64,000 nucleotides of DNA from Lingula anatina. Its lineage: Eukaryota > Animalia > Brachiopoda. Of this stretch, positions 1-64,000 are shown in pieces; the first letter of the stretch is position 1; each line of letters begins with the position of its first letter. A program made the translations under genes and the position numbers. The stretch is from contig CM120646.1 of the NCBI GenBank assembly GCA_051362555.1, forward strand, positions 12,958,001 through 13,022,000. The letters are read 5' to 3'. The notes below the pieces were generated by a model that saw only the letters and a program-made list of their open reading frames with translations, ran no database searches and was not told the DNA's origin.

Positions 1-123
1 AGAAGATTGTAACAGGCATCACACCTAGCACAATGTGACAGAAGATTGTGACAGGAATCACACCTAGCACAATGTGACAGAAGATTGTGACAGGTATCAC
101 ACCTAGCACAATGTGACAGAAGA
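1..123. repeat. 39-bp tandem repeat (about 3.2 copies, continues off the left edge), intronic in the ZNF gene
   Basis: Unit AGAAGATTGTRACAGGNATCACACCTAGCACAATGTGAC at 1-39, 40-78, 79-117, partial at 118-123. Confidence 0.95.
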
Positions 124-160
124 CTGAGATAGCTGCCAAACCACACAAAAGACCACTCAC

Positions 161-3100
161 CTTTGTGACGTAACATGTGCACTTTAAGCTGGCTGTTTGT
201 TCTGGCTTTATAATCACACACGTTACATTCATATGGACGCACATCTAAAACAAAAGATATAAAACAACATTATTTTTCCCGTTAAAACCAAGAAAGATAT
301 TATTACTAAAGCCTAGATATTGACACTAGGCACTTTACTTAATACCATGCAAAAAGTTTAATATGCTCAATGCTAAAGATATTATACTGTCATTATACTG
401 TCATATTTAGACAAAGATGTTGCCGTTAGAACTTGGGTCACTGACATCTCACATTTTGCGTAAAAAACATGGGGAAGTAACAGTACTTTTTAATCAATCA
501 AATCTAGGGCATCAAAAGAAACAATTGGGGCTCTTTAGTCTTGGTACTTCAATGTAAACTTTGGGAAGAAAAATAATATTTTCTGTCTCTGTGAGATAAC
601 AGCAGAAAATGCACTAGTCCAAGATAATTTTCAACACAAAGCAACTACAACTCTGCGGACCACAACTCAAGTGCTACTGTCACATGACTGACGGTGCTGC
701 CACCTAGTTACCTTCATGGAAGTCCAAGTGCCTGTTGATGTCTGCTAGAGTCGGGAACTCTCTGCCACAGAAAACGCAGCGGTAAACTGGCACACCTTGA
801 ATTATGATTGGCTGACAGGATTCTTCTCGTCTGCTGGGATCTTTCACTACAGCAAGCCTGAGCAAAAATAAGGCATCAACAAATATAATACAGGTTATGA
901 CATCTATAAAATAATATCTAAGTCTGCAAAATATGAAACTAAATAATAATAAAAAAGAGATCTAAAGTTTTTTGCAGTAACTCCATAAAACTGGGATAAA
1001 ATTATTTAACAAACTAGTAATGTTAGCAGTTTCACAATTATACACGGAAGACTTTAGAAAACTCACCGAGAAGTCGATCTTCTAACATTTCCCAATCCAG
1101 ATGCAAACATGTTTCCACCAAATTGTGATTCAGGCATTCCTGCTATGAGCATGTTTGGGGGACATGAAAAGCTGCTAGACTTGGCTGCCATGGTAATGAC
1201 AGGTGTAGGCGCACCCGTCATGGATGGTGTCATAGATGGGGCCATGGTGGGTGCTGAGGCAAATCGAGATTCTTGTCCTCTGAAGAGATTTGTCTGATTG
1301 TGAGATGCAGGGAATGATTCTCCTTCAATAAATTCTACATCGTCTTGATCCTTGATGTTTATATGTTGTTGGCCTCTGACAACTTGTTGACCCCATGTCT
1401 CTTGTTGACCTTTGAACTCCTGTTGACCTCCAACCTCATTTTCATTTCTGATCACATGTATATCCAAATTCTCTTGTTGATCTCTTGTCCCATATAGAGG
1501 ATTGTTGTCAATGTTAGCATCAGCATTGTTGGCACTGACAGGGGAAGTAAGGAGTGTCTTGGGGCCAGAACCTAGGAGTTTGGTCGGCAGTGCCCCCTTG
1601 CGGCGAGTTCGTGCTGACAGGTGCGACATCATGCTGGTGGGCTGGTTGTTTGGAACTAGAATGCCAGGTGAAGTGAAAACATCACTTTCTTCCTCATCTT
1701 CCTCCTGGTCATCCACAATGTCTGGGTTTCCTGGTCCTAAAACATCCTCGTCTCCGAGTGGCTCGTCAGAGGGCAGCACCACCGTGACATCCTCACCAAC
1801 GCCATCTTCCTGCCGAATTTTCTTGATTTTTGATTGTTGGTCTTCCTCTTTTGTTTCTTCCTCTTTGAAACTTGGGATTTCTTTCTTTCTGTTGATGCTT
1901 CCTGCATTTTTCAGACTGGCAATCTTGTTTTCCAATCTGGATTTGTAAGAAGAGAGAGAACTCCCACCACTGCTGCGTCTATTCAGGCGGTTTCTAAAAA
2001 CTGAGTACTTGTTGGTTGAAAAGAAGGAATGTCTTCTGACTGGCTTCAGAGCAATCAGATCGTCGTGGTTTTTCACATGGTCATGAAAGCGTACAATATG
2101 TTGTCGAAGGTTTCGCATCTCACTGAATCCCTTTCCACATTCACGGCAATAGCATGGTTTAACTCCTGTGTGGATGCGTTCATGCCTACGAAGAGAAAAG
2201 AGACGGAAGAACCCCTTGTTGCAGGTGCGGCACTGATAAAAAGTTGTCCCTTCACCCTCTCTGTTGGAACCCTGGATCCCAGACAACCTCTTCAAGTATG
2301 TCTTCTCACTGGCTGGCCTGGCGTAGTTCCTCAGCATCTTTGGTGTCTCCATTGAGCTCAGCACGCTGACGTTCTGTGAGATCAAATGATCAATTCTCTC
2401 CCTGATCTTGTCTTTCATATCTCCTTCCTCTTCTTCCATTGTGTCAGATCTGGCATCTCCTGCGAGTCTACCTCCGTACTGGGAAATGCCCTCTGCTGAC
2501 ATCTGGTGGCCACTTGAAAAATTGTCAAATTCTGGGTTGTCATGCTTGAAGTGCCACTCCAAGTGGTAGACAAACTGCATACGTGAAGTGAAACTAGCAC
2601 CACAAGCCTGGCAGCGATACAAAGCAGGATCTTGGTCAAAATGCAGTGGAAGATGAATCTGTAACTTCCCAAGGTCTGAGTAGACCTGGCTGCAGAGGTG
2701 ACACTTGTACAAGGCCATTCTCTGCCCCGTTGTGGTGTCGTAACCATCGAGGCGGCTCACAACCATTGTCTCCTCAATAACCTCAAAGTTTTGCTTGCTC
2801 ATGTTGAGGCTCTTGACCTTCTGTGCCTGGCTGTAGCTATCCCAGGACTCCTCATCCTGCAGCATGACCTCTGTATGTTTCTGCATCACTTGACCACTTC
2901 CTATCCTTGCATTGCTGTCCACTGTTGGTCCTTGACTATCATGTTTTTCATCCTGGAAACTTATGTTGTGGAATACAAGACCTTTACGCCCTGGACTTGG
3001 CTTGGTAACGGGAATGAGGTTTTTCTGTGTTGGTGCAGCGTGGTGTTGTTTCTTTCTCCGTCTCCATGGGTTCAGTGCTTTCCCCTCTTGCTGGCTTACA

Positions 3101-6100
3101 TTATAAACATTAGTTTGGTTACTGGCACCATATGACCTGTAAGCCTGGGGATTTCTTAATCGGAGACCTCGAAGCACTGATGGGCCTTGATAGCTCTTGG
3201 CAGGCACTGGCTCAGTCTCCTCTTGCTCTTGACTTGTAGTGGCTCCCTCTTTCTGCAGACTTTTTGGCTGAGTTTCCCCAGTCTGGCTGATGCTATGGTT
3301 GGAATTCTCCCCTTTTTCTTCGATGTCATCCAACATTTGACCTGTAGGAGGCACTCCCATTTGGCTACATTCAGGAGAAGATGAATCCTGAGTAGGAATG
3401 TCCAGTTTTATCAAGGCCTCATTTACAACCACGGCTGATGCATGACCCAAATCTAGCCCACCATTGCCATTCACCAAGACAGAGTCACCTCCCCCGCCCA
3501 TTTCTTCAATCCTCATCTTCACCAACTCTTGTTCTTTTTGTTTGTAGTGTTCTTTAACCTTCAGCCGCAAATAGCGCTCTTCAAGACCCTGACTCAGCTC
3601 GACATCCATGTTGTGGTGAGCTTTCATGTGATATAACATGCTGCCCTTGGCCTTGAATGCCTTTCCACAGACCTGAGGAGATAGATTATTTCATATAAGT
3701 GGAGAAGTGCAATATACTGGGTCACCATACACTATATCAAATATTATAGAACAGATGTATTTTGTTTATGCAATACTTCATCCAGATAATTGCAAATTAA
3801 TAATAATAATAATAATAAAATAAAATAAAATAAATTAAAATATATAAATGAATGAAAAAAATTACAACAACTATAAATATCTATTTTGTTGTTTTACATG
3901 TAAAGATAGACAACTTTAATCATAATGCTTGTCTCCCACTTACTGCACATTTGAAAGGCCTCTCTCCTGTGTGTACCATGAGGTGGCGCTTCAGGTCGCT
4001 TGGCTTGGGACAAACTTTGCCACAAAATGTACACGTGCGGTGGGCCAGGAAGGAGGACTTGCCGTCAAAATGCTGACTGAGTTTGTGCGAGAGACTTTGA
4101 CTATCAGGAGAGATCCATGGCCCATCTTGGGAATCCTCCTGACCAGTCCCACCCATGCTGCCATCTTGTGAGATACCCTGCAAACAATGATGTTATAAAT
4201 GATAGGTTTAACCTTTAATGTATCTAAAATACTGAAAATTCACCAATTTGTATTTGTTCAAAAGCAAACCCAATACATAATCTTTTTAAATAATTCTATT
4301 TATCATGCAATGGTAGATAGAGAATATGACACTATTGTATTTATGAGTGTAAAAGCAGGCCAATACATAAAGAGTGCATTCCCAGAGATTCAGATTGATC
4401 CATTCGGATCGACCCAACTCCCTGGGGGTTCACGCTAAATTGCAGTCAGCCGAGCGCACATGGCAATATTACCCCCTTACAGCTCTTAGTAGGTGGGACA
4501 GACGCTTAAGCCGGCTAAGCTGACAGTAATCTAGTGAGACTCCCCACAGGGATAGATTGATCTAAAATCTGTGGGAATGGGGTCAAAGACATCTAAGTTT
4601 ATGTAAAAGCAAACATTTTACCTCATCATCTTGCTCCAACTGAGATTCTGGCCGAGGGCTGGAGTCAGCTGACATGGGTGTATTCCTGCCACCATGTTGG
4701 AAACGGCCTTGTGGGATAGAAGAACTGTCCCCCGACTCCTGGGACCCACTTTCAGCACTCGCCTCATCCAACTTCACTAACTTAGCACCATGATAAGCAC
4801 CGCTCTGGACAGCGCCAGCACCTTTGAGGTAGAGCGAGGAGGAGAGAAGGCCAGCGCCTGTTGGCCAGGTGCCCTTGATGTTCTCCAGCTGAAGTTTGCG
4901 CTTCCGTGCCTCAGAATATTTCTGTACGATGTTGGTGTTTTGTGACTCCATCCCGTGGTGCATATACTGGTGGTATTGAAGACTGCGTTTGGCCTTGAAA
5001 GCTTTGCTGCACACCTGAATATTATATACACACATAAATGAATAAGTGAGAACACCAGCCCATACACACATATGCACACACATGTACACAAACTTATACA
5101 AACACAAGTATGCAGGTTTATGTATGTACAGTACAGTAAAGGTATGCATTGTACACTTCAGTATATTCAAACAAGTATTTGTAAAATTACATATGAGCAA
5201 AGCTTAAACTAGTGTAAGCCCATTCAAGAACTCACAACACTCAAAACTAAAAATATGCAAATGGATATACACAAAATACTAGTATACAAATAGACACGTG
5301 ACACAGTACCAGGGGGGGGGTACTCACATTACAGGCAAAGGGTCTCTCTCCAGTGTGTTTACGGACATGTCGCTCTAAGTCAGCAGGGCTCTTCTTTACC
5401 ACACCACAGTACATACATGTGCGATCAGTGAGATCTAGTAGACCGGTTTGACTGGAGGGAAACTTGCTGCAATGGAAGTATTCATGCTAAATTCATATAT
5501 GTTTACAAGAAAGTAAGACTGTAAACTATGGAGTTTTAGGTCTTTTTAAGAACATTTTTACTGGAGGACAGTGTTGGTGATGCCACTGATGGCCATTACT
5601 TCAGATACTTATAAATCTGTACAAAAATTAAACTGCAATTACAGAATGTGATTCAGATTGTTACTAAATTTAAAGCTGTCAAATACATGTTCTGTTTTGA
5701 CTTAAAATGCACATTAGCATAGAGAAGAAATGATCACCTAGCACCAAAGGACAAAGACTGTGATTGGTTAGGATCTGCCAGTTCCAGCTTGTTCAACCAA
5801 TCCCCACCACCGGCTGTTCCAAGCAAAGAATCTGAGCCTGGGAAAATGCTCTTCTGGGAAGTTGAACTGGTAGCTGGCACCTCCTGTACACCAGCACTTG
5901 TGGGATCATTGTCCCCCAAGGCATTCAGAACTTTATTCAACACTTGGAAATCACTGTCCTGATCTTCCGGCCACTGGACGTTGTGTGAATTTGATGAGGA
6001 GTGGGTGGTGTCAGTTGCCACAGCTTCTGGTATACTGGTGGACTGGGGGTCTGTTACAGTAACATCTGAGGAAGTTTGACCTAGACTGACCGGCCCTTGG

Positions 6101-6494
6101 GTCAGCAGATCTGTCCCTCCACCTTCTTTGCCATCTTCATCTAAAATTGTAATGTGTAAATGTGTTTATTTCAGCTTTAAAACAAAATGCCTTATATTCA
6201 CAACTGAAAGGTTATAAAACATGTTTTTAAATACCATGTATATCCAGAGTAAAAAATAAATAAAAATAAATGAAATAATTAAATAATTAATAAATGCACA
6301 AAATTAAAAAAATAAAAAATAAAAAAAATAAAGAGAGATCGATATGCTGGAATATAACAACACTTGACACTGGACCTATAGGAGGACCTATAAAATAAAC
6401 AATCTTGTTTTACATGTAACATGCAATTCAACATGTAATTTAATTGGCAGCAGGCAATGTACTTGATCATTCAGGATCATGATGTAATGAAGTG

Positions 6495-6533
<39 letters not shown>

Positions 6534-7392
6534 ATCATCCCTACTAATTGAACTTGGTCAGTGTGTATAAATTCTTGTAGTTCAAAAACTACAAACACGG
6601 CAAAAAAATACCTGAAGAAGCACAAACAAAATATAAATTAAACAAGTATCATAAATAGGTATCGGTAAATAACCGAAAATAAACCATTAAAACAGTCTAA
6701 ATTATTTTACTTTTTACTCAGAAATGATGTGGAGATGAAAACCATTCATGTTTTTAATCCTGTATTCACCCAAAAAGGCGAATAACATTTTAACTTTCTT
6801 GGAAAATAGAAAGAAAAAAGGGAGAAAAAGGACGATCCCAAACCAATCCTCCATTCATCTCATTACTTCCGCCTTAACTTCGACCTCTGACCTTTTATGT
6901 CAAGACTTGCCAAATGCACGTGCAACACAACAACAATCAACAAACCCAATAACATCACTTTATTTCTCCATCAAATTCTCCGATCGCATTTTCAGCGTCC
7001 ACTCTCAAACCCTCCCTTCAGAGCCCCTCATTACTAATCCACTTCCTGTGCACGTGTGTCTCGAGTCACGCGTACGTGAACAAAAGTAAACAGCCTGCAA
7101 GAACGTGCGTCTGCATACGTATTAGCACGCCGCCCGGCGTCGCTGCCAGCCGCCTCAGCGCCAGCAAGGGTTGTTTTTCTAAATTCAACACTGCGGCTTA
7201 ATGTGTGCATCCAGGCACGCTTATGTATTCAACCCGGCTGTCACGCACTCTGCTGATACGTCAGCACATGCGCGTGCGTGATTCATGCATGTTAATTTCA
7301 TCCCCGCCCATACGCGGTCGAAAAGGGGAAAAGATACAATAAATACACTTACTTAAGATGTGTTGAGGCTTCGATTGTTTCCTCCTCGACAT
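161..7392 (-). CDS. Multi-cluster C2H2 zinc-finger transcription factor with N-terminal NuRD-interaction motif; 3' end lies outside the window
   Basis: Exons assembled by hand, all GT-AG with matching phases: 7392-7353 ([13 protein letters not shown]), 6140-5738, 5466-5328 ([18 protein letters not shown]), 5014-4622, 4177-3944 ([24 protein letters not shown]), 3672-1067 (the 858-aa ORF, further fingers), 857-712 (CVFC..RHLDFH), 244-161 ([14 protein letters not shown]). No stop before the window edge. Confidence 0.92.
1067..3672 (-). CDS. Large internal exon 6 (2606 nt) of the zinc-finger gene
   Basis: 858-aa ORF with C2H2 fingers (CHLC, CQAC, CRTC..HTGVKP..CREC); acceptor CAG at 3675-3673, donor GTGAGT at 1066-1061. 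Confidence 0.93.
4372..4584. mobile_element. PIF/Harbinger-like MITE, family A
   Basis: Ends GAGTGCATTCCCA...TGGGAATGGGGTC, 3-bp AAA flanks; internal sequence shared with copies at 9077, 20949, 31180, 36807. Confidence 0.85.
6496..6530. repeat. Poly(A) tract, about 35 nt
   Basis: Uninterrupted A run in intron 1 of the ZNF gene. Confidence 0.9.
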
Positions 7393-7621
7393 CTCCTGCC
7401 CTTTATATCGAAGACCTTGAAGTTAGTTGAGTAAAAACAGCACTTAAAACATGCAAATAAACATCAAAACGCGAGAGCTCGTACACATTCATTAGCACCG
7501 GCGGCCATCTTTGACTTTGCAGTCTGGGTATGCCACATGTGGTACTTGCATGTGTATTTCATCAGTTCCTCGTTAGAAGCCGGTTATCTTCTTTATTGTA
7601 TTCCATAACATATTTTTAAGA
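7393..7621. promoter_or_regulatory. Bidirectional promoter shared by the ZNF gene and DARS1
   Basis: Divergent ATGs at 7392 (-) and 7622 (+) are 229 bp apart; YY1-type motif GCGGCCATCTT at 7501-7511; locally CpG-rich in an otherwise CpG-poor window. Confidence 0.8.
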
Positions 7622-10600
7622 ATGGCCGATACAAATGCAGAAAACGAAGGACCATTAGGGTATGTAGAGCGGTTCTAAAAGTTTTATTAAGTTACAGATA
7701 TGTCCCTTAAAGACCCCGATCTTATGCTGTTGTTATGATGTGTGGCCTACATTGTCAGTGTGAACCGAGGACACGCATTTCCTTTATGAAGTTAATACAT
7801 TGTAGCACGACCTTGGATGTATTGATCATTGAAATGTGTGCGTGCCTCAGCGTGTGACTTCAGACAAACTATAATTGTATCGTCCTTTGTGTCAACTTTA
7901 CTTATAGCTGAAGATGTAACATGTAACATTTAAACGTCTTTTTTTACTGATAGGTTTATAAATGTGAGTGTTAAATTACGCGATTTATGGTATATGCATT
8001 GTAAAAGTTTGAAGTATCACTAACGCATTTTTGCCACGTGCTTATATACATGTAGTCCCAATTTATGGCACTAATAATCATAACTTATACCATGTAATTT
8101 ATTCTTGATGAACACAAGAATATTTTTGAAGTAGATGACAGTAAACAAAAGAGAAGTAAAAATAGAAAACAAAATAACTTCTTTACTTGCCATATTGAAA
8201 GGGATAATAACTCTCTGTTCTGGCCAAAAAATGAATTTTCCTGGAGTAAGCAACAATTTTCCCATACTTACCATTGGTTAATGAATCAATTTTTACATTC
8301 AGAGTTAGTCCCTGTTTGTTTTCTTCTAAAAAGTTTTTTTTTATAATCTCTAGAGATTATAACAGAGTATAGCCATCAGTGGAGGTCACATCTAGTCTAA
8401 AGACAAGCTCAGATATCAGAATAATAGCTATAACTGCTGTTTTTGTGGTAAAACAGAATATATTATATTTCTGAGTTGTTCACAATCTTTTTATTGTGAA
8501 ATATAGACCTCATACGGAGAGTTATTTATCCCTTTAAGGCCTTCCAAGCCAAGATTTCCCCTCAAAACCTCAAGTTTTAAGGATTTCTCCCCACATTTTC
8601 TCCCAACTTATACCAACTTTAATCTATCTTTCTTTTTTTCATACATTTTTGTGAAAAGCAAAAAATGACCACCTTTTTTTTTTTGGGGGGGGGGGGGAGG
8701 AGGTAAACAGAAGAATAGATTAGAGGGTGGGAAGAAATGTGAATGAGGAAAATACCATGGAATGATGGGATACACCAGCCATACTGTGAATTATAATTTC
8801 CACTTTTCAGTCCTGATGGGAAACCTATATCGAAGAAAGCCCTGAAGAAACAACAGAAACAGGCTGAAAAGGCAGCTAAGAAGGAACAGCACAAGCAGGC
8901 TGTAAGTCAAACTTACATTGATCTTGTCAGTTTTCGAAGCATTTGTTTAAATAAAGATAGGTCATACTGGAACAAACTGATATCAGAAAAACTTATGCTA
9001 GTATATTATTGCTGTGCTCTGTCAAGCTTAGAGCGTAGTTTCCTTTAGAACACTGTTCAGATTGACCTTTTACTTGGACTGCATTCCCACAGATTTTAAG
9101 ATCGATCTGTCCCCGTGGGGAGTCTCACTAGGTTGCTGTCAGCTTAGCCAGCTTAAATGTCTGTCCTGCCTACTAAAAGCTGTAAGGGGGTAATTAACTT
9201 CGATGCGAGCTCGACTGACAGCAATTTAGCATGAACCCCCAGGGAGTTAGGTCGATCCAGATGGATCGATCTCAATCTGTGGGAACCCAGTCTAAGATAT
9301 CATATCTTACCTCAAAGCTGATAGTTTTGCCATCAGCAAGAGCCTTCTAAGACAGGTGACTTTACTCGACAATTTTTTTTAATCTTGAGACATTAACATT
9401 ACTTCTACTCCAGGCTGGAGGAGATGGAAATGAAGATGCAGAAAAAGAAGACTTTGCAAAGGACTTTTATGGCAAGTGTCCCATGAACCAGTCCCAGGAG
9501 AGGGTAGAGAGAGACCTCGTCCCTGTGCAGAGCCTCACCCTGGAGCTGGCAGAGAAGAAGAAGGACGAGAAAATATGGTGCAGAGGAAGGTTACACACCA
9601 GTAGAAGTAAAGGTATGGCTTTTGAAACTCTCAGACATGCCTTGTGTTTTGTAGATTTGCAAAAGTTTGTGCAATTTTATCATTGGAAGCTCCATGAAGT
9701 AGCTTTAGAATAGGAATATCAAGGAGATATATGCTATGTCTTATCTGGTTTATATACAGTTAAAATAATTATCATCACTTCAGACTAAAAAACTTTTTAA
9801 AATTTTGGTTGCAAATATGAAATAAACAATCCTTGTCAGTGACATAACATCATGAGCTTTAGCAAGATAAAGCATAGCAGTATTAATATATGATTGTGAA
9901 ATTTTGTGAGACAAGCTTGCAAAATGTGCTTCTCTTGGCCTTAATAATTCCAGTCGTTTTTATATGACTACTTTATATACAAGTAAATTTTTGTAATGTT
10001 TACAGTTTTGATGTTTAAAATGATATTTCAGGAAAGCAATGTTTCTTCGTGTTGCGGCACCAGCATTTCAATGTACAGGCCATTGTTGCTGTTGGGGAGA
10101 GAGTTAGCAAACAGATGGTGAAATTTGTGGCAGCGTAAGTGGAAAAAACTACTTAAATGATTTCTTGGCTTTAAACAATCTTGTGTGGCCTAAGTTTGTG
10201 GTTTAAGACCATATAACATAATTTGTTTGTCAAAAATGATAGTTCCATTAAATGCAGTGGGGTATAAGAGACATATGCTGTTGATTATACATAAGTGGCA
10301 ATCACATCATCAGATATACTTTTGATTACACATTGATTTAAATCTGGATTTCCAATTTGTTGTTAAATTGAAGTTTCATTGTTGAGTTCAATGTTATTAA
10401 AGAAGTTGGAGGTCATTTTTACATTCAAAGCTAGTCCCCGTTTTTTTTTTTTTTTTTTTTCTAAAAAGTTTTTTTTTTTGTTATAATCTCTTACTTGTGA
10501 GTTACTGTGAAAGAATATGGCAGTTACGTCTCATGAAATGTTAAGATTCCCCTCTACCCCTTCTATCAAGATACTCACAGAACCCTTGGAGTTCATTATA

Positions 10601-10972
10601 AAAGTGGGTCTTGGTATATTCCAGTATCACAAAAGAATCTATCATAGACGTTGAAGGCTATGTGAGAAAAGTGGACCAGAAAATAGAGAGCTGTTCTCAA
10701 CAAGATGTGGAGCTCCATGTGGAACAGGTGACAATATTTGTGTTATTTCTACAGATAATTGTAAAAAAAAGGAAGAATTATACTAAGCATTAACATAACT
10801 TACATAACTTGAATGTTTCATATGTTATGTTGTAATAGTACAGGGTCTGGTTTGTAAAGTTACGCAAGTGTGTGTGTGTGTGTTTATGTGTGCATTTTCA
10901 TATGTTTGCACATACATCAATACATATAAACCAAGAGTATGTGAATCCATGTGCATTTATAGAATGCCTGCC

Positions 10973-11004
<32 letters not shown>

Positions 11005-12995
11005 TGCGTGTGCGTGCATGCATGCACGTTTTCAGGAAAGAACATAATTTCACCTGTATATCTGTACATGTGTATCTGTGTATTCTGTACATTGTTGTTA
11101 TCTACTTCCACAGGTTTGGGTTGTGAGTGCAGCAGAACCTAGGTTACCTGTACAGATTGATGACCTGTCACGACCAGAGAGTGAAGATGTAAGTCTACAA
11201 ATTAAAGATATACTGAGCATTTTCATCATGTAACATCATTGTGCATCTCACATAACCTCTCAACTGGTAAATATGCTAGTGTCAGGACACAAGGTCTTTT
11301 TTCCCCTTCACATTATATATATTTATAAAGGAAGGTATCTTCATTTTAAGGAAAGGGGCCAGCAAAATTATTTGCAAATATAACTATATTTTATCTCTGC
11401 CCCATGGAGATTAAAAGTGTTTAAAATGTATTTGTTACATTGATTTTGAATTCAGCTGGCCTTATGATAAATTCATCTTAAGTCTTGATTTTAATATCAG
11501 GTTAGGTGCTCATTTGTGATTTGAAAGTCTTGCTGAAAAAATTAAAACGGTCCATAAAAAGGCCAAATTAGTTTTTGCTGCTTAAAGCATGAATGTCTTT
11601 TCACAGAAAAAAATTAAATAATAAAAATAAAAGAGAGCGATAAATGCAGTAATTCCTTTACTGTCCATGCAGGACTTGGCCAAAGTGAACCCGGACACCA
11701 GACTGGACAATCGCATCCTGGACCTGCGTACTGCTACCAGTCAGGCCATCTTTAGACTGCAGGGAGGGGTGTGCCGGCTCTTCAGGGACACGCTGACCGC
11801 CAAGGGGTTCACCGAGATACACACACCCAAAATTATCTCAGGTAAATGATTAATATGAACTGAAAGGTAGATGTTAGATTATTTCTTTAGCCTAGCTGGC
11901 ACAGTGACAAAAATCAATTTTTTTTAGCTAAATATCATGGATTCTGCTTATTAATTAGTAATCCTAAGCTATGATGTTTTTAAACTTATTAAACATTATT
12001 AAAGTTGTGCACTATCTTAATACAACTTTCATAGTAATACAAGAGTCTTGTGGTTGGAACAACCAAATTGTTACCAACTTGATAGAGTGACATTTATTTT
12101 ACCACCCAGCTTCCAGCAAAAAGATAAAGATGGACCTGATTTTGCAGTCTTTATATTAAAGTCTGCTTTTCTTTTCACAGGATTTCTTTTGTTCATAATG
12201 AAATACTTACATGTAGGTTGTTACCATTTGATCTTTATGCAAATACCAATGTGAACTTTTTGTCACCCTTACCTGACTTGTTGAGAAGTTAAAATTTGAA
12301 ATCTATTGTATAAACCCCAATGTTTCAGCTGCCAGTGAGGGAGGGGCCAATGTATTCACAGTAAGCTACTTCAAGGGCAGTGCTTATCTGGCACAGTCAC
12401 CACAACTGTACAAGCAGATGGCCATCGCAGGGGACCTGGACAAAGTTTTCACAGTGGGGGCAGGTAATGAGGATTAAGATGAGTTATAGATACATGTACA
12501 TTTTAGCTTGGGAATTTTCAATGACCTTCATTTGCCAGTTTTCAAGAGCATTTGTCTAATTGCTGATTAGAAGATTTTGCAGAGAAATCAATCACAGACA
12601 AATTTTAGCAGGAAGTTAATGGCAAAGACCTAGACATCACTCGAACAGCTTACTTGAGCTTAATCTCTGATTATAGTGGTTTATTTCCAGTGTTCCGTGC
12701 TGAGGATTCCAACACACACAGACATCTGACAGAGTTTGTAGGCCTGGATGTGGAGATGGCGTTCAAGTATCACTACCATGAGGTGATGGACGTCATCGGG
12801 GACTTGTTTGTCAATATTTTCAAGGGACTCAGGGACAAGTATGTCTATTATGTAGTACTTTTACTTGTGGTTCTATCATGTTATAACTCTGTTGTGATCT
12901 AGTTCAAATGATTAGTTTGAAGTTTAAATGATGGTGATGTGCTAGATATAGTGGTCTTCCCTCTCTCCCTCCCTCCCTCTCCCTCTCTCTCTCTC

Positions 12996-13044
<49 letters not shown>

Positions 13045-16000
13045 ATGGCTCGATGGATATGTTCAGTCATTAAAGAAATGTTTGTGTTTGGTGTATTCCC
13101 CCATACATATAATATATATATGCATATTTCAGCTTTCAAACAGAAATTGAGACTATAAACAAGCAATACAAGAGTGAACCCTTCAAGTTCCTAGAGCCAT
13201 CGTAAGTAGAAAACAAGCCAGGTTTATTGTAAACCTAGGAATGTTCATGTGGTAGTACAATTTGTCATTAGCCATGGTAATTACTGGATCTTTATAGTGG
13301 GAAAAATTCTGAATTTTACAGAATAATACATTTTTTGATTTGTAAATTCTTGAAATTGCACCATTCCTGTTGAGTGGTAGCAACAAAACTGAAAAGTAGG
13401 TCGTCTTTTATCTCTATTGTATATAGTAAAAGCATTACAAATGCTCCACAAAATACATTTTTTAAAAGATTCCAAAATTATGTAATACTTTGCCCCATTG
13501 AAAACATCAAGTAATTGCTGTACTCTAGATTTAATGCAGTGGACAGGTTTCTAACTTTGGTAACAGTTTTTAGTCTGGTCTGTCTGATTTAGTTGAAAAA
13601 CCATGTGTGACATGCAGTTTGGCCTAGTTTTAACAGGTTTTCCTTGTTTAAGTTGCTGAAATTTGTACATAATCTTCAATTAAAAGAGCAAATTGCTCAA
13701 GTTAGATTTAGTTTAATGTTTAAATGACACAGTTGTTTAAAAAAAGTGGAAGCAATTTTATGTTTAATCTGATACAAAGAGAGAAAAAACTGAGAGTGAA
13801 CAATTTGGTTTTAGGCTCAGGCTGGAGTATCCCGAAGCTGTGAAACTTCTAAGAGCTAACGGAGTTGAGATGGGGGATGAAGACGATCTTACCACTCCTG
13901 CTGAGAAACTGCTGGGTAGACTGGTCAAACAAAAGGTAAGGTTATAGACTAATAAAAGTTTTTTAAGAAAAATGATTAGAAATCGTTCTCAGACTTAAAA
14001 TAAAAGCAATTTGCATGAAATTTTTGTCCCAATTGTCTAATAAAATGGTGAATCTACTTGTGTTCTATCAGTGTAGATTGTTGTGGAAGGTGTGTACCTC
14101 ATGAAAACACTACTAGTTGATGACAGGGCACAGGCTATAATGTATCGTATATTATTTGAAACATTAAAGCTTTTCTGTATGTTAACCATATTTTTAGACT
14201 AACTATAGCATATAGATTTTGAATAATGGGACTAGTTACTGTGTAACTTAATATATTTATTCTTCACATAGTAGTTTATTTGAAATATATCGGCACTATA
14301 TCTCAGTCAAGTCTAGCACATGAATGATCTGTTAGGATGAATGCATGTATATGTTTTTATCAATAATATTTTCCAGTATGACACTGACTTCTTCATGTTG
14401 GACAAGTATCCCCTGGCTGTGAGACCGTTCTACACTATGCCTGACCCAAATAGCACGGTAAGTTACTCATTATTAGGGGCAGGCAAATGGCAATTGAGGT
14501 TGTAATGGTTCAAGATGAAGGTTCTCTTTTGAAAAAAATAATAAGATTTTTATAGAAAATTGTTTTTATTTGTGACAATAAGTATTAGGCCAGTTTGAAT
14601 AAATATTCTTTAATTTTTTAAATTTAAATGCACACTACTAATTAATGTAATAAAAATCAGTTTGAAGTTATTTTCAGCTAGCAGGGTTTATTTATTTGAT
14701 AAATCAAAAAGGTAATATCATTGGAAACTCAAAGTAAGAATATTTATCTTTATATTGATTAACTCTTATTAACTCCGATATTTTAGAAATATTCCAACTC
14801 CTACGACATGTTCATGCGAGGAGAGGAAATTCTCTCTGGTGCACAGCGAATACACAACCCTGACTTCCTGTCAGAGAGAGCAAAGGTTCATGGCATAGGT
14901 AAGTATATTAAGTGCAATTTTTTGAGGGTTTATCTGTTAATTTTGTTTTGTCCATTCTCACTTCTTTGCCTGTTGTAAGTCGTGTTCTGTTTGAAGAATG
15001 TCATCTGCACTCCTGTTAAAATGTTGTAAAGATTGTGATGGAATCTCAACTACCGCATCCATTTCATTGTGTGTGTGCATTGCAGCTTGTAGGTTTAAAC
15101 ATTATTGAATCGATTAGGGAGAGAATTCAGGTTGGGGGACATAAGAAGGCATCACATTTTGAGTGAGAAAAGAAATCAATTTTTAAACCTGAGAGGTGAT
15201 GAAAAAAAATTTTTGTTATTGGTATTTCAAGTATATTGTTCCAACCTGTGCATTTAGCTTTCAATGTACATTTATTACTAAACCTGGAAATCATTACAAG
15301 CATATGAAAAGTAGCAACATTCAAGGAAGCAAAACAGAAGAGAATGTATCCAATTCAGATGCAGAAGTGAATACTCAAACAAGTGGGGAAGGCCTCACAG
15401 TCAGAGATGTTGTTATTACCAAGAATAAGCATGCATGTTTGCGTGCAAAGTGTTTTCTGTCTCACCTCACATTGGGTTAGAACACAGCAGAAATTACTGG
15501 GCAAACAGCCCTCAAGCTATCTGGGTTTGCTGAAATAAAGCAAAAAGTGCAGCGCCCAGCAAGAAGATTTTTAAAGAAAACATGGACATGTGGAATGTAT
15601 TGAAGCGTTTCTTGAAGCTGAAATGCATGCCAGTATCTTTTTGCTGGTTTGTCATGATAAGATAGGTCTTATTGTGGCAAATTATAATAGATATTGTTTT
15701 AGACCATTTAGTGTCCAATTATTTCTAATCTCTGTGTCTAAGCCTCTTTGTTGTTGTTTTGAGTGGGGAAAAATCAATATTTATTTTTAGTTGAGCATTT
15801 TGTGGGGAAGTGGAGGTTAGAGGCAGTATTTGCAGGGTTTGATGATAAATGTGTAACCACAGTCCCACTTAACAAGTGACTGTAGCACAGACAGTATATC
15901 TCTTGCACAGACCTTGTTTCGGTTTTACAAAGAATCATTTGACTTAAATGCTTCTTGGTCTTGAAGCTTCAAAAGAAGGAAATGATGCCTATCATTGTGG

Positions 16001-19000
16001 GTGTTAGCTTTAAGTGGCATACATTTTGATATATTTTCAACTTTATTTGTGTTTTGTCAGGAGCTCTGGCATCAAAAGTAGCTGAATTTATCCCAAGTCA
16101 ATTTTACATTTTAACATCTTTTCACAGACAAGGCATAATAAAACTACAGGCAGTTACAAAAGTCTGAACATATCCATGATAATAATCACGGCTGACAGTT
16201 GAAGAAATTCTAGCAGTGTTGCATCAGATTGAGATCAGGTAGATTGTTAGACCAGTAATGTAGATCTATTAAAGTTGAGTAGGTTGTCTTGAAATAGACA
16301 TGGTGTTTCTATTAAGCAGAGCTATCTGAATCTAAGACCCATCACTTTTAATATACCACAGCCCTAAGTGATTGAACTGTACATTGGCAACAGGTCATTC
16401 AAAGGGTATACCCAAGGGTACCACACTGATGGTACCTTAGCCTTGGTACCACCCATGCTTCTGGCTCTCATCTTTTACCAGCAAGTGCCCTGTATCTGAA
16501 TGTAGTTTTGTGTATATGGTATTGGGTAGTTATACTGAGAGATAGAGATAGCAGAAGAGGGGCTGTTGTGGGATTATCACTGGAACTGACATGAGAAATT
16601 AAAAAGACAGACTGGCTAATACCTGGGAGCAGGCTCTGGAGGGAGAATTAGGACCACCAAGTTGTTGGTTTAATTCATCCAATTGAAGGAACAGATTGGG
16701 CTAATTTTACTTAATGTGCACAGTATGGTGGGTTATCTGGAGAGACACCTCTGTAAACATGGAGCTCTCGTTCCTGGCCCTCGGGACAAGAAGTGGTGGG
16801 AAGAATGGGTGGAGGGGGGGGGAGTGATCACCATGTAAGGGGAACTGAAGATAATTGTGTTAGTTCTAAAATGGTGTGGTGCATATCGTGATTTGACCGT
16901 GCAACTCTGCAGTAGCATATTTTGTCTCTTTCATTTGGTGTAGCCAATAAGTAATATAAACAATCTCTCTCTCTCAGTGCAAATACTTTGGCGGGGGAGG
17001 GGGGGAAGCCTTAGACCCCATTCCCAAACCTAGATCGATCTGGCAGGATCGACCTATCTCCGAGAGTTTTCTCACTAAATTGTGTTCAACTTAAGCGGCT
17101 CTGATGTCTTGCACGCCTATTAAAGCTGTTAGGGGGTATTTTACTTTAGTTAAGCAGCTTCAGTAGGCATGCCAGACATCTAAGCCGCTTAAGCTGAGTG
17201 CAATTTGGGAGAATCCCCTCAGAAATGGGTCGATCCTGCTAGATCGATCTAGGTATGGGAATGGGGTCTTAGTGAATGGTTTCTAGTGTAGAGCTAAAAG
17301 GGCAGTTTAGAGCTGTTGGATCTGTGTCACATTTTACCAATAACAGATATTTTAAAGTCTGTCTCATGTTGAAGGAGACGCTATATAATCTGGTTCTAGT
17401 GGGAATTGCCAGGCCGCTCTCTGATCTGTGTTGCCATTAGTGTTCACATTAGTGTTCATTAGTGCACTTTGATCAGGACAGACACATGCACAGTATGGAG
17501 GCAGAGGGAGATGAAAACTTCTGTTAAACAGGAGGACATTCAATACCCAGTCCCATTGTTTTCATGATGTGGAGACAAATTGTGGGTGACTTCGCTGCAG
17601 CTGTTTACTCAGGATTACTATTGTCTCGGTGAAAGAGGAAATAGAATGCATGGGGATTTAGTCCTGGGCAGATTGTTATGTCACAGGCAATTTGTGACAG
17701 ACGTTTCCTTTGATGAAAAAATTTCACCACATGACATGTGGGTGATCATGATGTGATATAACATATGCAGTTTGTGATCTCATCTGGTGGTAGTGTGTAT
17801 TTGAAAATAATAAGTTCATTTGAAAGGAGTTTTAAAGAGATCACCGTTTTTGGGGTCCTCTTTCTCCTGAGATGCTATTAAATAGGTTTTCATCTATTGA
17901 GTACTGCAAAATACTGATACTGTGATCAGAAAAAAGTTTGTTGATGCTCAACATTTGGGCAAATCAAAGATTGTTGTGGATTTAAATTCAGTTTTCACAT
18001 TTCACTTGTTTTCACAGCCAGAGTTGTTATGTCTGGTAATGTGTTTTCTGGACACTTTTCTCTAACAGACACATGCCACTTAGTTGTTACTCTTTTTTTC
18101 AGTGAAAAGTATATGGAACAAGTGAATTACCTAAAATGTTTTTCACTCAAGTCACTTCAAGATATCTGCCATGATTTCTTTTTTATAATTAAACAAAACT
18201 AATTTAAAATTGTCTTTCTTGGATTATCAATACTAATGATATTATCTGAACTAATAAAATATGATTGGTATGTTTTTTCTGTTTCAGACTTGGAGAAAAT
18301 TCGTGCTTACATTGACTCTTTCCGCTATGGGTGCCCACCTCACGCTGGAGGAGGAATAGGTAAGAGATGGAAACAAGATTTACTGTGGTGATGGCATAAA
18401 AGGTGGCTTGGAAGCACTCTTTGAGCACATTCAGAACAGTGAACTAACAGATATGCGGATCAAATATGGCGACTGACTAAAAAGCTCACCGCTTTGTGAG
18501 TAGATTCCCTGCTGGGATTATGCAACACGCATGTAAGGGGATCAGCCATATTTGATCCACAGATCTGTTAGATCGCATTCACAACGAGTTGAGCCAGGCT
18601 TTACAAATCCTGGGGACTAAATATGGCGGACGTACATGAAAGAAAAACCGCCTAATCTTTTAATAGTCTCTCCGCCTCTCACACGCCTCCCCATGTGTCG
18701 TCCCAATGGAGCCGAGATTTAATGACTGTCCCCCCGCAGGGATGACGTGTGGGGAGGCGTGTGAGAGGCGTAGAGACTATTAAAAGATGTCTTTTTCCTG
18801 GCCTGGTAATTTTTTTAAGTGGTTTTACTTAAAACGTCACTAAAAGTAGCCTTGGACCATGTAAACATTTACATTTTGAGTTCACATTAACACAAATAAT
18901 AAGTAACAGTAGCTTTTTCAAAAGGATTTGGCTAGATTCAAGTGTCCTTGACCCTGGCCATTAGTGACCTTGACCTATTTTTCCCATTGTTTTATTTTTT

Positions 19001-19094
19001 AGGTATGGAGCGTGTGACCATGTTGTACCTAGGTTTGGACAATGTGAGGAAGACGTCCATGTTCCCCCGTGATCCAAAGCGCATCACACCATAA
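7622..19094 (+). CDS. DARS1: Aspartate--tRNA ligase, cytoplasmic (class IIb), 15 exons, 535 aa
   Basis: Exons 7622-7659, 8811-8901, 9414-9612, 10032-10134, 10625-10727, 11114-11188, 11673-11841, 12329-12463, 12691-12838, 13133-13201, 13815-13935, 14377-14457, 14787-14898, 18288-18359, 19003-19094 total 1608 nt with consistent phases. Motifs: [98 protein letters not shown]. Confidence 0.98.
8200..8533. mobile_element. Non-autonomous TTAA-type DNA transposon (Kolobok-like termini), in DARS1 intron 1
   Basis: TIR AGGGATAATAACTCT...GAGAGTTATTTATCCCT, flanks TGAA/TTAA; inverted homolog at 63624-63961; fragment near 10416-10490. Confidence 0.8.
9077..9292. mobile_element. PIF/Harbinger-like MITE, family A
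   Basis: GACTGCATTCCCA...TGGGAACCCAGTC then TAA; reverse orientation relative to the 4372 copy. Confidence 0.85.
10974..11020. repeat. (GT)n microsatellite
   Basis: GT run followed by GCGT/GCAT units. Confidence 0.9.
12960..13042. repeat. (CT)n(CA)n compound microsatellite
   Basis: Directly visible. Confidence 0.92.
17014..17268. mobile_element. PIF/Harbinger-like MITE (family A relative with long TIRs)
   Basis: TTA|GACCCCATTCCCAAACCTAGATCGATCT...AGATCGATCTAGGTATGGGAATGGGGTC|TTA. Confidence 0.88.
18423..18570. mobile_element. MITE with inverted arms, interrupted on the right by a family B copy
   Basis: TAACAGATATGCGGATCAAATATGGC (18445) vs GCCATATTTGATCCACAGATCTGTTA (to 18570); Harbinger-like start GAGCACATTCAG at 18423. 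Confidence 0.6.
18571..18788. mobile_element. Fold-back MITE family B, right end truncated
   Basis: Near-identical to 41879-42180 (GATCGCATTCACAACGAGTTGAG...), preceded by TTA. Confidence 0.88.
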
Positions 19095-19914
19095 TGTCAT
19101 ACAGAAAGGTTGCCAAGTGTTCCATACATCACTGTACTATGCTGTACTTGTTAAGGATGGATATTTGTCCATTGGCATATCGTTATTAAATGTGAACACT
19201 TGTAATATAACATTATTCAGAATATGCGGCCATAACTCAGCACTAGACTTATTTAAGATATTGTCGTTAACTATGTGCTCTACATGGGCAAACAATGCCA
19301 AAAAGTCACTAAAGATGTTTAACATCAACAGAATTGTGCAACATCTCTAATTTGATATCTAGAGGGGATTTTATATGATTTGTTTTGTACAACAAAGGCA
19401 CCCTTAATGATATTTTTTATTTTTGCAGTGTTTGCCAAGCAATATTTATTGTGATTAAAACTGGATTTAACTACTTGGTGAATTATATGTGATGGTGCAA
19501 TTTGGAGTGTCTGGGACCTTGTGTCCCAGGACAAGTTATGTCAAAAATTGGTCTTGGTTTAAACTGCCAAGAGCCTAAACTGACTTTCACAGAAAATCTC
19601 AAGGGCTGCTTACCTCAATTTTTGCAGTCTCAAAATGCAGCCCTTTTCCAAGATTAATCACTAATTTGTTTACTCTGATATCTGTTGACAGTGGTGAGTG
19701 ACAGTAACTTGTGTAGGTATGTCATCTACAGTTATTGTGGACCAAGCTTTGCTATTAGACATATATCGCAAAAGTTATTTACTTAGTCAGCTATCCAGTT
19801 TCCAGCATTGACTAAACCCACATTCTTTCTAAATATGAACCTTGCTTAAATTTGTGTATTAATTCCAGTGAAATTTGTTTGTAACTACCGAAATTGTTGT
19901 CATCTACTGTTGAA

Positions 19915-19920
19915 AATAAA
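19915..19920 (+). terminator. Probable DARS1 polyadenylation signal
   Basis: AATAAA about 820 nt after the stop, followed by GT/T-rich sequence at 19940-19963. Confidence 0.55.
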
Positions 19921-20948
19921 ATGTACAGTTACAAAATATTTTTGAGTATTGTGTTAGTTTTTTAAAATTCTTCTCAGTGAAGTGCAGTGTGTAAAATTTA
20001 ATCATTGCTGAAAAATGTTCCTATTAATTAAAACCACAGTTCGTTCTTTTTTCTCCTTCTTCAATTCACTCAACCATTCAACCAAAAAGGGTTCTACAAT
20101 CAGCACAGTAAAATATTTACTGAACCAAGTAAAAATGTTGATAACAGTACACCCATACTGTTGGGTTTAAAGGTTATTTATGATGAACAAACGGTGCCCT
20201 GGGGGTTAAGTTACATGAGTTTCTCTCTCACCTCCTTTCATCTCAGTTTTAAGTGTGAACCATGCCAATCACAGAAACACATCCAGAAACTCTGCGGACT
20301 AAAACACATCAATCAAACTGGGTAAAAAGAAGCCCAGGAATTTTCAATTAAAGGCAAAATATGCCAAAAACATTAGAGCAGAGGTAAAATTCTTTCTTCC
20401 AGTGCAAAGGATTTTTTTTTTCTATTTTTTGAAAATTTTGGACATATTACTGAGGTGGCATATGGGTAAAACTGTCTGTTAACTTGGTGGACCACATGCA
20501 CTTGATGAATAGTTTGATCCCAATAAAAATATTCATAATGATCCCCTCCTTTTAAAATAAGAAAGCACATTGCCAGTGGGAGTTGGGTTTAATGTCTGAT
20601 AGACTAGTCAAAATACTTGTTATGGAATAAAAACGTGGCCTTCGTTATTTCTCAGCAGACAAGGTACATCACCCAGGAGCAGATCCAGAGCTATTTACTG
20701 ACAGTCTTCCAAATTATCTTTGTTGATTCATCCTCCAATTTTGACCATCTTCCAACAGAAAAAAATAGATACCATCAATGTAAACTTGAAAATCTGACCG
20801 TCTCCTGGAAGACCCAGAAGACGGCCTAAATCCGCCCCTGATCACCTGCCTATGTAGTTTTTCCAGATGTATTTTGCTGATATTTGTGAGGCTGACCCCA
20901 AGAGTGCACTTCTGACCAGGACTTCTCTTCACATCACTTTTCATCTAA

Positions 20949-21163
20949 CACCCCATTTCCATAGATTAGATGGACCTACTTTAGATCGACCTAACTCCCT
21001 GGGGGTTCACGCTAAATAGCTGTCAGCCGGGCGGACACGAAAGTTAATTACCCCCTTAGAGCTTGTAGTAGGCGGGACGGACATTTAAGTCGGATTATCT
21101 GAAAGTAATCTAGTGAGACTCCCCGCGGGGATAGATCGATCTAAAATCTATGGGAATAGAGCC
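20949..21163. mobile_element. PIF/Harbinger-like MITE, family A
   Basis: TAA|CACCCCATTTCCATAG...CTATGGGAATAGAGCC|TAA; near-identical inverted copy at 36807-37021. Confidence 0.9.
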
Positions 21164-22870
21164 TAAGTCTTTGGCATTACACAATTGAAAACCCGGGTGC
21201 GCAAAATTACCAAGAGTCTGTGGCTTTGGGTTTTCTTCAAACTAACTAACGAGGAATCTTTACTGAGTACATGAAATGCATTAAACAATTATTTAATTTA
21301 AAATAAATGAAAAGACAAATGTTCAAATGAAACAATTTATGAATGTTAATATGAAAATAATCAATTTAAAAACTGGGTAAGGTTTAACTGCTACACAATA
21401 GGAACTGAGGCAGAAAAATTGAAAGACTGCAGAAATGAGCATTTAACCAGAGAATCTGGCTGTATACACATTTTATCTCAATTAAGTAAGTAAAAACATA
21501 TTCAATATACCCCACCATATCTGATAATCTAACACTAATTCAAAAGCTTGAGGCATTTTCAAATGAAAATTATATAAACTTAATTTCATCTTGTTTAACT
21601 GGTATTTTAATATTAAAATATTACAGAAATCAGAAAGACCAAATGCTACATAACAGATAGTTGTATCTCTTAGCCTACTGTACTAAACTAAACACTACAG
21701 GTACTATGGCTTAACAGATGGATAAGTTTTTTAATAAGGTAGATAGCTGAAAAAACTAATGGACAATACATGTTATGCACACATAACTGATGCACTATAT
21801 ATCTGACATATTCACAATATCACAGCGTTAGGCAAACAATTGCCAGCATTTTTAACATACATTTCATTATGTCAAGTATTCTGTACCTACGTATTTATTA
21901 AAGCTAAATTTTGTTTGTTAAATGAAATGCAATACTTCACAGGCCCAAAAATTATATATACAGCTATCATGTACCTGCATATCTACCGTTTGTCACAATG
22001 TAAATGCTTCTGCTATTCGAAAGGAAATAAATGCAAATGCACAGAATGATATTTAATTATAAATGTACAGAAATGCACATTAAGGGTATGTTGTTCACAA
22101 AAATATGTACTGTTAATTACAGTACAGCCCACTCCATTCAAATTAAGCAGCAAAATTAATGTAAACATCACAAAAAGCTTAATATTGCAATGTTTGTGGT
22201 AAAAAGTAAAATGATTTTGGCACAGTAGAAATTTTAACACAGGTTTTATATTCTTGATGAGAATAATTGACAATAACAAAAATTAACATAATTTTTCTAC
22301 AAAAAAATTGACTTACATATATCCATCAAATGAAAGGCAGTAGTAGAAGTAATAATAATAAAAATATGTCAAAGGCGTTTAATATCATTTGGCACTCAAC
22401 AGTACACTGCAGAAAAGCATTACCTATAATAATGGGCTTTGTTGACTGAAATTGTTAATCTGCAGTTTGTGAAAATGAGAATTATGCTAAGATATTATTA
22501 CAAATGTACATTTGATGCTTAAATTAAAAGACTCGTATGAAACAAAGTCTCAAAATATGTCAGTTTTTTTGGCACTGGTTAAACTGATGCATAACCTAAC
22601 AAGGCAATCCAGTATTGGTCATTAACAACCTATTATTATTGTTATCAATGATAGATTTACATGTACCCACATTTTTTAAAATTGAATGCAATAATTGTCA
22701 TCCTCACTAAAAACTAAAATGGTTTATTAGCACAGATTTATATTGCAATAAATCAGTGGTTCAGTCAAATATACTATACAGCAATGACCTATTGATAGAG
22801 CTGCCTTGATATTATAATATATTAAAAGTTGCTACAGCACCAATTTTATACTTAACATAGCTAGAGGACA

Positions 22871-24058
22871 TTAACACGACCACCTTGGCCCATCCAAAGC
22901 CTTCCATATCCTTCTCATTTCCTGCTGACCAATTCGATGGCCTGTGATAAAATTGGCAAAGTTACAAGGAGGTTCATTCCGTCGAAAATATTGAAAACCT
23001 AAATGATGCACGTGTGAGGCGTCCACCTTAGTGGCACATATCCCAGTGATGTACACATCTTCCAACCAAAACATAGGTGTCACTAGTGTTGCCTGATATA
23101 GATCACTTACGAGATCCTGTGAAATAACATACGCTGTTCCTGAGATGTATGTTGGGTAAACTGAGTCAATATACTCCTCCTTTGAAACATACCATTTTGA
23201 GAAATTTTGCCTGTAAGGCATTGCATCTTTAATCACAGAACCCATAATGAACTTGTGAAACTTGGGACCAGAGTCTTTTAAGCTTTTTATCAAGTTTGGA
23301 ATGTGGACGAACATGTCTTCGTCAGTCTTGAGTAGATATTTAGCATGGTTGCAATATGTTGTATACCACTTTAGCACTGCTGTAGTTTTAATAGATAAAT
23401 TTCTGTAGCTGTCAATAAAGTCCTCTTGTATGATATCATGATGCTGTTCACTCTCTTTTCTGACTTGATACTCATGAAAGGACTCATTGGTCCTCCCAAG
23501 CATGAATACAACTTTAGTTTTTAATTCCGGTTGATTGATTGCAGTTCCCCACGTTTGTCGAATTGCTTGACGTTGCCTGTACCTGTGCACAGAGGATAAG
23601 ACTACAACCATTAAGAAAACTTCATCTTTCTTTCCGTCCTTTTTGCAAATATATTCTTCATTGATTAGGTAGGGGTAATCATGAGGATTGACCACTTCTT
23701 GCTGGGATTCAATAACACTGGATAACTTTCTTGTTCGGCTGGAACCAACATTTTTTAATATTCCATTAGAATTTTTCTCCCCTTTGCTGTCCTTTTCTCT
23801 AAAATTACTATTTTTGGAGCCCGAATGAGTAAGCAGTTTTGTCAAGTTTACAGACGACCCAGAATGTCTTGCTATAGCCTCCAAGCCACTGTCTTCTGTC
23901 AAAACTTCTTTCAAGTCATCAGTGCCCTGAATGTAGATTGTTTTCCCGTGCAATGCCTGCAGATGGCGCACATACTCCTGGCTGGTATAGTACAGGTATC
24001 CAAAAAAATGAAATACACAAAAGCCGGTGAGGAAGAGGAGGAGTTTTGATCTCGCCAT
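22871..24058 (-). CDS. Beta-1,3-galactosyltransferase (CAZy GT31, B3GALT1/5-like), 395 aa, single coding exon
   Basis: N-terminal TM (KLLLFLTGFCVFHFFGYLYY), stem, then RQAIRQTWG, DIIQEDFIDSYRNLSIKT, KTDED (DxD), SKWYVS, YPTYISGTAYV, EDVYITG. First in-frame ATG after the TGA is at 24058 (the ORF track starts at a GTG, 24088); splice acceptor TTTTTGCAG just upstream, exon starts 24106. Confidence 0.95.
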   Translation of the reverse strand: MARSKLLLFLTGFCVFHFFGYLYYTSQEYVRHLQALHGKTIYIQGTDDLKEVLTEDSGLEAIARHSGSSVNLTKLLTHSGSKNSNFREKDSKGEKNSNGILKNVGSSRTRKLSSVIESQQEVVNPHDYPYLINEEYICKKDGKKDEVFLMVVVLSSVHRYRQRQAIRQTWGTAINQPELKTKVVFMLGRTNESFHEYQVRKESEQHHDIIQEDFIDSYRNLSIKTTAVLKWYTTYCNHAKYLLKTDEDMFVHIPNLIKSLKDSGPKFHKFIMGSVIKDAMPYRQNFSKWYVSKEEYIDSVYPTYISGTAYVISQDLVSDLYQATLVTPMFWLEDVYITGICATKVDASHVHHLGFQYFRRNEPPCNFANFITGHRIGQQEMRRIWKALDGPRWSC

Positions 24059-27000
24059 AGCGAGGTGAATCCCACTGTCCACAGCCACTCACAGCAAACT
24101 AGACATCTGCAAAAAGATGAAAATTCATTGGTTTGAATTACCAATCAAAGAGAACATTCTACAATAAATAGATTAATTAATTTTAATTAAAATAAAAAAA
24201 ACAATATAATGAATTAAATGAAAAAATAATAAGACTGTTGAATTAAATGAAGGTCTTCATGAATATATTAAGACTGGTATTTTCCTTTTCTCGACTATTA
24301 TCTATTCTTTATCTGGGTTCACATTTACTGTTTACTCAACAGTTTTCAATGATATTATATTATAATATCACTTTTCAGTGGTCTTACATGTATGTTAATC
24401 AATGATAATATCACTGATAATTAATATTCTTTGAGTACCTAAAGAAAATAAACATTTGAGAAATCTTTAAATAACATCGGAACAATGCACATCTCTTAGA
24501 GCCCATCCTGCTTCAGAAACCCTGCGATGTTTTAATTAGAGTTTTGGACAGCGATATCCAGTGATTTATTTCTGTAGTTTGCCTCAGTATTCTCACTGAC
24601 CACTGATCTGGCCTAACCTGATTTTCTGCTTGGAAAGCCTTAATGTGATACTTGTTTTTTTACCCCCTAATAAACATGCCTTCAGCACAAACAAGTATAT
24701 CTTTTTCATCGTGTTACATGTATCCCCCCCCCCCCTCCCCCCCCCTTTGAACAGACTTTTTGTACCAACAACACCAATTTTTCCTCCCTTTTAATCTGGA
24801 ATATTTATTGATTAGCATACATGTAAGGATCACATGAAACAAAAAAACTATCAAAATTGAACCCTTTGTTTTTGATCAAACAGTCAACATTAACGTCATT
24901 GTTTGTTTGACAGCAAAATTATTATGTATGATCATATTCATCAAAGCTCTGTCTAGTTGTATCAGGTCATTGCAAATTCATTTAGCAGCAGGCTAGACAT
25001 GTCATAGATAAAATCAGTTTAACAAAAAATATTTCTGAACGTGTAAAACTATTAAAACAGGTACAATTCATGTGGTGAAGTACATGCATTTTCTACACAG
25101 CAGTCAAATCTACCAAATACTAATAGATATCCATTGTATTATTCATTGTGTTGTGGTTCAATAACACAAATAAAACAAATTCTAAAAGATAACACCCTTT
25201 TTTCTGTCACTGAGTATAACAAATATATGTACATTACTTACAATATACTTTCAAGTTAACAGGACCAGCATTGCAGTTTCATTGCAGTTTCCTTGCAGCA
25301 ATTCTTTTCTGACTTACTAAATCTTGTGACTCACCACTACTTAAAGAATACATGTATGTCTAGTTCGAAAAAAAAATGTTGTAAGAGATCTAGTGCCCTC
25401 CTCCACAAATAAATCTGACTGTTATAATTAGAAACATATTTCCGCACTGATGGATAGCTTATTGCTGCGGCAGTAATAACAAAAGGAATGTGCTGATTCA
25501 AAATGCACAAGGTACATGTATGCAACATAATACATGGTAAATTGGTCCCAGCTAAAATTGAAGTTCATTTCATGAGAAATCTCTCTTTTTGTTTGAGTTT
25601 CTTTGTTGCTCGAATGCCATGTGGTTGTTTCTGCTGAAAAACAATGTCTGTTAAAAAAATATCCAAAGTGATGCATGACAGTCTTGAAGTTCCTCTGTCT
25701 ATTTTAATATACATTTTCATTCTAGATTCTACATAATTCATGAAAATTGAAAATTATTGGAAACAATCCTTATAATTGAGTTCCTGAGAAGAATAATCTG
25801 GAAATTGCTCTGGTTCAATCATTACTGACAGAAAAAGATCACTAATATCCTCCAACTCACTCGAATACAGTATTATTTTCCAGAAAACCAGAGTAAAACT
25901 TTCAGAAAATCTACAAACCACCCATCTATTTAAAAAAAATATATATTCCTATGAGAAAATACCACAAAACCAACAGTGTCACAGACAATTAAGCAGTGCT
26001 AATGAGTCACACCCTCCTAAATGGAGTAACGGTTAGATATATAGCTGTAACACATGTAACAGGCACTGATATTGCGGGCAGCGGTTCTGGGGCTTTAGCA
26101 ACCTTTTATTAGTCACCTGTGGTGAGAACAAGGCAGTATGGTGGGTGTGATACGCGGATGACCGAGGAAGAATGTGAGAAAGCGTTGAGGCCAACAAGTT
26201 TTTGGAAAAAGAAACCAAAATAATCAAATTCCTCTGACTGTTTGCATTCATTTTTCCCTTGTTGAATAAAGAATTATAGGTTTTTTAATGCTTTTTTTCC
26301 AATAAAACTGTCAACAGTTCTGCAAGTAGAAGTGCAATGAGTAAAGAAATACTGCATCAATTTCTTAGCAACATATACTATGTTGTCATTCTTTTCTTCA
26401 GCATTAGAAAAAAGATGTTAATTTAAAATTGTGAAAAAGTTTGGTCATGCTAAATCCTTACTTGTGCATCAGTCTTATCCCTTGTGCCCTTGTTTAATAC
26501 AGCATATATGAAAGAAATTATGCTGGAGCCTTAAATGGACACAAGCGAGATAAAAGGTACCAGGTTTTATCATGTGATACCTGAGTGAGCAGGAAGATAC
26601 CAACGGATACCACCCACAAAGCGAGAAAAAATACACAAAACATAGAGGAGATGGGATAACCTGCTTTTACCTTGTACTACTCAGATCTTGTGTCTCCATG
26701 TGATAGGGTCCTATATCAACAGTTTCAACTCATCTTCCCATTTTACTCACAATCTAATAACATTCAAAAAAACATTTATCAAGAAAAAAACTCCCTCTGT
26801 TTACCATACCTAGAAAGTTAGACATGTGTATAGTATTTGCTGGGGTTAGGTATAATTTGACAACTGTCCGTAGTATAAACAATTTACCATGGCAAATCAG
26901 CAGAGCTATTGGAGTCAGTGAAGATGATGTACATTTGTTTGACATAAAATGAAGTCTCAAGTTGTTATAAAAACAAACAGAGGTCGTTATCTTTCAGTAA

Positions 27001-27497
27001 ATGGTCCCCATACTCAAACACCGCTGGCCTGCTTTCTGTCAGCTACTGTTCTTGCCATTAAAAGACACTTTTCAGACATCAGCATGTACATTGAAAGTAA
27101 TTGCTTCAGATCAACTCTTTAAACAAAACATCAATCATAACATTAAATTGTTTTTTATCCTTAAATATACAGACATTTTGGTGATGTTATTTTTATACTG
27201 CATGCAAAGCTCTCTTTCTTAACTCACATAGTTATCACAGATGAATTAAAAAGTTGCTAACAATAAAGTTGCATAGTTTCAGATTTTTTTTTTTTTTTTG
27301 CTTCTGCTACACCCAATCCTTACTAAGAATTGAAGCAATGGTGCGCTAACCAGTAAGTACAACTAACTAGAAGTGTCTGTGGAAACTTTCACGATAATGA
27401 ACAGTGCCTCCAGTGTTTAGGTAGCAGCTAGCAGGCCATCTCATAACATACCACCTGTATTCCCTCCCACTGACAGCCTGGACCTTGTCTGCTATTG

Positions 27498-28000
27498 CCA
27501 CACCCACCTGTGGTCCATCACTGACAGTTTATAACACACCAGAAGACCCATCTGCTATCCAGGGCCACACCCACCTGTGGTCTGTCACTGACAGTTTATA
27601 ACACACCAGATGACCCATCTGCTACCCAGGGCTACACCCACCTGTGGTCTGTCACTGACAGTTTATAACCTGTACCTGACCCATCTGCTAAACTATGGCT
27701 GCAGCTTCCCATGATCTGTGACAGTTAATAACATGCCAAGTTGATCCACCTCCTACCCTGGGCCACACCCACCTGTGATCAAGAACGGGGGCGTCTCGAT
27801 AGTCCGAAGGTTCATTGGTCCGAAGGTTCATTGGTCCGAAGGTTCATTGGTCCGAAAAATGGTAACTTTTTCATCGTTTTTTTTAATCAAGGGTTCATTG
27901 GTCCGAAGGTTCTATAGCGAACATTCGGACCAATGAACCTTCGGACTATTGAACCTTCGGACTATTGCTACGGCCCCATCAAGAACTGACAGTTGAGAAT
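27498..28000. repeat. About 67-bp minisatellite (about 5 copies, degenerate continuation to about 28240), split by a MULE-like insertion
   Basis: CCACACCCACCTGTGG..ACTGACAGTTTATAACACACCAGA.GACCCATCTGCTA units start at 27498, 27565, 27632, about 27699 and 27763. Confidence 0.85.
27787..27977. mobile_element. Mutator/Foldback-like MITE with 9-bp TSD
   Basis: TSD ATCAAGAAC at 27778-27786 and 27978-27986; GGGG...CCCC ends; subterminal 16-bp repeats GTCCGAAGGTTCATTG and their inverse. Confidence 0.9.
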
Positions 28001-29345
28001 AAGCAAGCCAACTGAGTACCAAGAACCTTGTCTATTGGAACCATGCTTCACCCTTTGCCACACCCATGTCACCAATGACACCTGGTGCCACGCCCACTTG
28101 ACCTAAGTGACACCATGTGTCATGTCCATCTGACCCATGGTACTGACCATCTGGTCTCTGACACACCCATTTGACCCAAACTGCCCCAGTGCCTTGCCCA
28201 CTTAATTCATGTGGCAGTTGGTGCCACACCTATCACAGTCACAGCCAGTCCCTGGTCAACATAAAAATTTACAAGGCACTTTGAATGATGTGTGGACCCT
28301 CCAAATACTTTGGATGGAAAAGCACATTTCCTAATTTCTAGGGGAAAAAACATGTGAGGACAGCGCAGTGGAAAAGGGGGTAGGGGAGGCGTGTTGATGC
28401 TGTGTCACAACAAACACCTGTTATAAAAGAAAAAAGGAAGTGGTTGCCAAAACTGATTATTCTTTACACATTTCAAAGTTACACATCTAACAAACTTTTC
28501 TCTTTACTTGAAATAACAACTGTGGACACTCGCTGTAGGAGTGTGTGAACCACTTATAGGTCGGTCCTCGCCATTTTTTACTTCACACTTTCACTGAGAG
28601 TTTCCACTTTGCTCAGTCTTCAGCAAATTTTAATCGGGCCCATTTTGCCACAGACTATTTTTGATGAGGATAAAGTTATTTTTAATTAGAAAGTATGTGT
28701 GAACACTGTTATCATGTTAGTTTAAAAAAAATAGATCTATTTAACATACACATATCGGTTTTAAAACATAAAACAGTAAAATATAATAATCTACAAAAAA
28801 CATGATGCCATGTACATGTCAGAATATGTAGCCATTGCTATACATATTTAATAACCTATTAATGCAGAGTATCATAAGTGAATATCTCAAATATATATTT
28901 CCTTTGTACATCTACATAGTCTAATACCTTCAGTGATTAAGACTGTGATGATCTTCCTATATCAGTAGGTGTACTGGAAATCCTACTACTGTCAGGTCAG
29001 TTTTTAACTCTTGTTAATGTGGATGATGCACTGTGGTCAGTTTCTGTTCCAAGTGAACACACTCCATAGAATTTCAGACCCTGCATTAATTGAAAACTGA
29101 CAGTATTTATCAGCATCTGGCCAATTAATTGTAATAACACCAAGGAACCAATTGACATTCAAGTACCGTGACAACTTGAATTAGCTCCAACAGTAATTTG
29201 TTTATCTCTTGGGACAGGATCAATTCTGCACATACCTGTGCTTGCAAGTATTTAGATTTGTAATTTATGTGTACTCATACAGATAGTTGAAAGGGCAGCG
29301 AAGGGTAGAAGGGAGGTGCAGGCACAATATTCCATACAGACAGTT

Positions 29346-29347
<2 letters not shown>

Positions 29348-29384
<37 letters not shown>

Positions 29385-29404
29385 GAGGGGAGGGAGGGGA
29401 GGGG
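29348..29404. repeat. (GA)n microsatellite with G-rich tail
   Basis: Directly visible. Confidence 0.9.
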
Positions 29405-31179
29405 TGCATGCACAATATTCCACACAGCAGGTGAATGGCCCATATATCCTGACAGCTGCACCAGTCATAAACCTCCAGAGAAGCTGGGTTAAAAGGTAAA
29501 GTTGCAGGAAAACTGTCTCCAATGGGGCAATGAGGCAATAAAGAAACACATAAAAAAGCCCCCCTAGATCAAATGTTAATCTAAGAGTGATGTTCTAAAG
29601 ATTGAAGCCATCCTCCCACTGGGTGTAGGCATCAACAAATGTTTCCATGATAAAAAATAACTTAATTCCTAGGTGTTCCTGCCAAATGCTTTTTTGGTTT
29701 ACATTTTTTTTTTTTTTTGTAAAATAATGTGGATAAAGTCTTGATCCCCTTAACACGTACCCTATGATTTCGTAGCACTAATTTTGCTTGTAATCACTCT
29801 TTAATAGCTTTCTTGATCTTCCATTAACATACACAAAAAGTCTTCCTATTTTTTTGCATGGCTGGAATGCTTCAAAAGTTACTCTCTCATGGAGCAAGGC
29901 ATTGCATTTGGACATGTAAAAATCTCTCTGTAAAAATCTCTCTTACTTAGTTTCAAGGAATTTCCATGTCAGACAACATAGCTCTGGTAATTTGTCTAGC
30001 TATTTTAGACAACTACAGTCTGATGTGGTCTGACAAGAACCAAAATTACAACTGGTGGTGTAAAAATTCCACAACTAATGTTCTGAAAATACACATTTTA
30101 GTAGGTGACAGATCTTTGCCAGAATCTAGCTTAGGCACCCTGAGTAAACTTGACACGATGAAGATAGGCTATTGTGAAGAGGTTAGTGTCAAGTTATCTC
30201 TGAAGCTCAGGGTGAGCTTAGGCAGATTTTCTCTGATGCCATGATGCTTACCCTGCATAAGTCTGATGATTTCATTTTACCAGAGCTCTTATACTGTATA
30301 AAATATGCTCACATGCACCACCCCCCCTCCCCCCAAACACAAAGATATACTCAATATCCAAAGACACTTTTCTATAACCTTCAATCAAAAACACAGGTAA
30401 TGAGCATAACCATATTGATGATAAAATGTATTCAACTGTCTGTATTACAGGTAAGAACTCCCATAATAAACTGCAGTAAACACAGGGTAAAAAGCTATTC
30501 TCCTTTCAAGATGATTTCAGGTCTGATCCAGTCAGACAGGTACCAATCCCATCTGACCAGTTGAATTCTGCAGGTCATAGATCTATGGAGGTGTCAGAGC
30601 CAAGCTGATGTATTGCCCCCTCAGAAGCCGTACATTCCAGTGCAAATTGCCAAAAAATACATGCCTGCTCTCTTGGTCAGACAGGTTCATCCAGGCCGCA
30701 TAAAAAAAAATTATCTGGACATGCAGCCGAGGTATGAGCTGCCCTCTATATTGAAACCCCTTATTTGCTCTGGTCATGATTTTACAAGCAATTAAAGGGA
30801 CTCAGGAGAGACTATGGTACATGTAAGGTCAAAGCATTCATGAACTTATCGCTAACTTATGGAAAAACTGCATGTCTGCTTGATTGGTCAGTCATTTTCA
30901 TAACTTGTATGTTAATGCAAAGCTGTAAGTGTTATTGGTCATTTGGGCTTCACCTTAGTGTACAGGTTGCCTGGACCATACACATTCCTTTGTCATTGTG
31001 ACATAAGAGTTTAGAAAACAATGCCTATACGACAATCTTATGACAGGTATATAGTGGACTAAATAAGAACCAAGTTTGGACATTTAAAAGAGGATTTAAT
31101 TATAATAATAATTATATTTTTAGACTTGCATGAAGTATATTATTATTTGTGCAAATGTCTAAATTCCAACAGATACTAA

Positions 31180-31399
31180 GACCCCATTCCCATAGATTTT
31201 AGATCGATCTATCCTTGTGAGGAGTCTCACTAGATTCAGCTTAGCCAACTTAAGCGTCTGTCCCGCCTACGAAAAGCTGTAAGGGGGTAATTAACTATGG
31301 TGCGCTCTCGGCTGACTGCAATTTAGCGTGAACCCCCAAGGAGTTAGGTCGATCTAAACCTAAATCTCTGGATCGATCTAAATCTCTGGGAATGCACCC
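31180..31399. mobile_element. PIF/Harbinger-like MITE, family A
   Basis: TAA|GACCCCATTCCCA...TGGGAATGCACCC|TAA. Confidence 0.9.
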
Positions 31400-34300
31400 T
31401 AAGTTAAATAATATTTGTGTCTTTTGACACTTCATTAAAATTCACTTGTGACTCACATTCCACATATTCTTCAGATGTGATCATATTAATCTCACCTAAA
31501 ATTGAAAAGGAAACAATCAATCAAACAGCAAAAAAATCCTTCACACAATTACCAGCCATAATCACCCAGGTAAATGTCTGTGGGTAAGAAATAAAGGTGA
31601 AGCATAACTTCTATCAGCAGGGAATTCCACATAGGTCCCCCTATGCTGGAGTATACTGACTGCTGCCGTAAAGAGTAATAGCTGTTATATGTTATCAGTT
31701 AAGAACAAGGCTACCCTAGCTTGTCCTGCATATACAAAATGCAATGCATCCCATCCTCTGGAACATAATATCTCACCATTTTTGAATTCATTTATCTATT
31801 CATTTAACCTCTATGAGAGATCCTCCATTTCAAAGTTCTGGAAACACTTTCCCTGCCTAACAGCAAGATACACAGTCACTAGCCAATAAGGTCTATTTTT
31901 CTGCATCATTTACCTTTAACTGCATTATTTTCTGTTTCCCGTTCCGGAAAAAAATCATAAAGTTTCAAAGGATATACTGATTCTGTCAGGGGATCATGCC
32001 TGACGATATATAAATGTTGATATATGCAGAGACCCGCTGTTACAGCCATTAAATTCACCTTGACGAAGAAAAAGAGGCACTTTAGGATGTTTCTCTGCTT
32101 TGTAAATTATCTTCAAGTGTCTATAAGAGATCACTGGGTTAAGTAATAGCTGTTCAGAAATAGCATCTGGTTAAAACAGCACCAATCTTGTAGCAAGGAA
32201 GAGCACACTAGAAACAGATAGAAACTGTAGGCAATGGCTCTACAAATAAAACTAGGAAATCCTCTGTTTCAGAAGATACACTGCCATATAAGGTAAAAAA
32301 AATGACTCGTGCACAACAGAATGCAGGCACCATGTCCTACTGACGTTAGTTTGCTTGATGTCAATTCAAGTTTTCTTATTTTCATATGGCATTCATTTTG
32401 GCATTGCGACATAAGACAACAATGAAAACAGGACATGTAATTCCCATTTAACTGAAATATCAAATACAAATCAGTGGACAAAATCAACACCCCCCGAAAA
32501 ATCTATCAACTTTTGGTCAAATTGGCAGCACAAACACAGAGAAATTTGTTTTAAGTCCCCATATCACATCCTGTTAACAGCCAGGAACAATCAACACATC
32601 TTTCAGATTGATAAAAATCCTGCTTAACTCCCCATGACCATCAAATTGGAACATTTAAGCAGTTGGTGATAACACCCGGGGCCCATAACACCATTACAAC
32701 CATGTGTCTCCAACACGTGTGCGGGACAGCACTGTCCACAGGGGGGCGCCACACAAAGGATATATAGAGCATTAAGGAAGATTCTACAGATATTGAAGTC
32801 ACGCTGAAGATTTATGAGAAAAGGATTGTAGGCAGGTTTTGTGGTAGCCTTGTGTACTTATAGGGACATTTTGCAGAAATAGTGCAGAGATGTATTTTAG
32901 CAGAGTATAGAATGATAGGATACTATGTACACAGAAGCAACATATGCAGAAGTATTTTCCATTTTCCTAACCAATTAAATATCAGGCACTGAAAGGATGC
33001 TCGTCTTTATTGATAACTAATATCAAAACAACCATTAGCCATTTGAAAATTATCTTATCTGCAACAGGTTGGTGTCAAACCAGCCCATTCCCAGCCACAT
33101 GATAACCATGACACCCTGTGTAACCTAGGACAACAAACAAAATCATTACCAACCAAGGCAGACCCCAGGGGATGTTGGTACACATCACAAGACTTGTGGC
33201 TTGTTTGGAAACAAAATAGTACATGTAGCCAAGTGCACATTTATACTATCTGAGGTTGGGATGCAAGTACATAATACAGAAATATCCCCTGCTGGAGAGA
33301 AGTATATACAGAGAGCTAGGCTATGGGTTGGTTCAGCTACATGGAGCTATAAATGTAAAATTAATACCAGTTCTACAATGTCTTATCTAATGTGACAATC
33401 CACCACAATATCAACATACAGCTTGGCAAAGTGCACCAACACATGATGGTCTTTCTATAGTCACCAGCTTGGCTACTAGTTCATGAGTAGTACAGTTATA
33501 GTATTCAAATTGACCCCAGTCCTGCTTCATGGGGGTTAGCTCTATGTAATGAAGGTTCCTTATGATGGTAGTCCGCTATGCAGAAAAAATTCAAAAAAAT
33601 TATACATAGCGAACCTGCTGTGAAATGGACCTTCAGCATAGCAAACCTTCAACATACAGAAGCACTCTGGCGTGCCAGTGCCAGTACGGTATGGTAGTTG
33701 TCTAACATAGTCTTTATATACATGATTTGTAGTCACCAGCTGAACTTGTAATTAAGAGCTCTCCACTTAATAAAAGCCATCATATAGTTGAAAAAAAAAA
33801 AGAAAACTCGGTTACATGAGCACTTTATCTGAGACTGGTGAATCTATCAATTTGATTTCTTAATATTGCTTTGATGTACACTATCATGACATCACATAAT
33901 AAATCAATCAAACAAGTATGTGAAACCAGACATCAGCAATGTGAAATGAAATACTTGAAAAAAAATTGAACCTAACAAATTAACAAAAATGATTTAAATT
34001 TACCTTCACTTAAAAACCAATCATTCCTCATGACCAGGCTCATTTCAAGAGGCAAGCACCATAAAAAGGTACCTTTGAAGATGATAATCAAGTCACACAG
34101 ACCAGTGAACTGCCTTCCACAAACATGCAATATATTCCTCGGCCCTGCCAGCAGCCTTGCCTATCTTGTAATGTTAAACATTTCCACATAACACATTTAT
34201 CGCACATTTGGTGCTATCTGTCAGTCGAACGAAAATGCCAGCAGTTAATATCATATCTACAAAGTTTTTTTGCCAGGGTGTTATTTTTTAGTAGACGTTC

Positions 34301-34546
34301 TTCCCCATACCATCTGGGTGCCATTATATTGGTATGGTAGATCTATTAATGTGTGTACTACACAGGGAGTTGGTAGGCAAACAAGGCCTTAAAAGGTTCC
34401 TATATCAGTATGTAACACTTCATAAAAAATATTTCAGCAACTTCAGCCTGCATACATATTATATTAGTGTTTAAAGCCCTCTGTCTTACCTACATGAATT
34501 TGTCATGTGTACAAGAATGGCTGACAACTATAATTGTAAGCATATG

Positions 34547-34612
<66 letters not shown>
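34547..34612. repeat. (CA)n(GA)n microsatellite
   Basis: Directly visible. Confidence 0.9.
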
Positions 34613-34956
34613 TTGGGAGAGGGAGGAAAACAAAAACATGCAGATGTGTAAATGGTCAGAAATAAATATCATTGAAATTTGCAGAGAAAGGCAGTTGGAC
34701 AGAGAGATCAGTTTCCACTGTTATACAATACCTACCTCATTACCTAATAATGAACAATAGCAGTCCTGTTACAAGTTCCACCCCAATGTAATGCAACATG
34801 TATCAATGGCTTAATTACCAAGCTGCAACTAATTCCCACTCAACAGGTTCCAGCTGTACATTCAATGGAAATCCTGTGTTGGGTATCAAAGAGTGTAAAC
34901 TGTTTGTAACAAACATCAGTGACAACCTGGAAAGTTGTGTTAATGATATCTATCTA

Positions 34957-35249
34957 GGGGACCATTCCCAGAGCCTATCGTACTAACTTTGGACCAATCT
35001 AACTTCAAGGGGATTCTCACTAAATTTCTATCAACTTAAGCGGCTTAAATGTCTGTCAAGCCTAATAAAGCTGTTAGGAGGTAATTAATTAACTACTGTA
35101 GGCTGAGCCTGCACGAAAGTTAATTACCCCCTAGCTGATTTGGTAGGCGTGACAGACATATAAGCTGGTGAAGTTGATAGCAATTTAGCGTGAATCCCCA
35201 TTGAGTTAGATCGACCCTGTTGGATCGATCTGGGCATGGGAACCCAGTC
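34957..35249. mobile_element. Diverged family A-related MITE
   Basis: GGACCATTCCCAG...GATCGATCTGGGCATGGGAACCCAGTC|TAA; internal AATTTAGCGTGAATCCCC and TAATTACCCCC motifs. Confidence 0.75.
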
Positions 35250-36731
35250 TAAGATCTGCAATGATAGGTTCAAAGTCAATATACCACTTTGTCTCCACAT
35301 TGTGAAACCAACCACAGAGAGGTAAATTTCTAAGGTTCGACCCCTAAAGGGGTGGGATTCCGAGGTTTGAGGCAACGGCTCTTTTGATTAGGGCGTGTGT
35401 GTGTGTGTGTGGGGGGGGGGGGTCTGTTCTGAATCAAAATTGGATAAAAGTTCTGTGCCAATTTTCCAGACTCTCCTCCCTCTGAAATTGCTGTCTACAG
35501 GCCTGAAGGTAAATAGTGTAAATTGGGGTCAATTTTAGGGTATCTCTCTGCAGAGAGAAACCCTACTCTCCCTCAGGTTTTTCAAAATCCTCAGCGAAAG
35601 TACCAGGTTGTAAAAATAAGATGGTTTTGACAAAAAGTCAGTCTGTAAGTGGCCCTAGCCTGAGATATTCAAAGCAGTATGAAGCACTGCTAGTATTATC
35701 CAAGGAGTAACAACAAAATGAGACACACTGACAGCCATCTTATATCTTTAAGTTACTTGTGGGATAAAATCCTCAAAAGTAGATGCTCATTGTTTTAATT
35801 ATGTTTACCATGGTGTTAAAACTAGATGTTTCAAAGGTGCCATGATCCCTTTAAAGTTTTGGAGAAAAAAAAAAATGTTTTAGAATTTGGTGCTGCCAGG
35901 AACACCCTTTCTGTTCCATCTTCCAACATATCGCAGTCCAATTATTCAAACTTCAAAAGTATATTCACTATTCACCAGTTGGAGACCCACTGAGAAAAGA
36001 ACTGCAGTAGCAGTGTTCCCTTTTTTTTCAAAAAAATTAGGCGATCAAAAAATTGCAGTTGTTTGTCAGTAGCTGTTCCTGGTTCTCAAAGGGTGAGCCT
36101 GCAGGTGTGGGATCAGTATTTACGCCCTCCTCTCTTGTGGCTTTAATCTGTCGCTTTGATGTTACCAAACCTAAATATTTACAGCTTTGCACACCTGGGT
36201 AAGAGTGCTTACTGGAAACAAAATTAAAACCCATTAGTTTTTTCATCCCGTTATTTTCTTTTTCTTTTTTTCTCACTTTTGCTGCTACTTCTCTTTATGA
36301 TGTTGAACTTAGAGGTTTCCTATTCTGGAAGCTGAGAAAAGGACTGCTCAGTTCAACTCGATTAATTTTCCTGTGCAACAGAGAACTATATATTTTCCTT
36401 TCTGTTGTGAAAAGGAAGGAAATTTTGTGCACCCTAAATTATGACCACTTTGTTAGATACACTGTAAGCTTATATTGCCACTGTTCCCAAGATTGCTTAT
36501 CCATTCAAAACATGTACTGTATTCATGGGTTCTTTTGCAGACGGGTTCTTTTGAATTTTGACTATTTCAACCAAATAAATGTTACCATCTCTCACCACTA
36601 AAAGCATTGTTGTCAATCTCAGTGTTTGTGTTCTCTGACTAATGGCATATTGAAGTAATAAAAAGCTAATAAATCACACCAAAATGTGGTACCCTTAACT
36701 AAATTGCCTAGCTGCACAACTGTGAGTTTAA

Positions 36732-37165
36732 GGGCCCATTCCCAATGAAATTACCAGTCTATGTAGATCAATCCAACCCCTCGCTGCCTGTTCCAATGTA
36801 CTCTTAGGCTCTATTCCCATAGATTTTAGATCAATCTATCCCCCCGGGGAGTCTCACTAGATTACTTTCAGATAATCCGACTTAAATGCCCGTCCCGCCT
36901 ACTACAAGCTGTAAGGGGATAATTAACTTTCGTGTCCGCCCGGCTGACAGCTATTTAGCGTGAACCCCCAGGGAGTTAGGTCGATCTAAAGTAGGTCGAT
37001 CTAATCTATGGAAATGGGGTGTTATAATCAGCAGCTTTTCTGTATTTTACTCAATGTCAGGAGGAGGAGGAGGCGTGTTTATCTGTTAATCTGACTGCTT
37101 CAGCTAGAGTCCCCACGGAGGTTTATTGATGTACCTTGACCGATAGTTTCAATGGGAATGTGCCC
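36732..37165. mobile_element. Older Harbinger-like MITE hosting a nested family A copy
   Basis: TIR GGGCCCATTCCCAATGAAA ... TTTCAATGGGAATGTGCCC. Confidence 0.7.
36807..37021. mobile_element. PIF/Harbinger-like MITE, family A (nested)
   Basis: TTA|GGCTCTATTCCCATAG...CTATGGAAATGGGGTG|TTA. Confidence 0.9.
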
Positions 37166-40100
37166 TTCAAGTCCTAATGGAAATTCCTCCCTCTACAGGC
37201 AAATGTCTATTGTAGAAAAGCTCCCAGAGTGCTTAAATGTGGGGTTTTATAACCACTTAAAGTGTTAATTGCAATATTTCCAACAGAACTCACTCTCAGG
37301 GTACCTGTCTGTCAAGGTAATTAATTGTAGCACAGGTGTAATATCAATTTGATAAAAGTTAGGGGTGGTGAATTCAGAGCTTCACAGGATTTTATTCTAT
37401 TAATACATGGCTGTTATTATTACAGATATATTAGTTATTTTAATTAGCATATGATAAACTGAAGGAAACTGATTGCCCAATTCTGCAAACACCAAATATT
37501 CTCTATTTTCTTATATATTTTCATCTCTGTAAAGTTTACAAGGAAATGATAGAAATACATAGCCAATTAATGGCATCACAGTTGTTTTTCACAAAAAACA
37601 GTTGAAAACAAAATTGTAGGGAAAGCTTCTGAGTAAAAAAAGTAATAAATAATGGTTACTTTTAAAAAAGGTATTTTATCTTTTTGTATCAGACAAAGCC
37701 AGAGTACCAGTATGATTCCAGAGAAAGGACCTGACGTCAGCCTCCCTGCATGCATTATTTGATCAGAGAGCAGCAAGAAGTTTATCTATCAGTTTGAACA
37801 CTGCAGTTGTTGTATACTTAGTGAACCAAGATGGACACTGACACTTTAAAAGCTACAGTTTAACTTAAATACTGGTTAATTGCTTTGGTTCCCATGGAAT
37901 TTTCACCAGAATATATTACCTTCATAACTCAAGGAGCATTAGGATTGTTGTCATCCAGAACTTTATTTTGATCAAATCAAGTCTTGTAGGTTGACACCTC
38001 AAGACTTTCATATCCATTAATTAGAATATTTCAAAATATTTTGGCCAAATGACATAAACATACACTTTTATATTGTTCCCATTATGATTCTGAGGTGGCA
38101 ATAGTGGGGGTGCAGGTGCTGTGGTACATAGATGCTGCTTTACTTTTCATTAAGGTTTAACATTAAGTTTTTAAATTAAGTTTTGTATACTCATAATAAA
38201 AGAGTGAATACTTACAGCTAAAACTTAGCTAATTCCTCAAACAGTAACAGTGCTCACATCACTGTTAAATCACCATTGCTGTATACCATCTTGTACTATA
38301 AAATTCCTTGGACATAAAATGTTCATATAAAAGTGAACTGACATCTACTGAATGTTTCCTCGAGCTGAATAGGCAAGAACAGATTTGGGTGTACGTTCCT
38401 TTCAGCTCAGCTCTGTTCTTCTTTGTCTGCCATCCGAATGAAGCTCAACCTTTTAAAATTTCTATACTGGTACCAATGCATGTATCAGAGCCAACACCAA
38501 CATATCCTGTGTCAATTGCAGTAAATTATGGTCCAAAATAATGGGAATTACAGCATTTGGCAAAAATGTTAACACCAGTACATCGATGCTGAAGGCCTGT
38601 CCAGTTTCAGAGACAGAAAAATATCCTGGTTCACCAGTTTAAAAACTTGTTCAGTTTTAGAATCAAAGAAACTCAGAATGCTTCCTGCAAACCTCTAGCC
38701 CTAGGTATCTCTGTGCTTCTACTGTTGCTCCCAGTGTCTGTACTGAGTTGCCTTTGGCTGCCTTCAAGCTGAGCACTCTGTTTAGAAATCACAGTGTGTT
38801 GTACACAGACACTGAACAACTAGATATGTATAGTGCATTCTTCAACAGATCAAACCGACAGCTTCATCTAGTGAATACAGCAAGTGTAAGATAATATATT
38901 CATAAGGTCTTAATCCTCTTCAAATTTCTATTATCCCAACTGTTTCCAGTTTAAAGGATTTCACATTACTGAACAGAACTCAAAGCCCTGTTCTACTGAG
39001 ACACCTATTACACACAAGAAAAAAGTAGTTGTTCCTTACAAGAAGACAGAGATAGACTGAGTAGCAAAGCACAGGGCAAAGGAATGATAGGCTGCACACA
39101 TCTAGATGAGAACACACCCCTCCACTTATCAATCAGCCACTCTCTTCCTGGTAATATTCTTGGTAATCACCTAAAATCCGCCAGACTACCAGCTTGCTGC
39201 TGTGTAGAAAACATTAGGTCAAGCCAGGGTCTAGTCTTAATGGCATCAATAAATATAAGACTAGAGAATGTTAATTGATTAATTTTAGTTGTACTGGACC
39301 ATTTAACCTGCTTGCCTTGACAGAAACAAGGACCATACAAGAAATATAGTTAAATAATTAATCAAATTGTGCAAATATGGCGTATATATCAAACTCCTTG
39401 TATCTTGTCTTTGGTCCATATATATATATAAAATGAAATAAAAAAAAAATAATGTTTTATAACTGCTCACTGACAGACACTTAAAACTTACAAAAGTCCA
39501 TAGACACCATACAGAAACCCAGACGAAAGCACAAACAAGTCCATGTGCCCATCTACCTGTCAATAAACCATTTCCAGATCTCAACAATCTAAAGTTTGGA
39601 TCAAGCTGTAAATATTTCTCCTCTGCACATCCTTTCTGGTCCTTTAATCTGGCCCTCTATCTCCTGGAGCCATCTTCAATCTCACGGTGCTATTAATCTA
39701 ACACTGTTTACTGTGGCCAGGTGCTATGATGTTCAAACTTGATTGGATAATTCATGGACAAACATCAACATCTCTACAACCACTACTACATCAAGTCTGC
39801 TGCGACTACGCTCTACAATCTTTTCTCTGGAGTTGCATTGTCCGTCTTGTAAATGCCAAAAAACCCTAGATACAACATAAAAAATGCCATAAAATTTATT
39901 GCAAATTGTTCTCCTTTAGGAAGCTGTCGATGTATTACTACTAGTTTGGGGGGAATTGGATAATATAATATCTTTATCATAACTTTAGAATGATCTGAAG
40001 GTTCTTATACAGAAAAAAACTTGGAAGAACTTGAGACCATTTATCACGGTATGACATCTTTGCAACTGGTATAGTTTTCAAACTACTTAAAGAAGACATG

Positions 40101-41174
40101 CATTGTTCTGGCGAATACTGCAGATGCTCCAGTATCTACTGCAAGAGATCCCATGCACCTGAACCCTGCTGTAGAGGCTGTTTTCTCTCACCTGCCATTG
40201 CCAGACTCTCTGCCAGTCCAACACCTCACTCCACAGGCGGGCTCTGATGGGAGATTTGGGAAATTGCATAAATATTTGACATTTCATTATCATATTTATC
40301 CAATCATTTCATTACACCTGCCTGCCCTCCCCCTCTATATACATAACACAGATGTCCAGCCTCTCATTCAAATTCAATTGAATGAATGAATTCAATATTA
40401 AAATCTGTGGCCCCTTCTTTATGTTATCTTATTAAATTTTATTTATTCATTCAATTTTTTTTATATCCACTGTATTCAAATGGTTTTCAATCATCTTTTT
40501 ATTCATGTTATTTTACCACAGCATAGCAAACTGCAAGTGATGGTTATGCTAAATGACAGTTCATTTGTGTTTATCAGGAATGACAATTATTTCACCATTT
40601 TTCAAACTATTCTTGAGATAGTAAACATGGGGGCTTAAATATTGATATGGTGAAAACTTAAGACCTGGTAAAACAAAACTTATGTTACCAGCATGTGCAT
40701 GAATGGTTATCTACTACTTTGAAGTGAAAAAGACCAGCTATTAATTTAGGTTTTCATCTGACACTGATACACTCTCTGCTACAGCAGGGTCTTTGATTTT
40801 TGGCTTAGATAAAAAATAAAGAGGAAGAAGGCCAGATTCTTTTCATAGAATTATTTATAACCCAACATTTCTGATACATATCTAGCTGTACACCTCCAAA
40901 TATTGCCTGTCCATTCAAGGAAATCTGCCATGTTCTTGGAAATATGAGAAACTCATGGCATTTTTTCTCAGACAAGTACAAACCTGTGCCTATTGCTTGT
41001 CATTTCAATTCAAAGACCCTTTTCCTCCACACAAATATCTGGCTAATTTTAGAGAATGCTGTCTAGAATTTAACAAACATCTGTTTGATATTTTCAGTTT
41101 TTGTACAGTATAAAATGACCAGTGGATTACCCTAACCAAGACAGGAAAACTCACATTATGAATTAACTGGCTAA

Positions 41175-41389
41175 AGGCGCATTCAGATTTACAGATAGTA
41201 ATAGCTGGGTCGGTCCAACTCTTCAGGGGATTCCTGCTAAAATGCAATCAGCTGAATCAGCACATGATAATTAGTTACCCCCTAGCTGCTTGAGGAGGCA
41301 TGTTAGATAATTAAGCTGATTCCACTGATTGCACTTAAGCTAAAGTTGGACCAACCCAGATAGTAGGATGTGTGAATCTGAATGCGGTC
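41175..41389. mobile_element. Diverged Harbinger-like MITE
   Basis: TAA|AGGCGCATTCAGATTTACA...TGTGAATCTGAATGCGGTC|TTA; internal remnants of family A motifs. Confidence 0.7.
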
Positions 41390-41878
41390 TTAGAAACCAA
41401 TGTGTTGATATCTTATATCATTCCAAAGTGAACATGTAATGTGGCCTAAAACCCTTAGTATGTATGCTTTCAATCACCCACCCAGAGTATCAAGTCACTT
41501 TTGAATGTGAATATCATATGCTGCCTCTGAAACCTTTTCTCCCTGGTTATCTCTGCCTCTGCAACAAGGCATTAAAGCTACCTGTCTCTTCCAGTTTTAT
41601 TTTTAAGGCATAGCACTAATGATGTACACATAACAGAGACTTATTCCACATTCAGGAGGCAAAAGAGGGGAACTTGTAGCAGTTAAAGTTGATTCTTTTA
41701 AGGCTTCATTGACGCAAAGCAATTGCTGGGAGGTTAGAGAGGAAATTGACCACTGATGAGATGGAGCATGTTGTGGTGCCAGGGTGATAAGCTATCTGTC
41801 TGTGGCCAGACACCGAGGTAGACCTACCACTTTCTGTCCAGGCTGCCAGCTACAGTTCAATTTTCAAAGAGATACTAA

Positions 41879-42180
41879 GATCGCATTCACAACGAGTTGA
41901 GCCAGGCTTTACAAATCCTGGGGACTAAATATGGTGGTCGTACATGAAAGAAAAACCGCCTAATCTTTTAATAGTCTCTCTGCCTCTCACACGCCTCCCC
42001 ACACGTCGTCCCTGCAGGGGGACAGTCATTAAATCTCGGCTCCATTGGGACGACACATGGGGAGGCGTGTGAGAGGCAGAGAGACTATTAAAAGATTAGG
42101 CGGTTTTTCTTTCATGTACGTCCACCATATTTAGTCCCCAGGATTTCTAAAGCCTGACTCAACTCGTTGTGAATGCGATC
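41879..42180. mobile_element. Full-length fold-back MITE family B
   Basis: About 130-bp inverted arms GATCGCATTCACAACGAG...CTCGTTGTGAATGCGATC, flanks TAA/TTA. Confidence 0.92.
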
Positions 42181-43131
42181 TTAGAGTGTTTGATCTAAAA
42201 TGAAACAATACAACAACTGACAACTTAAAATTTGATAAATGTTTAATCCAGTATAAATTTTTATAAAAAAAAGAAATCTTAAAAAAAAATCTGTTATATG
42301 TTCATGATTGACTAGATCTGTTTGGTCTATAAGATTTTAGCCATAGTTTAAATTCCACTACCCTGAGTGTCAGAGAAACGTAAAAGCTAGCTTGCTAAAT
42401 ATACCTCGTGGTGGAGTCGCTTTTTCTGGTATTGTTGATGTGGGTTATATATGAAATCAAGATCGAGCTGACAATACCGGAATCTAGAACCTAGGGTGAA
42501 TTCCACAATCTATCTTTGTCTTTGAACAGCAGAGGAAAATTGGTCTTGCACTTGCATTAATGTATTAGAGATGAGAGGGAGTCACCTGAAAATCATCAGA
42601 ATAGTTATGGTACTGAGCAAATGAGTTTTTTTATTAGTGTGAACATCACAGGTGAGGCTGGGAAATAATAGATCATGATCACAAACTTAAACTGAAGCTT
42701 TCCACACATATGACAGTGTGGCCACTCTAACATGAACAGCATTTTGAGTATTTGACAGAAGAGAGAGCTGTTGGTGAGGAACTGATCGCCTCTAGCCTGC
42801 AGACTCAGTCTGGTATCTGGACATGTGGTATAAAGCAACCTGACAGACTGTCCTCTCCAATATTCACACACATGTCTCATACTGGGAACTTGAAGTGCTT
42901 CTGTCTGTTCCTCTTCTTTTATAACAATGCATGAAGATCTCCCCACTTACCAACTTGTTATGATGTTGTTGGTTTATGGGAATATTTATTTTGTTTCAAA
43001 TATTCACAATGAGAATTTGCATAACGACAGTCTACACATCTAGGTTCTCAACAACAGATACGCTGCCTAGCTTTGCTTCCTCTCTCATGCCAAAAAGCCT
43101 TTGTATTGCTGAATTTTATGGACAAATATAA

Positions 43132-43196
43132 GGGACCGTTCACATGCGAATAGAAAATAGATTTTTAGAAAATAGACTTTCCATGTGAACGGTCCC
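43132..43196. mobile_element. 65-bp minimal Harbinger-like MITE (family C relative)
   Basis: TAA|GGGACCGTTCACATG...CATGTGAACGGTCCC|TAA; internal AGAAAATAGA repeats shared with the 54607 element. Confidence 0.85.
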
Positions 43197-46100
43197 TAAG
43201 ATGCATAATTACCTTACTGCATGTATACCGTTTCTATTTAATATCTTACTGCTCTGTACCTATAGAATCCTTTGCCCAGTATACCTTATATCTCACATTG
43301 TTTTGAACTGCCCATGTGGTTGTGATTTCAATCAACCGACCAAAAAAATAGAAACACAGCAAGTTCATTGTGCTAAACTTGTCAATGAGGCATGAGGAAG
43401 AAACAACACATTTTTCCTATTAATGGTAAGCTAAGAATACATTAGACTTGGCCTAAATTTAAGTTTTCTTTGAAAATAGTGGAACATTTTGCGACCACAC
43501 ATGGCGAGACGAAAATCTGTCTTTCAAAGGTGCTTGATTCAGCAAAATGAGATTACACTGACCAATATGCAATTTTGTTTTCAGCTACACTTAAAAAACA
43601 TAATCAGAGTTTCCAGTATGATTGCACCTTTCAGAGGGTATTATGTCACAAATTTATGCAAAATTACATCCATGACTTTGTCACAAATTTGCACTTAGAA
43701 GTGATTCATAAATTTCTCAGTTACACATTCAAAATGATCCCCAAGTGAAAAACCAAATACAAACCTGATAACCTTATTAAATGATCTCTGTTCTGTTTAT
43801 CTTCAACATTTCCAAATTTGTGTCTATTCTTTCACCACTATTCTTTTTTTTTATTCTAACCACATCCACCCTTACATTCCCTTTCTGTCAAAAAAAAAAA
43901 AAAAAAAAAAAGACTCTTGTCCTGACAGCATGGTGATGGTTTTGTGTGAAAAAAGTCTTTAGAGAAAGAAATCCAATATCTGTCCCCAAATAAGGTGTAT
44001 GCCACTGCCTGTATTGTTTCAATATAATTAACCCAATTAAATGACCATGGAGTGGCAGTGGTCAATTTAATTTAGGGGGGGGGGGGGGGGGGGAAACAGG
44101 TACATTCTCTTGTGTGACCCAGACAATCAGTTTTATTAATTGTCTCCTTTTCAGCCTTAAAGCAGTTCTGAGTTAAGACCTGTTGGAAGGGGTTTAAATT
44201 GGAAGCAGTGAGGCAGTCCTAATGGCCCTTCCATTAGCACTGGGCATGTCCAGAGACCACACAGCAAAGGTCAGGCACTGTCACAGTGAATTAAACTGTC
44301 ACAGCTCTTGGAAATGTCACCCCCAGATTAACCTGTCACATATTTAAACTGCTATTTGACAGAGTGTCACCTGTTTCATTTCTTGTCTCTTCCACAAAGA
44401 GAGAGAGAGAGAGAGAGAGGGTTTAGGTACCAATGAGTGCTGATATTGTACTACAAATTGAATCCAATGCATTACATCCATTACCTTGGAGCTGACTTTT
44501 TTCCGTGAAAAACATTAAGCACCTCTTGATTTTCTCTGTTAAAATTCCCTATTTAAGCATGTCACTGAATTGGTGACAATTTTTTTACAGGTAATTAAAT
44601 ATATATAATTTCTTTCTACATGTGTTCTTTTTAAATTGTATTATTATGCTAGTTTTTTAACAGTTACTTACCTATCTCTTCTGACAGTGTTCTTTTTTCT
44701 TTTCTGGGGTAATCTTTTTTTCTAATTCCTGTAATACAAAACCCATTTCTTCAAAATTCTAATGATTAAGAATTCACTAGAGTTAAAAACTATTTCAATA
44801 ATATTAAATAACATTAATATATATATATATATTATGTTTGATTATTTTCACATCAGATATAATAATCACACTTTTGGTGTTTTTTCTCACAGCATTTCCA
44901 CATTTTTTCAAAATTTTGATCTCTCCAGATCATGCTTTGAAAATTTGCTGACTTCACTGTAAAAAGCTAGTATTTCCATCTTCTACCATTCTAAATCTGT
45001 ACATCTGCATTCTTTATTTCCAACTACTTACATGATATTTTATATTAATGTAAAGTTAAATTACCTAAACAGGGCATATTTGAATTATAAGGTTATTATT
45101 ATCGTTAATTGTAAATAAAAACCCTCCAGTGCCTTTTATGTATGCAGTCTTTCCTAATCATACATCTTAATACTCTAAATTTTGGAGCAGCGCTCAATCG
45201 TTATAATTCACCATCTTTCTTGCCCCATACTTAATTTTAAAATGACCCATTAAACAAAACGCACATGTTGCCTTTCAATAATGAGGAGCTTTTCCAATTA
45301 AATAACAAATCCACTTTTCCTTACCCAACACAGCAGCAAGTTTCAATGGATTTTCACTTCCGTTTATTTACATTTGCTATTAAGTACAAGAGAAAGTAGT
45401 TTTGGCAGCACTGCCTTACAACAGTGGCAGGCTTCCCGTCATTAAGAGTTTCCTTGATATAGGTTTTCAGAAAGAACTTAACAGAAATTCTTACAGATGT
45501 CAAATCTGTGATGAATTAACGCAATGAGCTATGTAGAAAATGTTTGACAAGCACTGCTTTCTTCAACAAAATTTATTTTTTATAAATTTTTTTTCTTTTT
45601 TTGTAATCATCACTGATTAAAGGAGAGCATATAATGCTAAATGTGATTTGCCTTCTTTTCTTACTTTTCAATAAGCCTTGTTTAAAAAAATAATTTACAA
45701 TGTACATACATGTTTGAAAACCCTTCCCTCGTTAGTTTTTTTCTCCATTTTCATCTCCAATGATCAAACAATACTTCTCACAAAACTGAGCTTACTGTAA
45801 AAAAAAATCATTTGAAACGCAGCAAGTTTGAACAAATCACACCCTATTATTGAATCTGAAAAGTTAAAAAGACTTGGGTCATGAATTTTCCATAAAAAGG
45901 CAATTATTGTTGCCACACAAGTTGGCTTGCATTCAAATGTCATGGGAAAGGGCTTCTTTCTAATTTGGCACAGAACAAGGCAAAGAAAGAGCCTTTCATT
46001 GAGAGATAATTGCTGCCAACAGTGTTCCTCCAAAAGAAATAACAGTTAAAAAATGAAAAAGTTCATATTTTTTTCTTGAAGGGGTGTGTGTGTGTGCGCA

Positions 46101-47171
46101 ATACCAATTGCATTACCTTAGTTTTAGTTTAAAATAAGTGAACATTTGTCATCATCCAACAATTTTGTGAGAGACATACAAAACACAAAACTGATCCCAA
46201 TAAAACCTGAAAAAAGGGGGAAATATATATTGGGAACAGTTTTACGGTTTCAGTGTTTAAACACATGCATATTGCTTCAACATGTATCAAAAACTAAATT
46301 CTTTTTTTGTCCAAAAATTAGGAAGGATCCCCACGTTTGTTTGCATCACACCTAGGAAAAACCAACAAGTAATAATAATAATAATTATCTAGGACATAGA
46401 ATCCCAACATAAAGCTACATTTCAACAACTTACTGAAGAGGACAATTGAAAACAATTTTGAAAACCTCTCGGAATTAAATTTGGATGTCTGGTGACATAT
46501 ATCCAAGTTTGGTTTCCTCCCTTTTTCTGACTCACTGCACTTACTATCTTCTGATTACTATAGCACATTCTTGTAACATCAGGAGAGGCCATGTCAAACA
46601 ATATAAACGGAAGTGTTGAACAGAACATCTGTTTACACAACAATCCTCAAGTGTGTGTTGAATCCAGATAAGCAAATGAAACACAACTTGGCATAACACT
46701 CCCACTATGATCCCACAGTGATGACTGCCTTTTTCCTAATCCCCCTCTCCCTCCAAAGTCCTGGGGTGGAGGCCGGGGAGGGAGGAGGGAAGAGGTGAGC
46801 AATTTTCATTAAAACATTTAAGCTCTGTACTGATTGAAACATATGAAAAAAGTGACCTCCCATATGCTGTGAACCATTGTTGTTATACATTTATTTAAAA
46901 AAAATCTGTAAAAATACAATGAACAATGTGGATGTACCTTTCCCAACTTCCAGACCATCTCGTCAGTGTGTTGACTATATCTCTATCTGTATACTATCTG
47001 TATGCCCTTTCTCTGACTGCCCATGGACTATCTGAGAGCTGACAGGGGGTGGAAGTAAGGGATCACATTACTAGATAGGGTATACATAGTATTTTTTTTC
47101 TAGTGTCTTGAAATAATGGGCTTACACAAGTTTTTTTTTCATCCTTAGTTAAAAATGCTATTGTAGTCTTA

Positions 47172-47465
47172 GGGAGTGTTCACATCGAGAAGAGCCGCAA
47201 CCTAAATATGGTCGACCTACATAAAAGGAAGACCGCTAATCCTGTAATGATCTCTCTGCCTCTCACACGCCTCCCACACGTCCTCCCTGCAGGGGAACAG
47301 TAATTAAATCTCGGCTCAATTCAACCTGTCTTGGGACAACGCATGGGGAGGCGTGTGAGAGGCGGAGAGACCATTACAGGATTAGCGGTCTTCCTTTCAT
47401 GTAGGTCCGCCATATTTAGGTCGTGGCCTTACTAGACCTTGGCTCTTCTCAATGTGAATGCTCCC
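47172..47465. mobile_element. Fold-back MITE, family B relative
   Basis: TTA|GGGAGTGTTCACA...TGTGAATGCTCCC|TTA; core TCTCACACGCCTCCC / GGGGAGGCGTGTGAGAGG shared with family B. Confidence 0.88.
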
Positions 47466-48330
47466 TTAGTAATGTATTTTTATAAGACATTGTTACGTCA
47501 TATCATCTGTACTAGTACTACTGACATAAATATATAAATGTATTGGACATTTGTTTTGGCACATAAAGTAGAGTTTAAACCATATCAAAACTTTCATCCC
47601 TTTGTTTCACATGTGGTAAAAATATTTTATTTTGGGTGTACAGAAAATAATGCGCATAATGTTTTATGCATTCATGTATTGGAATTGTCTCCTTCAATAG
47701 GCTATTTAAAAAAAGCCCAGAAGTGAGTCTTCAGTAACCTGATCAGATATGATAACTAAAAACACTTGAAAGTAGTTGAGCTGTGAAACTAAGTATTGAC
47801 CAAAGACGGACAATAATACTAGAGATACAACTTGAAACATAGACCATAGCCTGTCACAACACTGACTTTGTTTACACCATCGGATTTCTTTTAAGCACTC
47901 TTGTTCCCAACCCATACATTTAGTACCCTTTTCACATGTTATCAAGACAGATTTTTTTAGGCATTATAAACAAAATCATCATTTGTGACTTCTTACCATT
48001 TTTTACTTCCAGCCACAGATTTGTGATTGCCAAACTGACAACTTAAGCTGGATTATCATGGTGCCATTGCATAACTACTTGTTGCAAGTACCACAAAATA
48101 AAACATGAACAAGGTCCCTCATCTTTATCAATAGTGCATTACTCCTGTCTTAATATTTTGTGGTTGAGAAAAAGAAACCATATGTAAACAGAGAGAGACC
48201 CTAAGTGCTTACTTATGTACTAGTATGCCTAATCCCTCTTTTTGATCACAGTCACCAAAGTTTGTAACTTTTGAAAATGCTGTTTATTCCCACAACTCAG
48301 TTCTTATACAGGTAACCAAAAAAAAAAAAA

Positions 48331-48342
48331 TAATAATAATAA

Positions 48343-48402
<60 letters not shown>

Positions 48403-48406
48403 AATA
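48331..48406. repeat. (AAT)n/(AAAT)n microsatellite
   Basis: Directly visible. Confidence 0.92.
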
Positions 48407-51400
48407 ATTTGATATCATAATTCATGAAATGTAACCAAAAAAGATTGACTTTAAAATCATTATTTGTATAATGTGATAACAAAAGCATTGAGCCAAACTA
48501 GTTTTTCACTATTATCCACAAAAATGCTGTAAGGTACTAACACCAGCCCAGTGCAAAAAAGACATGACACGAACACTTGATGTTAACACACGGCGCATGC
48601 AGCAGTGTGTGTGGTAATGTGGGCAGTGTTAGTATGGACAGGAACATCAAAGGTATCCTCCCTCTGCTATCAGGAGATAACACCATTCTGTATGTCTGCC
48701 CATGATAACATCTGAATGCTTCACATTGCTGAAAGTTCACAACAACTGCTACTGACAATTCCAACTTGTAACAGAGGTACTAACACTTCCAGTTCTCATT
48801 GTTCTTGCATGGTATAAATGTTGTCAAATCCATCCTCCATAGAAATCTTATAGCTATACTTTTTTACTTTTTTTTCTTGTAAAAATATATCAACTCATCT
48901 ACACTCAGAATACCAGTATACTGTACTAATATTTAATTACTGTTGTGTTAAATTGACTAAAATGAATATGTATATTTAAAAAATTGAAAAGAAAATTAAT
49001 AAGGAGCTAACACATATGGTCTACCAACAAAGTAAACTTGATATGACTCAAACATTTCATAAAAATAAATTTGGATCTTATTTTCAAAATGTTTATCCCT
49101 AGACATCCACTGGCAATTTCATATTTCAGATCCTAATCAGAGTATCTAAAATTTTTTTTACAAATCAAGAAATACAAAACCAAATATGTAATCTCAAAGC
49201 AGGAAGCTACTTTCAAAACTGTTTGTCCATAAGAAGTAAACCCATTATGACCTTAACCTCCCCCCCCCCCAACACACACACACACACACATGCACGCACA
49301 CTCATACTCTCTTTCATCCCACTTTGATGACCAGGCATGTGTAAGCACTGGAGTTCTCTGATATGGACAGACAGACAACAGCAGAGATGCTCTTTCCAAG
49401 TGCAGGACACCTTTGATGAGGGGGTTCCATTTCACAGCTCCCACAGGCAGTTTCTGGCCACGGTATCTCACTAACCTTTGCCAATCAGCGGAAGTGAATT
49501 ATCTAGGAGTTGGAATCAGATGAGCTTTTTTTTCTTTCCTAAGAAGAGGACAAACCCAGGAGAGGCACACCATGTTTTTTTTTCTTCAAGAATACAGCAT
49601 TTATTCTACTCACTTGCTATCAGATCACTGGTTGATTGCAGCCTAAATTTTGATCCACAAGATGCTCTATTTTGGGGTGGTCCTGAAATACAAAAAAAAA
49701 AACTTCTAAAATAAAATTTAAAAAGAATCTCCAGGTTTAAAAAGTGTTCAGCTTGTGATCACTTGAAACCTATAATCAAACCATCATATCCTCAGGATCC
49801 CTTATGACCAGGTCAGAAACATGAGAAACATGAGAAGTCACAACCCCTCATTACAACATACATATATTGAAAACTGATCTCAAACTTCTCCACAGGAAAA
49901 CAATATGGAGACAAAAACCAAATTACCAGCTCATAAACCATTGTTTAAAGATTGATAACACTTGGAACCAAACAGATCTTCAGAATGTTAACTTTGTTTA
50001 TCTTACAACTTGAGGATTATCTCCAAACCCCCAAACAATGCACAGGAAATAGTGGTGGGTATTCTGAGTAAATATTTTGGATGCCCATTTATACACTTAA
50101 TTAACAGCTGATCAGAGTTATGAGCAGGGGTCTGATCTTGCAAACACACACATACTCACTAAATACACCAAATATGTGTTGTTTATGTGTTAAACATGGC
50201 AGACTTAAATATGTAGTGTTCAGCTTACATCCCTTTTTAAAACAAAAAGTATACAAATATTTGCATGGCCTAAAGTAAAGTTTCCCAGAGGAATAAAATG
50301 AAAAAGGCTGTAGTCATCAAACAGATTATCATCTATAGAAAAGTGTAGTATTTACTTATTTCTTGTGACACCATTGGTGAACTCCTTTTTCTTTTTTTCT
50401 GACTTACTTGGATGTTGGTAAAATACTTATTCAAATAATCTATAAAATAGGTTTAACAAAAGAAATCAACTTACAACCTGTATTTTAAGATGAATAAACA
50501 GATATAAAACTCAAATGGAAAAAAACTTTAAAACAGATTTCGAGATTATTATAAAAAAAAAAATAATAAAATAAAATTAAAAAAAAAAAAAAAACATCAA
50601 TTTATGCAAAGGTTAGGAATGTCATGAAACAAGCAAAAACATAAAAACACTACCTTTCTGCTCTTTCTTTCTGTTACAGTGTCTTGAGCTGGTAGGATGA
50701 AATCAGTGACGAGTGCTTCCCTGCCACTGAGAAGGGGTGGTCCTGTATCTCCACCAAGTTGGAGGAAATTCTCGGCTTCATTGGCTGTGATGGAAAAGTC
50801 CATTACCGCTGTGAGGGAGGATGGAATGCTGAAGTCCAGAACCTTGGGACCTGCTAACAAAAACAACCTTTTTGGTGGCATTTGAAAATGCTGAAATCAT
50901 CAACTTATCTATTGTTTTAAAGAAAGAAAGGCATTTGAAATACCAATGTTGAATTGGTGGTAGTAATAAGATCATTTTGGTCCATTATCATTAAAGTAAA
51001 CCAAATATTTACATACCTACTGTGTTTTTTATGGACAACATATTTACATATTTTACACACACACACAGTCTATTTAACATTAGGTACATTTCCTTTCTAA
51101 TTTTTTGTTCTTCTCATTTTGAACATATAATGAAATAGGCAAAAAATTACCCTAACTACTTAGAATGAACACTAATATTGGGTGTGTTTTTGGTTTAAAA
51201 TATGTACACATAATTTCATATTTAAAAATTTGATATCATAATTGGAGACTTGGGTAATGGACAAATATGCAAAAATACAAGAAGAAGAATGGAATTTTAC
51301 ATCATTTTGAATATAGCATCTGTGAACTACTGAGTAAAATATTAAGCCAGGCAGTTAATAAGTGAATTTGAAGACTCCCGAGTAAAAACTTCTGGAAAAT

Positions 51401-51443
51401 CTATTCCAGATGAAGTTTGTATGGTCAGCTTTGAAGCCATTGG

Positions 51444-51706
51444 CAGGGCCGTAGCCTCCGGGGGGGCAGGGGGGGCAGCTGCCCCCCCTGGGATTTGAGG
51501 TGCAAAAAAAAAAATCGCAATTTCTGACTTCTGATTGAGCAATAAATAACAGTTAAAATGCACCAGAATGCAGTATTATACATACAGTTTTTAAATTTTT
51601 TCCACACCGTGGGACACCCCCTCCCACAACCTCCCCACTCAGGGGGCTTTGCCCCCTCGTGTCCGCTTACTGCCCCCCCTGGCATTTTGCTCAGGCTACG
51701 GCCCTG
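51444..51706. mobile_element. GC-rich non-autonomous DNA transposon with CAG termini and 6-bp TSD
   Basis: CATTGG|CAGGGCCGTAGCCT ... AGGCTACGGCCCTG|CATTGG (perfect 14-bp TIR). Confidence 0.9.
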
Positions 51707-53436
51707 CATTGGTCTTAGTGGACACTGGTTCCTGGGCAGGTCTGGGTGGCATCAACCTGTTAACAGAAATAACATTTTTATCTCAGGAATGTGGTCAAAC
51801 AAGAAATAAAAACATGTTTTCTTGTAAGACAGTTGGTGAGATTTTACACAAACACACAATATATGAACTCTAAATAACATTACAACAATATGGAGGACTT
51901 TTAAAGGGATAACAGCTCTCCATTTTGGCGGGAAAAGTGCCATAAAACATATTTTCCTGGGGTAAAAGACTACGTTTCCATATTTAACAATGGTTAATGA
52001 CTCTTTTCCGACATTCAAAGTTGGTCTTTTTTTTTTCAAGTGTTTGTTTTGAAACAATCTCTAAAAAGATTATTGCAGAGGGTAGAAATTTATGAAGGTT
52101 CATGTGGTATGATGGCAAACATATTTTAGAACTACAATAACCACCACTATGGTGGTAAAATGGAATATATTATATTTCTGTATGTTATCTATAATGTGTT
52201 TAATGTGGAATTTTGAACCTCATATGAAGAGTTGTTACTCTTTTAAATTAAGCATTTTTAAACCAAAAAGTCTGTCTTACTTGTCTGTTTTTTTTTTTCT
52301 GCCCGTCTGACAAACCTGTACTTCTTGCACCTATTCCCCACATGATGTGTAGCCTGCTAGTAATTGTAACCGTAACTGTAGTGATAGCACAACCCATGAA
52401 CACACTGGCAGAACGGCAACCACTGCTCAACTGTTTTCAATATTTCCACGACTTTTTTTAGATTGCGCATAACTTCATCTTTACTTTTCAACTCTATTTT
52501 CATCCCTTTAATCTCCTAGAAATCTGGCAATTATTTGACCAGTTTTATTGGTCCCATGCTGGGGTAATAGGGGTTAGAAGACATACAAATTGTAACAGGT
52601 GAATAAAGAAAGTGTGTTCATTTTCCTGGATACTATGCACCGAGATGATGAAGGCATGACAGCTGACAGAGAGGTGAAGGAGTAAAGGGAACTGGCATGT
52701 AGTCAAAAATAAAAATGAATGTAATATAAGAAAAAAAAAAAAAAAAAGAAACAGATAGGAAGGGGAAAGGACCTTAAATGAAATAGAATGAGAGAAAGAA
52801 TGAGAGTTCCTAAAGAGTTGGCTGTCAGCTATATCATTGCCATTTTTTTTGCCCCACCTCTAAAAATCTATTAGTAAAGTTTGTATCAAATATTTTACAT
52901 AATAGCCTTTTAGGCTTCATTAAACCATGATCTGAATTTAACCGTTTATTTATAAAATTTGATGTGAAATCCAAAAATAACATTTAGGGTACTTCATTAG
53001 CAGTACCCACGTTTAGCGTATCACAGTGGACAGATTGCAGTAGAGAAACCACGGTACAACAACTGCATTGCTGAATGCTTTAGCCTGAGAGGGAAAGGTG
53101 TCCACTTATGTGCTTAGATCATGTTTTATTCAATAATTGAATTTAACAGCTCAACTTGCGTGATTTGTATAATTTTGTGACAGGAAAAAAGTTTGATTTA
53201 TGCACAACAGTTTATGAATGTCATTCCATGATTCCTTGTTTCTCCAAAGTCATTGTAAGTAATGTTGATAATGTATCAAAGCAACACATTTATTTCTCAA
53301 GAAAGTTGAACATTTAATTTAAAGGCACAGAACTGAACTCAACAACTGTCGTTCATGGCTGCATCTATCCATTTATTCTTTCTTTTTGTCCAACAATTTT
53401 TCTTTACAAAAGTACATGGCACTTGATCCCTCTTCC

Positions 53437-53437
<1 letters not shown>

Positions 53438-53472
<35 letters not shown>

Positions 53473-53490
53473 TGTTATTATTATTATTAT
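53438..53490. repeat. (AAT)n followed by inverted (ATT)n microsatellite
   Basis: Directly visible. Confidence 0.9.
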
Positions 53491-54606
53491 AAGAACTAAC
53501 AAAAATAATATAAGGAAAATAAAAACAAAAATATGGATGTATAGATCTCCACCAGAAACAGAGGATGGAATACACAATCTTAGCATGGATGTAGTAATAG
53601 AGCCATTAATGATTACGTACAACAATAAAGGTGAAGAACAGTAATACACACATTGGTCATTTTCAATAGACAGAAACCTATGGTGTATATTTAAAATATG
53701 CATCTTAGAGGTACTACATTTCTTAGTTCCAAAGGATACTTTTTCACTTTAAATGAATTTTGCTTAACACTATGTTTTGAGATTATCTGAATAATTAATT
53801 AATTGTGCACCACTAGAAAACGCGAGAGAGGGCATCTGATAACTTTTTATATATAAAAAATAATGACTGAACTTGCTCCGTGATCAGTGCTTTTATCATG
53901 ACACAACATTTTCTCGTATAACCACTGCACGTGGAGTCCTCTAGTGGAATAAATCTGCGCTTTTTAACTACACAAGGTACCAAATTATCTTTCTGTCTTT
54001 TATTAAATGAATTATTTCAAAACAATGGGTAGCATTCTAAAAACAATACTCCGAAATGTAAATGATGTCAAAATATTGTCTAAATGATTGTAATAATGAC
54101 CATAGCAATAATTAGCACATATTACTAAATAAATGACACTAATTACTGGTTTACTGCATAGCACTACAACTACCATTAAAAGAGGCCATAATAATTAAAT
54201 TAAACAACAGAATTACTGGTTGAAGTGTTCAGGTTTTCACCAAAAACACAGTTGTAACACTGGATTTACCAGATATCTGATACACAGATTCCTTCTTTTC
54301 CAACATATCATGAATATAAAAGGCTTCCCTTTACAAAAAGAAAGAGAAGAGAGAAAAAAGATCAGGTGAAATCAAATCAGATGTGGTGAACTGCCCACTG
54401 CTGAAACTTTGTAAGCTTTGAGGTAATATGTGTTACATGGTCATGTTGAGCTTTTAATGAAATTGTTGTGAATGACACCTGGCAATAGCTTGAAATACAA
54501 TTGTCAGAAGGCCAGTTTCAAACTCGAAAGGCTGAAAGAGGAGCTTCTGCTGCCATCAAGTTGAAACAAATTCTTAGCCAAGCAGCTAAGGATGCCACAG
54601 AAGTAA

Positions 54607-54863
54607 GGCTTCGTTCACATGCAATGTCTATTTTCTAAATTCTATTTTCTATTCGCGCTATCTTATGATCACGGTCTGTGCACTGAATATCCCGCGGCGT
54701 AATTACTGGCAGCGCGAGCCAGTTACTTATAGTAACTTATAGTAACTGGCTCGCGCTGCCAGTAATTACGCCGCGGGATATTCAGTGTACAGACCGTGAT
54801 CATAAGACATACCGAAAATAGAAAATAGAATTTAGAAAATAGACATTGCATGTGAACGAAGCC
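54607..54863. mobile_element. Near-perfect palindromic Harbinger-like MITE (family C)
   Basis: TAA|GGCTTCGTTCACATGCAATGTC...GACATTGCATGTGAACGAAGCC|TAA; arms extend to the centre near 54730. Confidence 0.92.
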
Positions 54864-55559
54864 TAATGGTGGAACTACTACAATGGACACAGCCTTGGCC
54901 TTTATGAAGCTTTCCAATTTACTCATCATCAAACTCAGATGGTTTAGCAAGCGTTGTAGGATCTTTGATTACCCTAGGACTAGTCGTAGCAGTATTCAAG
55001 TTAAAAACAGTTGTGAGCCTTAGACATAGACATTGTAATTTAAACTTGTCAACTTCATAATTGCCTTCATTAGCAAACCTACAGGACATGTCCAATATAG
55101 TACCAAACACCAGTTAAATGGAGACTGATTTATAAACTGAATTATACTCACATAGAGAGAATGAAACCCTCAGAAACTGATACACAACATTGAAACTTGA
55201 ACTGGTAAGACAACAAATGTGCAGTGAACAGGTTAGAATCATGCATCTCATGTGCCTAATCAGTTTGAAAGCTGTGAGAATTACATTAAGAGTAAACAAA
55301 GAGTGTGACTTTCAAAGACAGACATGAATGCAGTACACACATATCCTGATGTCAAACGGGACAGTTGAGAAATCACAACAACACGGCAGTTGCTATACCA
55401 GGGATTTATTTACCAAACGAGATTTTTCTTAACTAATAAATTCTGTATTAGATTGTCACTAAGTGAGTGTAATTTACAAATTAGTCTCCATTGTCATAAC
55501 AATAATCCAGATTCTTGACTCAGCATTTTTCTAACTATATATAAGCACGGATAAATCCC

Positions 55560-55995
55560 ACTACTGCCAGTAGACTCAACCTAGAGCTATGGCGACATTT
55601 CTACTTTTCGGTTCATCGTTTTGTGCCACTGCCTGTCTTAGCAGACATAACAAAACTTTGATCGTGTTGATGGACAAGAGCAAGCGCAAAATTCCCTTTA
55701 ACTTGACCGTGTGGGGCCAATTCAAGATACACGCAGAAGAAATTGAAGAGGCCTTGTTGAAAGAGCAAGTTTTAACGGTCCCATTCTGAGACAAGACCAT
55801 GTATGGTGTACAAGACCATGCAAACTCAACATCCTGCTGCCAGACTTGATAATCTTGTGTAAACTTGTGCACTGTGAGAAGACAACTTTAAAATTGGCGA
55901 GTTGAGCCAGGACTTTAGAAGAGAAAAATCCCTGAAACAATTCACCTTGAGTAAAAATGAGTACCTGAATGACCACATGCGAGTCTTGAACAATC
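55560..55995 (+). pseudogene. Possible decayed hAT (ZNF862-type) transposase C-terminus
   Basis: Frame-broken peptides SYGDI..VLCH, VWGQFK, LLPDLIILCKL, DFRREKSLK..LNDHMRV in the order expected for YG..L..HF, EW..FK, FPNL..L and the ER.FS..K dimerisation region. Weak similarity. Confidence 0.4.
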
Positions 55996-57338
55996 AGCAG
56001 AGATCAAGACCACAGGAATCAGCAAAGATGGACAGAAGAGGCAGAGAGAAATGACCTCAACCACCTAGTGGCTGTATGTAACCCCTGTGATGCTGCAGCA
56101 CCTTAGACACCCAGCAATGGTAAGCTCAGCTGAAGCAACTCATTGGCAGAAATGAGGGTAGAATAGCAAACTGTGTAATGCGGCATGCACTTAAAACCTG
56201 TTGGGATCTTTTGGCAGCAGAAATAGATTACTGTTTGAGACTGGAGAATGATTACTATGGAACAGACTTGCTAACACTTGGAAACTGAAGAAGATTGTTC
56301 CTGTCTGTGGATAAGGCAGCATGCCTGTGCCCAGATATTGAACGGTTTGTATGAAAAGTGGACATCATACAGCCTTCAATTCTGAGACTTGGCCAGTAAA
56401 GCTTACCCTGTGCCTTGCTCAGAAGATGCTGACTGACAACTAGAAATAGTAGATGCGTCTTAGGTGCCATGGAAGGTAAGAGTGGAGCATTTAGAACATT
56501 TATGTCCTGAGAAATGAAGAATTAAAAATGTTTTTAAACTTTTAATTAGGTTTTTTTCCTTAATCAGTTGTGAAAGAACAAAAAAGAGAAAATGCCAAGA
56601 AAGGGGTTGCTGAGCACAACACAGTTTTTTGGCAGAAAAAAGAGAAAGTATGAGAAATCTGCGTGGTTCCAGATATTCCATTATGTCTGTTGTCCAAGGC
56701 AGGATTCATCAAGGTAGTGACATATTCATAGATGATACTGCTGGATCACAATGCACCTGTATGGCATTAATGGCACTTGTGTATAAGGAGGTGAAAAATG
56801 TGAGGGAGCGGGATGCAAGTGAAACACAGTTCTCTATCTCTATGCGTGTATCATGAAATAGAGGAGACCCAATATTTTTTCTAAAAAATGTCAGACACAG
56901 TAGAGAACAGAGTTACATTTCAAAGTCAAGTGGTGAATCAAAAGAAAGGGCTGCACAAAATATACACCCTAGCAAGATCAATGTGAAAAAAAAGAATTCT
57001 GCAAGGATACTCTGAGAGCCACTCCCGACCATATATCAAGCTGCCAGATGGTAGTCTGTTGTCCAAGACAGGATTCATCAAGGTAGTGACATATTTATAT
57101 GTGGTACTGCTGGCTCACAATGCACCTGTATGGCATTAATGGCACTTGTGTATAATGAGGTGAAAAATGTGAGGAAGCGGGATGCAAACGACTTAGACAC
57201 CATTCTCTATGCTGGTGATGACGTCTATCGTGAAATAGAGGAAAACGAACATTTTTGCTCATAAATGAGTTGCCATCAAGAATTGAATACAATGAAACTA
57301 CTTATGTAATTAATACTACTTATGTAACTAATATGCAG

Positions 57339-57641
57339 GCTGAGTCTGATAGTGAGTGGGCGAGTCCAGTAGTGTTGGTCAAATAGAAAGATGGGTCCAT
57401 GAGATTTGCTATAGATTACAGACGACTTAACAAAGTGACAAAACCTATGCACTTTCCCTTACCCAGACTGACAGACATACTTGACGTTCTTTCTGAATCT
57501 CAGGCTAAGTATTTCAGATCACTGGACCTTTTCAGTGGGTACTGGCAGCTACCCTTAGATGAAGAGACTCGACAGCTACCCTTAGATGAAGAGACTCGAC
57601 ACAAAACTGCGTTTGTCGCACATCACGGCCACTTTCAGTTC
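57339..57641 (+). pseudogene. Ty3/Gypsy reverse transcriptase N-terminal fragment
   Basis: [48 protein letters not shown]..KTAF; internal stop and 27-bp tandem duplication (57546-57599). Confidence 0.9.
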
Positions 57642-58416
57642 ATATAACAGTACAGGGTTAGCTCTGGAGCAGGAAGGTTATCGTTCACATTGTAAGGTTA
57701 AGGCTCCCCTGTATTTTTACTGTGACAGAAATAAACCTGTATAGAATCAAAGTTATGAGTTTGTTGAGTGGAGACACCATGTCCCCAGCATACGGTTGGA
57801 GATGGATCACTAAATTTACTGGAATCACAACCACCTTTTTACACTTTAGAAAATGCAATAGACACTGCTTATACACAAGCTGGCAATTTTTTTTTCTTTT
57901 CATAATGACAAAGTAGAAAGCAGACAAAGTCAAATGGTAGATCAAAGAAAAAGGCTGCACAGAATCATACCATAGAAAATCGATGTGAAAAAATTAAAAA
58001 AAAAAAAATTTTCAGCAACAAGACTCTGAGAAACGCTCCCAACCAGATATCAAAGCTGCCAGAATACAGTTGCTAAAGTAAAAATTATGTGATCAAATTT
58101 TTATTTAAAGTGGGTGGATAATAAGTAAAACTGCATGTTATATGGAATGCTTTAGCTTTGGTGTAATTTGAAGGTTGTGATGTGTAGGTGTGTCTTAGGT
58201 GCCATGGAAAGTAAGAGTAGAGCATTTGGAAAATATATGTCTTGTGAAATGAAGAACATTAAAAATTTCTTGTAAAGTTTTGATTACTTTTTTCCTTAAT
58301 CAATTGTGAAAGAACAAAAAAAGAGAAAATGCTAAGAAAGGGGTTGCTGAGCACTACAGTTTTTTGGCAGAAAAAAGAGAGGTATGAGAAATCTGCGTGG
58401 TTCAAGATATTCCATT

Positions 58417-58995
58417 ATGTCTGTTGTCCAAGGCAGGATCCATCAAGGCAGCGACATATTCATAGATGATACTGCTGGATCACAATGCACATGTATGGCA
58501 TTAATAGCACTTGTGTATAATGAGGTGAAAAATGTGAGGGAGCGGGATACAAGCGATATAGACACCGTTCTCTATGCTGGTGATGATGTCTATCATGGAA
58601 GAAAGGAAACCGAACATTTTTGCTCATAAATGAGTTGCCATCAAGAGTTGAAAACAATGAAACTACTTATGTTATTAATACTCAAGAATATTTTGATGGA
58701 TCACTAAATTTACTGGAATCACAACCATCTTTTTACACTTTAGAAAATGCAATAGACACTGCTTATACACAACCTGGAAATTTTTCTTTTTTTTTTTTTT
58801 TTTTTTTTTGGCTTAATGGGCTCTGAAGACTTGTGTTTTGTGACTATGGCGCTCTAAATGCATGATGGAAGGCATATCATCCTTGATTCCCATAGCCAAA
58901 AACAGCAATGGGCTTGGAGATCCAAACAAGAAAGCTACAGTTTTGGAATTGAATACACAAGCTGCTCTTGTACATTAATTGAGAGAACTGACAGT
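58417..58995 (+). pseudogene. Peptidase C76-like (herpesvirus tegument USP-type) deubiquitinase remnant, most complete copy
   Basis: VQGRIHQGSDIF..TAGSQCTCMAL (Cys codon 58486), DIDTVLYAGDDVY, LLINELP, then IILDSHS (58885-58893) and G..KA.VL; frameshifts and a poly-T insertion. Confidence 0.75.
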
Positions 58996-59581
58996 TTCTT
59001 TGAATCTCAGAAACAGTAGTGCTTTTGAAGTGATGCCTTGTTCTGTTAAAACCTCTACTGATTTGTTTCCTTTTGAACTCTAATCTTATTTTGAAAAGTA
59101 GAGATATTATGAAAATATGCAGAAAAGAGAACAAAGAAAAATGAAAAAAGGAACTAGTATAAAAGTTGTGTAGAGCCATAAGTTAAAGCTGCCAGAAGAA
59201 ATATAGAGCAGAGTTACCTTTGAAAGCAAAATGGTGCATCAAAGAAAAAGGCTTAAACAAAAATCCATCTCAAACTGTCCAGAGTCTTTCATTATTATTA
59301 GTGATGACAACGAAACGAGCGACTCTGACAACGACAGAGTACACTCTGTTGTCCAAGGCAGGATCCATCAAGGCAGTGGCATATTATAGATGGCACTGCT
59401 GGCTCACAATGCACTTGTATGGCATTTATGGCACTTGTGTATAATGAGGTGAAAAATGTGAGGGAGTGGGATGCAAGCAATATAGACATCATTCTCTATG
59501 CTGGTGATCACATCTTAGAAATTATTTAATGAAATTAGTGGACATTAATATCTTGAAGCCATGAAAATGTTTTACCTGAAG

Positions 59582-59755
59582 GAAGATTACGTGCAGTGCC
59601 AATGTGCGTAGGTTGAAAACGGGATGCACACAATGCGAGATTTCCTCATCTGGTACAACAACAAAGACGCTGAACCGATATTGGAAGCGGTGGCAAAAAT
59701 GGTCACCTTTTACAAAGAAAGGGATATAGACATCTTTAAGGATGGCATTAGCATG
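59582..59755 (+). pseudogene. Polinton/Maverick-type protein-primed DNA polymerase B fragment (ExoIII region)
   Basis: EDYVQCQCA*VENGMHTMRDFLIWYNNKDAEPILEAV..FYKERDIDIFKDGIS resembles the DFL.WYNN.DV.PF..FY..IDMFKDGIS pattern of these polymerases. Confidence 0.7.
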
Positions 59756-61309
59756 CTACACCGCGGTTTAATGAGAATGTTAATGATGAAGATTAAAGGA
59801 AAGCAAGATTCCAGATAAATGTACAATTGATACACTTGTGCACATGTTGCATTGTAAGAAAGAAGACGTGCACAAAATGTGCATAAAAACTCCATCCATC
59901 AGTCGCTGTTTAATCAAAAATGGCACGATTATACATTTTACAGTGCGATGACTGTTTTCAAAATGATAATAAAAATCGTCCTAATGATGGGACGACAATG
60001 GCTTTTAGGTTAGAGGTGAGTAACATATTTTTATACTTAAGAAAATTGTGAAATAACAGGTAGGGTTACACCAAACTTTAATTAATCATCGTATGTACGT
60101 TTAGATTGTTTAGTATGTAGTAACGAAGATCGGTTGTCTTTGTACATTATACATTTTACCTTTACAGATATTTATAGGACAAAGAGGCTGTCGAGGGCTT
60201 AGGGGTTCTTGAAATGGAAGATTACGATGTGACAGAGGTAAATGCACACTGTAAAAGAATGCACACCGTAAAAGATCGATGTGAAAAATAAAGAGTTCAG
60301 CAACGACTCTGAAAAATGCTTCCAACCAGATATTAAAGATGCCAGACACAGTAGAGAACAGAGTTACCTTTCAAAGTAAAATGGTGAATCAAGAGAAAGG
60401 GCTGCACAAAATGTACACCCTAGCAAGATCAATGTGAAAAAAAGAATTCTGCAAGGATACTCTGAGAGACACTCCCAACCATATATCAAGCTGCCAGATG
60501 GTAGTCTGTTGTCCAAGGCAGGATCCATCAAGGCAGTGGCATATTTATAGATGGCACTGCTGGCTCACAATGCACCTGTATGGCATTAGTGACACTTGTG
60601 TATAATGAGGTGAAAAATGTGTGGGAGTGGGATACAAGCAATATAGACACCGTTCTCTATGCTGGTGATGATGTCTATCATGGAATAAAGGAAACCGAAC
60701 ATTTTTGCTCATAAATGAGTTGCCGTGAAGAGTTGAATACAATGAAACTACTTATGTTATTAATACTCAAGAATATTTTGATGGATCACTAAATTTACTG
60801 GAATCACAACCATCTTTTTACACTTTAGAAAATGCAATAGACTCTACTTATACACAACCTGGAATTTTTTTTTTTTTTTTTTTTTTTGGCTTAATGGGCT
60901 CTGAAGACTTGTGTTTTGCGACTATGGCGTTCTAAATGCATGATGGAAGACATTTCATCCTTGATTTCCATAGCCAAAATAGCAATGGGCTTGGAGATCC
61001 AAATTAGAAAGCTGCAGTTTTGGAATTAAAAAGACAAGTTGCTCTTGTACATTACTTTAGAGAACTTAGTTTCTTTGAATCTCAGAAACAGTAGTGCTTT
61101 TGAAGTGATGCACTACCTTTTGAGAAACGCCATCATGAGCCGGTACACTCCGAGTACACTCCAAAAGCATGCTTCAAGAATTTTGGAAAAGAAGATTCCT
61201 TTTGCTAAAGAATTTTTAGCATTAAAACCATTGACAGAAATTGCTAAATGTATATTTTCCCCGGGGGAAAAAAGAAGTTGACGAACATAACAAAGATCTG
61301 TAAGAGACA

Positions 61310-61868
61310 CTTTGTTCTGACATCATTACAATAGAAGCAGCTGATATCATGAATTTAAGGTCAGGACAAACAAAAAGAAAGAAGGTTCTTTATGCTAAAG
61401 AATTTTTAGCATTAAAACCATTGATAGAAATTGCTATAAATGCAAGTGTTATGCTTAAAACAAATCTTAATGTTGGTGATGGACTTTCAAATGGCATTAT
61501 GGATACTGTTGTGAAGATTGAACAAAGTACAAAACCATTAAATCAACCCACAGTACATCTGGGTACATTTTGATAACCCCAAAATAGATACAAATACCAG
61601 GCAACAAACAGTAAGACCTGAAAATATACCTACAAACAGTGTAAAACTTAAGCCACATGTAGAACTTATTGAACATCAGTCAGTAAAAGTGGCTTGATAC
61701 CAATACCCTCTTAAGTTAGCATGGGTCTGCACTGTTCATAAAACTCAAGCGAAAACTGTTACTGATGCAGTAGTTTCATTGAAACATGTTTTTGCACCAG
61801 GTATCAGGTATGTTGCACTTAGTCACACGACTAAATTATCAGGTCTGCAACTTTTTAAGTTTTGATAG
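61310..61868 (+). pseudogene. PIF1-family helicase C-terminal remnant
   Basis: IAINASVMLKTNLNVGDGLSNGIMDTV (2B region), then from 61701 [38 protein letters not shown] (motifs V/VI); stops and frameshifts. Confidence 0.88.
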
Positions 61869-61970
61869 AACTGATGAAGCCGCCACCCTCGGTCTTCCTC
61901 TGGAACAACAATGCCTTTGTCTCGGAGTTGTTCGAAGATTGTTTGCTGTGGTGCATAAGACCGATACTAG

Positions 61971-62115
61971 CCATACAGAGCTACATTCGATATTGAGTGC
62001 CTGTTGTTTAAACACGAACACCCTGAACACTGTCCAAAGCTTCACTTGGAAAATGAACACCAATTTCTATGTGTAAGTGTGTGCAATAATGTGCCTGGAT
62101 ATGGCAAACCATGTG
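61971..62115 (+). pseudogene. Second pPolB fragment (ExoI region)
   Basis: PYRATFDIECLL..KLHLENEHQFLCVSVCNNVPGY resembles the PY...FDFE..H.P.SVSV.SNVPG pattern. Confidence 0.6.
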
Positions 62116-63623
62116 CATCATCTCCAATGAAAGTTTATTTGATTAGAAAGTAATGGATTATTGAAAATCTATTTTGTCTTTACAGGAAAGTAGTGAAGGG
62201 GGCAGCTGAACGCTGAGAAATCAGATCCTAACAGGAGGGAAATATTCGGGAAAAGGTCCACCATGAGCACTCGGGACATTCAGTCTGAAGTTCTTACAAC
62301 ATGAACATTCAATAATAATGAGACAAAAAGATGATCAACCACTTGCTAATTTGCCGTACTTTTCAGAGCTACGAGTTTACTTTACAAAACAACACAGGAG
62401 ATTGCCGAGCAACAGGGTTAAGAATTTTAATGAAAAAGATTAAAGGAAAGCAAGATTCCAGATAAATGTACAATTGATACACTTCTGCACATGTCGCACT
62501 GTAAGAAACAGAATGTGTATAAAAAACCTGTCCATTGGTCGCTGTTTCATCAAAAATGGGACGGTTATAGGTGTGACAGTGTAACGACTGTAACAAAATA
62601 ATCCTCAAAATTGTCCTGGACGACGGGACGACAATGGCTTTTAGGTTGGAGGTGAGTAACATATTTTTATACTTAAGAAAATTGTGAAATAACAGGTAGG
62701 GTTACACCAAACTTTTATTAATCATCGTATGTACGTTTAGATCATTTAGTATGCAGTAACAAAGATCGGTTGTCTCTTTACATTTTATATTTTACCTTTA
62801 CATATATTTACAGGATGAAGAGGCTGTCGAGGACTTTGGGGTCCTTGAATACGAAGATTACGAAGTGGTAGAGGTAAGCAGAAATATTTATCCACTAGTT
62901 AAAAGGCAAACGTAGGGCAAAAATGAGGTGGTAAAGACTAGCATCTTATATTGACGATTTAAAAGCTTCCATAGACTAATAACCAGTATGTTTTTATATA
63001 ACAGGTCGCTTTACCAGAAGAGATGCAAGAAATGGACCAGTAAGATAAAAACAAGACAGGTGAGTTTTAGCATTTTGTTTACTGAGTCGAATTTTATCAG
63101 TGTCATGTAATGGACTCTCGTTTTACTGCGTGCTTAAATGTTTAAATGACATAGATGTTTTAATGGTCACTAGGTCCAGATAGTAGTCTATTGTCCAAGG
63201 CAGGATTCATCAAGGTAGTGGCATATTTATAGAAGGAACTGCTGGCTCACAATGCACCTGTATGGCATTAATGGCACTTGTGTATAATGATGTGAAAAAT
63301 GTGAGGGAGTGGGATGCAAGCGATATAGACACTGCATGTCATCCTTGATTCCCATAGCCAAAAACAGCAATGGGCTTGGAGATCCAAATAAGAAAGCTTT
63401 AGATTTGGAATTGAATACACAAGCTGCTCTTGTACATTACTTGAGAGAACTGACAGTTTCTTTGAATCTCAGGAACAGTAGTGCTTCTGAAGTGATGCCT
63501 CTATCATAGTTCTATATTAGTTTTTATTTGTTATTTTTTCAACTTTATTCTCAAATATAATTCTCTTAACTGCAGTTGTGCCATGGCCACTTATGTCAGT
63601 GACATGGACACAATAAAAGTTAA

Positions 63624-63961
63624 AGGGATAATAACTCTTCGTATGAAATCTGTATTTCACAATAAAAACATTGTGAATGACTCATAAAAATATAATATAT
63701 TCTGTTTTCCCTCAAAAAACAGCTGTTATAGCTATAATTCTGATATCTGAGCTTGTCTTTAGACCACGTGACCTCCATTGATGGCTATAATCTGTTAAAA
63801 TCTCTTAAGAGATTTTAACAAAAAACCAAACTTTTTAGAAAAAAACCAGGGCCTAACTTTGAATGTAAAAATGGATTCATTAACCATTGGTAAGTATGGG
63901 AAAATTGTTGTTTACTCCAGGAAAATTCATTTTTTGGCCGAAACGAAGAGTTATTATCCCT
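63624..63961. mobile_element. Non-autonomous TTAA-type DNA transposon (Kolobok-like)
   Basis: TTAA|AGGGATAATAACTCTTCGT...ACGAAGAGTTATTATCCCT|TTAA; inverted homolog of 8200-8533. Confidence 0.9.
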
Positions 63962-64000
63962 TTAATTACAGGGGAGTAGGAGCCTGGCCAGACAGGCAGG

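What the first reader, a model, noticed from the sequence alone, without database searches (positions are those of the whole stretch)
7353..7392. NuRD-recruiting N-terminal peptide on a zinc-finger gene that does not look like SALL, BCL11 or FOG
A 40-nt first coding exon missed by the ORF track encodes [13 protein letters not shown], matching the MSRRKQxxP motif by which SALL, BCL11, FOG/ZFPM and ZNF423/521 bind RBBP4/7. The fingers lack the SAL box (FT/STKGNLK) and CCHC FOG fingers; KPSDLKRH is more ZNF236-like. Candidate uncharacterised invertebrate NuRD-recruiting repressor.
Basis: partly seen in the sequence, partly recalled or inferred. Interest (0 to 1): 0.7.

Follow-up and report, generated by a model that had tools for sequence, protein, structure and literature searches.

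The report
Unnamed zinc-finger family, two NuRD motifs
A tiny first exon gives a lamp-shell zinc-finger protein the short tag that known repressors use to grab the NuRD gene-silencing complex; the gene belongs to an unnamed family found in molluscs, annelids, chelicerates and crustaceans, and it carries a second, internal tag of the same type, so it likely silences genes by binding NuRD at one or both tags.

Summary
Bases 7392-7353 (minus strand) encode [13 protein letters not shown] before a GT donor and splice in phase into an open 8-exon model. The region is transcribed. RefSeq already holds this start (Lingula anatina 'ZNF236-like'), so the exon is annotated, not missed. The gene belongs to a 12-finger orthogroup of 53 sequence clusters from a brachiopod, an annelid, molluscs, mites, spiders and decapods. 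Its finger clusters are not those of SALL, BCL11A, ZNF423 or ZNF236, and a FOG-type signature is absent. ZNF827 and RREB1 could not be compared by sequence. New here: a second, internal RBBP4-type motif (Lingula [12 protein letters not shown], window 1611-1576) sits in a disordered linker in 35 of 52 orthologues, against about 1 expected from shuffles. It matches the published ZNF512B and IKZF1 motifs position by position. Of 53 clusters, 28 carry the N-terminal motif, 35 the internal one, 16 both and 47 at least one. Best reading: a NuRD-recruiting repressor with two RBBP4 docking peptides. Binding, DNA targets and repression are inferred from motifs only, and no read across the exon 1/2 junction was seen.

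The parts
7353..7392 (-). Coding part of exon 1: [14 protein letters not shown]-terminal NuRD-interaction motif (RRKQxxP); phase-1 GT donor
   Evidence: RefSeq start; RNA depth
7393..7537 (-). 5' leader of exon 1 (upper end approximate); upstream in-frame stop; upstream ATGs
6946..6955 (-). Candidate alternative first coding exon (MLL + phase 1) matching RefSeq isoform X2, which lacks the N-terminal motif
   Evidence: no reads in bin 6935-7001 in 4 of 4 runs
5738..6140 (-). Exon 2, acidic/Ser-Thr-rich region
5328..5466 (-). Exon 3, zinc finger 1 and start of finger 2
4622..5014 (-). Exon 4, rest of finger 2
3944..4177 (-). Exon 5, finger 3 (KPSDLKRH) and start of finger 4
1067..3672 (-). Exon 6: rest of finger 4 plus conserved helix, fingers 5-8, long linker holding the internal motif
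1765..1794 (-). Conserved [10 protein letters not shown] block, 63 residues before the internal motif; SUMO-interaction-like (recalled pattern, untested)
   Evidence: 29 of 53 clusters; coordinates read
1576..1611 (-). Internal RBBP4-type motif [12 protein letters not shown] (RKxxxPxK), model aa 1091-1102
712..857 (-). Exon 7, finger 9
161..244 (-). Exon 8, finger 10; fingers 11-12 lie beyond the window edge

Best explanation
The gene encodes a 12-finger C2H2 protein of an unnamed protostome family whose first exon supplies an RRKQxxP peptide and whose last long linker carries a second RKxxxPxK peptide; each peptide likely docks in the acidic pocket of RBBP4/7, so the protein would bring NuRD to the DNA its fingers likely bind and would repress genes there. 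Shown: exon, reading frame, transcription of exon 1, both motifs, their conservation, and separation from SALL, BCL11A, ZNF423 and ZNF236 fingers. Inferred: the exon 1/2 splice (from RefSeq models and orthologues), RBBP4 binding of each peptide, DNA binding and repression. More speculative: the two peptides engage two RBBP copies of one NuRD, or the internal one keeps NuRD binding in isoforms that skip exon 1.
For: N-terminal motif in 28 of 53 clusters, from brachiopod to decapod, including unnamed Logan ORFs of 988-1283 aa on contigs of 4.2-5.6 kb that look like spliced transcripts (inference). Residues 2-11 match the BCL11A peptide at 9 of 10 places and residues 1-12 match FOG-1 at 9 of 12 (peptides). 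19 of 23 human RRKQxxP proteins have NuRD-interaction evidence. Internal motif in 35 of 52 homologous linkers against 1.07 expected from shuffles. Two positions not used in the pattern also fit ZNF512B: K/R at -2 in 25 of 27 matches (K419 fills the RBBP4 shelf) and L/I/F at +9 in 23 of 27 (F430). Bivalve KRKSSQPVKL resembles IKZF1 KRKSSMPQKF; spider RKGRPFK resembles PHF6 RKGRPRK. Both motifs fall in segments with pLDDT under 50 in the Haliotis model. Orthology: single-domain scores of 161-253 bits for members against at most 73 for all other proteins held; leave-out profiles; shared intron positions in fetched loci; finger-pair clade 100/99.
Against: No binding, DNA-target or repression data. 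Only 33 of 156 human RKxxxPxK proteins have NuRD evidence, so the internal pattern alone is weak. 25 of 53 clusters show no N-terminal motif and 18 no internal one; 6 show neither. Orthologues are related by descent, so 35 of 52 is not 35 independent events. No junction read was seen and 1 of 4 runs had no depth on exon 1. ESM Atlas ranks RREB1 and ZNF827 clusters first for the whole Haliotis protein and a BCL11A-named fragment cluster first for the C-terminal fingers. Fingers 1-4 of mite and prawn score only 17-64 bits, overlapping the controls. The tree has 52 columns and 17 of 50 inner branches open.
Confidence: 0.7

Rival explanations
1. Only the N-terminal peptide binds RBBP4. The internal basic stretch is a nuclear localisation signal or some other conserved basic patch.
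For: KSRRK is a basic cluster of the NLS type (own knowledge). Only 21% of human RKxxxPxK proteins have NuRD evidence. Cephalopods keep KSRRKASL but lack the proline.
Against: In an alignment of 43 sequences made without the pattern, the proline column is 70-79% conserved and the last basic column 60-69%, inside poorly conserved flanks. The -2 and +9 positions match ZNF512B contacts. Spiders, mites and several snails show only the internal motif.
Confidence: 0.2
2. The family is the diverged protostome orthologue of a named vertebrate gene, most likely ZNF827 (N-terminal RRK motif) or else RREB1 or BCL11/ZNF296, so it is not a new family.
For: ESM Atlas feature hits: RREB1-like rank 1, ZNF827 ranks 2, 3 and 7, all 0.97; BCL11A-named cluster rank 1 for fingers 9-12. 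No deuterostome orthologue was found, which a diverged one would explain.
Against: ZNF827 has nine fingers arranged 3+6; this family has twelve arranged 2-2-2-2-4. BCL11A fingers score 56-57 bits, below ZBTB7A (60-61) and far below members. All ten listed Atlas rows score 0.96-0.97, Pegasus and ZNF516 included, so rank carries little.
Confidence: 0.2
3. The protein binds RBBP4/NuRD but does not act as a promoter repressor; for example it works in DNA repair or on single-stranded DNA as ZNF827 does, or docks another RBBP4 complex.
For: ZNF827 uses C2H2 clusters to bind ssDNA and acts in ATR signalling. The BCL11B motif also affects PRC2 interaction. Fingers 9-12 have non-canonical linkers and are the most conserved part.
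Against: Finger pairs 1-2, 3-4 and 7-8 have TGE/VKP-type linkers typical of DNA-binding pairs (own knowledge). PLDLS CtBP-type motifs (pattern recalled) occur in 8 of 8 decapod clusters, which fits a corepressor platform.
Confidence: 0.1

Closest known systems
FOG-1/ZFPM1, BCL11A/B, SALL1-4, ZNF423/521, ZNF827 (N-terminal RRKQxxP proteins)
   Same: N-terminal RRKQxxP in a short first exon, disordered N-terminus, spaced C2H2 clusters. The motif is already reported in invertebrate Sall and ZNF423 orthologues.
   Different: Finger number, layout and sequence differ; no SAL box; an additional internal motif. No direct comparison with FOG or ZNF827 sequences was possible.
ZNF512B, IKZF1 and PHF6 (internal RBBP4 motif RK(x)xxPxK/R)
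   Same: Same spacing, and the same -2 basic and +9 hydrophobic residues as ZNF512B; near match to IKZF1 KRKSSMPQKF and, in spiders, to the PHF6 peptide.
   Different: In the passages read these proteins are described with one motif each; this family often has both an N-terminal and an internal one. Binding is untested here.
ZNF236
   Same: Paired fingers with a KPSDL-type helix; source of the automatic name on many members.
   Different: ZNF236 has 26-30 fingers, about 1800 aa, no RRKQxxP, and its own protostome orthologue in an ant.

Membership tests
N-terminal NuRD-motif proteins (functional class) | RRKQxxP at the N-terminus | tested here: met
   Residues 3-9; upstream in-frame stop; 28 of 53 clusters
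N-terminal NuRD-motif proteins (functional class) | Direct binding to RBBP4/7 | not testable with these tools
Internal NIM proteins (ZNF512B, IKZF1, PHF6 type) | RK(x)xxPxK/R in a disordered internal region | tested here: met
   35 of 52 linkers vs 1.07 expected; pLDDT under 50 in the Haliotis model
Internal NIM proteins (ZNF512B, IKZF1, PHF6 type) | Motif-dependent RBBP4 binding | not testable with these tools
   Needs peptide binding or co-IP
SALL/Spalt | SAL box FTTKGNLK in the second finger of each pair (PMC5892016) | tested here: not met
   0 of 53; control Spalt has 2; Spalt pairs group apart in the tree
SALL/Spalt | N-terminal C2HC finger ZF1 (PMC5892016) | tested here: not met
   No finger pattern before residue 165
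BCL11 | C-terminal finger triplet homologous to BCL11A ZF4-6 | tested here: not met
   56-57 bits, within the generic range, vs 161-253 for members; Atlas top hit is a BCL11A-named cluster, a lead for remote kinship only
FOG/ZFPM | Several CCHC GATA-binding fingers ending HxxYYC (pattern recalled) | tested here: not met
   0 of 53; one terminal C2HC finger without that ending in 30 of 53, C2H2 in 19, 3 unclear, 1 missing
ZNF423/ZNF521/Oaz | 21-30 fingers homologous to ZNF423 clusters (bioRxiv 2020.03.09.984518) | tested here: not met
   12 fingers; scorpion ZNF423-like scores 31-42 bits with family profiles; the preprint lists a separate Lingula ZNF423
ZNF236 | About 30 fingers, collinear similarity to vertebrate ZNF236 | tested here: not met
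   81 bits vs 585 for the ant orthologue
ZNF827 | Nine fingers in a 3+6 layout (PMC10933417) | tested here: not met
   Twelve fingers, 2-2-2-2-4
ZNF827 | Finger-by-finger orthology | not tested
RREB1/Hindsight | Finger-by-finger orthology | not tested
   No RREB1 sequence fetched; Atlas rank 1; two bivalve members carry the automatic name

The most novel reading that the evidence does not exclude
An ancient protostome transcription-factor family, apparently absent from vertebrates and flies and therefore never studied, that recruits NuRD through two separate RBBP4-binding peptides, one N-terminal and one internal. Different lineages kept one, the other or both (decapods and venerid-type clams the N-terminal one plus CtBP-type motifs; spiders, mites and heterobranch snails the internal one), and alternative first exons switch between one and two docking sites.
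Probability: 0.35. Interest if true: 0.68.

Novelty: new member of a known kind. Interest (0 to 1): 0.48.

Why it matters
The list of zinc-finger families that use the RRKQxxP peptide comes from human proteins and their orthologues. This adds a family conserved from brachiopods to shrimp that databases scatter under wrong names (ZNF236-like, sal-like, RREB1-like, EVI1-like, ZNF208-like). If both peptides bind, it is a natural test of whether one factor can occupy two of NuRD's four RBBP subunits, and of whether N-terminal and internal motifs can replace each other in evolution. Two 15-residue peptides and RBBP4 suffice for the first test.

Tried and rejected
No whole genome is held for this window, so Lingula's own SALL, BCL11, FOG and ZNF827-like genes could not be listed. 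No RNA holder was listed by the index; nine same-species runs were offered and four laid. The junction could not be viewed because only the exon 1 region was laid. First exon-border guesses were out of frame and were fixed. Profile searches for distant orthologues were crowded out by many-finger proteins: one search listed 120 of 396 hits and one search listed 150 of 125,771, so absence from insects, nematodes and deuterostomes is NOT established. None of the 131 new proteins exceeded 73 bits per domain. The metagenome scan gave 65 loci; 12 were inspected by alignment, and L065 is an unrelated many-finger gene. No RRKQxxP was found on the gene strand of any of the 65. Pfam gave only generic C2H2 families above cut-off. 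PDB sequence and fold searches gave only generic finger proteins. A complex with RBBP4 was not predicted: no RBBP4 sequence was on hand. A recalled idea that FOG2, ZNF521 and TSHZ also have 40-nt first coding exons found no support in one paper search and is not used. Three look-ups of earlier scan notes returned nothing. Ten paper searches listed no paper on this family; subscription journals are not covered.

Full report
Observation. On the minus strand, 7392-7353 reads ATG TCG AGG AGG AAA CAA TCG AAG CCT CAA CAC ATC TTA A and is followed by GTAAGT. It is the only such motif in the six frames of the window; about 6e-5 would be expected by chance. An in-frame stop lies upstream, so this ATG is the first in its frame within the exon. 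With borders 7392-7353, 6140-5738, 5466-5328, 5014-4622, 4177-3944, 3672-1067, 857-712 and 244-161 every intron is GT-AG, the frame is open for 1348 residues and ten C2H2 fingers appear; the gene runs off the window.

Support for the exon. The model is 99.1% and 99.3% identical to RefSeq XP_013411899 and XP_013410189 of Lingula anatina, automatically named ZNF236-like and ZNF236; both begin [17 protein letters not shown], the same junction. These are automated models, and I did not see their evidence. Reads laid on 6600-8600 cover bins 7337-7470 in 3 of 4 runs and nothing in 6600-7336 in 4 of 4; in the two stranded runs with depth they lie opposite to the neighbouring + strand gene. Depth is low (0.2-6.6) and no junction read was seen. 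Two further RefSeq isoforms lack the motif: X2 starts from a short alternative exon that fits 6955-6946 and had no reads, and X3 starts at an internal methionine.

The family. A search with residues 1270-1410 gave 53 clusters among 75 candidates: Lingula, the annelid Owenia, bivalves, gastropods, cephalopods, mites, spiders, decapods and unnamed records; a chiton member came. A profile of fingers 9-12 scores members at 161-253 bits per domain (eight of them built the profile) and every other protein held at 73 or less. Profiles built without Lingula, Owenia, a mite, a spider and a prawn recover these five at 57-88 bits (fingers 5-6), 79-85 (fingers 7-8) and 198-234 (fingers 9-12), against 29-37, 32-55 and 37-63 for nine controls including Spalt, ZNF423-like and ZNF236. 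For fingers 1-4 the mite and prawn scores (17-64) overlap the controls. Intron positions after finger 9 and finger 10 are shared with five or six inspected metagenome loci of annelid-, mollusc- and mite-like sequence. In a tree of 57 finger pairs the family's 9-10 pairs form a clade at 100/99 and the 7-8 pairs at 94/83, and none nests among the Spalt pairs; the alignment has only 52 columns. An AlphaFold model of the Haliotis orthologue shows folded finger clusters, a long helix after finger 4, hairpins before fingers 5 and 9, and disorder elsewhere (mean pLDDT 54.7). No insect, nematode or deuterostome member was listed, but the wider searches were crowded by many-finger proteins, so the range is a lower bound.

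The N-terminal motif. [RK]RKQxxP occurs near the start in 28 of 53 clusters when cluster members are included (members were read for 23 of the 53). It spans Lingula, Owenia, gastropods, bivalves, a cephalopod cluster and decapods. Lingula residues 2-11 match the BCL11A peptide at 9 of 10 places and residues 1-12 match FOG-1 at 9 of 12. In human, 19 of 23 RRKQxxP proteins have NuRD evidence. Short first exons of this kind are often missing from gene models: 67 of 165 vertebrate ZNF423 models lacked them, so some of the 25 absences may be annotation gaps. The spider models mostly share one alternative start, which suggests a real loss (inference).

A second motif. In the linker between fingers 8 and 9 Lingula has [12 protein letters not shown] (window 1611-1576). 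RKx(2,3)Px[KR] occurs in this linker in 35 of 52 orthologues (one lacked the anchor) against 1.07 expected from shuffles, and in 5 of 216 non-family finger proteins with the stricter pattern, many of them redundant ZNF236 copies. It usually lies 58-69 residues after a conserved TVVxP block. Against ZNF512B K419-F430, whose R422, K423, P427 and K429 are essential and whose K419 fills the RBBP4 shelf, the two positions outside my pattern also agree: basic at -2 in 25 of 27 and L/I/F at +9 in 23 of 27. Bivalve KRKSSQPVKL recalls IKZF1 KRKSSMPQKF; the spider form RKGRPFK recalls PHF6. Sixteen clusters show both motifs and 47 at least one; decapods and several clams show only the N-terminal one, and spiders, mites and several snails only the internal one. 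PLDLS, a CtBP-type motif (recalled), is in 8 of 8 decapod clusters and absent from Lingula.

Mechanism. Established for FOG-1, BCL11 and ZNF512B: the basic residues enter the acidic pocket of RBBP4 and bring in NuRD. Inferred here: the finger pairs bind DNA, the N-terminal peptide binds RBBP4/7 (about 0.9), the internal peptide does too (about 0.65), and NuRD deacetylates and closes the target (about 0.75). NuRD has an MTA:HDAC:RBBP ratio of 2:2:4 (abstract start), so two peptides could bind one complex; alternatively the internal motif serves isoforms without exon 1. Neither is tested.

Comparison. It works like FOG/SALL/BCL11/ZNF827 and, through the second motif, like ZNF512B/IKZF1. It fails the tests for membership of SALL, BCL11, FOG, ZNF423 and ZNF236. 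ZNF827 differs in finger layout, but neither ZNF827 nor RREB1 was compared by sequence, and both are top Atlas hits. The motif in invertebrates is not new; the family and the pairing of two motifs were not found in ten paper searches.

What I saw of each paper. PMC11602157: passages and section 35. bioRxiv 2025.06.23.660971: passages and section 5; its Table 1 is an image and its supplements are closed, so the list of 23 human proteins was not seen, and it may show human proteins with both motifs. PMC7617475, PMC5892016, bioRxiv 2020.03.09.984518, bioRxiv 303537, PMC10933417, PMC6644156 and PMC8908386: passages only. PMC7535936: passages, and four supplement files searched with no hit.

Verdict. 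Real and correctly read; a new member family of a known kind, with a possibly new two-motif design. Interest 0.48.

Noticed in passing
window 7532-7659 (+) and on to about 12900: A class II tRNA synthetase gene (PF00152; aspartyl type by my reading) lies head-to-head with the zinc-finger gene. Read 5' ends of the two genes nearly abut around 7530, leaving almost no spacer; a YY1-like site (consensus recalled) lies at 7512-7500 on the minus strand.
   Followed up: partly
window 7393-7538 (-): Six upstream ATGs with short ORFs of 2-29 codons in or at the edge of the 5' leader; possible translational control.
   Followed up: no
window 8140-8540: A repeated element: many reads at 90-95% identity with unlike loose ends on both strands in 4 of 4 runs.
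   Followed up: no
window 22871-24088 (-): Single long ORF of a galactosyltransferase (PF01762, 184.7 bits).
   Followed up: partly
P0001 and P0027: RefSeq holds two near-identical copies of the gene on different scaffolds, each about 99% identical to the window model; probably haplotypes.
   Followed up: no
beyond window start; P0001 finger 12: The last finger is C2HC in most lophotrochozoan members and C2H2 in arthropod members.
   Followed up: partly
model aa 165-215 and 374-424: Finger pairs 1-2 and 3-4 group together in the tree, suggesting an old internal duplication.
   Followed up: partly
L023, L033, L052: Annelid-like loci that show no match to fingers 7-8 and no full internal motif; a reduced form of the gene.
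   Followed up: no
P0201, P0378: An uncharacterised 1201-aa ray zinc-finger protein also begins with an RRKQxxP motif; unrelated to this family by finger score.
   Followed up: no
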